Shown here piece after piece: positions 1 to 64,000 of a stretch of 64,000 bases of DNA. The DNA comes from Octopus vulgaris (Eukaryota). Position 1 is the stretch's first letter, and every line of letters begins with the position of its first letter. The notes beneath the pieces are model-generated. The model ran no database searches. It saw only the letters and a list, made by a program, of their open reading frames with translations, and was not told where the DNA came from. The position numbers and the translations under genes were made by a program. The stretch lies in the NCBI GenBank assembly GCA_951406725.2, contig OX597832.1:6448001-6512000 (forward strand), read 5' to 3'.

Positions 1-411
1 ATATCATTGATATTGCTATTTTAATGTTGTTGATTTAAGTAGCAGATCTATTGCAGAAGATGGCTTATTTAACTTGTAGCTCTAATACAATGAATATGCA
101 ATGTCTAGTATTGCAGTCTTAGTTACAGCTCATCAGTATTAATTATTGATATATGAGGGACTTACTGCTTTAAACTATGTATTTGAATATCCCTGCTTTA
201 AAAAACTGGGAGGAGTTTGCTAAGAGTACTGCATTGAACAAATTCAGTGACTGCCTGAAGTTTTCTCCCTGAGCATTCATTGTTTTAAGATTGTTAACGA
301 GTTGTGCTTGCATAGTAAATTATTTTTATAAGTTTTTCCTTCCTTTATATTTTTATGTGTTTTACAAAATTTAAATAATGTGGTTCTTACTGGTGCCTTT
401 TTTTTTAAAAG

Positions 412-483
412 TGGTTTGGCTTCTACAAACCTGGTCAAGACAAAGAAATTTACCCAATGGAAGAAAGTCCTTTATACAAAGAG
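412..483 (+). CDS. PPT1: Palmitoyl-protein thioesterase 1, penultimate coding exon (gene begins upstream of window)
   Basis: Polypyrimidine tract and AG at 410-411, then a 72-nt phase-0 exon WFGFYKPGQDKEIYPMEESPLYKE, then a GTAAGT donor at 484. Matches the PPT1 C-terminal WFGFY..GQ.KE..PL.E..LY motif. Confidence 0.9.
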
Positions 484-1305
484 GTAAGTGGATTTAATTT
501 TTATAAATCACACTTAGCATCAAACTGACTATTCTTTTGAAAATATTTCAATTATTCTAAGTAACTGTAACATCTCTATTATCTAATTTTTATAGTTTTA
601 ATTCTGTTTCACCATTAAACAAAGTAATGTTGCTATTGTTTAGCTCTACATCAGCCTTGACGAAGCTGACCTATGGTCAGAGGCAGTCCAACTATGACCA
701 TCCCATCTTTTTTTTGTAATACTAAGGCTGCATTGTCTAATGTGTCCTGTCTTTTTCAAGGTAATAGGGTATAATTTAGCTATTTCTAGCAAGTCCTGCT
801 GCATAGAGCAGTGTTTCACAAAATGAATTCCAAAGAAACACTGAGATTCCATGCAAAATTTCTGGAATTCTAAGAGATAAGTTTTGATAAGATTTAATAA
901 AAATATATTTTGTAAAAAAATATTCACTATTTTCAGACTACTTTTTATGTGATTAATTTCTCTCTTAAATAACTGTTGTTTCATTTAATGTCTTATTAAA
1001 ATTAGAGTGGCAGGGCTTGTCTGTAAAGTATAGGTATGTGTTCTCTGATTTTTGGAAAAATGTATAGGAGTTCCACAATAAAGTAAGTTAGTCACTAGCA
1101 TTGAGGCTCAAAGTAATATAATACAAGTGAAAATAATTTTTTATAATATCGAAGTTATTTCCCCTGAAATAATTTCAGTCCACTTATAATTCACAATCTA
1201 TCAATATTTAACATAAATATATTAAATGAGTGTTAAACTAATGAAATATTTAGGTTTCTAAAATTGTTGAATAATTTATAACTCTATATTAATTGAAATT
1301 TTCAG

Positions 1306-1431
1306 GATCTACTTGGACTGAAGACACTCAATAAAACTGGACGCCTGCATTTATTAAGTTACCCTTCAGACCATCTGCGATTCACTCTCTCTTGGTTCAA
1401 TGAAACTATAGTTCAAAAGTACCTGAAATAA
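1306..1431 (+). CDS. PPT1: Palmitoyl-protein thioesterase 1, last coding exon
   Basis: TTTTCAG acceptor, then in-frame DLLGLKTLNKTGRLHLLSYPSDHLRFTLSWFNETIVQKYLK-TAA. Contains the DHL motif with the catalytic His. AATAAA at about 1612 and 1630. Confidence 0.9.
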   Translation, partial: DLLGLKTLNKTGRLHLLSYPSDHLRFTLSWFNETIVQKYLK

Positions 1432-1792
1432 ATTTGATCATTCAAAAATTTTAATTTTCCTCTTCCTATAGGAAGTCAAATATTTTCCACAATAACTATG
1501 TTTTTTTTTTTTTGTTTTTTTATGTGACATCTACAGAAAAAAGGATGCTATATATTTTGATGAATAGTTAAAAATTTCACATTTTTATCCTCATTATTGA
1601 AAATGTTTATAAATAAAACAAAAGCATGAAATAAAAAATATTTTTCTTTAAGTAATTTGATTTCAGTCATATATCAGTGTTATTGCTTTTTTATAACTCA
1701 TTGAGATCTATTTGAACAGTGTTATAGATTGGAAGTGACAGTATGAAGAGTCACTAGGTCTTCACTTCTAGTCAAAATCATCCTATCTTCTT

Positions 1793-1977
1793 TCATCATC
1801 ATCATCATCATCATTTAGCGTCCGTTTTCCATGCTAGCATGGGTTGGACGGTTCAACTGGGGTCTGTGAAGCCAGAAAGCTGCATCAGGCCCAGTCTGAT
1901 CTGGCAGTGTTTCTACGGCTGGATGCCCTTCCTAACGCCAACCACTCCGCGAGTGTAGTGGGTGCTTTTTACATGCC
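1793..1977 (-). mobile_element. RTE-type 3' tail fragment (SINE or truncated LINE) with (GAT)n tail
   Basis: Near-identical to the 3' UTR of the RTE LINE at 38360-38590, including ggatgcccttcctaacgccaac and the (cat)n terminus. Confidence 0.75.
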
Positions 1978-3714
1978 TTTATTGGGAAATATGCTAGCAT
2001 TGAAAACAAACGTTAAATGATGATGATAATGTGACAATATGAAAATATAATTTTTATCTTAACCATCTTTTAATGGTAATCTGGTATTTGTGAAAGGAAA
2101 TATGGCTGCATTTTGTATGGATAATTTCAGTTGATCAAAGTTTTTCAAAGCATTCAGTCATAGAAAACATGTCAAAGCTGACACTGGAACTCAGTGCAGT
2201 CCTGCAGCTTACCAGATCCTGTTAAACCATGGAAAATGAATGCTAAATGCCAATAATGATGGTGGTATGTTACATATGTGAGACCCTAATGACTATATCT
2301 AGTCTGCGCAAAGTTCATCTGAGGTGCTTTTCCTCACTTATATTGCTCATATTCATAATCAGTATTGCTACATTCTCTCAATATATCCATCATTCTTTCT
2401 ATCTATGTATCTATATACTTATCACTTTTAAGTTTTGCTTGCTGAGTAGCATTTCCATTGATGTGGCAGTCTAATAAGATTGAAACAACTAGTGTTTTCA
2501 CCACTGGAATAAAGCCAAGATTCACTCATCAATTGTTATTCTTATTGGAGTTATCCTTCCTGCTTGCTTTTATTCTTTCACTAATTACACAGATAATCTC
2601 AGGTAATCAAGTTTTTATATCCATATATCATGAGAGACTCTGCAATACATTTACTATACAAAATTTTTGTTGTCAAATAAGTTTTTTTTTATGTTATTTA
2701 CTGCAGTATATAAAAATATATTTTTAATGTTTATACATTTTCATTGATTAAAAATATTTCTAAATGTGAAAGTTTCTTTCTTATTTATTTATATTTTTCA
2801 GCATAGCATTTACATCATTCTAGTTTGTTGTTTTTAAAAATTAGAAATCTGTCTTTAATAGTAGATACCTGCTCTACAGCTAACTATTCAAGTGTAGGGT
2901 TTTTTTTAATATTAGGTGGTGTTTTTTTGGTGGGGGCGGTTTAGCTTAGTCAGGAGGAAATAGGATTGGATACACAATCTTCACAAGTCTTCAGAAGCTA
3001 GAGAGAGTAATGTATTTTAGGTTCAGCTTAAATATCTGTAAATTGACATCTGTTGGAAATATGTTAGTAGAGAGAGAATTCCAGTGGATTGACATTCAAC
3101 AAAGGAAAGATTTGAACAGGTGATAAGAGGGAAGATGGATAGGCCTGGGTAGAGGTGGTAAGCCCCATGTTCTAAAGAACAATGGTCATTGTAGTAGGAG
3201 ACAGGGTAAGGTTGAGGTATTGATGACCAATATTTAGCCAGTCAGATATGGCTCCTGCTGCAAACTTTTAAATGTTTTGCGGAGGTAAAGAATGTGTACA
3301 CCACCCATTTTTGGTGGGTTTTTTTTTTTTTTTTTTTATTGCTATGCTTTCGATATAGAATGCAATTTTGCCCAAATATCACAATTTTGGGAATTCAGAA
3401 AAGTATGTACAAATAACTTCTTTTGCACACACACATACTCTCAGTAAAACCTAAGTATGAATTATAAAACTACAGCTCAACGTCAACTGAAATGACCTTT
3501 TTTTTTATATTTTGTAATTTGTATTTGCAATAAGAATATTTAGAAACTTTATCCCCCCAATCACCACCTTATTTTTTTTCAAAAATTCCTCCGGGTTCCT
3601 GTTTTCAACATAGGAGATCAGGATTTTGCCCAAAAAACACTTTTTCAAAATTTTAATAACCCTAACCCTAAATTTTTTATTTTTAACTTTTATCGAAATT
3701 TTTCTTTTAATCCA

Positions 3715-4216
3715 AAATAGAGATTACAAATCTTTAAGAATTTGCTTTTTCATTTTTCTTAAAGAAACACTCAAATCCCCTTCCCCAACCTCCACCCGTC
3801 AACTCCGATGTTTTAACTCAGAAAAATAAAAACTCAGAATGTTTCTTTCCACTGATGAAATAGCAGACGTCAAAAATATCAGACCACCACCAGAAATCCT
3901 GACATGCTTGAAACAATAGCTAAACGACATTAGTTCTGGAAAAACTTCCGGCTTTCAAAAACACTGAAGTGTTTTTGAAAGCCGGGAAGTTTTTCCAGAA
4001 CTAATGTCGTTTAGCTATTGTTTCAAGCATGTTAGGATTTCTGGTGGTGGTCTGATATTTTTGACGTCTGCTATTTCATCAGTGGAAAGAAACATTCTGA
4101 GTTTTTATTTTTTTAATGCAGGGAGGTGATGGGTGGGGGGTGGAAGGAACATTGAGTGTTTCTTAAAGAAAAATTAAAAGTTAAAGAAACAAAATTTCCC
4201 AGATTCATAATCTCTG
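3715..4216. repeat. Foldback / MITE-like palindrome with about 145-bp near-perfect inner arms
   Basis: 3822-3965 is the reverse complement of 3968-4112 around a 2-nt loop. More diverged outer arms extend to about 3715 and 4216. Confidence 0.85.
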
Positions 4217-4599
4217 TATTTTTCTACATGGGAGAGAGAGAGAAAGAGTCATAGTGAGAAGGAGAGGAGAGAGAGAGAGTGGCAATAGAAAGTGTGTGTG
4301 TATATTATAGTTCTGCTTGTTCCTTCTTTAGTTAATTAGTTCGTCCATCCGTTACACTCTTCATATAATATATAGAGAGGTAGTGAGAGAGAAAGAGTCA
4401 GAGTGAGAAGGAGAGAGAGTGGGGATAGAAAGTGTGAGTGTGTGTGAATGTGTGACATTCTGTGTGTATTTATTGATTGATAGATAGACAGACACACATA
4501 TCTCTACATAGTTAATCCAAACATGAAAGCACAAAAAAACACAACAACGCGAGGACGTGGAACAAATATAGTATTATTGGACGCTCAGGAAAGAAGAGG

Positions 4600-4634
4600 G
4601 TTTAACGTTTCGAGCAGAGCTCTTCGTCGGAAAC
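4600..4634 (-). ncRNA. Minimal hammerhead ribozyme motif (Penelope-type, U4C variant)
   Basis: Minus strand reads gttt-CCGACGA-a-gagc-tct-gctc-GAAA-cg-TT-aaac: stem I gttt/aaac, stem II gagc/gctc, and a palindromic CG in place of stem III. Homologous copy at 42054. Confidence 0.55.
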
Positions 4635-5199
4635 ATAGGAGAAGGGAAGTCAGAGGAAAAAAAAATCACCAACAGTACACACACGGTCACATTTTGAATC
4701 TACATGTATAGATATATGTAAACTGTAAATCAGGGATGGGATGTTTATTTATATATCTAATGAAACAAATTTTGAAATTAAAATCAAATGTTGTGCAAAC
4801 ATAATCTGCTTCAGACAAATATATTTATCTAATAAAATAAATGAATAAAACAAATTTTGAAATTGAAATAAAATTTTACTCAAAATGTGGAGGGGTTTTT
4901 TTATCGCAAGTGCCACCAACTTGTGTGGTTGTCATGGTAACAAGTTGTTAATGCCTTGCTGTCTGTTGATGGGCTAAAACTACCCAAGTTTTCAAACTTT
5001 AATTCTAAATAACATCAGATTCTTAATGTACGAGATAACATAATTACCTGAGAATAATCAAAATTCAGAACTGCATCAAATTGAAAACAATTTGAGCAAA
5101 ATTAAAGGGAGCTGGTTTTTGTGAGTAAAACACAGAAGATCCAAATTGCCTATAACTGTCCTCATGAACAGGCAACACAGGATGGATGCACCTCAAAAT

Positions 5200-6505
5200 T
5201 CTGAGTGTTCCCCTGTTACTATGAGAAAAATAAGTGATGTTATCCACCAAATGAATCCTTATGCAAAATTGTACAAGAAATGTATGCAATTGAACAACAA
5301 GAAGAGGAGAGAGCCAGAAGAGACAATGTGCCAATATGGAGATGTAAGTTACACTTCAGGAAAGGGTTCGATATCAGGTGCTACAATTTCCCCACTAGCA
5401 ATGAAATAGCAGTAGAAAATGGTGCCCCTTCTGAAAAAAGAGACATTATTGTGTATCCCAGAGATGCTCCACCTAAAAAATATCTTACACGTCATGCCAC
5501 TTTGACCCTATGGGCTACCCAATTCTGTTTCTCCATGGGGAATTTGGATGGCACTGTGAGATGCAACATGTCAAGGAACACTGGGCACTTATGCATAACT
5601 GTCTGACAATACAAGAATACTACAGTTATCGTCTTGCATTCAGAGGTGGGTTTAATGTTATTCACAGGGCTGGAAAATTATTTCAACAGTATGTGGTGGA
5701 TGCATATGTCAAGGCAAGGTTGAAGGTTGCAGGTTGCAACATCATAGAAACAGTCAGACCCAGTTGCGAGTGGAAAGGTGCAACAAACTGATGGACTATT
5801 TGAACACAGGAGCAGATGAAAATATTGAACCAGGAGTGCCAGTGATACTGCCTTCCTCATTCACAGGCAATCCAAGGAATATGCACCAATATAAAATTTT
5901 ACTCAAAATGTGGAGGGTTTTTTTTATCGCAAGTGCCACCAACTTGTGTGGTTATCAATTGTTTCAAAATATCCTAAGTCAGACTTGTTCATCACTTACA
6001 CCTGCAACCCAAAGTACCCTGAGATAGTTGGTAATCTACAGCAAAATAGGCCAAATTTAGTTGCCCGAATGTACAAGTCACACCTTGCAGAATTTATGAA
6101 GGACATAAGGGATAGAAACATTTCTGGAACACCAGTGGCTCATGTCCATGTCATTGAGTTTCAGAAGAGATGTCTTCCCCACTGTCACATGTTGGTAGTG
6201 TTGAGAAATGAGAACAAACTCAGAAACAGTAATGACATAGATAGGATCATGACAGCTGAAATTCCTGATGCCAATGATAATCCAGTCTTGCATGATTTAG
6301 TAAAAAAATGCATGATACATGGTCCTTGAAGAACAGATAATTCTTCTTCTCCTTGCATGGAAAATGGAAAATGTCAAAAGAAATTCCCAAAGAACTACAA
6401 GGATGAAATGCTTCTGAATTTGAATAACTATCCAAAGTACAAAAGACACAATACTGGAGTCAAAGTTCAAGTTGGACGTCACTCAGTTGACAATAGGAAC
6501 GTTGT
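5200..6505 (+). mobile_element. Helitron Rep/helicase fragment, pseudogenised
   Basis: Frameshifted motifs YPILFLHGEFGWH, YYSYRL, GKLFQQYVVDAYVK, ILPSSFTGNPRNM, DLFITYTCNP, VIEFQKRCLPHCHML (HUH), CMIHGP, YPKYKR, VDNRNVV. Confidence 0.9.
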
Positions 6506-8860
6506 GACCCTAACAAAATAAGAAGCCAAATACATGATATAAAATACAGTGCTTAAAGGAATAAATGAGGACGACAACCGTTCTACTGTTTGAGAGAGAA
6601 GAAAACTTTATTTACAATAGTGTACAATGAGAGCGTGTGAGTGCTAGCAAGTGTAGTGTTTTGATGCATGCGCATAGGTGTTTGTGTCTGTGTATTCGTG
6701 TGTGCGACAGAAGGTGTATGCGTATAAAACAGAATACAGAGCATAAGATCAGCATATTGAGTTAAGATGGAACTAGTTTACCAGTTCGTAAGTGAGGTAC
6801 ACAATAGCAATAGTTCTGTAACAAGATGTTGGAGTCACAAGGCAGAACACATGTCGTGTAGCGGTTGTGGCTTCAATGCCATGCTGAGTCTCTTGATACA
6901 GGAAGTTCTTTCAGGTAGACTGGACTGTTTACCTCGGTGAAATATTCTCAACGGTGTGGAGTTTAAACATGGACAAGTGGTGTGTACATATTTGAAGTTG
7001 ACGGTGGTGGAGACGTCCTAAGCTGCTGGTGTATATTAGTGTCGTCATGGTTGGCTGACTGGTCATCTGTCGCTAGAACTGGAACATGGCTGAGTCGCTC
7101 GGTGTTACAGGAACGTGGTTGAGTAGCTCTGTGGTCAGTGACTAGACCTTAGAAGGTCTAGAGCCAAAAGACCTTGATTTTTTATTATCCATAAGGACAT
7201 ACATAGAATGGACGATACAATCACGGGTGGTTTTACATTTACAGCGCAATTTGGGGTCGATAAAAATTTAACATGATTTTATATAAAGCAAATGGATAAA
7301 CAATACAATGGACATTTTTAAAACAAATTGAGTGGGGCGGGTTTACGGACCCCACTGACCTCGGTTTTTTGGCTTATCTCGCATCCACGAGAGACCTTTT
7401 ATACACGACTTTCTTCCATCTTTCATCAAACACTTTCTTACTCAGGCATCTCCTCCCCAGCCCTATTTGTCTCTTTAGGTGAAATATAAAAAAATTCCAC
7501 CAAACCAGGACCAGAGATGAAGTTGCCTGACATCAACCCTCTCATCCTTGTCTTCCATACTACCTGTTTCGCAACTGCTACCACAGATAGAAAACAATTC
7601 TTACCTTCTTTCGTTAAGAAATCCGGCGGGTCAATTTTCACTATGGATTCAGTCGATAGCTGTGCTCCTCCTCCACCTGACAACAGTTGTTCGGCACAAA
7701 CCCACATGTCTGACACCTCCGGACTCTGCACAATCGCGTGCGAGACGGTTTCCCTGCCACGCCCACATTTTGGACAGATCGGGGTGTCGTGGCCACCATG
7801 CCTTGAGAGTTTATCCCAAACAGGTAAGGCACCTCGGTAACACTGCCATGCCAAGGGCTTCTGAAAATTATCCAGGGTCCTCGGCTCGAATGTACGTTGG
7901 AACAATCTGGCCAGCTGATTATCATCGAAACCTAGGGTCTCCCCTAATGTATCATCGCAACCAGCCTCTACAAACCCTCTATAGAAAACAGTGGTAGAAC
8001 CACTGCCGCAGGCATTGCCCGAGCGACGGAAGAGTCGGAGTGCCTTCTGGTACTCCGTGTACCACATACCCAACTTCGATCTACGATTATACCAGGCTTC
8101 CCGTCCACCGAAACTGGTGAACCTGGGAAACATGTGTTTCGCCATCGGAGACCACACCCGTTCACCATCCAGGTAGAGCCACAGATGCCTTAACCTCAGC
8201 GCATTTCTGCGCAACATTAGCCGCAGCATCTCTAGTCCACCCTTAAACAGTCGTTGACAACAAACAGAGCGTTTCACAAGTGGTTTCGAGCTCTTCCACA
8301 GGAAGCGGAAGAGCTGTCTTTCCAGCTTGGACAAGGCACGACGGCAAGGCGGTAGGTGATCACCGATGCGATAAACAGATTGGCTACCACCGCCCTACCT
8401 TTCAGGGATAACTACCGCCAAGACCAGGTCTTGATTGCGTGGGTCACCCTGCTCTGGTCCGAACCAAACCCCGAGCAACTTAATTGGACCCTCCGTCCAA
8501 CGTCCCACGACGCTGTTTGGAGGCATCGACTTGCCTCTTCAGGTGCCGAGTTGCAAGCCGACTGACTTTTCGCGATTAACGTTTGCTCCTGCACCGTTTC
8601 GTAAGCCAAAGGACCTGGAATAGTGAATGCTGGTGCCTTATAAAGCCTGGGGTAGGCTCAAAAGAAGTAGACCTTATCCGAAGGCTGTGATTGGTTGGCT
8701 TACACACTGGCACGAAATAAGTCAAAAGACAAACTGCGCCAAATGCCAACCAATCAGAGCAGTGGACCAACAGGGTCAAACTAGCCAAAGATGGTTGTTA
8801 TCTAGCACGAAATCATTTCTAATATATCTCTCAAACAGTGAGGATATCAGCTATGCTACA
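6503..8860 (-). mobile_element. Probable solo LTR, split by an L1/Tx1 insertion
   Basis: Begins TGTAGC and ends GTCACA on the minus strand, with CCAAT, TATA-like and AATAAA motifs in the expected order. No target-site duplication found, so the call is tentative. Confidence 0.4.
7178..8603 (-). mobile_element. L1/Tx1-clade LINE, 5'-truncated ORF2 C-terminus
   Basis: NREKS...KLLGVWFG, LSLKGR, FRFLWK, KGGL and degenerate zinc knuckle CPKC..ETVSHAI. A-rich tail at 7178-7187. Degenerate 16-bp TSD: agccaaaagaccttga (7162-7177) and agccaaaggacctgga (8604-8619). Confidence 0.85.
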
Positions 8861-9299
8861 TATATGTATAATAGTCGAATAGCTATAGAGAATCTTCGGA
8901 ATGTGATTAACAATTATATGCGTATTGCATTTCCAATGTAAGGAAACTATATGAAGTCATCTTATTTAAATAAACTTTATCTTTTTTTTCGTGACTTGGC
9001 TTTCTGGTTATCTATTATTAACTACATAGTTTTGAACTAGTTTAAAACGAGAGCCAAAATCACATGATAAAGAAAATATAACATTCGTTTTATTGGATTG
9101 TGTTTATCTTAAACTTTATGCATTTCACTTTGTTTACTTCACTACAGACAACTTCAGTACAGACTACGACTACTTAAAGTAGGACTCATGTGAGTATAGT
9201 TAATTTTGTTTTTATATGCAAAATTGTGTGTGTGTGTGTGTGTTATTTAGTTGTATTTCTGGAGTTGATGTTATGCATTTATATATATGTATGTAGCAA

Positions 9300-9530
9300 A
9301 AAGCTGGTAGGTTGACACGTCGGATGAAATGCTTAGCGGAATTTCTCACCAACTTTACCTTCCATCCTTTCGGGGAATCGATACAATAAAGTACCAATCA
9401 AATATTGAGGTCGATGTAATTGACTAACATTCCATTCCCCTCCAAAATTGCTGTCCTTGTGCCAAAATTTGAAAAAATAAGGTGGCAAGCTGGCAGAATT
9501 GTTAGCACGCCGAACAAACTGCTTAGCGGC
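9300..9530 (+). mobile_element. Meta-domain tRNA-derived SINE (one degenerate copy plus a partial head)
   Basis: ggcaagctggcagaattgttagcac head and ccttccatcctttcgggg..cgata..taaagtacca core, shared with copies at 16198, 34936, 48060 and 53300. Confidence 0.7.
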
Positions 9531-10199
9531 AAATGTTTTTTCTTTGGGATGTCTTTGAGTATTTTCCTGTATAGAATTAAAGCCGGACACTAACAAAGTA
9601 GCAAGGCTCTTTTGTTTCAGGCAAACAGCTCATGGTGTTTCTGAATTTGTTAACTTGGCTAGTCTAAATACCTATGTGCATCTGTCGATATACATATACT
9701 CCTGTAGTGGATGTACAAGTTACTTTAGTATACGTGTTATACGTGTGTGTGTGTGTGTGTGTGTGTGTGTACATTACTGTGTTTGCATATGTAAATGTGA
9801 CTGTATGTTCAGCCAGGGAACTTCAAAAGGAAAATTTCTGCAAAGTGTCACAGATTTTCACTGTACCACTACTCTATTGCATTTGGCGAACGCGAATGTT
9901 TGCTTTGTTTTCTTTCTTGGGAACTCCAGCATTTCAATTTTTTTAATGCAAATCTATCTGTTGTTACGTGACCCAGTACACTTAAGAAATAGATACAAAT
10001 AAAAGTCTGTAGCCTTGATATGAGAGCCGTAAGATTCACATTAATTTGCCATAAATGCCTTTTTTTTTTCTCTTGAAACATTCACTTCCACCAGACAAGT
10101 TGATCTCTGCAACAATGCATAACTTTTGGTCCCTGTACCCTAAAACAATATTTGGTCTATTTTACTTACACAGAGTTGCTGTTTTTATCAAAATGTTTT

Positions 10200-11355
10200 A
10201 TCAGTAATTGTTAATAATAAAGCTGTAAATATAATCTGGTTCTACTGTGCCTTTGTGTGGTCATCAGAACAATCCTTCCTGCGTATAATATTGGAGGTGG
10301 TTTTAGCGACAATGTAATAACTCTTGGGAAGCTAATATCTTGCAGACATTTTTGCTGCTTATGTTAGGTGTGATATCTTCTACTCTGGGAAGGATCAACC
10401 GACATTTTTCTATCACAACACAGAGGTCTAAGGGTATCCTTGTCTCTCTCGTTCAGTTATTTAGAAGCTGTCTCCTGTTCCTGGCTGACCTCGAAAATGT
10501 GAAAGGTCTAGAAAAGACTGCTATTCTTGTCGTTGTTGTTGGTAATCTCCAACTTGAGATATATGTACCCTTGCATAACTTTCTACGGGTATGATGAGAA
10601 TTTCTCTTTTGGGTCTGTTTAAGGAGAACAAAGCAGTCACCCTTGGCTTACATGGGACGATTGAATTATCAGAGAACCTATTCAGAAGTTCCTTGCCTAT
10701 CATGATGTTATTACTTTCGCTGTTAAGTATACATATATTGTTTTCATTTCTTTTTTTTACTGTTCAGTAGATGTTGTCTAAGTGATGTGATGCGGCACTC
10801 AAAGATCATTTGGAGCGACCTTTTGCCTTTGACTCCATCCTTCCGTTTAATATAGATCTTGTTAGTGTCACTGTCGATGTGGCAGTTACTGATAGTTATC
10901 AAGTTGCAGAGTTCTTCGAGTGTTTAGTCCAGTATCTCAAACGTTGAATGTAGCATGACACAAGAAAAGCATTGTAAGATGTACTTTATTGAATGCAGAT
11001 AGCTCTGATTTCTATACCTAATGAAGTTTGTTGAAGCATTCTTTTTTCCCCTCCAGCTTTACTCACAGCACCAACATATGCAATCTCGTCAATTCCAAAG
11101 TGTTTGTAACATTAATAATTAGAGATGGCGGTAATAGACAGACCATTGGTATCCCTACCCCTCGTCTAGTCAACAGTCTCGCTGCGTTTATTTACCAAAC
11201 ATGAAAGTTTATCTTGACCAAACTCTATTCCTATGTCATCTGAAAACATTGTGACCAGTTCTAAGTCTCTCTTGCTGTCCGGAATATAACCCAAATAGAG
11301 CTTAAGTTCGTCAGCAAAAAGGATGTAGGTAATATCATATCGTGTATTCATTAAA
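10200..11355 (-). mobile_element. R4/Dong-like non-LTR retrotransposon RT fragment, decayed
   Basis: ILFADELKLY, DIGIEFGQDK, FECRITSLRQHL and QEQE motifs, parallel to the copy at 44320-45940. Confidence 0.7.
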
Positions 11356-11702
11356 GATAAGCTGTCTCACATGAACATTCTTGTTGATAACCTAATTTTG
11401 TTAGATACGAAAGAAGTCACTTTAGTTTTTATCGATAGTTCTGTGGATCTTTTGCTGACTCTTAAAGGCAAAGAGTATAGCAGTTGGAATTTTGGCAAAG
11501 TGTTATCACTCTAGTATCCAAAAGTGAAAGACAGAGTTAAACGCCATAAAGTCAGTAAATTTCAGCAATGCTGCTTCGCTTTTCATCCAGTGTGCTAATG
11601 ATTCTGCCAGCTCTCCGCCTTAAATAAAGCTATAAATAATAGCAGGTAAATCTTAGGTTGAAAAACACTTTTATAAGAATCTAAGGCTGCCCGTATATAT
11701 AT

Positions 11703-12056
11703 TACCAACCACATAGTTCCAGGTTCAGTCCCACTGCGTGACACCTTGGGCAAGTTTCTTCTACTATAACTTCGGGCCAACCAAAGTCTTGTGAGTGGAT
11801 TTGGTAGCCGGAAACTGAAAGAAGCCAGTCGTATATATGTATATATGTGTGTGTATGTGTGTGTATTTGTGTGTCTGTGTTTGTCCCCCACCCCACCCAA
11901 CATCGCTTGACAACTGATGCTGGTGTGTTTACGTCCCCGTAACTTAGCAAAAGAAAAAGATAGAACAAGTACTAGGCTTACAAAGAATAAGTCTTGGGGT
12001 CAATTTGCTCGACTAAAGGCGGTGCTCCAGCATGGCCACAGTCAAATGACTGAAGC
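11703..12056 (+). mobile_element. CORE-type SINE with internal microsatellite
   Basis: B-box-like ggttcagtccc, core accttgggcaagt, ggaaactgaaagaagcc, and tail ending catggccacagtcaaatgactgaa. Confidence 0.75.
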
Positions 12057-12065
12057 AGTGTATAT

Positions 12066-13352
12066 GGATCTCTCAGTTTGGCTCACTGATTTTTTTAATT
12101 ACTTTTTTTAACTAAACAATTTGAAACTTCATATACTGGTGTAATTTCTCACACTGAACACGGTTTACTTTCAACATTTTTGACAAAATTTCGTATTTTA
12201 GAATTTATTTCGTATTAAAGCTGTCATATTTGGGTAATTTTAACCAATCAACAATGGTTGATTGGTTAAAATTATGGGGTTACCCTGGGTTTCTCGCTTA
12301 TAAGTGGTTTAGCCTTGCGAGGTATCTTCAAATCCCAAACACTGCTGGCCTGAGATCTCTTCAAAATATGGAGTGGTGGGGGAGGGACCTTGGTGCTAAT
12401 ATAGTATGCGGTCTACTACGTTGTCAAACAGTATAGCCAGGGTTATCTACCTTAAAAACTACTTGTTATTACCTCACCTTTCCACTTGCGATTTACCTTA
12501 CATTGAAATGTTGCTGAAAGATTTTTATACATGTGTCATTTGGACGGAAGAAACAGCAGTCACATTTTTAAAAGATTTCAATCTGCTGGATGCACAAGAA
12601 GAAGCAGATCCCTGCCATCGATGCGGTGCTATCATGCAGGAAAAAACGACAGCGTGACAGAGGCGGACAATTCAGGCCTGTACTTCGTTGTCCTCGAAAG
12701 AGATGTCAAACTTTATGTTCAGTTCGTAATGGAAACCAATTTTCCCATTATACGGACATTAGCAACAAATTGAAATGCAAGCTGAGTCTGAGTGAGATTT
12801 TAGAACTAATATTTTTCTCTTGTCATGGATATACCCATAACCACAGCAGTGACTCTAACAGGAAAATCTAAAAATACAAAAACTGACTGGTACAATATGT
12901 GCCGCGGGATGTGTGGGGTCATAGTTCATCATAAACGACGAGGGAAGTTGGTTGGAACAAACGATAACCCCATTCAGATCGACGAACCAAGATTTGCTGG
13001 TCGATGAAAGTACAATCGGAGAAGAATGCTGAATGGCGACAACGTTCCTCTCTTTGAAGACAGTGATGCTGAACAACGAAACGACAGGAACCTTGAACAT
13101 AGAATTGATGGGTTGTGGGTTTTTAGTCTCAAACAGAGCTCAGCCCGTCGATACTTTTGTGTGGTACGGCGTAACGGGAACAGTCTGATCCCAATTATTG
13201 AGAGAAACTGTGGAAAGTGTTCAGCAATTCATTCAGATGAGTGGCCCGCTTATAATAATTTAAATACCTTAGGTTATCACCATCTGACAGTGAACCATCA
13301 ACGACATTATGTGGATCCAGTGATCGGAACATACACTCAGGCCATTGAAATA
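12066..13352 (+). mobile_element. Merlin (IS1016/ISXO2-like DDE) transposon, pseudogenised transposase with left TIR
   Basis: GGATC start shared with the MITEs at 17939 and 19526. CHRC..CPRKRC zinc motif, IQIDE..F...KYNR, IHSDEWPAYNNL, TVNH...VDP..GTYTQAIE. Stops and frameshifts present. Confidence 0.85.
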
Positions 13353-13639
13353 TCTGAAAATATTGGCGATAAAATGAGTTTCCGAATTTTGTTTCCTGAC
13401 TGGGTGAAAATGATCAAACTTTAAACCTCTATAGCTTTCCAAAAATATTTTTTCTGGAAAAAGCGAAATGACTCCAGCTTGGAAAAGTATATTATTGCAC
13501 CAAATTTTAAAATTTTCGATAAACTTGAATCTTTGAAATGCTGGCAGCCAAACCAACTAGATCCTTGTTATTTTTAATGTTCAACTTTTAATGCTTGATT
13601 TTATTCTGTGTGTCTGTGTGTGTGTGTGTGTGTGTGTTG

Positions 13640-14275
13640 TGTAGTTAAGAAATTCTTTTCGCAAGTGCGCATTTTCTGTATCTTCGGCATATCAATCTCC
13701 TGGAAACTGTTCAGAAACATACAACCAGATGAATACTCGCCCTCAAGCATCTGCCATACTCTGAACGTCTTGCTTCCCTACCATAGACTCATTATAGCTC
13801 CGACATCAGGCAACTGACTTGGTAGACACCCACAAGATTAGCCACCATGTTTCCAATAACCTTGGCACCTTTTTGAATTCCATATGTCTAACACTCATGG
13901 ACATGCTTACAAATTCGAAAACAACACAGCACTCGTGACTTTTGGAAACATTTTTTTCACACTCTGAAACATGGAATAGATTACTTCCATCAGTTGTTAG
14001 CTGTCGAGACACTACATCCTTCAAAATTTCCATGCTTCCTGAAATTCACCAACAGTACACCTGATGCCCCCCACACACACTTCTGTTTCTTCTTGCTTCT
14101 TTTTAAGACTTTCACTGTTCACTTCCTGTGCATATTCAAAGTAATGTTCATGCAGTTTCGGTTATTTTTTTCTGGTGAGTTGTAGTGCACCTGAGCACTG
14201 TATACAATAAGTTCGATATTTCGTTTTCGTATCTGGTTTGCATCTCTCTTGACACAACGGAGTTCATTATTATTA
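13640..14275 (+). mobile_element. CR1/L2-like LINE 3' end
   Basis: FFSH..WNRLPSSVV-type terminal peptide, then gcacctgagcactgtatacaataa and an (att)n tail. Second copy at 46520-46870. Confidence 0.65.
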
Positions 14276-14489
14276 TATATATTCTGCTTTAGTCTCAACT
14301 GAATAAAAAAATTTTTGTGTGAAATTTGGTGGAGAAAACTTATCATTAACACTTTATAATTTAGGTGACACTAAAGTCGGACGTTAACTATAATCACTAA
14401 CACAAACTAAACAATATATATATAATGTGCACATACGCACGTTTACATATAGATAGAAATATATTATCGACGTATACAGTATTATATAT

Positions 14490-14596
14490 CCATTACGGCT
14501 GATCTTACCTATCGGTTTCGCGTTAGGGATTCAACGAAGTATTCAGTAACAATCCAATCATATAACCCTGCGCTCATCAGAGGCAGCCGATATGGA
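14490..14596 (-). ncRNA. Type I hammerhead ribozyme, intact core
   Basis: Minus strand reads cggctgcct-CTGATGA-gcgcagggtt...aatccctaacgc-GAAA-cc-gata-gg-TA-agatcagccg. All three stems can form and the cleavage triplet is GUA. Adjacent to a Penelope RT fragment. Confidence 0.75.
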
Positions 14597-14899
14597 ATGA
14601 AATATGGCGACTGCTCTTTAGAAATGTGTGTGTGAATGTGTTTGTTTGTACACTCAGAGAAAGACAGATATTCGTATATTTAGATATCTGTATTTGTTAT
14701 GGATGTATGTATGCACGTATGTGTGTTTATACACACACGCGCACGCTCACACATACACACGGTTTTGTGTTCAATCCCGCTACGTGACACCTTGAACAAG
14801 TGTTTTCTATAGCTTCCGGCCGACGAAAGCCTTGTAGATTTCGTTGCCGGAAACTGAAAGAAGCCAGTTGTAAATCGTCAGATAGGACCATTCTCTTTT

Positions 14900-15400
14900 C
14901 TGATAAAACTTAATATTTATATAAAGTAAGTAACGACACACACGCACAGCTTCTTAACAACGACGTTATACAGGCGTACAGGAGGGCTACCCGCCAGGCG
15001 TACGATAGTATTAACCAAAACGCCAGAGATATAGCATTTAAACTAGGCATAGAAAATAGGATAGAGACGCTGGCGAAGAAAGAGAACTTCATAACGATCA
15101 AGGATCATAAACGAAATTTTGCCTCTACCCTAAATGCAGGCTGACAAACCTTGAGAAGTCTGAAATCGGACAGGTGAGCAAACGGCTCATGAGGAAGATC
15201 AGTAACGACATTAGAAATGCCTCTGACCTCGCCCATGGTTTAAGGCCTATAGAGGTAGGGTTATAGCTAGGTTTACCCAATTTGATATAGCAGATTTCTA
15301 GCCATCTATATGAAAGGAGCTCCTGTTAAAAGCACTGGACTTCGTTCGGTAGGGCCTACATTGAAGTCAGCGATGCCAAAAAGAACATCACTCTTCAGCC
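14900..15400 (+). mobile_element. Penelope-like element RT fragment
   Basis: FITIKDHK, PKCRLTN..KSEIGQVSK and FTQFDIADF*PSI motifs. Confidence 0.75.
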
Positions 15401-16197
15401 AAACCTACTATGGGCTAAATCGTAATGGATTTCTTATTTACAATTCAGGATGATACAAGGGAGGTAATTCAGATACTGTATATGTGATGAGTGAAGATAG
15501 TGTTGTCTCCCTTGTGGGAACTCAACTTTTTTTTTTGTTTCCTTTGCCCTTGGTAAGTTACTTCATTGTATGTAATCTTTACGCTATGGAATTCGTTAAA
15601 TACTCTCTGTATCCCGTCAGTCGTTGTAGACAACGCTTATATTTTTACTTTGGAAAATTTACAAATATATTTCAGGTGAATCTAATGGAATCTGTCGACT
15701 GTACAGTCCACATCACCTGTACACCACGTACCTCCACCATTTCCCTGCACAAGATGCATAACGCCAACTTCCCAAGTCCTTCCTGTATTTAGACAATACA
15801 TGTGTATGTGTCCACCACCACTCCTTGGCAACAGGTGTTGGTTTCTCTATGTCGCCGTAACGTAGTGATTTGGCAAAAGAAAACGATAGAATAAGTACTG
15901 GCATTGATGTGCTCACCTGAACTCTCCAAGGCAGTGCCCCGACATGACTACAGTGCAATGACTGAAGCAAGTAAAAATTAAAAGATGTATTTGCTTAAGT
16001 GTGTTTACCATGTTTTAAATTTAAACAATTTCATTTAAAAGTAATTGTTCAGTTTGAGCGTAACTTCGGTATATGTACCGGATACATTTTAAGAAAGTGG
16101 TTTTTTTTTTTATATGGGGGGTTAGGGGGGGAGAAAAAGGTTTGTGATCTTCAGAAATGTAAACAAAGCCACTTCCGGTACTTACGGTACCTATACC

Positions 16198-16412
16198 TAT
16201 TTCTTTACTACCCACAAGGGGCTAAACACAGAGAGGACAAACAAACGGATTAAGTCGATTATATCGACCCCAGTGCGTAACTGGTCCTTAATTTATCGAC
16301 CCCGAAAGGATGAAAGGAAAAGTCGGCCTCAGCGGAATTTGAACTCGGAACGTAGCGGCAGACGAAATACGGCTACGCATTTCGCCCGGCGTGCTAACGT
16401 TTCTGCTAGCTC
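16198..16412 (-). mobile_element. Meta-domain SINE, young copy
   Basis: tRNA-like head with B box gagttcaaattcc, core cctttcatcctttcggggtcgataaatt, and tail ccccttgtgggtagtaaagaaatagg. Confidence 0.8.
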
Positions 16413-16613
16413 GACCGAAGGATCGCCAATCATGGCACTGCAAGCGTAGTAATAGGAGCAAATCTGTTCGTTTCCGTTCAGTATTTATGTTGTGTAAAAA
16501 GTTTAACTTATCTCCCCCTTAATTTTTATTTACTTTTTTTTATATAACCAAACTGAACAATTACCTCATTTTAATTGTAATTTCCTTTTTGAGATAGAGT
16601 GAAGTAGAAAATT

Positions 16614-16980
16614 GTGGCTGTGTGTAAGATAATTACTTCCCAACTACATGGTTCCAGGTTCAGTCTCACTGCATGACACCTTGGGCAAGTGTCTAGCCTT
16701 GGGTCAATCAAAACCTTGTGAGTGGCTTTGGTAGACAGAAACTGAAAGAAGACCATTATATATATATACATATCTGTGTGTGTGTTATTGCGTCTGTGTT
16801 TGTCCCCCAACTCAGCTTTACGGTCCCATGACAATGCAGTTTGGCAAAAGAGACTGATAAAATAAGTACCAGGCTTTTAAAAAATAAGTACTGAAGTCGA
16901 TGCATTCGACCAAATGTTTGTCAATGTGGTGCCCCAGAATGGCCACAGTCATGACTGAAACAAGTAAAAGATAAAGAATT
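16614..16980 (+). mobile_element. CORE-type SINE
   Basis: Same head, core and tail as the copy at 11703. Confidence 0.75.
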
Positions 16981-17463
16981 AAAGATTTGGAGACCATTCT
17001 TTGTAGGTTGTGTGGCAAACGAGATGCTTGTATATATTTGCGTGCATGTATCGAAGACATTGAATCCATATGAAGGACACATATGTGTGTGTGTGTGTGT
17101 TTGTATACAACCTTCAACAGAGTAACAGTCGTGTATACAACTTGAACAGGCACACATATCAGTGCATAAACATACATACACTTGTACACACACACACAGA
17201 TACGTCTACACACTTACATACCTAAATACTCGCATACATACATATGTACATACACACATACATTCATACATGCATATAGGCATGCACCCATGCATACGCA
17301 CATTTTTCTAAGAATAATTATCTTTTAAAGTTTATCATTATATTATTGCTATGCCAAATCCAGGTACTACTAGCGAAGAGTGGACCCGGTGCGCGCACAC
17401 GCGCAGTCGCGCGTCCGAGCTAGCTAGTCGAAAGTAGTCGATCCTACAACGACTTGCGCGTAT

Positions 17464-17526
17464 GCAAATGAGTTGATTGGCAAATGAGATGATTGGCAAA
17501 TGAGTTGATTGGCAAATGAGTTGATT
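17464..17526 (+). repeat. Four 16-bp tandem units gcaaatgagttgattg
   Basis: Read directly. The first unit completes ATGCAAAT and each junction forms GATTGG (reverse CCAAT). Confidence 0.9.
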
Positions 17527-17842
17527 TTACAGAATAAGATAAAAGAATTTTTTAAAGAAAGTAAATAAATTATTTCTTAGAACAATGTATATGATTTTTT
17601 TACACAAATCAAATAAAATGTATATATTCTTTTAGTTTTTATATTCTTTAGTTTTTAATCATGTGTGTGTATACACACCGATACAAATAGATATGTATGT
17701 ATGTGTGTATATATATATATATGTGTGTGTGTGTGTGAGAGAGAGAGAGTAAGAGAGAAGAAACAAAATATCCTTAAAGATGATAAGGAATGGAAAGTTG
17801 ATATCGATTGATGGATTTGATAACTGAAAGACGGCGATCTTA

Positions 17843-18953
17843 CGGTAAAAGTTCCTGTGTACTTTCTGAAGTACCGGGTACATTTCAAAAAAGTGTCTTT
17901 TTTATATATATGGGGGGGGGTAGGGGGTGGGAGAAAAGGGATCTTTTCCTTTTGAACGGCAGTTTTCAACACAATTTTTAGTTAACTAAACACTTTTAAA
18001 CTTCGTATACTGGTAGAATGTGTCAAAAAACATTTTTTTTCTCTTGGCTTTCTTGAGAAAATTGTAATTTATAAGTTTAACGTAGTTTAATTTTTCGAAT
18101 TTTAACCAATCGATTGCCTCTATTGAGCTAAAATCATTTGCTGCGTCTAAAACTGAGACAACATCCTGTCCCTAACCCTCAACCTAACCCTAACCCTAAA
18201 TTTTAGCATTTCGTTTTTTTTTTCTTAATTGTTAAATTAATTTAATTGTTACGCGTGTGTCTAAAATTATTCGTTTTGTTTTTGTTTTTAGTTTTTGCTT
18301 TCGTTTTTTTTTTTCTTAATTGTTAAATTAATTTAAGGATAACAATTAAAAAAAAAACGAAAGCAATGGAAAATAATTTTAATTTAACAATTAAGAAAAA
18401 AAAACCAAAGCAAAAACTCAAAATAAAAATAAAACGAATAATTTTAGACACGCGTAACAATTAAATTAATTTAACAATTAAGAAAAAAAAAACGAAAGGC
18501 TAAAATTTAGGGTTAGGGAGGGTTAGTGACAGGATGTTGTCTCAGTTTTAGATGCAGCAAATGATTTTAGCTCAATAGAGGCAATCGATTGGTTAAAATT
18601 CGAAAAATTAAACTACGTTAAACTTACAAATTACAATTTTCTCAAGAAAGCCAAGAGAGAAAAATGTTTTATTTTGACACATTCTACCAGTAGACGAAGT
18701 TTAAAAGTGTTTAGTTAACTAGAAATTGTGTTGAAAACTGCCGTTCAAAAGGAAAAGATCAGAGAAAAGGGTTTCTGTTATCTTCAGAAATGTAAACAAA
18801 GTCACGTGTGTACATATACCGAAGCATCGCCACATACCCTAACCCTAACCCTAACACAAATCCTAACCCTAACAGAAACCCTAACATATATAAAAAAAAA
18901 ACACTTTTTTGAAATGTATCTGGTACTTCCGGAAGTACACCAGTACTTATACC
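17843..18953. mobile_element. Small TIR element with (CCCTAA)-like repeats, interrupted by a Merlin MITE
   Basis: Imperfect TIRs ggtaaaagttcctgtgtactttctgaagtacc / ggtacttccggaagtacaccagtacttatacc. A related copy without this insertion at about 16060-16200 shows the empty site gagaaaaaggttt. Confidence 0.6.
17939..18761. mobile_element. Merlin-type foldback MITE with about 400-bp arms
   Basis: Termini ggatcttttccttttgaacggcag / ctgccgttcaaaaggaaaagatca. 8-bp TSD gagaaaag at 17931-17938 and 18762-18769. Confidence 0.85.
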
Positions 18954-19525
18954 ATAACATTGGCAGAAAGACTATAGATAAACTCTATCTCCTCAGAAAA
19001 ATTGCTAATAAAAACATTTTTAAAGGTTTTACTTCATTCTGATGTAAAATCGTCTTTGCTGTCGCTAATCGCTGCATTGTTTCTTCAGAATCGCTACTTT
19101 CATTTTCAGATACAGAAATATCCTATTCATTATTGTACACCATGTGCTTTTGTACCTCATTCATTCTTTTTCTCGATATCTCCCTATTTTCCGTTGAAAA
19201 AGCTTTAAATTCAGAATCAATGCTTGATAACATGAAACTCCTATTCATTTTCAATGTTGAAGAAAAATCGATGCCAAAAAAATGTGGAAAAAAATCTCCC
19301 AAAATTTAGTTCAGATATCACGTCAAGCAATGTCAGATACTCTAACTCGACTATTAACAAAGGGAAATCACATATTTTCACAAATGTACTAATGAGATTT
19401 ATGCTTAAATTCACATTTAAATAACAATGGGTACTCTCGGCTGGCTACGGCTGGGTTGGTCTTATGAACCAAAAAATTTTTCAGCCGCCTACGGCCAGAT
19501 TAGTATCTAGGGGGTTAACAATGTT

Positions 19526-20485
19526 GGATCTTTTCACTTTGACCGGCAGATTTAAAAAATAATTTTTTGTAACTAAACACTTTTAAACTTCGTATACTGG
19601 TAGAATGTATCACATAAAACGTCTTTTACTCTTGGTGTTCTTGAGAAAATTCTGTAGTTTGCAAGCTATTTGTTGTTAAATTTCTCGTATTTTGGCAATT
19701 TCAACCAATCAATAACGTCTATTGAGGTGAATATAATCACTGCTGTTGTTTGTCAACAGGAAGTTACGGCGGATTTAAAAAATAATTTTTTGTAACTAAA
19801 CACTTTTAAACTTCATATACTTGTAGAATGTGTCACATAAAACATCTTTTTCTCTTGGCGTTCTTGAGAAAATTCTGTAGTTTGTAAGCTATTTGTTAAC
19901 TGGATTCCACATCGTCTTCCTATTATTTCTCTAATAGCTTTCTGTATGGTGTTCCCTGTTCTTATAATGAGCTCCCTGCTTATAAACCGTGTTGTGGACC
20001 TATTTTTCACAAAATCTCCCACCATTTTTCTCCACCTCCATTTCGTTAGTTTTAATATCAACCAACGATTAATATTTCTTAGAGATTTCAGATCTTTTCC
20101 CTGCTACATAAGACAGAGAACGGACTAACCGCACATCTAACTCTAATATCGCCACCACCATCACCACCACAACTACCAGCACTATAACCACCCCCTCTAC
20201 AGCAACACGAATTAGACTACTCTGTCTATATTTACTGTAACACATAGACTATATTTACTATTTCCTCTATGTTAACAGCCATTGTTAGAACACTTCAACA
20301 AAATTTTAATGTTATTCGCCTAATAATAATAAATATGTATTTATCGATAACAGCTAATTTTTTATTTATTTAGTTAACAATCAATTTTCTATCTGCTGTA
20401 GTTATTGAGTTGCACACGGAAAAGATGTCGTTTGATCCTTCATACAAATTATTTTTTAAATCTGCCGGTCAAAGTGAAAAGATCC
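19526..20485. mobile_element. Merlin-type non-autonomous element
   Basis: TIRs ggatcttttcactttgaccggcagatttaaaaaataattt and its reverse complement. Perfect 8-bp TSD acaatgtt at 19518-19525 and 20486-20493. Confidence 0.9.
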
Positions 20486-20761
20486 ACAATGTTTTATTTT
20501 ATTGACCCCAGCCCCTTGGTATCAGTGAAGTTTGAACTCAAACCTAAAGGTCCGCCACTAACACTACAGGAAACTTGTCTGCTGTCCTAACCATTCTACC
20601 AATCTACAATCTGTTTTCCACAATGTTTTCTATTTATTTTCTTTTAGTTAATCTGCAGTCACAACCACATCACCCAGAATTGCAAGTTAGAGATAACAGA
20701 GTGAGGATCACACTTTCAAATTATGTAATTTATTGAATTTTATTTTTACTTTTTTCCCTTG

Positions 20762-20839
<78 letters not shown>

Positions 20840-21168
20840 GTAAAGAGATCTCTGTCTTTTATAAACTTAGACAGGTCATTTTTTGTTTAATGAATTAATT
20901 TTTCGCCCATCTTATTTGCATTTTATTTGTTCTTTTACTTATGCCATATATTTCTTTTCCTGTCTCTTCATAATTAGAGAGATGATTGCTTTCATTTTTA
21001 ACAAACACTGTTTGATACTCTGTAATTAAAAATCAAAAATGTCCATCCTTATAATGATCAATTAATTAACTGCTTATAACAATCGATTAATTAACTAGTT
21101 TACATTAACTGCTAACATTCAACACTTTCATCACTGGTTAGACCAAAAAATGACAAAATACATATCCA

Positions 21169-22325
21169 CATTATCTGTCCACATTGACATGAATATGATG
21201 AATAGGAGATCACTCATGTCCAGGAGAGGCTGGCAAGTAATTTATTTATTCATTTATAAGATGCTCAAAATCCTTACAGGTACTTCTTCTCCTAGCCTGC
21301 TAACTTGCTATGGTACATCTTTCCTTATGAAATTGCATTAGGCTGATTTCTCATCTGCAATGATCTCCTTTGGCTCAGAATTAATGCTGAAGTCCTTTAG
21401 AACAGACTGAGAGTATCCGTGTGATGTTTGTGCTGTCCACTGACTGGACATCTACTAATTTGCTGTTGAAAACTGCTTCAGAAGTCAATCAATATCTGTT
21501 CTGGCATTGTGACTGAACCACTGCAGCTGAGCTCTTCATTTGCATGCATGTATCTAAGACATTGTATCCATTCACCATTAGATGGTGGTGAGAGGGACAC
21601 ATGCGCACACATGTGTGTACATATATATATATATATGTGTGTGTGTGTATACAACCTTCGACAGAGTAACAGTCATGTATACATCTTGAACAGATACACA
21701 TATCAGTACATAAACATACATACACATGTACACACACATACATCTACACACTTACATACCTAAATACTCACATACATATGTACATACACACATACATACA
21801 TCTATATAGGCATGCACCCATGCATACGCACATACATATGCACGTACATACATATATATGTGCACACATACATACATTCCTACATATACAAATGTGTCCC
21901 TCTCTCCACCATCTAATGGTGAATGGATACAATGTCTTAGATACATGCATGCAAATAAAGAGCTCAGCTGCAGTGGCTCAGTCACAATGCCATAACAGAT
22001 ATTGATTGACTTCTGAAACAGTTTTCAGCAGTAAATTAGAAGATGTCCAGTCAGTGGACAGCACAAACATCACACGGATACTCTCAGTCTGTTCTATAGG
22101 ACTTCAGCATTAATTCTGAGCCAAACGAGATCATTGCAGATGAGAAATCAGCCTAATGCAATTTCATAAGGAAAGATGTACCATTGGAAGTTAGCAGGCT
22201 AGGAGAAGAAGTACCTGTAAGGATTTTGAGCATCTTATAAATGAATAAATAAATTACTTGCCAGCCTCTCCTGGACATGAGTGATCTCCTATTCATCATA
22301 TTCATGTAAATGTGGACAGATAATG
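21169..22325. repeat. Long inverted repeat: 434-bp arms around a 289-bp spacer
   Basis: 21169-21602 is the reverse complement of 21892-22325 with few mismatches. The inner left arm and spacer have a direct homolog at about 17030-17300. Confidence 0.9.
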
Positions 22326-22874
22326 GGGATTCCATATCAAAGAACGATAATGGGGATTCCATATCAAAGGACGATAAACTGAAAAAAAGTTTCTTTTTAT
22401 ATTCCATGTGAGGTGACCAGGGTGTGTGAATACAAGAATTATGGAATGGAGTAGGTAAGATCCGAGCTACATATTTTTCATAGCAGGTGGAACCTCAGAA
22501 GTGGTAAAAATCCAAGTAAAGTGTATACCACCAGCTAATCTTCAGACCCAGGAAGGTTACATTGTTGCAAGGATGTACATGTTGACACATGGAAGATTCA
22601 GTCAGAATGCCTGTTTAACATTTAATAATATTGACTCGCTTTTCAGTAGGTTTAAGCTAGGTCTTTGAAATAAAATATTTCAAAGAATGCTTGATACAGG
22701 AAAAAAGAGGTAATTTGTCATAATATATCACATTCATATATTGAGATGATATAATATGTCTTGAGTGAGCTTGTGTGATTATATTATATTTTATTATATC
22801 AATAATTTCTCTATGAAATGAGATTCAAATATTTATTTATCTGCAGATTTGGGAACTGATCACATCTTGTTACT

Positions 22875-24068
22875 ATGGAAGACAAATTCTGTGATGTTAA
22901 AACTGATTATCCCTTAGATTTGAAAAATTTTAAAAACAAGCAACTACTTTTCATATATGCTTCTGGAACTCATTATGACATTGGTTATACAATTGGAGGA
23001 CAATTCAGTAAACAGATAACCAATTTTTGTGCCCAATTCCCAGAACTGAAATCTTCCTTACTTCCTTATTACAACTGTCGTGAAGGAAGATCCATCTATG
23101 AGGGTTTCTTGGCATCTTGTAATGCAGCATTTCCTCAATATGTTGAAGAAATTAAAGGAATGTCTGATGGATCAGGTGTGGCTTTTGAACATCTTTTCCT
23201 TTTAAATTGCTTAAATGAGATGATAACATTTTCAAAGAAATGCACTGATATTGATGATACTACAGGCTGTACATCTGTATTTATTAATAGACCTGATTTA
23301 AAAATATTGGCCCACAATGAAGATCATAGTCCTTATATGGAAGCAAATGCCTATATTGCCTGTTCTAAGATTGATGATAACCTTGTAAAGAAGAATGTCG
23401 TTCAAGAAGACCGGGAATATATTACAGCCTATTGTTACCCAGGTTTCCTACTTGGAGGGACTTTTGGTTTCAATAACCATGGAATGATTTTTACGTGCAA
23501 TGGTCTTTATCCAACAGAGGCACATAGAGAATGCATTCCAAGACGATTCGTTGACAGAAGTCTTTTGGGTGCATCCAGTGTTACACAAGCTGTCAAGATT
23601 CTAGAGAACAACAAACATGGTATGGCTTATGGAGTGTGTTGTAATATGGCATCAGTGAAAGACAAAGATAATATGTGGGCTCTTGAAGTAGGACCCAAAC
23701 ATCAACATTACCTTCATACAATTCCACAACAGAATGATCCAAACAAAGATTGTCATTATATTCATGTCAATTTTGCCAAGTATCTGGAAATTGAAGAAAT
23801 ACCTGCTGTTAGGTTCGGCAGCACAATGAACCGTTATAAGCGTGCAACTAGCTTACCTCCTCCACGTTCTGTTTCTGACATTTGTAACATCCTTGGTGAC
23901 ACAGAATGCAAAGAATATCCAATTTACCGAACTCCAAGACCCACAGATCGTTCCCTAACTCTATCGACAGCAGTTTTTAACATTTTGGAAAACAAAGTTG
24001 ATATCCATTTAAATAACACCAAAGATGACAAAACACCAGCATTTACTTTGCCCCTAAATATGTTGTAA
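22875..24068 (+). CDS. Peptidase C45 Ntn-hydrolase, Tan-like beta-alanyl-amine hydrolase (acyl-CoA:6-APA acyltransferase family), paralog 1
   Basis: Intact 397-aa ORF with GTHYDIG, FPQYVEEIKGMSDG, autoprocessing site G131-C132, AHNED, YCYPG.L.G..FGFN.HG and YPIYR. Splice acceptor tgcag at 22846; candidate donor AG|GTAAGA at 22455. Confidence 0.9.
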   Translation: MEDKFCDVKTDYPLDLKNFKNKQLLFIYASGTHYDIGYTIGGQFSKQITNFCAQFPELKSSLLPYYNCREGRSIYEGFLASCNAAFPQYVEEIKGMSDGSGVAFEHLFLLNCLNEMITFSKKCTDIDDTTGCTSVFINRPDLKILAHNEDHSPYMEANAYIACSKIDDNLVKKNVVQEDREYITAYCYPGFLLGGTFGFNNHGMIFTCNGLYPTEAHRECIPRRFVDRSLLGASSVTQAVKILENNKHGMAYGVCCNMASVKDKDNMWALEVGPKHQHYLHTIPQQNDPNKDCHYIHVNFAKYLEIEEIPAVRFGSTMNRYKRATSLPPPRSVSDICNILGDTECKEYPIYRTPRPTDRSLTLSTAVFNILENKVDIHLNNTKDDKTPAFTLPLNML

Positions 24069-27065
24069 AGATCACAAACAATTGTGTCACAAATAGTATT
24101 CTTCTGTTAGAAGCCTGCATTATGAATTGTTTAATACACATTAAAGAATTTATGTATTATAAAAGCTTTCTTGTTATAAAACAGATTCTGAATCAATGAA
24201 AACATTACATTATCTTCTGTGTTCTCTTTCTTTTTATTCTTATTAACAGTTTATTAATGATTTTAGACCAGTGGTTCTCAAACACTTTTTTCTGCAGATC
24301 CTTTAGTAGGTGTACCTCAAAGAATAGCCAATTGCAAGTTTTCAGAAATTATGTTTAATTTTAGAAATACATACATTCTAAAAAAAGAAAAGAAATAAAG
24401 AAAATCTAATGGGGTAACATTGCTTAATTTTTGTACTAATTTCTTACATATTTCTGGTTTAAAGACAGACAGCTGAATTCTCTTATCTGCCCTAACTTTC
24501 AATGTATTATGATGATAAGATTTTTCTTTTATGGAGTTAATGTAGTATATCCTGCTTCACATAAATACATTGCTGAAAAGGGGAATAGTGCTTTAGTATC
24601 CTTTTTCTGGCATCATCATAAGCTATTAGGATTCCTAGCCAATTATGGGCATTCTTCCAATGCACATTACCCTGTTAGTTTCTTTTTACTTGATTTCATG
24701 TTATTTTCACTTCCTCTTCAGCTGATTTCCACTAGGGAAGCAAGGAAGGAAGCCAGAACATCCTGCCTTCTTTTTCTTCTTAAGTTATAACCTATGCATT
24801 TCCCCTTATGTCTTATTGACAGTTCTTATTCAGCTGTAGCTCAAGAGTCTTTGTTGCTCACAGTTCTGGATATCTAATGCTTAGGATATTTTTGAGGCTT
24901 ATTTGTGAATATTTGGGGCTTTTCAAGGATATACATGTTCATTCGCCGTAACTTGGGGCTATAGAGCAAGACAGACTTGACATTGTTAAAGAAAATTTGG
25001 TGCTACTTTGGCATGTAACCTACAACTTCAAGGGCAATTACTTTAGGTTAGTTTTTAGCTTTTTTTACGTTGCAAAACTCATGGCTGCCAAACTTGTGTG
25101 ATCTACATGCTTAATTTAATTATTATATTTTTTATTCTTGGTTTCTTCTTATTATTATTTACTAAGACATAAATGAAACATCGTTTTAATATTATTAAAA
25201 TAGTAAGAATTGTGAAAAGATTCATTAACAATACTTTGTATGTACAAAAGAATTTATTTAAAAAAAAATCTTTAGCCAACATCTTAAAAGTATTTAGAAA
25301 TTGAAAAGTAACCTAAAGTAATCACTGTTTAGTTGTAGATCACACGCCAAAATAACACTGAAAATTTTCAGCTTAATAGATCCAGATAGTATCTTTGCCC
25401 TCCAGACTAGCTTTGTAGTGGTAAGAAACTCTCAAGGAAGCTGAACAGCAGGTCTTCAGAGAGGAAAGCCCTCTCAGACAAGTGTGTTGGGGACAAGCCA
25501 CATAAAGGTCATGATAACTGGATGCCCTACTGCTGACACATTTTAGCCACTTGAATGTTGGAGACTTGGGCATTTAAACCACTTGGAGATTTCATCGAGT
25601 TGTAGCTTCTCTCTGTTGACTCAGCCTTCAAACTTATACTTAAGAAGAAATGACGTTGGTTGTCATGTTAGCAGTGGAACATCAAAGCTAACACAAGGAT
25701 TCACTCAGAGTTACTTCCCTTGGCGTTAAAATACAAAAACATTGCCTTCATACGGTATGGAGCCCGTTTTTGTTCCCTTCACCTGATGCAACTGGAACAT
25801 CTGTCTGTTGTCTTTGGTCCAGCTTTTCCCAGATATTATGAGTTTTTTCATTAGATCTTAAGCAGATTTTCCCAGAGCACCTCTATAGTATAGCAAAATT
25901 CAGACAGTAGCACTCTTCTAAAAATGCCGCTTGTGAAGTGGAATCTAAAGTGATGATATTTGTTGCATTTAGATTAGCTGAGTTTTTTACTTGTTAATGA
26001 AGTTTCAAATAAAGCTTCATTTTCTAATATGAAGCCTTGATCATTTGGAAATCATTTACTGAATTATAATGGTTTCCCAAAAGTTAATGCACTTCATTAA
26101 AATGTGTTGAAAGATCGTTTGAATTAATATCATCAAATTGTTTGCTAGATGTGTGTTTCTAAATAAAATAGAGAATGTATGAAGGTCATGGTTTTGCATG
26201 CAGATTTATCCAAAATTCTAATTTCATTTTGATAATTTGCATTTTATTATAGACCACAAAAATCTGGTAGCTGCTACCCTTTGGACATGAGGTTAAAGTC
26301 ATTTGTTTAGGGAAAATAGCATCCTTATGCAGTGTAGTCCTCCGTCTAAGTGACATCCTTGTTTGGCTTATATAGGAGGATATCACTTAGAGGGAGATGT
26401 ACACTAGGGAACAGATCCGTTTCCCAAGATATTGACAGATACCATTGAGTGAACGCAGAGTGAGATGGGCAGGGACTCTGCAACCAAGCTTCACGGTTTT
26501 TACCCCTCTACCAGTGCAAGAAAACAATTTCTATACAAGAACGACTAAGTAAAGAAAATATATTTATTGAAAAACACAAACTGCAATTGAATATGAATGC
26601 ATAACCAATTTTGATTCTTGGAAATATTTTAATGAACGCATAACCAACACTGTACATATTTTATCTCACTACTTTAGCTCATGAGTTTATATAAATTTAC
26701 CCTCCTGAAGTGCAATTACCTCCTCTGTCTCGAATAATAACAATCACCAAATACCTCCCCATAAATTTTCCTACATGCTGATTCATTTACAAACTCATAC
26801 AAACAGTATGGATTAAATATACAAAATTGCAATATTTTCACCAATTTCAATGTCATGATTAACGAAACACGAAACCAGTCGACTGTGCATTTTCCTTCTT
26901 TTATTCTATATATTTTCACTATGTGTGTATGTGTGTGTAACTGAACATGAAAATTGAATAATCAGTAATTAAATTAACTTGATATACAGAAAAACAACTC
27001 ATGTCCTTTGCCAATCTTGAAAATTATAAAACACACCTTTTATATGTTCAAAACAAGGGCTATTT

Positions 27066-27203
27066 GAATCTGTTCAGTTTGGCTCATGGATTTTTTCATT
27101 TTTTTTTTTTTGCCTGAGACATTCCACCAGTATACGAAGTTTCAAACTGCTTAGTTAAAAAAAAATTAATTAAAAAATTTGTGAACCAAATTGAACAGAC
27201 CCT
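27066..27203. mobile_element. Small Merlin-family MITE remnant
   Basis: Inverted ends tctgttcagtttggctca / tgaaccaaattgaacaga, plus the family subterminal motif ccagtatacgaagttt. Confidence 0.55.
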
Positions 27204-28169
27204 TATCTCCTAAAATTTTCATGTTCATATACAACTTGTTTCTCTATTTTGTATTTCTTCAACGTAGATAATTAACAGTAGATAATTAATTAACTCTATT
27301 TATTAACCAAATAACTGTTATTAACCAAATAACGTCTTCATCATAATTACATGTGTGTAACAACTTTGTCTGGCTATCAGTGCAGGCATGATCATGTGAT
27401 CAAGAAGCTCACTGTGTAGTCTTCGGATCAGTCCCACTGTGCAGCACTTAGACAAGTGTTTCCTACCATAGCCCCAGACTGACCAAAGCCTTGCAAATGG
27501 ATTTGGTAGACAGGGACTGAAAGAAGCCCATTGTTTGTGTGTGTGTGTTTGTGTCTTTGCGTTTATTCTTTTTATCTTTTATATGTTTCAGTCATTTGAC
27601 TGTGACCATGCTGGAGCACCGTCTTAAAAGAATCATGAAGCCGCTGCATGCCTTGACCTGCGGAGCACAGTGGCTGCTTCAACAGCCCATACACATCATT
27701 CACAGTCTGACATTTGCACTGTGATTAATGCAGAAGGCCAACAGTATTGTCGTGACAGGGGGGTGGCGAGCGCAGAGCTGCACTGGAGCAGCCGAGCAAG
27801 TGCCAACAGTGAACAGGGGCAATGCCAGTGGCATGGAACTGTGGTGACTGCCGAATGCCATTTTTCAGTCCAGTGCCTGGTTACGACCTGCAATCGCAAT
27901 ATATTATTTGTCACCCAACACTACTTGACAAACAGAATTGGTTTGTTTACATCCCCTAACCTAATAGTTTGGCAAAAGAGACCAGTAGAGTTAGCACCAG
28001 ACTTATTCAGCTAAACCTTTCAAGATAGCTACAGTCCAATAACTAAAACAACTAAAAAATTTTTAAATTACATATCTGGATTATTTTAAAGTTTAAATTT
28101 AGAGAAAAATATAGAGATTTCAATTAGAATAGAAACTGAAAATATTTTCTCATTAAATTTATCATTTAT

Positions 28170-28379
28170 CTTTTACTTGTTTCAGTCATGAGATTATGGC
28201 CATGCTGGGGCACTACCTTGAAGGATTTTTTAGTCAAATTAATCAACCCCAGTACTTACTTTTTCTTTCTTTTTGAAGCCTGATACTTATTCTATCGATA
28301 TCTTTTGTCAAACTGCTAAGTTACAGGAACATAAATACACCGACACCAGTTATCAAGCAGTGGTGGAACAAACACACAA

Positions 28380-28414
<35 letters not shown>

Positions 28415-28560
28415 ATGGGCTTCTTTCAGTTTCCATCTACCAAACCTACTCACAAGGCTTTGGTCGGCCCAAGGCTATAGTAGAAGACACATGCCCAAAG
28501 TGCTATGCGGTGGGATTGAACTTGGAACTATGTGGTTGGGAAGCAAACTTTTTACCACAC
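28170..28560 (-). mobile_element. CORE-type SINE
   Basis: Reverse complement of the 11703/16614 family. Confidence 0.75.
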
Positions 28561-29067
28561 AAACAAAAGAATAAGTTCCAAAAACAAATTATTTCTTTTA
28601 TTATTATTTTTCTTACTTCATCTTCATTGTTATTTTCCTTTCACAGGTTACACAGATAACACTTTTGGTTTTCTCTCTTTTCTGATTTTCTCTCCCACCC
28701 TTCCCTATTCTTCTTCTCTCCCCTTCACTGTTCCCTCTCTCTCACTCCTCCTCCTCGACTCTCTCGTCACTGACACGTGATGAGAGGGAATCCATCTTTC
28801 CAACTACTACCTTCACAAAGACTAAACGGGCTTATCCTCTCTCTTCATAAGCTCATCTCCTTAAACATTCAGAATAATTTTTCCATAGTCTTGGCTTAAC
28901 AGCCCTCATCGTTTGTTTTTACTGTTTTGTTCTCATTTTTCTGTCTTTTACTGTTTTTACTTTTTTTCTTGTTTTTAACTGTTTTGTTCTTACTGTCCTG
29001 TTCTTGTTACCACTTTCCCCCTCTGCAAAAAATGCCAAATTTTATTAAATTTGCTTTGCGGGAAGGA

Positions 29068-29144
29068 CTGTTTCAATGAAGTCACGCCTTGTCCTTACCT
29101 TCAAAACATGGAGTAGATGAAACAGGGACAACTGAAGAAGGGGA
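29068..29144 (+). ncRNA. Rearranged (non-circularly permuted) hammerhead-like motif, core-mutated copy
   Basis: Homolog of 63775-63850. Extra helix ctgtttca/tgaaacag, stem I ttgtcc/ggacaa, CTGAAGA at 29132. GAAA reads AAAA and GUH reads GCC. Confidence 0.55.
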
Positions 29145-29432
29145 ATATTCTTTTTGTTGTATGTCTCGTTTCTCTGGTTTTTTTTCGTTGTTTGAAAAAA
29201 AGTTCATTTCTAAGTTTTTGTTTTTATGTTTTCGTTTCTTTTTGTGTTCAACGTTTTTTTGATGTCCTGTACCCATATATGCATGTATATAGAGAGAATT
29301 CACGAAAAAAAACAAAAGATGAAGACAGGTGGTGTAGAAAACAAACAAGTGTATATATGCATTTATATATACATATATATGTAGGTATGTACATATATAT
29401 ATATGTATATATGCATATAGTTATATATTATT

Positions 29433-29497
<65 letters not shown>

Positions 29498-29862
29498 CCT
29501 TGGTGGAAAGGATTGCTGCAACTCAGCCCGTTCTTATCTGCACAATTAGAATAGCTGAGAGTGAAACTGGACAGTATGAAAGAAAAAGAACATTAAGAAC
29601 TTTTAATAAATAAATGATATTTAAAATGTCTTATGTTCCTTCCTCGCTTACTAGAATAAGTAGTGGACAGCAAGGGTTACCTTCTAGTCCTTGATTTCTT
29701 TTAGTGGCGCTCAATCTTTTGTAAGCATAAGGACTAGATCTCTAGTTTCAGGATGACTTCCTCCCTTGGCAGAAAAAATAAATAATTAAAAACAGAAATA
29801 AAAAAACACATGATTTTAACATTTTATTTTTATTTTCAGCTGATATCTTATTAATTATTTGA

Positions 29863-31062
29863 ATGATGGAAAATGAATTTTGTGGTACAGAAAACATTTC
29901 AGTCTTTGAAGGCTTGGAAAAACTGCAAAACAACCAAATTCCATTACTTTTTTCTGCAGGAACTCATTATGATGTTAGTTATACAATTGGAGGACAATTT
30001 AGTAAACAGATGACCAACTTTTGTGCTCAATTCCCAGAGCTGAAGTCTTCCTTACTTCCTTATTACAACTGTCGTGAAGGAAGATCCGTCTATGAGGGTT
30101 TCTTGGCATCTTGTAATGCAGCATTTCCTCAATACGTTGAAGAAATTAAAGGAATGTCTGATGGATCAGGTGTGGCTTTTGAAAATCTTTTCCTTTTAAA
30201 TTGCTTAAATGAAATGTTAATACTTTCAAAGAAATCTACTAATCTTGATGATACTAGAGGCTGTACATCTGTATTTATTAATAGACCTGATTTAAAGATA
30301 TTGGCACATAATGAGGACTATAGTCCCCGTATGGAAGCATATGTCTATATTGTCTGTTGTAAGATTGATGATAACTTTGTAAAGAAGAATGTTGTTCAAG
30401 AAGACCAGGAATATATTACAGCCTATTGTTATCCAGGTTTCCTACCTGGAGGAAATTTTAGTTTCAATAATCATGGAATGATTTTTGCATGCAATGGTCT
30501 TTATCCAGCTGAGACATACCGAGAATGCATTCCAAGACGATTCATTGACAGAAGTCTTTTGAGTGCATCCAGTGTTACACAAGCTGTCAAGATTCTAGAG
30601 GACAACAAACATGGTGTGGCTTATGGTATTTGTTGCAATATGGCTTCAGTGAAAGACAAAGATAATATGTGGGCTCTTGAAGTAGGACCCAAACATCAAC
30701 ATTACCTTCATACAATTCCACCACAGAATGATCCAAACAAAGATTGCCATTATATTCATGTTAATACCTACCAACATTTGAACATTGAAGAACTCCCTGC
30801 AGTTGCATATGGTAGTTCTGCTCACCGTTACAAACATGCTTCAAGCTTGCCTCCACCACGTTCTGTCTCTGACATTTGTAACATCCTTGGTGATACAGAT
30901 TGCAAGGAATATCCAATTTATCGAACTCCAAGACCCACAGATCGTTCTCAAACTCTAGCAACAGCAGTTTTTAATATTTTGGAAAACAAGGTTGATATCC
31001 ATTTAAAGAATACCAAGGACGATAAAGCACCAGCATTTAGTTTACCCCTGAATTTTATTTGA
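29863..31062 (+). CDS. Peptidase C45 Ntn-hydrolase, Tan-like, paralog 2
   Basis: Intact 399-aa ORF colinear with paralog 1, with G133-C134 and AHNED. Acceptor ttttcag at 29839; AATAAA at 31205. Confidence 0.9.
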   Translation: MMENEFCGTENISVFEGLEKLQNNQIPLLFSAGTHYDVSYTIGGQFSKQMTNFCAQFPELKSSLLPYYNCREGRSVYEGFLASCNAAFPQYVEEIKGMSDGSGVAFENLFLLNCLNEMLILSKKSTNLDDTRGCTSVFINRPDLKILAHNEDYSPRMEAYVYIVCCKIDDNFVKKNVVQEDQEYITAYCYPGFLPGGNFSFNNHGMIFACNGLYPAETYRECIPRRFIDRSLLSASSVTQAVKILEDNKHGVAYGICCNMASVKDKDNMWALEVGPKHQHYLHTIPPQNDPNKDCHYIHVNTYQHLNIEELPAVAYGSSAHRYKHASSLPPPRSVSDICNILGDTDCKEYPIYRTPRPTDRSQTLATAVFNILENKVDIHLKNTKDDKAPAFSLPLNFI

Positions 31063-31639
31063 TTATTACAGAGTATTGAATAGGTAACACCATTTATTTA
31101 CCTCATATATAAGTAGTTACCATTACAGCTAAATCATATTTGTATAATATCTTTATAATTAATGAAATATTATAAGAAAAATAGTGCTTTTGATTCAAAT
31201 TTTTAATAAAAATGTATTTTTGATATTTCAAACATTTCATCTTTTTGAATTGTAAAATTTTTAGTGTTTTGTTTTCTTCTGTCCAATCTCTTATTTGGCT
31301 GAACTACTACTATTGATGGAGGCTTATTAACTCATAAAGTCTCTAGAATACTTCGACAAATAGCCAAAGGAAGTCTTGAAGTATCTGAAGAAATTGGACA
31401 AAATTATACATATCTGCCATGAGAACCCATCTCTTGTGATAGAAATCAATCATTTGGGTAATTTGCAAACAAAGTTACTGAAACAAGGTAATAACAATGT
31501 CAAACGAGATGCACAAGAAAGAATTCCATGGGACAAGCAGTGTAATAGCATCATTTGTTCTTGAACTGAAAGAAATAGTCTTCCCACACCCTATAAAAAG
31601 TTAATAGAATTGCAGATGGCTGTGACAAAGCACAGTATA

Positions 31640-32215
31640 TTTCAAAGAACAATGCTATTGATGCCATCAACACAGCTTTCGTAGTAGTCTACATGGTATA
31701 ACCACACATATGTCCACAGTAGGTCCAGTCATGTTACATTCTGAAACCAGCCGATACAAAGCGATCCTCAATAATACATGGACATCACCTGACCACTGTT
31801 CAAAAACAAGGCTGTCAAACACAGGATTACGCACCATATTGAAACCACTAACCCACCTGTGGCCTCACGACCACAAAGACTGCCTCCAGACCACTTGAGG
31901 GTCGCTAAACAAGAGTTTCAACACATATTAGACCTGAGGATCATTCGGCCAGCCAACAGCAGTTGGTCCAGCCCACCACATTTGGTACCTAAGAAGGAGA
32001 CGAATGGCTAGTGTTCATGCAGAGACTTCAGAGCCCTCAACAAAGCTACAGTGGCTGACACTTATCCCATACTATACTTGCATGATTTTTCTGGTTTACT
32101 GAATGGAACACGGATTATTCCAAAAATCAACCTAATACAGGCCTACAACCAGATACTCACTGAACCTGCTGATGTTCCAAAAATGGCAATTGCCATGCGC
32201 TTCAGACTATTTGTG
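31640..32215 (+). mobile_element. Ty3/Gypsy pol (RT N-terminal) fragment
   Basis: IIRPANSSWSSPPHLVPKK, DFRALNKATVADTYPI and AYNQI..EPADVPKMAI motifs, with stops. Confidence 0.85.
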
Positions 32216-32697
32216 TGAAATTACATATATCAATATCTGAACTGCTTGAGCTCAGACTGGTGAACAAGGACCGGTAGTAGGAATCAGAGCATCATCATCA
32301 TTTAATGTCTACTTTTCCATGCTTACAAGAGTCAGATGGAATTTGTTGAGATAGATTTTCCATAGCCAGATGCCCTTCATGTCACCAACCCTCACCTGTT
32401 TCAATGCAAGGTAATATTTCCCTATGATCAGACATGTTTATCACGGAAGATTGGCTTTAAACAATGTTGCTTGTATGATGGTGTTGCTTATTTACAACTA
32501 TCACATGGTGTAAAGACAAGGGTACATACAAATATACTCACATGTTCATATATATGAAAGAAAGAAGGGTAAAAATACCACTTGCTAAAAATGAAAGTGA
32601 AAGCTTCAAAAAACCACCAATACACACATGAGCAATCCAATGAATATTTAAAAAAATAGGCCTACCTTCAGGATGGAATTTAAAGGTAGTTTACATA

Positions 32698-32759
32698 CCC
32701 CAATATCAATTGATTTCTGCTGTGCATGAGAAAACATGCTTTGAAATCATCAGTTGGAG
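32698..32759 (-). ncRNA. Type I hammerhead ribozyme motif with decayed stem II base
   Basis: Minus strand reads ctccaa-CTGATGA-tttcaaagcatg..catgcacagca-GAAA-tc-aatt-ga-TA-ttgggg. Stems I and III pair, and the stem III region is palindromic. Confidence 0.6.
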
Positions 32760-33043
32760 ACAGTATTTAACATCTATTTCTAAAATATTCATACATCAAC
32801 TCATGTGCGTTTCTAACTTTAAACGTCCCACTCCATTTAAAGAGAAGACTATTGTAAAAATAAAAAAGTAAATGAAGCATTATTACTGTTAAAAACAGTA
32901 ATAATGAGGTGGAGAGCAAAACTTCTACCTAAACATGTATAATATGAAATATTTGAATAAAAGAAGGGTTAGAAATATTAAACTTCTAAATGTCTCAAAA
33001 AGACATGAGCGGTGGTAGAGCGATAGAGTGGTTGTATACTGTC

Positions 33044-33165
33044 AACATAACGTGACAGTCCCGTAAGGGAATTACACCACAAGTCAAAGCCGACAGGAAG
33101 CGTCGATGCTTCCTAGGGTTAAACAGCAGTGGTGTAATTCCCTTACGAGACTGTCACGTTATGTT
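33044..33165. repeat. Tiny MITE-like hairpin with 37-bp arms
   Basis: aacataacgtgacagtcccgtaagggaattacaccac (33044-33080) and its reverse complement (33129-33165, one mismatch). Inner hairpin aggaagc-gtcgat-gcttcct. Confidence 0.8.
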
Positions 33166-33980
33166 AAAAATATATTTATTTTTTTATTAACAATTTGCTA
33201 ATGTGTATACATAAAATTAATATAAGCAGCAGGTTGCAATGATTTACCAAAACTGAGAATTATAATTGTAGGTGTTAAGAAGCACCTACATTGCTAGAAG
33301 TACAAGTTGTGTATGTATGTATACACACGCACACACGTTACAATATATCAGAAATATACAACTCCAGCAAGTTGTTTGTTTGTGTGTACAGTTTGTATAT
33401 CTCCATGCTGAATTCTGAATGATTGTTGGACAGTTTTATCCCTGTGGCTGATTGGGAGAAAGACAGAATAATACTAAAGTATGCAGACGGAAATGGTAAG
33501 AAGTCTACATTTGCACACTGATAAACAAACTGAAAAAGCTTGCTTCTTGATCAGATAGCATCCAGACAGCTGAAAGAGGTCGACTGATATTTGCTTATGT
33601 ATTTATAATTTTGCCAATTTAATTAGATCAGCTGAGAACAATAGAAATTCTACTTCCATATCTGATTTGACCAATGCATGCCATGAAAGGTCAGAGAGGT
33701 CAACTTTTTCTCATTCATTTCTGAATGCATAAAGGCAAAAACAATAGGTTGAACATTTGCTTGACAATGTTGAGAAATGTGGATTCAGTTTCAAATCCTA
33801 ACTTAGCTGTACTGTAGCTGTTTGCTACAAACATTTATACCCTTCAAAGTCAGATATTGGCAGAATTAGTAAGTTTATTATTATCTTGGTTGCTTAGCTT
33901 CATGGTACAGAGCTCTTAGCCAATTTAAGAGGTACAAGATTCAATTCTCTGTAGCAGCTTGTTAGCCACCTTTTTTTTTA

Positions 33981-34142
33981 TAGGTGCAAGCATGGCTGTC
34001 TGGTAAGAAACTTGCTTTCCAACCACATGATTCTGGGTTCAGTCCCACTGTGTGGCACCTTAGGCAAGTATCTTCTACTATGGTCTTGTGCAGACCAAAG
34101 CTTTGTGAGTGGATTTGCTTGATGGAAGGTGAAAAAACCCAT

Positions 34143-34174
<32 letters not shown>

Positions 34175-34520
34175 TGTATGTATGTATGTATGTATGTATG
34201 TACGTAAGTATGTATGTATGTATGTATGTGTGTATGTATGTAGGTACGTATGTATGTATGTATGTATGTATGTATGCATGTATGTATGTATGTATGTTTC
34301 TGTGTGTGTCTGTGTCTGTCCTCCCACCACAGCTTGACAACCAGCGTTGGTGTGTTTATGTCCCCCATAACTGATGGGTTCAGCAAAAGTGACCAAGAGA
34401 ATAAGTACCAGGCTTAACCAAATAAAGTACTAGGGTAGATTCAATCAAACTAAAAATTCTTCAAGGTGGTACCCCAACATCACCACAGTCTAATGACTGA
34501 AACAAATAAGAGAAAAAATA
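33981..34520 (+). mobile_element. CORE-type SINE, full length, with expanded (TATG)n
   Basis: Head ggtgcaagcatggctg..tggtaag, B box, core and tail as in the other copies. Confidence 0.8.
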
Positions 34521-34935
34521 AACACGTACTTAAACTTAGAAATTTAATCAAACTTAACTTATGGTTGAGTCTTTAATAATGGAAGGCAAGGTTTACGATA
34601 TCAGAGGAATACCGTCTTCTTCCACATTCTTTTTTGTTCTTTATGTAGTTCAGGCTTCCAGCAGGCGAAGAGAAAAGACTTCAAGTATAAATGCTATTTA
34701 CAACTGGTTTATTTACAGGAAAGGTGAAGTGTGCTACTCTCATCTACCATCTTAAGCTCCGAGAGTCTGCTACAAGTCCGTATGAAGTTATAGATTGGTT
34801 TACTGATGAAAAGCACACTAAATTCATACAATTAGACATAGCTAATTATTATGCATCACTTGATCCAGTTTTATTTAATAGAGCATTAATATTTGCAATG
34901 AAAACTCAAGCTTGTCTAAAGAAGGCATATATATG

Positions 34936-35163
34936 TCTTTACTACCCACAAGGGGCTAAACACAGAGAGGACAAACAAGGACAGACAAACGGATTAAGTG
35001 GATTACATCGACCCCAGTGCGTAACTGGTACTTAATTTATCGACCCCGAAAGGATGAAAGGCAAAGTCGACCTCAGCGGAATTTGAACCTAGAATGTAAT
35101 GGCAGACGAAATACGGCTACACATTTCGCCCGGCATGCTAACGTTTCTGCCAGCTCGCCACCT
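34936..35163 (-). mobile_element. Meta-domain SINE inserted in the Penelope RT
   Basis: Same family as 16198. Flanked by duplicated aaagaaggcatatat (about 34918 and 35165), consistent with a TSD. Confidence 0.8.
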
Positions 35164-36040
35164 TAAAGAAGGCATATATATTATACCAGCTGCTAGAATA
35201 TCCATAATTAAGTTTGAAGGAAAATGCCAGGAAAGGAAAGATAAACCTGATCAGTTTGATATTACCAGGGGCCCCTGCAATACTGCTCAGGTAAAAGATT
35301 TAGTAGGAATTTATATTTTAAAATGTATTAATAGTGAATTTCTACAAATGGTGGAAGGGATTATATAGGGACAACACTGTAAATAAATCTAGTAATGTGA
35401 ATATAGAAAAATCCCAGAAAAACTCTTTAAATTATTTAAAGATCTAGGTCAGTCTATTTTCATTGAAAATAAACATAGTAATGTAAACTTCCACCATCAT
35501 CATCATAATAATCCTTCAATGTCCATTTTCCATGCTAGCATGGGTTGGATGGTTTGACCAGAGCTGGCAAGCTGGAGAGCTGCACCAGGTTCCAGTCTGG
35601 TTTCTACAGCAGGATGACTTTCCTAACACCAACCACTTTACAGTGTGTGTTGGGTATCTTTAATGTCACACCATCATGAGCACTATTATGTGGTACTGAC
35701 ACAAGTGCTTTCATGACACCAGCATAGGACTCTTGCAATCCTCCTCACCAAGGGAAGTGACCTTAACACTCTTGTTGTGGAGGATAGGTCTGCTTGAGTA
35801 CAGCAAGGTGCCTGGTATCTCACTCCTTTGCCATCTTGTCTGAAAGGTTCAGAGTCCTGAGGTCATCCAATCTGGATTTGGGTACAGGAGAATGCCAACT
35901 GTACCACAAACCCAATGATAACCTTAAACATATACGTAAAAGCTCGAATCATTCTAAAAATATTACTGATTCTATCATCATTTAGTGCCCGCTTTCCATG
36001 CTAGCATGGGTTGGACGGTTCAACTGGGGTCTGGGAAGCC

Positions 36041-36322
36041 AGAAGGCTGCACCAGGCCCAGTCTGATCTGGCAATGTTTCTACGGCTGGATACCCTTCCT
36101 AACGCCAACTAAATATTTTTCTTTGTATATATAGATTATCCACTAATGAAGGGATTTTCAGGAATAATGAATGGTATTATAAGAAGGCTGCACCAGGCCC
36201 AGTCTGATCTGGCAATGTTTCTACGGCTGGATGCCCTTCCTAACGCCAACTAAATATTTTTCTTTGTATATATAGATTATCCACTAATGAAGGGATTTTC
36301 AGGAATAATGAATGGTATCATA
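36041..36322 (+). repeat. 141-bp direct tandem duplication spanning a SINE/Penelope junction
   Basis: 36041-36181 and 36182-36322 are near-identical. Confidence 0.9.
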
Positions 36323-37960
36323 AGAATATCCTAGCTGAAGCAGGATACAAAGATAAAATATTCTGTATCCCTAAAAATGAAATCAAAGAATATATGAATA
36401 AGGTTTATGCTTTGAATCAAATAGGTAATAAAAAAAGCGAATGTAAAACAAAAAACCTTGAGAAAAATAATGTGATTTCCACTCACCATGCCAACGATCA
36501 CGTTAATAAGAATAGTTGCATAGAGGATAATGATATAATTTTAAGTAAACCCCATAATAAACAGTAATATATTTTTGAGGAAAACATATAATAGACATAA
36601 AAATAGAACTATTGACAAAAAGAGTAACCACTTCCCTAAAAGAAAAGCTAAATCTAGATACATATATAATGGCACAACGCAGATAATTACAAACATACCT
36701 GCAAAAATTTTCCGCTGCATTAGATAAGAACATTTCTACCATTTAGCAAGTATAGCTAGAATTTTTATCAGCACAGGATTAGCTTTGCCTTTTCGACAAG
36801 TAGAGACTTAACACGAATTATTGCAGCACACAAGATAAGGAGGATTAGAGAATTTGCTAATAGGAAACTAGTAAACACAGGTAATAAAACTAATATAAAT
36901 AGAAATAATAACTATACCGATATAGTGGAACGTAATTTGAAAGACTCTCGGGAGATAATGTCTGGTTAACAATAGGAGTGTAAGGGAGATAACTGGGCCC
37001 AAACTACATATTTGAGTTAATTGAACTAAGTGGATAATATAACACACCCAATTTAACATAGAGCAAAACTAATACTACTCATAGGGTATTAAGTAATAAT
37101 ATAGATGAAGTGCCTAATATTTCTGCCAGTAGCAAAGGTTAATATAAATAAGTATCACTGAAACTATCGGAACAAATTATCTCTGCTTGAAGAATAATGC
37201 CTCAGAAAAAACATAGTTTATGGATGTACAGTAACAGCTGATAGTATTTCCAATTATTACATAGGATCATGTTCAACAGACCTTAAGCAAAGATTGCAAG
37301 ACCACCTTTCTTCATTCAAAGATAGGGATAAAATGAATTGTACAAGTTTGAGTGGGTTCACCTGGTCTTTGAAGGATAAGAACACTAAATATGATATTAA
37401 AAGGCCAATAATTAGTAGAGCTTAACAGTATACTGTTGGAAAATCAAAGGATAATTTTATGCTTGGAAGAAATATATACTATATCTTTACCTCTAATTAG
37501 AGGCTATTAAATCATAAAAACGAATTAGCTCTGTGATACATGCATTTTTTTAGGGAAGTATTGAAGTACTCCCCAAGTAAGGATTTTCAATAGGATATCA
37601 AACAGGTAAAAGTACACATAAAATAACATAGTTTAAAACTATATATTTACTCTTGTTAGTTTTTAACAATATTACAATAAACCTCACTATTTATTTTTTC
37701 ATTTTCTCATTATTTAGTCTTTCTTTTTATTCCTTTTAATCCTGCCAAAATACCGCCTGGATTTACCTGGGATTTTAACTAAGGACCTATACCTTCATGG
37801 AAGTACCAACCAACACCCAAATCCTCTCCCACCTGTATTTTACAGTACTCTTTCTTCTTCCATTTACTTCATTATTTTTCTATTTTATTCCTTATAACCT
37901 GTGAATATATTTTATTCCTTGTAAACTGTAAATTTTCCCTGTCTAAAATATTCATACCTT

Positions 37961-38036
37961 GTCCCTGATGACAGAATACCCAGTATATGGACATGCTAAC
38001 CTACCTCTTGGATTATCCCAGAAATGGCTGTAAGAC
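37961..38036 (+). ncRNA. Degenerate Penelope pLTR hammerhead ribozyme
   Basis: gtcc-CTGATGA-...-GAAA-t-ggct-g-TA-agac, downstream of the GIY-YIG region. Stems I and II carry mismatches. Confidence 0.5.
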
Positions 38037-38354
38037 TTCAAATTCACCTTACCCAAATTAAATTATTCTAAATTACTTGAGATACTTGTTCTGCCTTGGT
38101 TTTGCTTTTTCCTCTAATATAATGTATACCTGCTATAACAGAACCCTAATATGGATCCCTAGATCCAGCCTCAGCTGTGAACTTGGAACCTAACGGATGA
38201 CCAACTATAGCACTAACTTAACATACCTATTCCTTTAGATCACAAGTGAACTAACTCCCTCATATCATATATATATATATATATATATATGTACAAACAT
38301 TTATATATATATATATATATACATACATATATATTATATATATATATATATATA

Positions 38355-39755
38355 TCATCATCATCATCATCATCATTTAACGTCCGTTTTCCGCGCTAGC
38401 ACGGGTTGGACGGTTCGACCGGGGTCTGGGAAGCCAGGGGCCGCTCCAGGCTCCAGTCTGATCTGGCAGAGTTTCTACGGCTGGATGCCCTTCCTAACGC
38501 CAACCACTCCGTGAGTGGAGTGGGTGCTTTTTACGTGCCACCTGCACAGGGGCCGGGGGGTCCGGCATCGGTCATGATCAGTTCGAGCTTTTAACGTGCC
38601 AGCGGTACGGGGGCAACGGGATCCGGGGTACTTTGGGGATCCGGGGTACTTTGAATGGGTAGGGGGTATGTGGAATTGCTGCAGAAAGCAGCCCGGGTCT
38701 TTGCAGTCACAGCATATCTCCAGAGATCTCGGTCCTTCGCCATTGCCTCAGTGAGGCCCAATGCTCTGAGGTCATGCTTGACTACTTCATCCCATGTCTT
38801 CCTGGGTCTACCTCTCCCCCTGATACCTTCAACTGTTTGGGAGTGGCACTTCTTCACACATCTCTCTTCATCCATCCGCAGCACATGACCATACCATCGC
38901 AAGCGTCGCTCTTGCACACCACATCTGATGCTTCTTATATCCAGCATTTCTCTCAGGATGCTTACACTCTGTCTTGCGTGCACACTGACACTACACTTCC
39001 AGCGGATCATGCTAGCTTCATTTCTTTCAAGTCTACGCATGTCCTCTGCAGTCACAGCCCATGTTTCATTACCGTGAAGCATGGCAGTTCGCACACATGC
39101 ATCATACAGTCTACCTTTCGCTCTGAGGGAGAGACCTTTTGTTGCCAGTAGGGGTAGGAGCTTTCTGAACTTTGCCCAGGCTATTTGTATTCTAGTGGTG
39201 ATACTCTCTGTGCATCCACCTCCGCTACTAACTTGGTCACCCAGGTAGCGGAAACTACCAACTACTTCTAGTTTCTCTCCCTGGAGTGTGATGGAATCTG
39301 TTTTCTGAGTGTCTGTTGTGTCTATTGTCCCTGTGCATCTGCCGCACATGAAAGCTATCTTATCTGTTAATTTCCCTTTAATGTTGCTGCACCTCTTATG
39401 TGTCCATAGCTTACATTGGCTGCATCTTATGGAGTTTCTACCTGTACCTTTCTTACAGATTGAGCAGGGCCACCTACCCGAGGGTGTGTGTGCTGAGTAC
39501 CTCTTGCTGCTTACTAATACTTTTGTCTTTGCTACATTTATTCTAAGGCCCTTTGATTCTAACCCTTGCTTCCACACCCGAAATTTCTTTTCTAGTTCCG
39601 GTAGTGATTCTGCTATGAGAGCTAGGTCATCGGCATAGAGGAGCTCCCAGGGGCATCCCGTTTTGAATTCCTCTGTTATTGCCTGAAGGACTATGATGAA
39701 TAAAAGGGGACTGAGGGCTGAGCCCTGGTGCACACCTACTTCTACCTGGAATTCT

Positions 39756-39760
<5 letters not shown>
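38355..39760 (-). mobile_element. RTE-clade LINE, 5'-truncated and young; uninterrupted RT C-terminal ORF with Cys-rich insert
   Basis: [44 protein letters not shown], a 3' UTR and a (GAT)n tail. Both ends abut (TA)n. Confidence 0.93.
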
Positions 39761-39813
<53 letters not shown>

Positions 39814-41310
39814 TATGTATATATACATATATATGTATATATATATATATATATATATACATACATACCCACACACTCGCATGCATCCCTACCCACATAC
39901 ATACACGCACACCTACTCACACACACACATACACACACACATACCCGCACACACACACACATACATACATACACACACATACCTACTTCAGACATACACA
40001 CACACAGACATACCCATACACTCACACGCATACACACACACACATACACATGCACACGTACACATACACACACACACACACACCTACATACATACATTAC
40101 ACTTGTATACACACATACTTACATTCATACACACACACACCTACACAGCTATACCCTCACTCAGACACACACACCTACCTACACACACACACAAACACAC
40201 ACAGACACACACCCATACATACATACATCTACACACACACGCCTACACACATACATACACACATACATAAACACACACACATACACATACACACACATAC
40301 GCACACACACATATACTTATACACATGCACACACACACATACATACATACACCCATACACATACACACACACATACCTACATACTCCTATACGCACATAC
40401 ATACACACAGACATACACACATACACACTCACACAAACATACACACACACATACTTACACACACACTCGCCTGCACACATGCATGACAAACACCCATACA
40501 CTCACACTCACATACGCACACACCAACATAAACACGCACACGCACACACACACCTACACTCCCACACACATACATACATACGCACCTACATACGCACACG
40601 CACGCATACACACGCACACACACATACATTACACACGTACACACACACCTACATACACATGCATACACACACACACAAACATGCACGGACACACCCAAAC
40701 ATACATACATACACCTATACACACACGCCCACACACCTACATACACACACATACATACACACACATACACGGACACACCCATACATACATACACCTATAC
40801 ACACACGCCTACACACCTACATACACACACATGCATACACACACACATGTACGCACATACACACACATATACGCACATACATATATACCCACACACATGC
40901 ACACACACACACATGCATGCACACGCGCACACCTACACGCATACATGCATACACACACACACACGCACGTACACATACATACATACACACACACATACAT
41001 ACACCCATACACATACATGCATCCTACACACACATACATACACACTCACACATACATACACACACACACACACTCACTCACACACCTGTATGTACGCGCA
41101 CACACATGCACATACACACACTTCCACACACCCACACGTACATACATACACACTCATACACATACACACACACACACGGACATACATCTATGCACACACA
41201 TATATACATACATACTTACATACATTCATCGGACACACTGACACCCAGACATACACACAGACACACTCACACATCCACACACATACATACTTACACACAC
41301 ACTCGTAGGC
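39760..41310. repeat. Compound (TA)n/(CA)n/(CATA)n microsatellite tract
   Basis: Read directly. It is the source of the spurious His/Thr/Tyr-rich ORFs. Confidence 0.95.
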
Positions 41311-42053
41311 GCGCGCACACACGCGCTTGCGCCGGTTCGCGCACACATACGCGCATGCATGCACCTCGCTCTTGGACCCGACGAGACCTCCCGCTCGTTT
41401 CTGGGGCCGTCGCCTGTCGTTGGGTTCTCCCACGCCCGTCTCCGCGGGACCACTCTTCCATCTTCCCCTCAGCTGGAGTCCTTTTTCCTTATAACACCCC
41501 CTTTTTTGTTACACACACGCGCACACATACATACACCCACTCACACACACACATTTGCTTAAATATATACATTACTCTTACACACACTTCAAATCTACTC
41601 GCCATACATACAACTACGACACTGGACACACACACACTACTACTCAACACACACGCTGGCACGTTACATACGCCCCCACCCCTTCCCCTCCCTCCCTTCC
41701 TCCTTCCTTCATTTTCTTACTACTGACCACTGTCTGCTATGCCTACTACTGTTCGCCCTACCTCACACGCCTACACACAGACGCACACACTAACATATAC
41801 ATATATTTTTTGTTTTTTTATCTCGCCTCACACACACATACACACACGCACACGCACACACTCACACATACACACACATCTGTTGCGTTACCAACCCTGT
41901 CTCCACTCTTTTGGCTTTAAAAACCTACTTTGCTCTTGTTATCGTAAACTTCCGCCTTTCACCATGTGTACTTCGTAAACACCAGTCATTTTTTTTTTTC
42001 TCCCTCTTGTTGCCCACTTTGGGATCTTTCTTTCCTCTCTCTTCCTTCTTTAT

Positions 42054-42088
42054 GTTTCCGACGAAGAGCTCCGCTCGAAACGTCATAC
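42054..42088 (+). ncRNA. Minimal hammerhead motif (U4C variant), second copy
   Basis: gttt-CCGACGA-a-gagc-tcc-gctc-GAAA-cg-TC-atac, GUC triplet. Flanks are homologous to 4530-4650. Confidence 0.55.
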
Positions 42089-42645
42089 CTTCCTGCTTCC
42101 ATCTTTCCTGAGCGCCTATTAATAATAATACTGTAATTGTTCCACGTGTTGTTGTTTTTTCTGTTTTCCCGTTTGGATTAAAATTATATATATTTATATA
42201 TACATACACACACACATACATATACATATGTATATATCTGTGTTTGTCTCCTCATTACCTCTTGACAACCAATATTGGTGTGTTTACATCCCTGAAACTT
42301 AATGGTTCGGCAAAAGAGACCGAGAGAATAAGCAATAGGCTTACAAAGAATAAGTCCTGGGGTTGATTTGTTCAACTCAAGGTGGTGCTCCAGCGTGGCC
42401 ACAGTCAAATTACTGGAACAAGTAAAGGAATAAAAGAATATATGTACTTTTTAATCCATTTTTCCATGTTTGCCCCTTCTGGTACCAGCCCTTTTTCCTT
42501 TCCCAGGTAAAGGATAACATATTTTACACATCTTTGAAATGGGATGTTGTTCATGTGAAGGTGTCAATGACATTGATTTCATCAATTTGAGAAATATGCG
42601 AACAAACACATGTGCATGTACACACACACACTCATGCAAACACAC

Positions 42646-42705
<60 letters not shown>

Positions 42706-42707
<2 letters not shown>

Positions 42708-42992
42708 GTACGTGGCCGATACCAGCACTGCCTTGACTGGCTTCCGTGCCGGTGGCATGTAAAAAGCACCAACTGATCATGGTTGTTGCCAGCCTACCCT
42801 GGCACCTGTGCCGGTGGCACGTAAAAAGCACCCACTACATTCACGGAGTGGTGGCGTTAGGAAGGGCATCCAGCTGTAGAAACACTGCCAGATCAGACTG
42901 GAGCCTGGTGCAGCCTCCATGGCTTCCCAGACCCCAGTCAAACTGTCCAACCCATGCCAGCATGGAAAACGGACGTTAAACGATGATGATGA

Positions 42993-42995
<3 letters not shown>
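42706..42995 (+). mobile_element. RTE-type 3' tail element inserted in (TA)n
   Basis: ggcgttaggaagggcatccagc...ggacgttaaacgatgatgat, flanked by (TA)n on both sides. Confidence 0.8.
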
Positions 42996-43038
<43 letters not shown>

Positions 43039-43064
43039 GGGTGTGTGTGATTGTGTATAGAAGA

Positions 43065-43560
<496 letters not shown>

Positions 43561-44319
43561 TGTATGTATGTATGTATGTATGTAGGTAGGTGCACATTTA
43601 TTTATGAGTACTTATATACATATATTAGAATTTGATCATTAGCACTTGAGAGTATTGATGTAGGGTGCTTATGAGTATATTTGTATAGGGGTATGTGCTT
43701 CTGTATACATACATATATATGTATTCGAGAATGTATATATACATATACTTATCTGCCTTCATACGTGCATACACACACATACATATGTGCATACATACAT
43801 ACATACACATACTTATATGTATACATATATACACATACATTCATGCCTGCACATACATACATACATACATACATACATACATACACACACACGTACATAC
43901 ACACATACATACACACACAGACACACACACATACATACCTGCATGTATACATATATATATATGCATGCATGCATACGTTCATACATACCTAAATACAGAC
44001 AGACAGATTACAAATTTATATTTATACCAATAATAATTGGAGCACTTCAACTAAGTCTGGATAAGCTTGGATTTTCAGAAAAAGAAAACAACCAACTGAC
44101 TCACACATTACAAATACAATGTGTAAGTGGAACAATAAACATTTGCAAGACCTTTCTTAAGTTTAAAATGTGACTTTGTTTTTGTTAATTACATTCCAAT
44201 GATGGAACTTTGTATTTTTGTTAGAAACCAGTTCCTTCCTCAAAAGAAGAGTTTAAATAATTAAAAACAGAAAAAAAGACATATATGCATGCACACACAC
44301 ACACGTATTTGTACTGGCA

Positions 44320-45945
44320 GTGAATCCTTTGTCAGTCCTGTTAACAAAATGCCATGGCTACATGCTAGGATTAGTAGAAAAGAATAAAATTAATGTCACC
44401 CACACATTTTTTGCTGATGACCTAAAGTTGTATTCTGGTAATATGATCAACATCAATAGCCAAATAGAACTAGTTATAACATTTTCATGAGATATAGGAA
44501 TGAAGTTTGGGCAAGATAAATGCTAATACATGATAATCAACCAAGGAAAGATTGCCGACCAGATAGAGAATATGTACATCAATGGCTTGTCTATCTCCTC
44601 TATTTCTAATAGTAAAAGTTACAAGTAGCTTAGAATCAATGAGAATGTTGCATTCATTGGTGCTGTGACTAAAGCCAGAATAACAAAAGAGTACTTTTGT
44701 AGACTCTGGAAAATATGGAACTCAGAGCTATCTGCATTTAACATGACCATATCTCACAATACTTTTACAATATCAGTGCTAGTACAAACATTTGAGATAA
44801 TGGACTAAACACTCAATGAAATATGCAGCCTGAACATCAAAACCAGAAAGGTATTGACCACTGCTGGCAACTTCCACATTAACAGTGATACCAAGGGGAT
44901 TTATGTGAGATGAAGTGATGGCAGCAGAGGCATAAGGTCAGTCCAAACAGCCTTTGAATGTCACATTGTATCACTCAGACAACATGTATTAAACAGTAAG
45001 GAAAGAAATGAATACATTCCATGCATACTAAAAAGGGAGAGCAACAACATCTTCAGTGTTGGAGAAGAACTACTATACAAATACTATGAGAATACAAAAG
45101 GTCTCATATGACCCAAAGGAGGTTGGACCGGCCTACCTAAACAGAAGCTTGAAGCAGAAGTAGGCAGAAGTGCCAACAAAGTAGAAGTAGCAGAAGTACC
45201 TACAAAAAGCAAGGCATGGGTACATATCCCACAAGCTAGAAGGCAAGAAGTGTTGACAGGAAGAGTAGCCTGTCTTGGACCTATGATAGATTACATCCCA
45301 CCTAGAAGGATATGCCTTTACGGTTCAGGAACAGGAGATGGCTACTAAATACCTGATAAACAAGATGAATAAGGATACCACCAAACCTCCACGTTGTGAT
45401 AAAGAATGTCAGCTCTGCCACACCAATTTGGAAGATATTACCCACATCATCAGCACTGCTCCAAAATGTCTACAAGATACCACCTGCCCCTGAGGCATGA
45501 TATAGTTGCAAAGACTATTTACAATGCTATCTACAAGAAGGACTGCCCTAATGTATACATCAAAAGCATGCCAGTACGAGCAGATATTCACACCTTTAAA
45601 AATAAGGAATACTGGTAGAACACCCCCAATAAAACAGCAATTTGTTACAAACATAAGAGACCTAATATTGTTCTCTGTTGTAGAGGTCAGCTGCCCAGCA
45701 GATGTGAATGCACAATCAAAAGTCCCAGAAAAAGAGAATGTTTATGGCAAATTAATGCAGAACTTACAGCTTTTGTATCCTGACTATGAATTTTCATTTG
45801 TACCTATCATCATATGTACATTAGATTATATACCGACAAATTTGCACAAAAACTTAGAAATATTTGGTTTCACAGAGAAAGAACAAAAAAACTAAAGCAG
45901 ATTGTCCAGTGGCACAGTGAAGATTTGTAACACATTCCAAAAATT
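44320..45945 (+). mobile_element. R4/Dong-like non-LTR retrotransposon: RT C-terminus, CCHC and restriction-like endonuclease, decayed
   Basis: FFADDLKLY, DIGMKFGQDKC, QEQEMAT, CQLC...EDITHIISTC, RHDIVAK and VEVSCP...EK..Y motifs. Confidence 0.85.
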
Positions 45946-46519
45946 CTACATCTGAGATTCTTATGTGAATAAATGCACACACTTGGGTATATGCATCGAC
46001 AGTTCAACTCAACCATATATATTGCCTTCACTGCACCTCTCTCTTTCACAATAGTCATCACATATATATATTCTTTTACTGATTCCAATCTTTTGAATTG
46101 CACACATGCAAGGCACCTTCATCAAATATCTATTGATATCATACTGGGCCCAGTCTTTATTTTATCCATCTTTATTTATCAAACTGTTTAGTTAGAGAAC
46201 ATAAAGAGATACAACATAACATCAGATTTTAGACCAGTGTAAACATAAACATAGACATGCAAGCACACACACATACAAACATGTACAGGCACACACACAC
46301 ATGTACACACATGTACAGACACACACATACACACACACACACACATGCAAACACACACATATACAGACACACACATACACACACACACACATGCAAACAC
46401 ACACATGTACAGACACACACATAGATGAACACAGTACCACTTTTCTGTGAAGTAAACGTGTGGCTTGACAACTTACTGTTGATAATCTTACATTTTACCT
46501 TGCAACATTTCGAGAAATG

Positions 46520-46825
46520 CCTTCTCTTCATCATTCAAGTCTTGTGCAACATGACTTTCGGAAACATTTTTTCACGCTAAGAGTTACTGAAGTATGGAAT
46601 GATCTGCTGGCATCAGTTGTTAGCTGTCGGAGCACTACATCTTTCAAAACTTCCATGCTTCCTGAGATTCGCCAACACTACACCTGATTTTCTCCCCTCC
46701 ATACACACGCAATAATGTATCTGACTCATACACTGTTCACTTTCCATACATTTCTACATTCCTGCATATGCTTTATACGCACTTTTGACAAGTTGTGGTG
46801 CACCTGAGCACTGTATACAATAATT

Positions 46826-46865
<40 letters not shown>

Positions 46866-46870
46866 CATCA
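46520..46870 (+). mobile_element. CR1/L2-like LINE 3' end with (ATT)n tail
   Basis: RKHFFTLRVTEVWNDL terminal peptide. Homologous to 13930-14275. Confidence 0.7.
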
Positions 46871-46979
46871 TTTACTGACACTCATCCAGCTAGATCACCA
46901 TGTTCACTAATTACTTCATTAGGATTCTCAGATCATAAATAAAAATAAAAAAATAAGGATAATAATAATACCAACAACA

Positions 46980-48006
46980 ACAAGAGCACTCAGAGAGCAC
47001 AAACCTCTGCCAAGGCAATACCAACGTCCTCTCAACAATTAACCGGAGATGATTTTTAAAATGAGAATATCTGGATTAAACTCAACTGCTCTCACAAAAA
47101 AGAATACTAAAAATGAACCCGAAAACTGGAAAAATAATCCAGAATCCTTGACTGGTACCTGATTGATCCCAATGGTAGTCATGGAATGTGAAGGTGAGTG
47201 TGTGGGCCATGTTTGTAATGCTGTTTGTGTGTCGTCTGCAGTGGGTACAGGGAGTTTTCTCTTTGAAGGCCTTTTTTAGTCTATCCACTGATATAGTGTC
47301 TTTACAACCATAAAGGTCTACAGTGAAAAATTTATCCATGTGTGAAAGAAAATGGAAAGGACCTGCATATGGTGCTGTTAATGGAGGTTTAACAACATCG
47401 TTGCGCACAAAAACATGAGTCCAAGAAGTAAAGCTTCCTTCAAGGCAGAGCTAGAAATGCAATTGTCAAGTAGCTAAGAGGTTTTAAACAGAGGCGATAT
47501 ATTCAAAATTGATAAAATTAAAAATTGTCAAGGCTAAATTAAATTTATTATTGTTACCGAATATGTTAGTGTTATTTAATTTCTGAACAGTTTTGCTGCC
47601 GTTTGTTTATGCAGTTTGATTTCTTTATCCATCAATTTCTACTAAGATAGAGATGCGAGTAAAATTAATAATAGAGAAATGAAAATAAAACTTTGGAAAC
47701 AGCAACACCACCATAACTTATGTGGAAACTAAGAGTGTGCTTTCAAGGGAGATAATCAGAGAAAGACTTAAAAGTGAATGTAAGATCATAATACTTCATG
47801 TAAAGTAAATATAACAAATAATCCAAAATCCTTGTTGGTATCAGATCAATCCCAAAATCTAATCAGTTTGTGCCAGTCATGAGGCCAAACATCCCTGAAA
47901 GTTTCATCCAAGTCCATCAAGCAGTTCTTGAAATATTTTGTCCACAGACAAAGAAGCAAAGAAACACAACTGAAAACAATACCTCCGCCTTTGCTAAGGC
48001 AGGGTG
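46980..48006. mobile_element. Non-autonomous element with subterminal inverted motifs (Helentron-like, tentative), split by other DNA
   Basis: cctctgccaaggc near the left end and cctccgcctttgctaaggcagagg hairpin at the right end. Similar aaaat..tcca.aatccttg..tggta.c.gat segments at about 47130 and 47820. Confidence 0.4.
47185..47430 (-). mobile_element. Gypsy integrase C-terminal (GPY/F) fragment
   Basis: THVFVRND..KPPLTAPYAGPF...DTISVDRLK. Confidence 0.75.
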
Positions 48007-48056
<50 letters not shown>

Positions 48057-48057
48057 C

Positions 48058-48267
48058 CTATCTACTATAGGCACAAGGCCTGAAATTTTGGGGGAGGTAG
48101 CCAGTTGATTAGATCAACCTCAGTATGTAACTGGTACTTAATTTATCAACCCCGAAAGGGTGAAAGACCAAGTCAACCTTGGTAGAATTTGAACTCAGAA
48201 TGTAACAATGAGCAAAATACACTAAGCATTTTGTCCAACATGCTAATGATTCTGCCAGCTTGCCGCC

Positions 48268-48270
<3 letters not shown>
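48058..48270 (-). mobile_element. Meta-domain SINE within (AAT)n
   Basis: Family head and core, flanked by (aat)n tracts. Confidence 0.75.
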
Positions 48271-48336
<66 letters not shown>

Positions 48337-48611
48337 GTTGTTGTTGTTATTGTTGATTTAACTCAGGCTCATTCTTATTTCTGGGAGAATTTATGTGGGT
48401 AGCAGGTTTCTACCTGTAACCTTAGGTATCCACAAGGTTTCAATAGTCTTTCAAGTGTTTAAAACCCTCCTGATAATCTTTCCTGTCCCTAAGAACCAAA
48501 CTTTCTGTAGAAGCTCTACAATATTCTATTCCAATCTCCTTTAAACATTTATTTTTTTACTTGTTTTAGTCATTTCATTGCAGCCATGCTGGAGCATTGC
48601 CTTGAGATTTG

Positions 48612-48619
<8 letters not shown>

Positions 48620-48644
<25 letters not shown>

Positions 48645-50480
48645 GAGTGAGAGAGCAGTGCATGCCATCAAAGTGACACTGAGGTAAAACATACGAAGCC
48701 CAGTATTTCCATCATGACTGCCCGTCTGATAAGGGTACACTAGGTACATGCATCACAACCATATGTGTGCAACACATCAAGATAAATAGCACAACACCTT
48801 GCAGGTGGGGCCCCGTTAGAATTTTCTTCTGGTTGAGTAACCCATCCCGTTCAAAAGGTCCCTGAATAAGGGTTGTTTAAAGATGTAGAATAAAACACCC
48901 ATGTTTCCAGAGGCGAATTATTCAAACTCCAAAGAATCTCTTTCAACACATGGCCATGATGCTCTCCCACTACTTCTGCTCGTGGTCAGAGATGCACATA
49001 TTGTCAGCCACTAAGGGACATGCTGAACTGGTAAAGGCCAAACAACTGACAAGCAAATCTGTGGTATTGAGCAGAATATTTGCTGTAGCCCATCTTTTAT
49101 GAGGGATGTTCAATAAGTAATGCCTCTGACCCACTTGCAGTTGTTTGATCTAGCTGAAATTTTGCATGTGCAATCATTTATATCTCTATAGAGTAAGTGG
49201 CAAATCACAGCTCTGAATTAATTGTGGTTTCTGATTTACAGGTGTTTGAACCGAGTCAAGTGTGAAATGGAGCCTGTTGAGTGTCGAGCAGTGATCCGGT
49301 TTTTGTATTGGAAAGGACGTACACCACGGGAGACTTTTGATGAAATGAAAGTAACTTATGGTGATGATGCCCCATCATATGACCTTGTAAAACGCTGGCA
49401 TCGTGAATTCAAACATGGTCGGAACTCTGTGGAAACAGCTCCCAGATCTGGTCGCCCCCTTCTGCCATTGATGAGGCATCTGTCCATCAAGTTGAGGCTG
49501 CCATTTTGGAAGATTGACGCATAATTATTCGCCAAATAGCCCATGAGGTCAAGATTAGTACCGGGTCTGTGGAAACTATCATTCATGACCATTTGCATAT
49601 GCAAAAGGTGTCTGCCAGATGGATTCCCAGGTTGCTCACGCCTTTCCAGAAGCAAGAACGCATCGAGTGCTCGAGGGTGAATTTGGAGATGTGCCAAGAA
49701 GATGAGTCAAAATTTTTCAAAAGACTGATTACACAGGATGAAACCTGGGTCCATCACGATGATCCAGAGACCAAAGCCCAGTCAATGCAGTGGAAGCACC
49801 GTGACTCACCCTCTCCAAAGAAGGCAAAGGTGCAGCCCTCCGCTGGCAAGGTCATGCTCACAGTCTTCTGGGACCAGGACGGAGTAGTGATGCCAGATTT
49901 CCTGGCAAAGGGTACCACAATTGCAGGAGCCTATTATGCTTCACTTTTGAGGAAATTAAGAGAAGTTATCAAAATCAAGAGGTGGGGCAAGATCAGTAAA
50001 GGCATCCTCCTCCTGCAGGACAACGCTCCGGTCCACAACTCGCTTGTCGCCAGATCAGAAGCACAGGCGTATGGCTATGAACTCCTCCCCATCCCCCTAC
50101 TTTCCTGACCTTGCACCCTCTGATTTTCACCTCTTCCCAATCATGAAGTTGTTTTTGAAAGGAAAGCGTTTCCCAGATGATGCAGCCTTGATTTCTGAAG
50201 TCACGTTGAGGTTGGAGGACCAAGCTGGGTTCTTCTACAAAAACGGTCTCCAGAGCCACATCAAACGATGGAAGAAATGCGTAACTCTGGGTGGTTCCTA
50301 TGTAGAAAAAGACTAATAACTGTGCCAAGTTTCGTTGCTCTACTGCTATGGGAAGTGGGTCAGGGGCATTACTTATTGAACGCCCCTCGTATACCAAGAC
50401 AAAACAATGTACATGATAACACTTCCAATCAGTTAAGATCAGAAGCCACGAGAGCCACTGCCTGGTACTGCATCAGGACA
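48620..50480 (-). mobile_element. Retroelement 3' UTR-like repeat ending in (AAT)n, split by the mariner
   Basis: Non-repetitive-looking sequence continues across the mariner TA site (catctttTAtaccaagac) and ends at an (att)n run. Confidence 0.45.
49100..50389 (+). mobile_element. Mariner transposon, full length, frameshifted transposase
   Basis: TIRs tgagggatgttcaataagtaatgcctctgacccactt / aagtgggtcaggggcattacttattgaacgcccctcg, with TA TSD. WIPRLL, TQDETW, LQDNAPVH and PDLAPSDFHLF, consistent with DD34D. Confidence 0.95.
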
Positions 50481-50529
50481 TAGGACAAAACAATGTACAT
50501 GATAATACCGTTTTTAACACTGTTATTAT

Positions 50530-53225
50530 AATTATTATTATTATTATTATTAGCATGTAACTGTTCAACATTTGGTAGGTCAAGGCAAATTTATACTGCA
50601 TCACCTGCTACACCTCCATGTTACTGGGGTGTGTGTAGCATTGTGTATTCTTTTCTGCTGTTGGTTGTGTGCAAACTTTTCCCAGTACTGTATTGTGTTA
50701 GTTTTTCTCTTGAGGTATGATGCAGTTTTTTGTTGTGATATGGCTTGTTTTGTGTGTTGAGTATGTGATGCATTGGTTATCTAACTTGCTGGGTGAAATT
50801 TATTTCATTGGATAATTGCTGCATAGAGTGTGTCTTGTGTTTGTGGGTTGTTTTGTTTAGGCTGTATTATTGGATTGATAGTGTTTTGCATAGGATATGG
50901 GCTGTACCTAGCAGGGCTATTTTTTGGCTAGTGTGTAGTGTTGAGGATCCAGGTATAGCTTCTACGTTTTTCTTTATATGTTTTTTTATCTTGCCCAATG
51001 CTCCAATTATTATTGGTTTTGTTTTTACCTTTTTGCCCTACATCTTGAATACTTCAATTTCAAGGTCTTTGTACTTTTGTACTTAGACAATTTCTCCACT
51101 TCTTTTTTGACAATATTTTGATCAGAAGGGACTGTAATATCTATCAGTAAGCAGGTGTTTTTGCCCTAATCCTTGATTATTATGTCTGGGAAATTAGTTT
51201 TTATTTCTTTGTCAGTCTGAACCTGCATATCCCAGATGACTGTGGTCTGGTCATTGTCTCGTACATTGTTTGGCACTTGCTTATACCACCTATTGTCAGT
51301 CTTAATGCTGTAATGTTGGTATATTGTCCAGTGGATATAACAAGTGATCAGCTTGTAGTTTTTTTTTTGTTTTTTGTGTCACTTGTTTTAGGGAGTAGGC
51401 ATGTTACCCTTAATGTGAGCCAGTTTGGAGTCATTTGGGTATTTCTGATAATATCAGAGAAACATCCATTAACTTGCAATGTGATGATGAGAGGCCAAAA
51501 GTTTGATGTTTTATCATGTCCAGGAAACTCTTTTATGAGTTTTAGATAGAGCTTGAGTTAGTTCCTGCATTGTAATATCCTCCCATTCCTGTTCTTTAAT
51601 CTCAGTCATTCTTTCTTCTTCTCTCCCTACCCATTCAGCTTCCTTGTTAAATTCCTTTCTATCATTCCATATGCTTTTCCAAAATGTCAGTACTTCTTTC
51701 ATATCAGGTGGGTCTTTTATTTCAGATGACTGTTTCCCCAACTCTCTGCAGAATTCCTTAGCATCAGTTTTAAATATCTTATTATATCTGTAAAATTTGT
51801 TTCTCTCTTCATATCTGCATAAGTTTGGGCCTTAACTTGAACTTTTTGCCTAACCCTCTCCTTTCATTTCAGGACTTTATTCATGTTTATCAGATCGTAG
51901 TTTCACTTCGTCTTTCTAGTCATTCTCATTTTTACATTATTTCCTTTGGAGAGTTCATCTAAAAACAATAATTCCCATTGGAAGTTCTCAATTTCCTTAT
52001 TTATGTGCTCTTTCCACCATGGCTGTTTGCATGCATCTTTGGAAGCTATTTTTTTCTTCTTTATTTTATTTAATTTTTTTTTTTTTTGTTATGGGCCAAA
52101 ATAGCTTGTAGTGTGACGGAGGAAAAGGACAACAGAAAAAGAAGCAAACGGAAGAAAGAAATACAAAAGGCCTTCCAGGTTGACCTCGGCGGAACGAGCG
52201 GTCACTCTCACGAAATAAACACGTCTTTTCTGGCTACCGTCTCTGCTTGAACTCACCACACTTGCTTCCTGCCCACGCATGCCCTGTGCCTGTGTCACAG
52301 GCCCCTGCAGTCCTTACTTCCATCTACCTCATCTGCAAGTCCCTCCACCAACACCACATAGCTCCATCACAGCCCATAACACCACTAATACCACAGTAGT
52401 AGCAACAGACGTTTATTATATGAGATAGTTTGATGAAGTCAGATTTGTCTCAGTTTCAAGAAGAAGCTGCTTCTTCGGCTGTATAGTGAATTGATTTGAT
52501 CTTCTGAAACTTTGGTAATTGACCTCTCTCATTCATTTGTAAACATTTAGAAATGCCTAACTCTCTGAAGGTATCATCTTTTTCCTTGAATATTTTCTCT
52601 CAATTGGCTTCAATAAATGTGCTAGCCATTGCAGTTTCTGGTTCATTCCTATTTTCTTTTACCTCAGTTCCAGCTTGGCCATATACTACTTCAGGCTCCA
52701 AGTTGCCTACATCAATATCATGTTCATGGGTGTTTCAATCAATAGGTTGAGTAATTTTTTCCTGTTCATTATTCCCAGGGTCTGTATCATGTGCTTCAGC
52801 CAGGTTTTCTGGGATGATAGTGCATTATTTTTGTTTGTCTCTAATTCTGCTGGTGTTAGATGGTTATTACGCACAATCTCAATGCACACATTGGCTAATT
52901 TGTTTGTTTGTATCAATATACATACAAGTGTTATCCCTTACCATTTCTCTCCAGATTTTGAGACACAACTCAGTTTTATTACAACCTGGTTGGTTCAGTG
53001 CTGTGTAGAATGCTGTCATGACTTCTTCATACTCCTCTCTCACCTACCTATCTTAGTGGTCCTTTTGACATTTGTTTTATTTGGTGTTTGTCTTAAGGTG
53101 TCAGAGTTGATTTCTCAATTCTAATTTCCCTCAAGATTATTTTCAGAGGAGTTTGTTCTAACTGTCAACTTTTCAACCTGAGGCTGGTTCCTCCCTGAAG
53201 GAAACCTCCCTTGATGACCTACATA
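50530..53225 (-). mobile_element. R4/Dong-like element, internally deleted and decayed
   Basis: Endonuclease motif PDIIIKD...CLLIDITVPSD, PIIIGALG, and pre-RT FWKSIWN..EFNKEAEW. 3' end at the (ATT)n run 50523-50551. Confidence 0.75.
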
Positions 53226-53289
53226 ATGGATGATACAATATAATTTGTTTCTAATCTGCACTTTTTTTATGTGCCAAAATTTGAAATCC

Positions 53290-54020
53290 TTATTATCATT
53301 ATTATTAGGAGATCAAATTCTGCCGAGATTGACTTTGCCTTTTATTCTTTCGGCGTCGATAAAATAAATACCAGTTGAACACTGGGGTCGATGTAATTGA
53401 CTCGTCCCCATCTCCCCCAAGCTGCCCTTATGGCAAAAATTTGAAATAATAATAATAATTATTATTATTAAGGCAACAAGCTGACAGAATCACTAGCATG
53501 CCAGACAAAATACTTTGAAGCATTTCTTCCGACTTCACATTCTGAGTTCAAATGTCGCCAAGTCAACTTTGCTTTTCATACTTTCGGGGGTAATAAAATA
53601 GGCACCAGTCCAACACTGAGGTCGATGTAATTAACTACCTCCACTTCCCCCAAACTTCAGGCCTTGTGCATATCGTAGAAAGGATTATTATTATTAAGGC
53701 TGTGAGCTGGCAGAATCATAAGTGCGTCGGACAAACTGCTCAGCAGCATTTCCTCCCGTTTTAGGTTTTGAGTTCAGATTTAACCGAGGTTGACTTTGCC
53801 TTTCATCCTTTTACAGTTGATAAAATAAGCACCAGTGGAACACTGGAGTCGATGTAATCAACTACTCTCTTCTCCCAAATTTTCATGCGTCGTACCTATT
53901 TAAGAAAGAATTATCATTAGAAGGTGGTGGGTTTGTAATTTGTTAGTTGTGTCGCCAACGTTTTGAGTTCAGCCCGTGCTGAGGTAGATTTTGCTTTCCA
54001 TCACCTGAGATTGACAAAAT
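53290..54020 (+). mobile_element. Head-to-tail cluster of about four Meta-domain SINE copies
   Basis: Core gactttgccttt(t/c)at recurs at about 53330, 53563, 53791 and 53985; the first three copies are separated by (att)n or (aat)n. Confidence 0.75.
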
Positions 54021-55574
54021 AACAGTTTTTATTTATTCCTTTGTATTTTAATTTCTATTTTGTTATCATTTGCTCCGTTGTATCATTCCTCTTCTTGTCT
54101 CTCTCTAAATATTACTCATTTCATCATTGTTATTTATATTACAAAAGCAGTCAACTATCGGAATTGAGAGAGAACCCAACTAAATGGTTTGCTATATTAA
54201 TTACCTCCCTTTATGTTCTTGTGTTCAAACTCGCTAGAGTCGATTTTTCTTTTAAACATTCGGTCATCCATAAAATATTACAAGTCAAATATTGAAGTTG
54301 ATATCGACAATACATTGCTACAAAATTTGTAGCTTTGTATCCACACTATAAACTGTTATTCTTATTTGAGCGGTACAACAGAATAAGCCGAGTGTTTGAC
54401 AAAATACTTTACACATTATTTGGTTATGTCCCTTTGCTTACTAAACTTAAAGCTACTAAAATTTACTTTCTTTCGTCATTCCAAGATCAATAAAATAAGA
54501 ACTGTACCCGCGTCAACATCTTATTGCCTAAATAAATCGCTATTGTATCCTAGCCTAACATATCAAAGCAAGCTGTCTCTTTCATCTGCAACTATGTTAT
54601 AATTCCGATGTCTCCCGTTCATCATAATCACTCAATTATCACTTACATTGTTTTAGTATAACCTTACCCTAAAATATCACCACACTAGTCATAGTTCAAA
54701 GAAAATTGATTTTATACTTATTATATTGTTGTTCTACTGTCCTCAACATTTTGCAATCGTGGCCGCATTTCGCATGGAAAGATACGAAAAAAATTTTTTT
54801 GAAAATTAGAATGGATTTTTTAAAGCCAGTGGTAATGCCGCAAGCGTGTTGGCTTGCTTCAGTAGGTTCCGTTGAACTGTGTGGTGTGTGACCAATTGAA
54901 GCACTTGGTGTTGAACTGATGTTTCTTTCTTTCTTCGCTCATGTTTGAGTTTTCTTCAGTTTGGGATTTGTGTTTCTACGTGATTTTGTATTGTATATGC
55001 ATCATATACATACATTTGTATTTTTGAATGTGCAAGGATTCTTAAATTATGCTTTTTAAAATCCGCTGCACACTGCAGGAGGAATACTGCTATAGAGTTA
55101 CACATCGTCTGACACTAACATTGATGATAGTAAAAAGAGTTGAATTACTTTCGACTTTCTTTACAGGCCCTCTTGTTTCGTGGTTAGCAACTCTTTTTTT
55201 TTTTTCGATTATAAATAAAGATAAAATAAATAAAACACAAAACTTTGCAGAAAATTCTCTCACTTTAACTGAGTTTATATATTTAATCAATTAAATTTTT
55301 GCGATAATAAACGTTAAATAAAGTATTAAATCTATTAAAATTGTAATTCCATTTGTACAGAAATACAAATTATGAACCGGAGATTTATAGTAATCTATTT
55401 TGACAAAATATATTTATTTATGCATCACGAAAATAAAAGGTGGAACACTCTTCTAATTTGATAATTTATTAGATTTAATCCAGTTGTATTTCTATCAGGA
55501 TAGTGCAAACTTTTTACAAAGAAATTCGAATTACAATTCCTTTCTGGTCAGATCTTAGCAGACGAAAGTATCTC

Positions 55575-55800
55575 GATGGACATGCGCAATGCAAATCACA
55601 TGTTGATTTATCTTTTGCTGGTTATGATAAAGCGTGTCTGATTGGCTGGTTGTAGAACGTGTAGATAGAATTGGCCAATCACATTAGAGTTATTATTGAC
55701 AGACACTTTCCTATTACTTTAAGAAACGATTGCTTAGTAGGAATTTGGTCGCCGCGAAAATTTATCAGCTCACAGTTATTTTAAAGTACTCACTGTTTCC
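55575..55800 (+). promoter_or_regulatory. Putative TATA-less promoter of the Src-family gene
   Basis: Octamer ATGCAAAT (55589-55596), CCAAT boxes (gattggctgg about 55640; attggccaatc about 55670) and E2F-like gccgcgaaaa (55751-55760), 280-450 bp upstream of the ATG. Confidence 0.55.
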
Positions 55801-56039
55801 TCTTGTTAGTGTACACCTCTGAGGTGTGCCCCGATGTCCCAGCCACAGCCTGGCTGATCCTAACAAACGAATTCAATGATATCTGCTTAATCTTCCTCTT
55901 TCTCCAGCTGACGGCTTCCTGTAATGTCGGTTTGGGGAATCCTTTATTGACGCTGTGTCTAGACTAAAGAGATACGGTTCTTATTATTTCCTCATCCGTA
56001 GGCATCGCAAAGAATACATTTTATTTGTGATCAGGAACC

Positions 56040-56452
56040 ATGGGTAACTGTTTTAGTTGCCCCGATGATTCAAACGGGCCCATTGGCGATCTGAGTGGTG
56101 GTTCACGAACCCCACAAGATCCCAATGGTACCCTGCCGGATTCCCCCGGGAGCGTATTACCCATCACCAGCCCACCGCTGACCATGGGCAATGTTACACC
56201 TTGTACTCCTACAGCCACTCAACCAGATACGCCTGTAGAAGTTTTCGGGGGTTCTCAGATGAAAATATTTGTTGCCTTGTATGACTACGATGCTCGAACA
56301 GATGAAGATTTGAGTTTCAAAAAAGGAGAACATTTGGAAATAGTGAACGACACGCAGGGTGACTGGTGGTATGCCAGGTCTCGGACTACTAAGCATGAAG
56401 GATATATACCATCAAATTATGTTGCAAAGCTCAAAAGTTTAGAATCAGAGCC
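56040..56452 (+). CDS. Src42A: Src-family tyrosine kinase (Src42A/Frk-like), first coding exon: SH4, unique region and SH3
   Basis: accATGG Kozak; MGNCFSC myristoylation/palmitoylation motif; SH3 [28 protein letters not shown]...GYIPSNYV; phase-2 donor GTAAGT at 56453. No SH2 exon seen in the window. Confidence 0.92.
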
Positions 56453-57157
56453 GTAAGTAAAGAACCTAAAACATTCTTCTAAACCATCCTATATTTTCCT
56501 ATTTGTTTCCTCTTTTTAAATTTGTCAACCCCCATACTATCCCAGCTGTTTGTACATGTCAACGTCAATTGTATTGATATAGATGATTATTCATTTGTTG
56601 TTAAAAGCAATATTATGAAAATCGAATTTTTCAGACTTATGTCACAATGTAGAATAGCAAGCAGGCGTGCCGTTGAATCAAGGAATCAGCTATGACTATT
56701 ATAACATGACCAGCCGTTCCTATCCGATGCTTCAACGATGGCTAAACCAACTAACCCTAATGTCAATATGAATCTCCTAGTGCTGATTCTCGAATGGTTC
56801 TTACACTGCAAACTACATAATAGCAGTAGCATTATAAAGCCTTACATCACAGGGTTAATGTAAAATTCTAAATGCTTGCCCTCATATAGTCGAACATTTA
56901 ATTAGTTATTTATTACTATTACTAATGTATTTATGTCTATATAATAGTATCTTGATGTTTTATGCAACTATTCTGTACCATAATAATATACCGGTTTTAT
57001 TTCTTCTTCCTAATCTATTAAACAGATCTATACATCTGCATAAGTTAAATCTTCTCATCTAAATCTAAAATATTAAAAAATTTAAAACTAAGCATTTTTG
57101 GAATCTGCCTGGATCGATCGATCTTTCCCTTTCTCTCTCCCTCTCTCTGTGTGTGTG

Positions 57158-57213
<56 letters not shown>

Positions 57214-58467
57214 ATGCGTGTGTGTACGGAAAAAATTCTTTAATTTTTTCATTTACGATACTGACAATACCGCAGAAGGCATTTTATTGTATAACATTAA
57301 GCACGAGTATAACTGTTGGCTCATTCGAAGGCAGTGCACAGCGAAGTGCATTTTGTTGTAGAGCCATCGAAAAAGTGGGGCGGAAACTGTCAACCATTAA
57401 ACTGACGAAGAAAGTCTTATGAAGAATACAGCTTCACACTCGTACCATATCGGTTCTCTACTGAAAATGAGATCGCTACTAATTCCCTTTTTATTACAGA
57501 AGATCTTAACAAACGAATAAACACTGATATGGTATTGTGTTTCACTTTATTGATGTTATGCATTAGTTGTGGGAGGATTCGTTTCTTTTTGGTTCTTTGT
57601 CGGTTCTCTGACAGGTTCTTGTTTGAAAGTAGTAATCTGAATGTCTGGAGGAGAGAAGTTACAAGCCTGGTTTTGATGCTCACTGATGGTGGCTTGATAC
57701 TTCATCTGTTTCTTTTCCTAGTCTGTAAAGGCATTGCCAGGGGAAGTTTTCTTTCAGAATTAAAAGGGTCGTTTCCTTTTTCTTTTCGGCTCATCATCAC
57801 GATGATTAATTTTATTATTATTATTATTATTAACGATCGTAAGTCTTGTGTCGGTGGAAGAGGCTTCTAAATATATTGTAGTAGTTTCGCCCCCTGCCAC
57901 TGCATTTCCGAGTTCAGATTCCGCCGCTTTGTCTTTATCTTCTTAAATGGTCGAAAAATAAATACTTGTAATTAACTGATGTCGATTTAATCCCACTCCT
58001 GCAAAAATTGATATGGTTGTGTGCACCTGAGCACAATATACAACAATCTTCATTATGTTATCAATGTTTTTTCTTAATGCAAACCCTTGTGGTTAATAAA
58101 GAAATCATTATTTGGAAATTAGATGCCAGTTCCCGGAATTTTACGTATTTTAGTGACATGTTTTCTGATATTTTTGAAAATGAATGTAAATAAATAAATA
58201 AACGAGAAGCAAAAATTCCAAAACAAATATATATTGTGCAATTGAAGTACAATAGTGTCCCTTCAGATATTCTTTTATTTCTCCGTTGAATAATGTGATA
58301 TTTCTTATGAAATTAATTTATTTCTGAAGTCAGGGTGAGAGTGAATGAGAAACAATCTCTCCACCTCTCTCAAATACATGTCTTAGTAAGTGTTTAATTA
58401 ATGGCTTTAGATCTCCCACCCCTCTAATGGATGAGAGAAGCCTCTCTTTGGCTGAAATACATTACTG

Positions 58468-58510
<43 letters not shown>

Positions 58511-61024
58511 CATATATATGTGGACTGGGTGCGTGTCATTAGGAAAGCTCCTAACTTACATGAAAGGGAAATTGAAGGAAATCAGAAACGAGCTTATGTC
58601 TATTGTTACTTAGCTTCTAGATTATAACATTCCAATGAGCAATAGTGCATCCGAAGCTGTCGATCTATTTAAAATAAAGTAATTGTGTTTTCACTGGATA
58701 AACATCATAAAACTTTTAAAACACATGTTTAAATTGAAGCTTTAAAATGTTAAATGTTCAGTGCATAAGGTTTGATGATGGGAAAGCTGATGATACATTC
58801 AACTAGTGTAGCAAGTGTGTTCGACGAGTGCGCATGTTTGTGTAGTGAATATTTTATTGCATGTATTTTTGAAGCGAGTAATTTATGTTTATATGTTTTG
58901 TGATCGCTAAGGCCCTTATGGCAATCCCGTTCTTCGACTAAAGTGTATGCCTTTTGCTGCTTTTATTCAAATAAAACTACACCCACTTTCAAAAAATGAT
59001 ATCGCTTGTAAAATTCTTAGACAAGAATATAGGTTAACCAATTCTAGACCCACACCCTCATCTGAAGACAATATTTTTAGTTTTTCATCTTGCCCTAGCA
59101 TTCATCAGTAGCAACAAGTACGCTAGCTGGTGTGGTGTGTACTAGTTATATCTGTCACTTTTAAAATCCACCTATAGTGAACCTTTCGTCATATCTGTTA
59201 ATTTGGTTAATTTAATTTCAATTATTTTCTTTTCACTGACTTGAAATCTAACTAGCCCATATTAGCAATATTGTTGGTTACTACTCCTACATACTAACAT
59301 GCATTCTTATACCATCATAGCACACCAACTTATATATATATATTTTTTAGCTATTTAATGAGCTAATGTATAATTGAACATACAGATATGTATATGCACA
59401 CACCTACATAAAAACTCAACTATTTTTCCGTGTTGTCTCATTTGCATATTTGAGGCATTTTTCAGTTCTTGAGGCAGATGTTTTATTGCTTAAAGCTTTT
59501 CCGAAAACTAGTCATTCAAAATAGAGTTCTGGATTTTATTTTTCTTTCATTAGCAGTATATAAGTGAATTTTATAAAGAGAGTAATAATACGCGAGCATA
59601 TCAGATGGTTTTAATTATTAAATATCCCCATTCTCTATATGTATGCGCGCTTCCATGTGTATAGTATGTTCATAATTTATTTTATTTTGTCCACATTCCA
59701 TTTCGAAGTGACTAATGGTTTCATAGAATCTGTTTCTAATTAGATTGTGATCGAAAGGTTACTGCTATATCATATAACATTTTTTTTTCTTAAGTCAATG
59801 TTAGATGTTCCTGTCTACCAGGAAATTTTTTCCCCAGTCATCTTTCCCACGAGAAGATATAAGTTAATGCTTTTCTAGAGGCTGGACGAAACTCATTTCT
59901 TTGCAACCTCATTGTCGCTGTTGGTTTGTGTGTGTACCCATCTTGTTAATGGTATGACCCAACGGAGGATAGTGCATTTTAGAAATTCTCATTGACCCAG
60001 ATGCCGGATTCCCTTTCCCACTTTCCGAGCAAAATGTAAAATAATTAACGTTTGTCATTACATAGAATATTAAAATTAGAACAAAAGGTTTTGCTTGGAG
60101 TTACACAGTAACGTTTACGATTTAATATATAAATTAATTATTTAAGAATATAGTTCATAAGGAAAAAAATTGAGATGAAATTCGCTGATGAAATTCATTT
60201 GGATCCAGCTAGTATTCAATATCTCTGTACTGTTAAGTCATTAATTTGCTTTTCGCTAACTAGAGCCAAAAACTGGTTTGGGGCTAAACATCTTGGACCA
60301 ACTGCTGGCACTCATGCATTTTTTAATGTGCTTTCAGCTTTTATTCATGCCAAGTTTTACTCGTTCTCCTTATTAGTTAAAAAAAAAGTGCATGAATATA
60401 TTGTTCTTACTCACCCTACCAAAAATTCCACCGGTAGAGTGAAATGGCATTTTAAATCATGTGGAAAAAGAGAAAAACAACGTTGCATTTTCTTTACTAA
60501 ATTTCATCTTCCTCTTCGGAAATTATAGTGGTTCTTAATGCCTATATATCTCGACATAATACCAGATTAGTTCTGTTATGTGAGATATTTATTTCTTTTA
60601 CACTGATGTTTAGCTATCTAGCTTTTGTAGATAAGGGTATGTTTAAGGTTCCCCCCCTCCCCATTTTCAGGTTTTTGTAATCTGGTTTCACCACTACTGG
60701 TCAACACATTTTCTGTAAAAATTAAATTGATTTATTGTTGTGTTGCCTCAATCACCTCTGATCAAGCATAACTTATGATCAAAGATATTCCAGTCACGAT
60801 CATCAGGCATTTTAGAAGAATGTAGAACCACATTATCCAATGTGTCTTTTCCAATGACAGTTGGGTGTAATTTGAGGCAGATTTGCTTGCTATTTTTAGC
60901 TGGTTGAGCTGTCACACGAAAAGGCTAACAACTTGTTCTCTACAAAGCAAAGCATTCATAAAGAAGAGAAACTCCTGCTATCCAGTTTTCCTGCATAAAA
61001 TTATATTTACAACCACAGGATTGG

Positions 61025-61430
61025 AGCAGACATGGCTATATGGTAAGAGGCTCCTTCCTTGTCACATGGTTTCGGGTTCAGTCTCAGTGCATGGTACTTC
61101 GAGCAGGTGTCTTCTTTATTGTACCATGCTGACCAAGGCCTTGTGAATGGATTTGGTTGTCAGAAACTGAAAGAAGCCTGTCATGTGTGTCTATGTATGC
61201 ATGCATGCATTTATGTATGTATCTCCTTTGACATTGTGTCACCATCATGCAAGCAGTGTCCTACATTTCCAGTCTCCCATGATAACATGTCTGATTATGG
61301 GGAAATATCTTACTTGGAAACAGATGAGGGTTGGCAACTGGAAGGGCATTCAGCTTTAGAAAATCTCACCCAAGAAGTTCCATTTGACCCATGCAAGCAT
61401 GGGAAAGTGGGTTTTTTAATGAGAATGATG
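61025..61430 (+). mobile_element. CORE-type SINE head fused to an RTE-type tail, decayed
   Basis: Family head and core, followed by ggttggcaactggaagggcattcagc...catgcaagcatgg. Confidence 0.6.
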
Positions 61431-62699
61431 AGTTTTTGTTAATTTTTATCTTCTTCACTGCACTTATACCTGACATTTTTCTGAATTTTATAAAACTTGA
61501 AATCATGATTTGTATCATCATTGAACTTCTCACATTTATTCAGTCAGTGTAGGTCTAATAAGTATTTTCTGTCAAATATTCTGATATCTTGCTGCCTTGT
61601 GAATACTGACAGTGTACAGTCCGTTTCATTTCTTGATGCCATCCTATCTTTTACTGTACATTTTCTTTCTTTCTTTAGACATAAAGCTTTGCAAAGTCGG
61701 TTTTCTTGTAAACATGACAACATCATTTTAGCTTGTGTTTCTTCAAAGAATTCCTTTATGAAAACCAATGACATACCTGATTCTGCTACATACTTTTTAG
61801 TTGTTGATATTTTGGAAAATAAATTATAGCATCTTCATCCTAATTTTTTTTTTTCATCAATTAGGTTTCTAGCACTCATTTATATGTCTGAAAGTGTTCT
61901 GTCATAGCAGATTCATGTGTTTGTGCATTTAAATCAATGACAGAATCATAAATTGGAGATCTTTCATTGTCTGCTGACTGTTCCAGTATGATCTTCTAGG
62001 ATATCTATCATAATTTTTTTAAATACTGTTATTAAAGAAAGGCAATACATCCTTCTTTCGTTACAGCTTTTGTGTAGAACTCTTTGCCTATGTTATCATT
62101 ACTAAGCTGTATTGGTATCTTTCAAATATATGTTCTAGGATTTTGACAAGACCATTGACAAAGCTATTCTACTTCTCATTGGCATCTTTTTAAAGGATGT
62201 GCTAAATATTTTCTTGAAATCAATAAAGATGTAGTACAGATTTTCTTTACTGTGTCACTGAATTTGTAAGTACATGTTAACATATTCAACTTTATTTGAA
62301 TGAATTTATAATTGAGGAGATTCCAAATTTGGCATTTGCAAATGAAATGACGAACTTGTATTTATCAACATCAGGTTGCATTTTGATGGATGACTATTAA
62401 AGGTGGTTCATGAACTGTTCAGATGAGCTGCTAGGTAGGAGGTTGACAGCTTCTATTAATTAGGTGATCTAATTGAAGGCAGCTGTAGGAATATTATAGC
62501 AGCTTCAGGAAGGGAGAAAAAAGGTAGTTCAAGCAGCATTGGCAAGAAAGGTCTTCCTTGTATGTATGAAAGGCAAATTGTGTAATGCATATATTATAAA
62601 CACAACTCATGCACATGTATATATGTTGGGGACTAATACAATATTAATTGAAGAATACATTTCATATCTGTGTGTGTGTGTGTGTGTATATATATGGGT

Positions 62700-62821
62700 G
62701 CTGGCATGGCTCGAAGTTAAGTTTCCTTTCTAACTACGTGATTCCAGACTTCAGTCCCATTCCATTGCAGCTAGGGCAAGTGTCTTCTGCTATAGCCCTG
62801 GGCCATCCACAGCTTTGTGGA

Positions 62822-62877
<56 letters not shown>

Positions 62878-63270
62878 CTCTCTTTTACTCTTTTACTTGT
62901 TTCAGTCATTTGACTGCGGCCATGCTGGAGCACCGCCTTTAATCAAGCAACTCAACCCCGGGACTTATTCTTTTGTAAGCCCAGTACTTATTCTATCAGT
63001 CTCTTTTGCCGAACCGCTAAGTGACGGGGACATAAACACACCAGCATCGGTTGTCAAGCAATGCTAGGGGACAAACATACACACGCATATATATATATAT
63101 ACATACATATATACGACGGGCTTCTTTCAGTTTCCGTCTACCAAATCCACTTTGGTCGGCCCGAGGCTATAGTAGAAGACACTTACCCAAGGTGCCATGC
63201 AGTGGGACTGAACCCGGAACCATGTGGTTGGTAGACAAGCTACTTACCACACAGCCACTCCTGCGCCTAT
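62700..63270. mobile_element. CORE-type SINEs: partial + copy and full-length - copy
   Basis: 62880-63268 is a close reverse-complement match to the family. Confidence 0.8.
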
Positions 63271-63483
63271 ATATATATATATATATATATGCATACATAC
63301 AAACATATATGTACGTACCTACATCTACATGTATATATACATGCATATATAAATATATATACGTGTGTATAGGACACCAAATAGACGTAGAACTCAACGA
63401 GAAACGAAAACGTAAAAACAGCATGGAACGGACCATTCCTTTAACAACGGAAAAACAGTACAAGACAACTACACAAGGAAAAA

Positions 63484-63559
63484 TCCCCTTCATCAGCCGT
63501 CCCTAGTTCAACTCCAGCGTGTTTCGAAGGTGAGGACAGAACATGTCTCATCGAACTAG
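63484..63559 (-). ncRNA. Rearranged hammerhead-like motif, inverted copy
   Basis: Reverse complement of 63775-63850 with two substitutions, one of which creates a mismatch in stem III. Confidence 0.6.
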
Positions 63560-63774
63560 TCCAAAAAAAAAATTTTTCCTCGTCTAGGCTTATAGGCCCT
63601 CTTTATTTGTTTTCCTGTCCTGTTTCTATTCCTTCTTGTAATTGTATTTTTATTTTGTATTTGTTTTTAATTGTATTGTTTTTACGTCCTGTTTTTGTCA
63701 CTTCCCCCCCCTTTTTTTTTCCTTGTTTTTACCCCTCTGCAAAGGAATTTTATTTAATTCTTTCGCTGGAAGGA

Positions 63775-63850
63775 CTAGTTCGACGAGACATGTTCTGTCC
63801 TCACCTTCGAAACATGCTGGAGTTGAACTAGGGACGGCTGATGAAGGGGA
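63775..63850 (+). ncRNA. Rearranged (non-circularly permuted) hammerhead ribozyme candidate, intact core
   Basis: Order: catGT-T (63789-63794), stem I ctgtcc, ccttc-GAAA-catg (63804-63816), ggacgg-CTGATGA-agggg (63832-63849). Extra helix 63775-63784 pairs with 63822-63831. Confidence 0.65.
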
Positions 63851-64000
63851 TTTTTCCTTGTGTAGTTGTCTTGTACTCTGTTTTTTCGTTGTTAAAGGAA
63901 TGGTCCGTTCCATGCTGTTTATTCGTTTCTCGTTGAGTTCTACGTCTATTTGTGGTGTCCTGTACACACGTATATATATTTATATATGCACGTATATATA

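What the first reader, a model, noticed from the sequence alone, without database searches (positions are those of the whole stretch)
63775..63850. Repeat-borne hammerhead ribozyme with a scrambled (non-circularly permuted), pseudoknotted strand order
Seen: all hammerhead core elements are present but in reverse cyclic order. Strand Z (stem III 3' arm catgt, U17, stem I arm ctgtcc, 63789-63800) comes first. Strand Y (ccttc-GAAA-catg, 63804-63816) follows after a 3-nt linker. Strand X (ggacgg-CTGATGA-agggg, 63832-63849) comes last. Stem III (acatg/catgt, 5 bp) and stem I (6 bp) pair in exact register around the core. An extra 10-bp helix (ctagttcgac/gttgaactag) directly abuts stem I. The diverged copy at 29068-29144 keeps the same layout with compensatory changes: the extra helix is ctGTttca/tgaaACag versus ctAGttcg/tgaaCTag, and stem I is TTgtcc/ggacAA versus CTgtcc/ggacGG. 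Established: hammerhead types I, II and III use orders XYZ, YZX and ZXY, so ZYX is none of them and standard descriptors would miss it; stems I and II lie side by side in the folded ribozyme, so a short Z-to-Y linker is plausible. Rare natural non-circular permutations have been reported, and I cannot tell whether this family is among them. Inference: a self-cleaving module of a Penelope-like or retrozyme-like repeat. Weak points: stem II needs an extra A after A9 and G-U pairs, and ccttc could instead pair with gaagg and sequester the core.
Basis: partly seen in the sequence, partly recalled or inferred. Interest (0 to 1): 0.85.

Follow-up and report, generated by a model that had tools for sequence, protein, structure and literature searches.

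The report
Split-core hammerhead ribozyme of octopus retrotransposons
This repeat carries a likely self-cutting RNA (a hammerhead ribozyme) with its parts in an order not found in the papers searched; the same layout sits in thousands of repeat copies in this genome and at the tails of Naiad retrotransposons, which were reported to lack standard hammerheads.

Summary
The hammerhead core and stems I, III and the extra helix are real, in the S-G-C order of Eckert 2023. The strand before GAAA pairs with a strand upstream of the motif (63769-73), not the one after CUGAUGA. So the backbone is broken between A9 and G10.1, inside the block Eckert assumed unbreakable. U16.1 (101 of 103) and a non-G cleavage base (103 of 103) appear without being required. 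The motif sits in a 784-nt non-coding Penelope-like repeat. Three patterns give 8527, 5923 and 699 genome hits (controls 112, 506, 2). It also lies in Naiad 3' UTRs here. By eye, 6 of 21 published Naiad 3' ends have this form and 5 have type CSG. Copy 5' ends pile up just 3' of the predicted cut (29 of 137, versus 7 of 108 upstream), hinting at cleavage in vivo. Cleavage is untested, and no helper element was found for this family.

The parts
63769..63773 (+). Stem II 5' strand (G10.1 onward), moved upstream of the motif; pairs with 63804-63808
   Evidence: 5 Watson-Crick pairs; covariation
63775..63784 (+). [quoted passage not shown]
   Evidence: 10 bp; cognate versus swapped partners, 0 of 100000 permutations as high
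63789..63800 (+). Block S: stem III strand, U16.1 (63793), U17 (63794, predicted cut 3' of it), stem I strand
63804..63816 (+). Block G: stem II 3' strand with C11.1, GAAA, stem III strand
63822..63831 (+). 3' strand of the joining helix
63832..63844 (+). First half of block C: stem I strand and CUGAUGA; stem II does not follow it
63845..63858 (+).
   Evidence: predicted only, -3.9 kcal/mol; not conserved in all families
63565..64000 (+). 5'-truncated copy of the 784-nt non-coding repeat (family A, unit positions 191 onward); runs about 130 nt past the window end into a (TA)n tract
63275..63562 (-). Inverted 5'-truncated copy with a second ribozyme that has lost most of its upstream stem II strand
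29062..29143 (+). Ribozyme of related family B, same layout, core mutated (G12A, U16.1C); inside a copy spanning at least 28878-29291

Best explanation
This is a likely self-cleaving hammerhead ribozyme with a split core block, carried by a short non-coding repeat that is likely a non-autonomous Penelope-like element of the Naiad type. Its strands run: stem II 5' strand, joining-helix strand, block S, block G, joining-helix strand, stem I strand, CUGANGA. This is the pseudoknotted cyclic order of types SGC and CSG, opened between A9 and G10.1. The joining helix would hold stems I and II together as in the tested SGC and CSG ribozymes, and the RNA would cut after U63794. The cut would give some transcripts a new 5' end and, in tandem copies, release unit-length RNA for reverse transcription. 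Shown here: the four helices, their covariation, the core residues, the repeat anatomy, the link to Naiad ORFs for one family, and the pile-up of copy ends. Inferred: folding, cleavage, its role in transposition, and the helper element.
For: Upstream stem II has 4 or more Watson-Crick pairs in 72 of 84 distinct instances, the downstream strand in 0 of 84. Over 10 strand types, cognate versus swapped pairing: 0 of 100000 permutations as high for upstream, 31797 for downstream. On a MAFFT alignment of 17 representatives not fitted to structure: upstream 92.9% paired, 28 double changes, covariation 0.868, 0 of 500 shuffles; downstream 69.1%, 5, 0.305, 50 of 500; stems I+II+III 93.8%. U16.1 in 101 of 103 and no G at position 17 in 103 of 103, neither demanded. 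The 1-nt link from stem II to the joining helix matches the HRIMA-1 alignment. 19 of 30 loci picked by likeness to a Naiad-type protein tail carry the ribozyme downstream on the same strand. By eye, 6 of 21 published Naiad 3' ends have the split form, and in 4 of them the strand after CUGANGA cannot form stem II. Copy 5' ends: 29 of 137 in the bin -2..+15 from the cut, 7 of 108 in the next bin upstream, 12 of 149 in the next downstream; in the 109 copies fetched after the bins were chosen, p=0.002 and 0.025.
Against: No cleavage data. With G-U allowed, the downstream strand reaches 4 pairs in 44 of 84 instances, mostly the window's own family group, and 7 of 500 shuffles reach its pairing level. 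In these families the core's own GAAGG can pair with the same strand as strongly and would kill the fold. The minimum-energy nested fold of the window RNA forms the joining helix and an extended stem III but neither stem I nor stem II (the program cannot model pseudoknots). Families within one genome are related, so covariation cells are not independent events. CUGANGA and CGAAA were part of the search patterns, so their conservation in G000 is partly built in. About 100 of 159 copies run through the ribozyme, and stalling or template switching at the helices could also pile up ends; several inverted junctions use stem complementarity. All Naiad ORF pieces seen were decayed (open frames under 300 aa), and the young intact Penelope-like family found has a canonical type I hammerhead. 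The RT match is weak (RVT_1 E 0.016, below cut-off). Among the published split forms, one has stem I of only 2 bp and one has U at C11.1.
Confidence: 0.72

Rival explanations
1. In the window's family it is a plain type-SGC hammerhead: stem II forms with the Gs after CUGAUGA-A, and the upstream strand is an inhibitor or a leftover.
For: An extra base after A9 is normal in HRIMA-1 and in PLE hammerheads. 4 pairs are possible with G-U in 44 of 84 instances.
Against: 0 of 84 instances reach 4 Watson-Crick pairs and there is no cognate signal. Many families have no possible downstream partner. The joining helix uses an upstream strand, not the strand after stem II as in SGC.
Confidence: 0.1
2. The fold is conserved but does not cleave, or hardly: it is a hammerhead-shaped signal for the retrotransposon's enzyme, and copy ends pile up because reverse transcriptase stalls there.
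For: No activity data. Most copies read through the site. PLE minimal hammerheads cleave poorly in vitro (PMC4209133). A break between A9 and G10.1 is untested.
Against: U16.1 and H17 are kept as the chemistry demands. Ends fall off sharply at the predicted cut, not at the 3' strands a polymerase meets first. The related SGC and CSG forms cleave (PMC10085705).
Confidence: 0.15
3. Chance match in repeat DNA.
For: None beyond the patterns building in the core.
Against: Hits exceed controls 12- to 350-fold; four helices covary; same layout in consensus sequences built by others from ORFs.
Confidence: 0.01

Closest known systems
Type-SGC hammerhead (HRIMA-1 and variant), Eckert et al. 2023, PMC10085705
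   Same: [quoted passage not shown]
   Different: There stem II and the joining-helix strand follow CUGAUGA; here both lie 5' of block S, so block C is cut. That paper found no type-SGC RNA in genomes of known organisms; here there are thousands of copies in an animal genome.
Type-CSG hammerhead, PMC10085705
   Same: Same cyclic order and joining helix; 5 of 21 published Naiad 3' ends read by eye (nematodes, spider) fit it.
   Different: Known from two unique soil-metagenome sequences; block C is intact. The window's form has the stem I strand and CUGANGA moved to the 3' end.
Naiad Penelope-like elements, Craig et al. 2021, PMC8557442
   Same: 5' truncation, partial tandems, inverted upstream copies, (TA)n targets; the octopus Naiad consensus has this ribozyme in its 3' UTR, flagged there only as HHR_half_core.
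   Different: Reported to lack canonical hammerheads. The window's family has no ORF and different helix sequences, and its helper was not found.
PLE minimal type I hammerheads (PMC4209133) and non-LTR retrozymes (PMC7229834; bioRxiv 10.64898/2026.07.22.740005)
   Same: Hammerhead in a Penelope-like or non-autonomous repeat.
   Different: Those are circular-order type I with a weak helix III and work as dimers; this has a 5-bp stem III and looks monomeric. The unit is 784 nt and mostly dispersed.

Membership tests
Hammerhead ribozyme (any topology) | CUGANGA, GAAA, G10.1-C11.1, U16.1, H17 | tested here: met
   G10.1-C11.1 in 15 of 17 aligned rows
Hammerhead ribozyme (any topology) | Stems I, II, III in register round the core, with covariation | tested here: met
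   93.8% of 210 cells paired, 67 double changes
Hammerhead ribozyme (any topology) | Site-specific self-cleavage after N17 | not testable with these tools
   only indirect: pile-up of copy ends
Hammerhead types I, II, III | Circular order C-G-S | tested here: not met
   order is S-G-C; no Rfam match
Type-SGC hammerhead | Order S, G, C with short S-to-G linker | tested here: met
   3-nt linker 63801-03 (PMC10085705)
Type-SGC hammerhead | Intact block C: stem II strand directly after CUGANGA | tested here: not met
Type-SGC hammerhead | Joining helix formed by strands flanking block C | tested here: not met
   one strand lies upstream of block S
Penelope-like element (non-autonomous) | 5' truncation, partial tandems, inverted upstream copies, (TA)n targets | tested here: met
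   extra tandem or inverted piece in 12 of 30 loci; (TA)4 within 30 nt of the 3' end in 25 of 30
Naiad clade | ORF with N-terminal GIY-YIG, CxC and DKA motifs, C-terminal RT | tested here: not met
   window family has no ORF over 110 codons; linked to Naiad only by ribozyme type and anatomy
Naiad clade | Mobilised by a Naiad enzyme | tested here: inconclusive
   no intact Naiad ORF seen; no 3'-end likeness to the young PLEs beyond simple repeats
Non-LTR retrozyme | Type I hammerhead in 150-450-nt tandem units, expressed as circles | tested here: not met
   not type I, 784-nt unit; circles not testable with contigs

The most novel reading that the evidence does not exclude
A seventh natural hammerhead topology, with the core block broken between A9 and G10.1, is active and, with type CSG, is the overlooked 3'-UTR ribozyme of many Naiad retrotransposons in molluscs, cnidarians, ctenophores, nematodes and spiders; its cut sets the 5' end of templates that are copied into the genome.
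Probability: 0.55. Interest if true: 0.88.

Novelty: new variant of a known kind. Interest (0 to 1): 0.8.

Why it matters
It would extend hammerhead topology beyond the six orders thought possible and show that the A9-G10.1 link is dispensable. It would move non-circular hammerheads from rare environmental contigs to thousands of copies in named animal genomes. It would change the statement that Naiads spread without hammerheads, which was used to ask whether these ribozymes only parasitise Penelope-like elements. The 90-nt RNA can be tested in one transcription gel, and copy-end maps give a genomic readout of cleavage.

Tried and rejected
Rfam scan: nothing at the motif. Sequencing runs: no RNA holder listed on record; four guessed-RNA runs were contigs, which cannot show ends or strand, so no evidence either way on expression or cleavage. 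Metagenome pattern scan: 120 loci, 1 flagged by the script, and its printed sequence looks like chance in coding DNA; only an eighth of the collection was scanned. Protein search with the decayed RT piece: no hit. Pfam on ORF pieces: nothing over cut-off. Search for a helper: Naiad pieces all decayed; the young 781-aa Penelope-like family has a canonical hammerhead and no 3' likeness. A fifth helix between the upstream purine run and the U/C run after the core was considered and dropped, since the upstream strand covaries with the strand before GAAA. Sixteen apparent copy ends at -40 to -43 are edge effects of the 105-base stretches and were read as running through. Ten of 21 Naiad 3' ends viewed gave no fit in the part shown. 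Earlier findings of the scan: two look-ups, nothing. Literature searches that found no report of this form; subscription papers are largely missing from that library.

Full report
Observation. The window holds the core and three of the four helices as described (pairs re-read): stem III 63789-93/63812-16, stem I 63795-800/63832-37, a 10-bp helix 63775-84/63822-31, GAAA 63809-12, CUGAUGA 63838-44, and GUU ending at 63794. The core pattern hits the window twice against 0.02 expected. The second hit is an inverted truncated copy at 63275-63562. The copy near 29062 has the same layout but G12A and U16.1C. Rfam has nothing here.

Known frame. Eckert et al. 2023 (PMC10085705; I read parts 1-6 of 8 of the text, supplement parts 8 and 18 of 42, and two supplement searches) divide the hammerhead into blocks C, G and S, assume each is unbroken, and validate types SGC and CSG. 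[quoted passage not shown] Their SGC descriptor asks for CUGAUGAG or CUGAUGAUG followed by stem II and a G-to-C spacer of at most 15 nt. In their alignment stem II is followed by one base and then the helix that joins stems I and II.

The repeat. The window lies in a 2.8-Gb genome; it is probably an Octopus, since it holds 3' ends matching the published octopus Naiad consensus. The first motif had 1418 first-look candidates and the second 2176, 40 scored each. Family A is a 784-nt unit with no ORF over 110 codons. Of 30 loci, 12 have an extra tandem or inverted piece and 25 end in (TA)n. These are the features Craig et al. 2021 give for Naiad and other Penelope-like insertions (PMC8557442; passages, section 6, supplement part 1 and five supplement searches). 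An exact 19-mer of family A occurs 602 times and an 18-mer of another family 4991 times, controls 0.

Stem II is elsewhere. Craig et al. say Naiads lack canonical hammerheads but flag some as HHR_core or HHR_half_core. The octopus Naiad consensus has the window's layout with different helix sequences, and the strand before GAAA pairs over 6 bp with a strand upstream of the joining helix. The window has the same: 63769-73 with 63804-08, then one A, then the joining helix. Three patterns found 699, 8527 and 5923 genome hits against controls of 2, 112 and 506. Of 181 pattern hits in fetched DNA, 84 distinct ones had stems I and III, in 21 clusters. Upstream pairing of 4 or more Watson-Crick pairs held in 72 of 84, downstream in 0 of 84; with G-U allowed, 76 and 44. 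Swapping partners among 10 strand types gave 0 of 100000 permutations as high upstream and 31797 downstream. I aligned 17 sequences: the window copy in place of its cluster's representative and 16 other representatives, leaving out two truncated copies and two from another element class. The joining helix also passes a swap test over 18 representatives. With position 17 placed by the stems alone, 101 of 103 instances have U16.1 and none has G17. These families share ancestry, so the counts are not independent events.

Topology. The order is stem II 5' strand, joining strand, S, G, joining strand, stem I strand, CUGANGA. It is a rotation of SGC and CSG opened between A9 and G10.1. That position tolerates an extra base in a viroid hammerhead (PMC3705267, passages) and in PLE hammerheads (PMC4209133, passages); whether it tolerates a break is untested. 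The local junction at the far ends of stems I and II is the same as in the tested forms (inference).

Link to Naiads. In this genome 19 of 30 loci chosen by likeness to a Naiad-type protein tail carry the ribozyme downstream on the same strand; one such locus shows RT motifs, with only a weak Pfam match. I read by eye the last 500-600 nt of 21 of 54 published Naiad consensi, chosen mostly from flagged ones, with record names inferred from file order. Six fit the split form (two octopus, squid, box jellyfish, hydrozoan, ctenophore; the squid one has U at C11.1 and the ctenophore one a 2-bp stem I). Five fit type CSG with a joining helix (four nematode, one spider). Ten gave no fit. These readings were not run through a tool.

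Sign of cleavage. In 82 pattern-picked copies, 18 had their 5' end in the 15 nt after the predicted cut. I then sampled with patterns lying 3' of the ribozyme: the first 100 of 602 family A hits and the first 59 of 4991 hits of the largest family. Ends per copies at risk were 9 of 158, 12 of 149, 29 of 137, 7 of 108 and 1 of 101 in successive 18-nt bins, the third starting at -2 from the cut. In the 109 copies fetched after the bins were set, the peak held (19 of 93 versus 3 of 74, p=0.002; versus 9 of 102, p=0.025). This fits templates that begin at the cut. Stalling or template switching at the helices could also contribute, ends are uncertain by about 3 nt, and about 100 of 159 copies read through.

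Against. There is no activity assay. In family A the core's own GAAGG can take the same strand (-7.7 versus -7.3 kcal/mol); the upstream strand is made first and a small 3' hairpin may mask the competitor, but this is inference. No helper was found: Naiad ORF pieces seen are decayed, and the young intact Penelope-like family carries a canonical type I hammerhead. Sequencing runs were uninformative.

Novelty. Nine searches found no report of a split block C or of SGC/CSG ribozymes in animal genomes or Naiads. Passages of PMC13725137, PMC10162972 and PMC7229834, and the abstract and passages of bioRxiv 10.64898/2026.07.22.740005 (supplements not seen), do not describe it. Subscription papers are mostly outside the library. 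Verdict: a new variant of the hammerhead, structure about 85% likely right, full mechanism about 72%, interest 0.8.

Noticed in passing
L168:3960-4030 and L245:1545-1615: The same split ribozyme lies just after the stop of an ORF that looks like the end of a restriction-endonuclease-type non-LTR element (class recalled, not confirmed by a call), so the form may not be limited to Penelope-like elements.
   Followed up: partly
L062 and L090, about 1460-1560: S-G-C ribozyme after a similar ORF, in which the best stem II partner lies about 16 nt downstream of CUGAUGA: another way of loosening the A9-G10.1 link. Two copies seen.
   Followed up: partly
L238-L240, L249, L234: A young Penelope-like family with an intact 781-codon RT-GIY-YIG frame in many copies; L234 shows a canonical type I hammerhead with palindromic helix III.
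   Followed up: partly
L169, L029, L055, L245: Another repeat family with a GAAA box shortly before what looks like a minimal type I PLE hammerhead.
   Followed up: no
L388/L389, L393/L394, L443, L120, L149: Junctions between inverted copies often fall inside the ribozyme, some at stretches made complementary by its stems, suggesting template switching there.
   Followed up: partly
PMC8557442 File S5, hemichordate Naiad 3' ends: Two hemichordate Naiads share a different conserved GC-rich 3' motif that does not fit a hammerhead; possibly another structured RNA.
   Followed up: no
window 3847-4087: Long, nearly perfect inverted repeat, probably a MITE-like element; it gives sub-threshold miRNA matches.
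   Followed up: no
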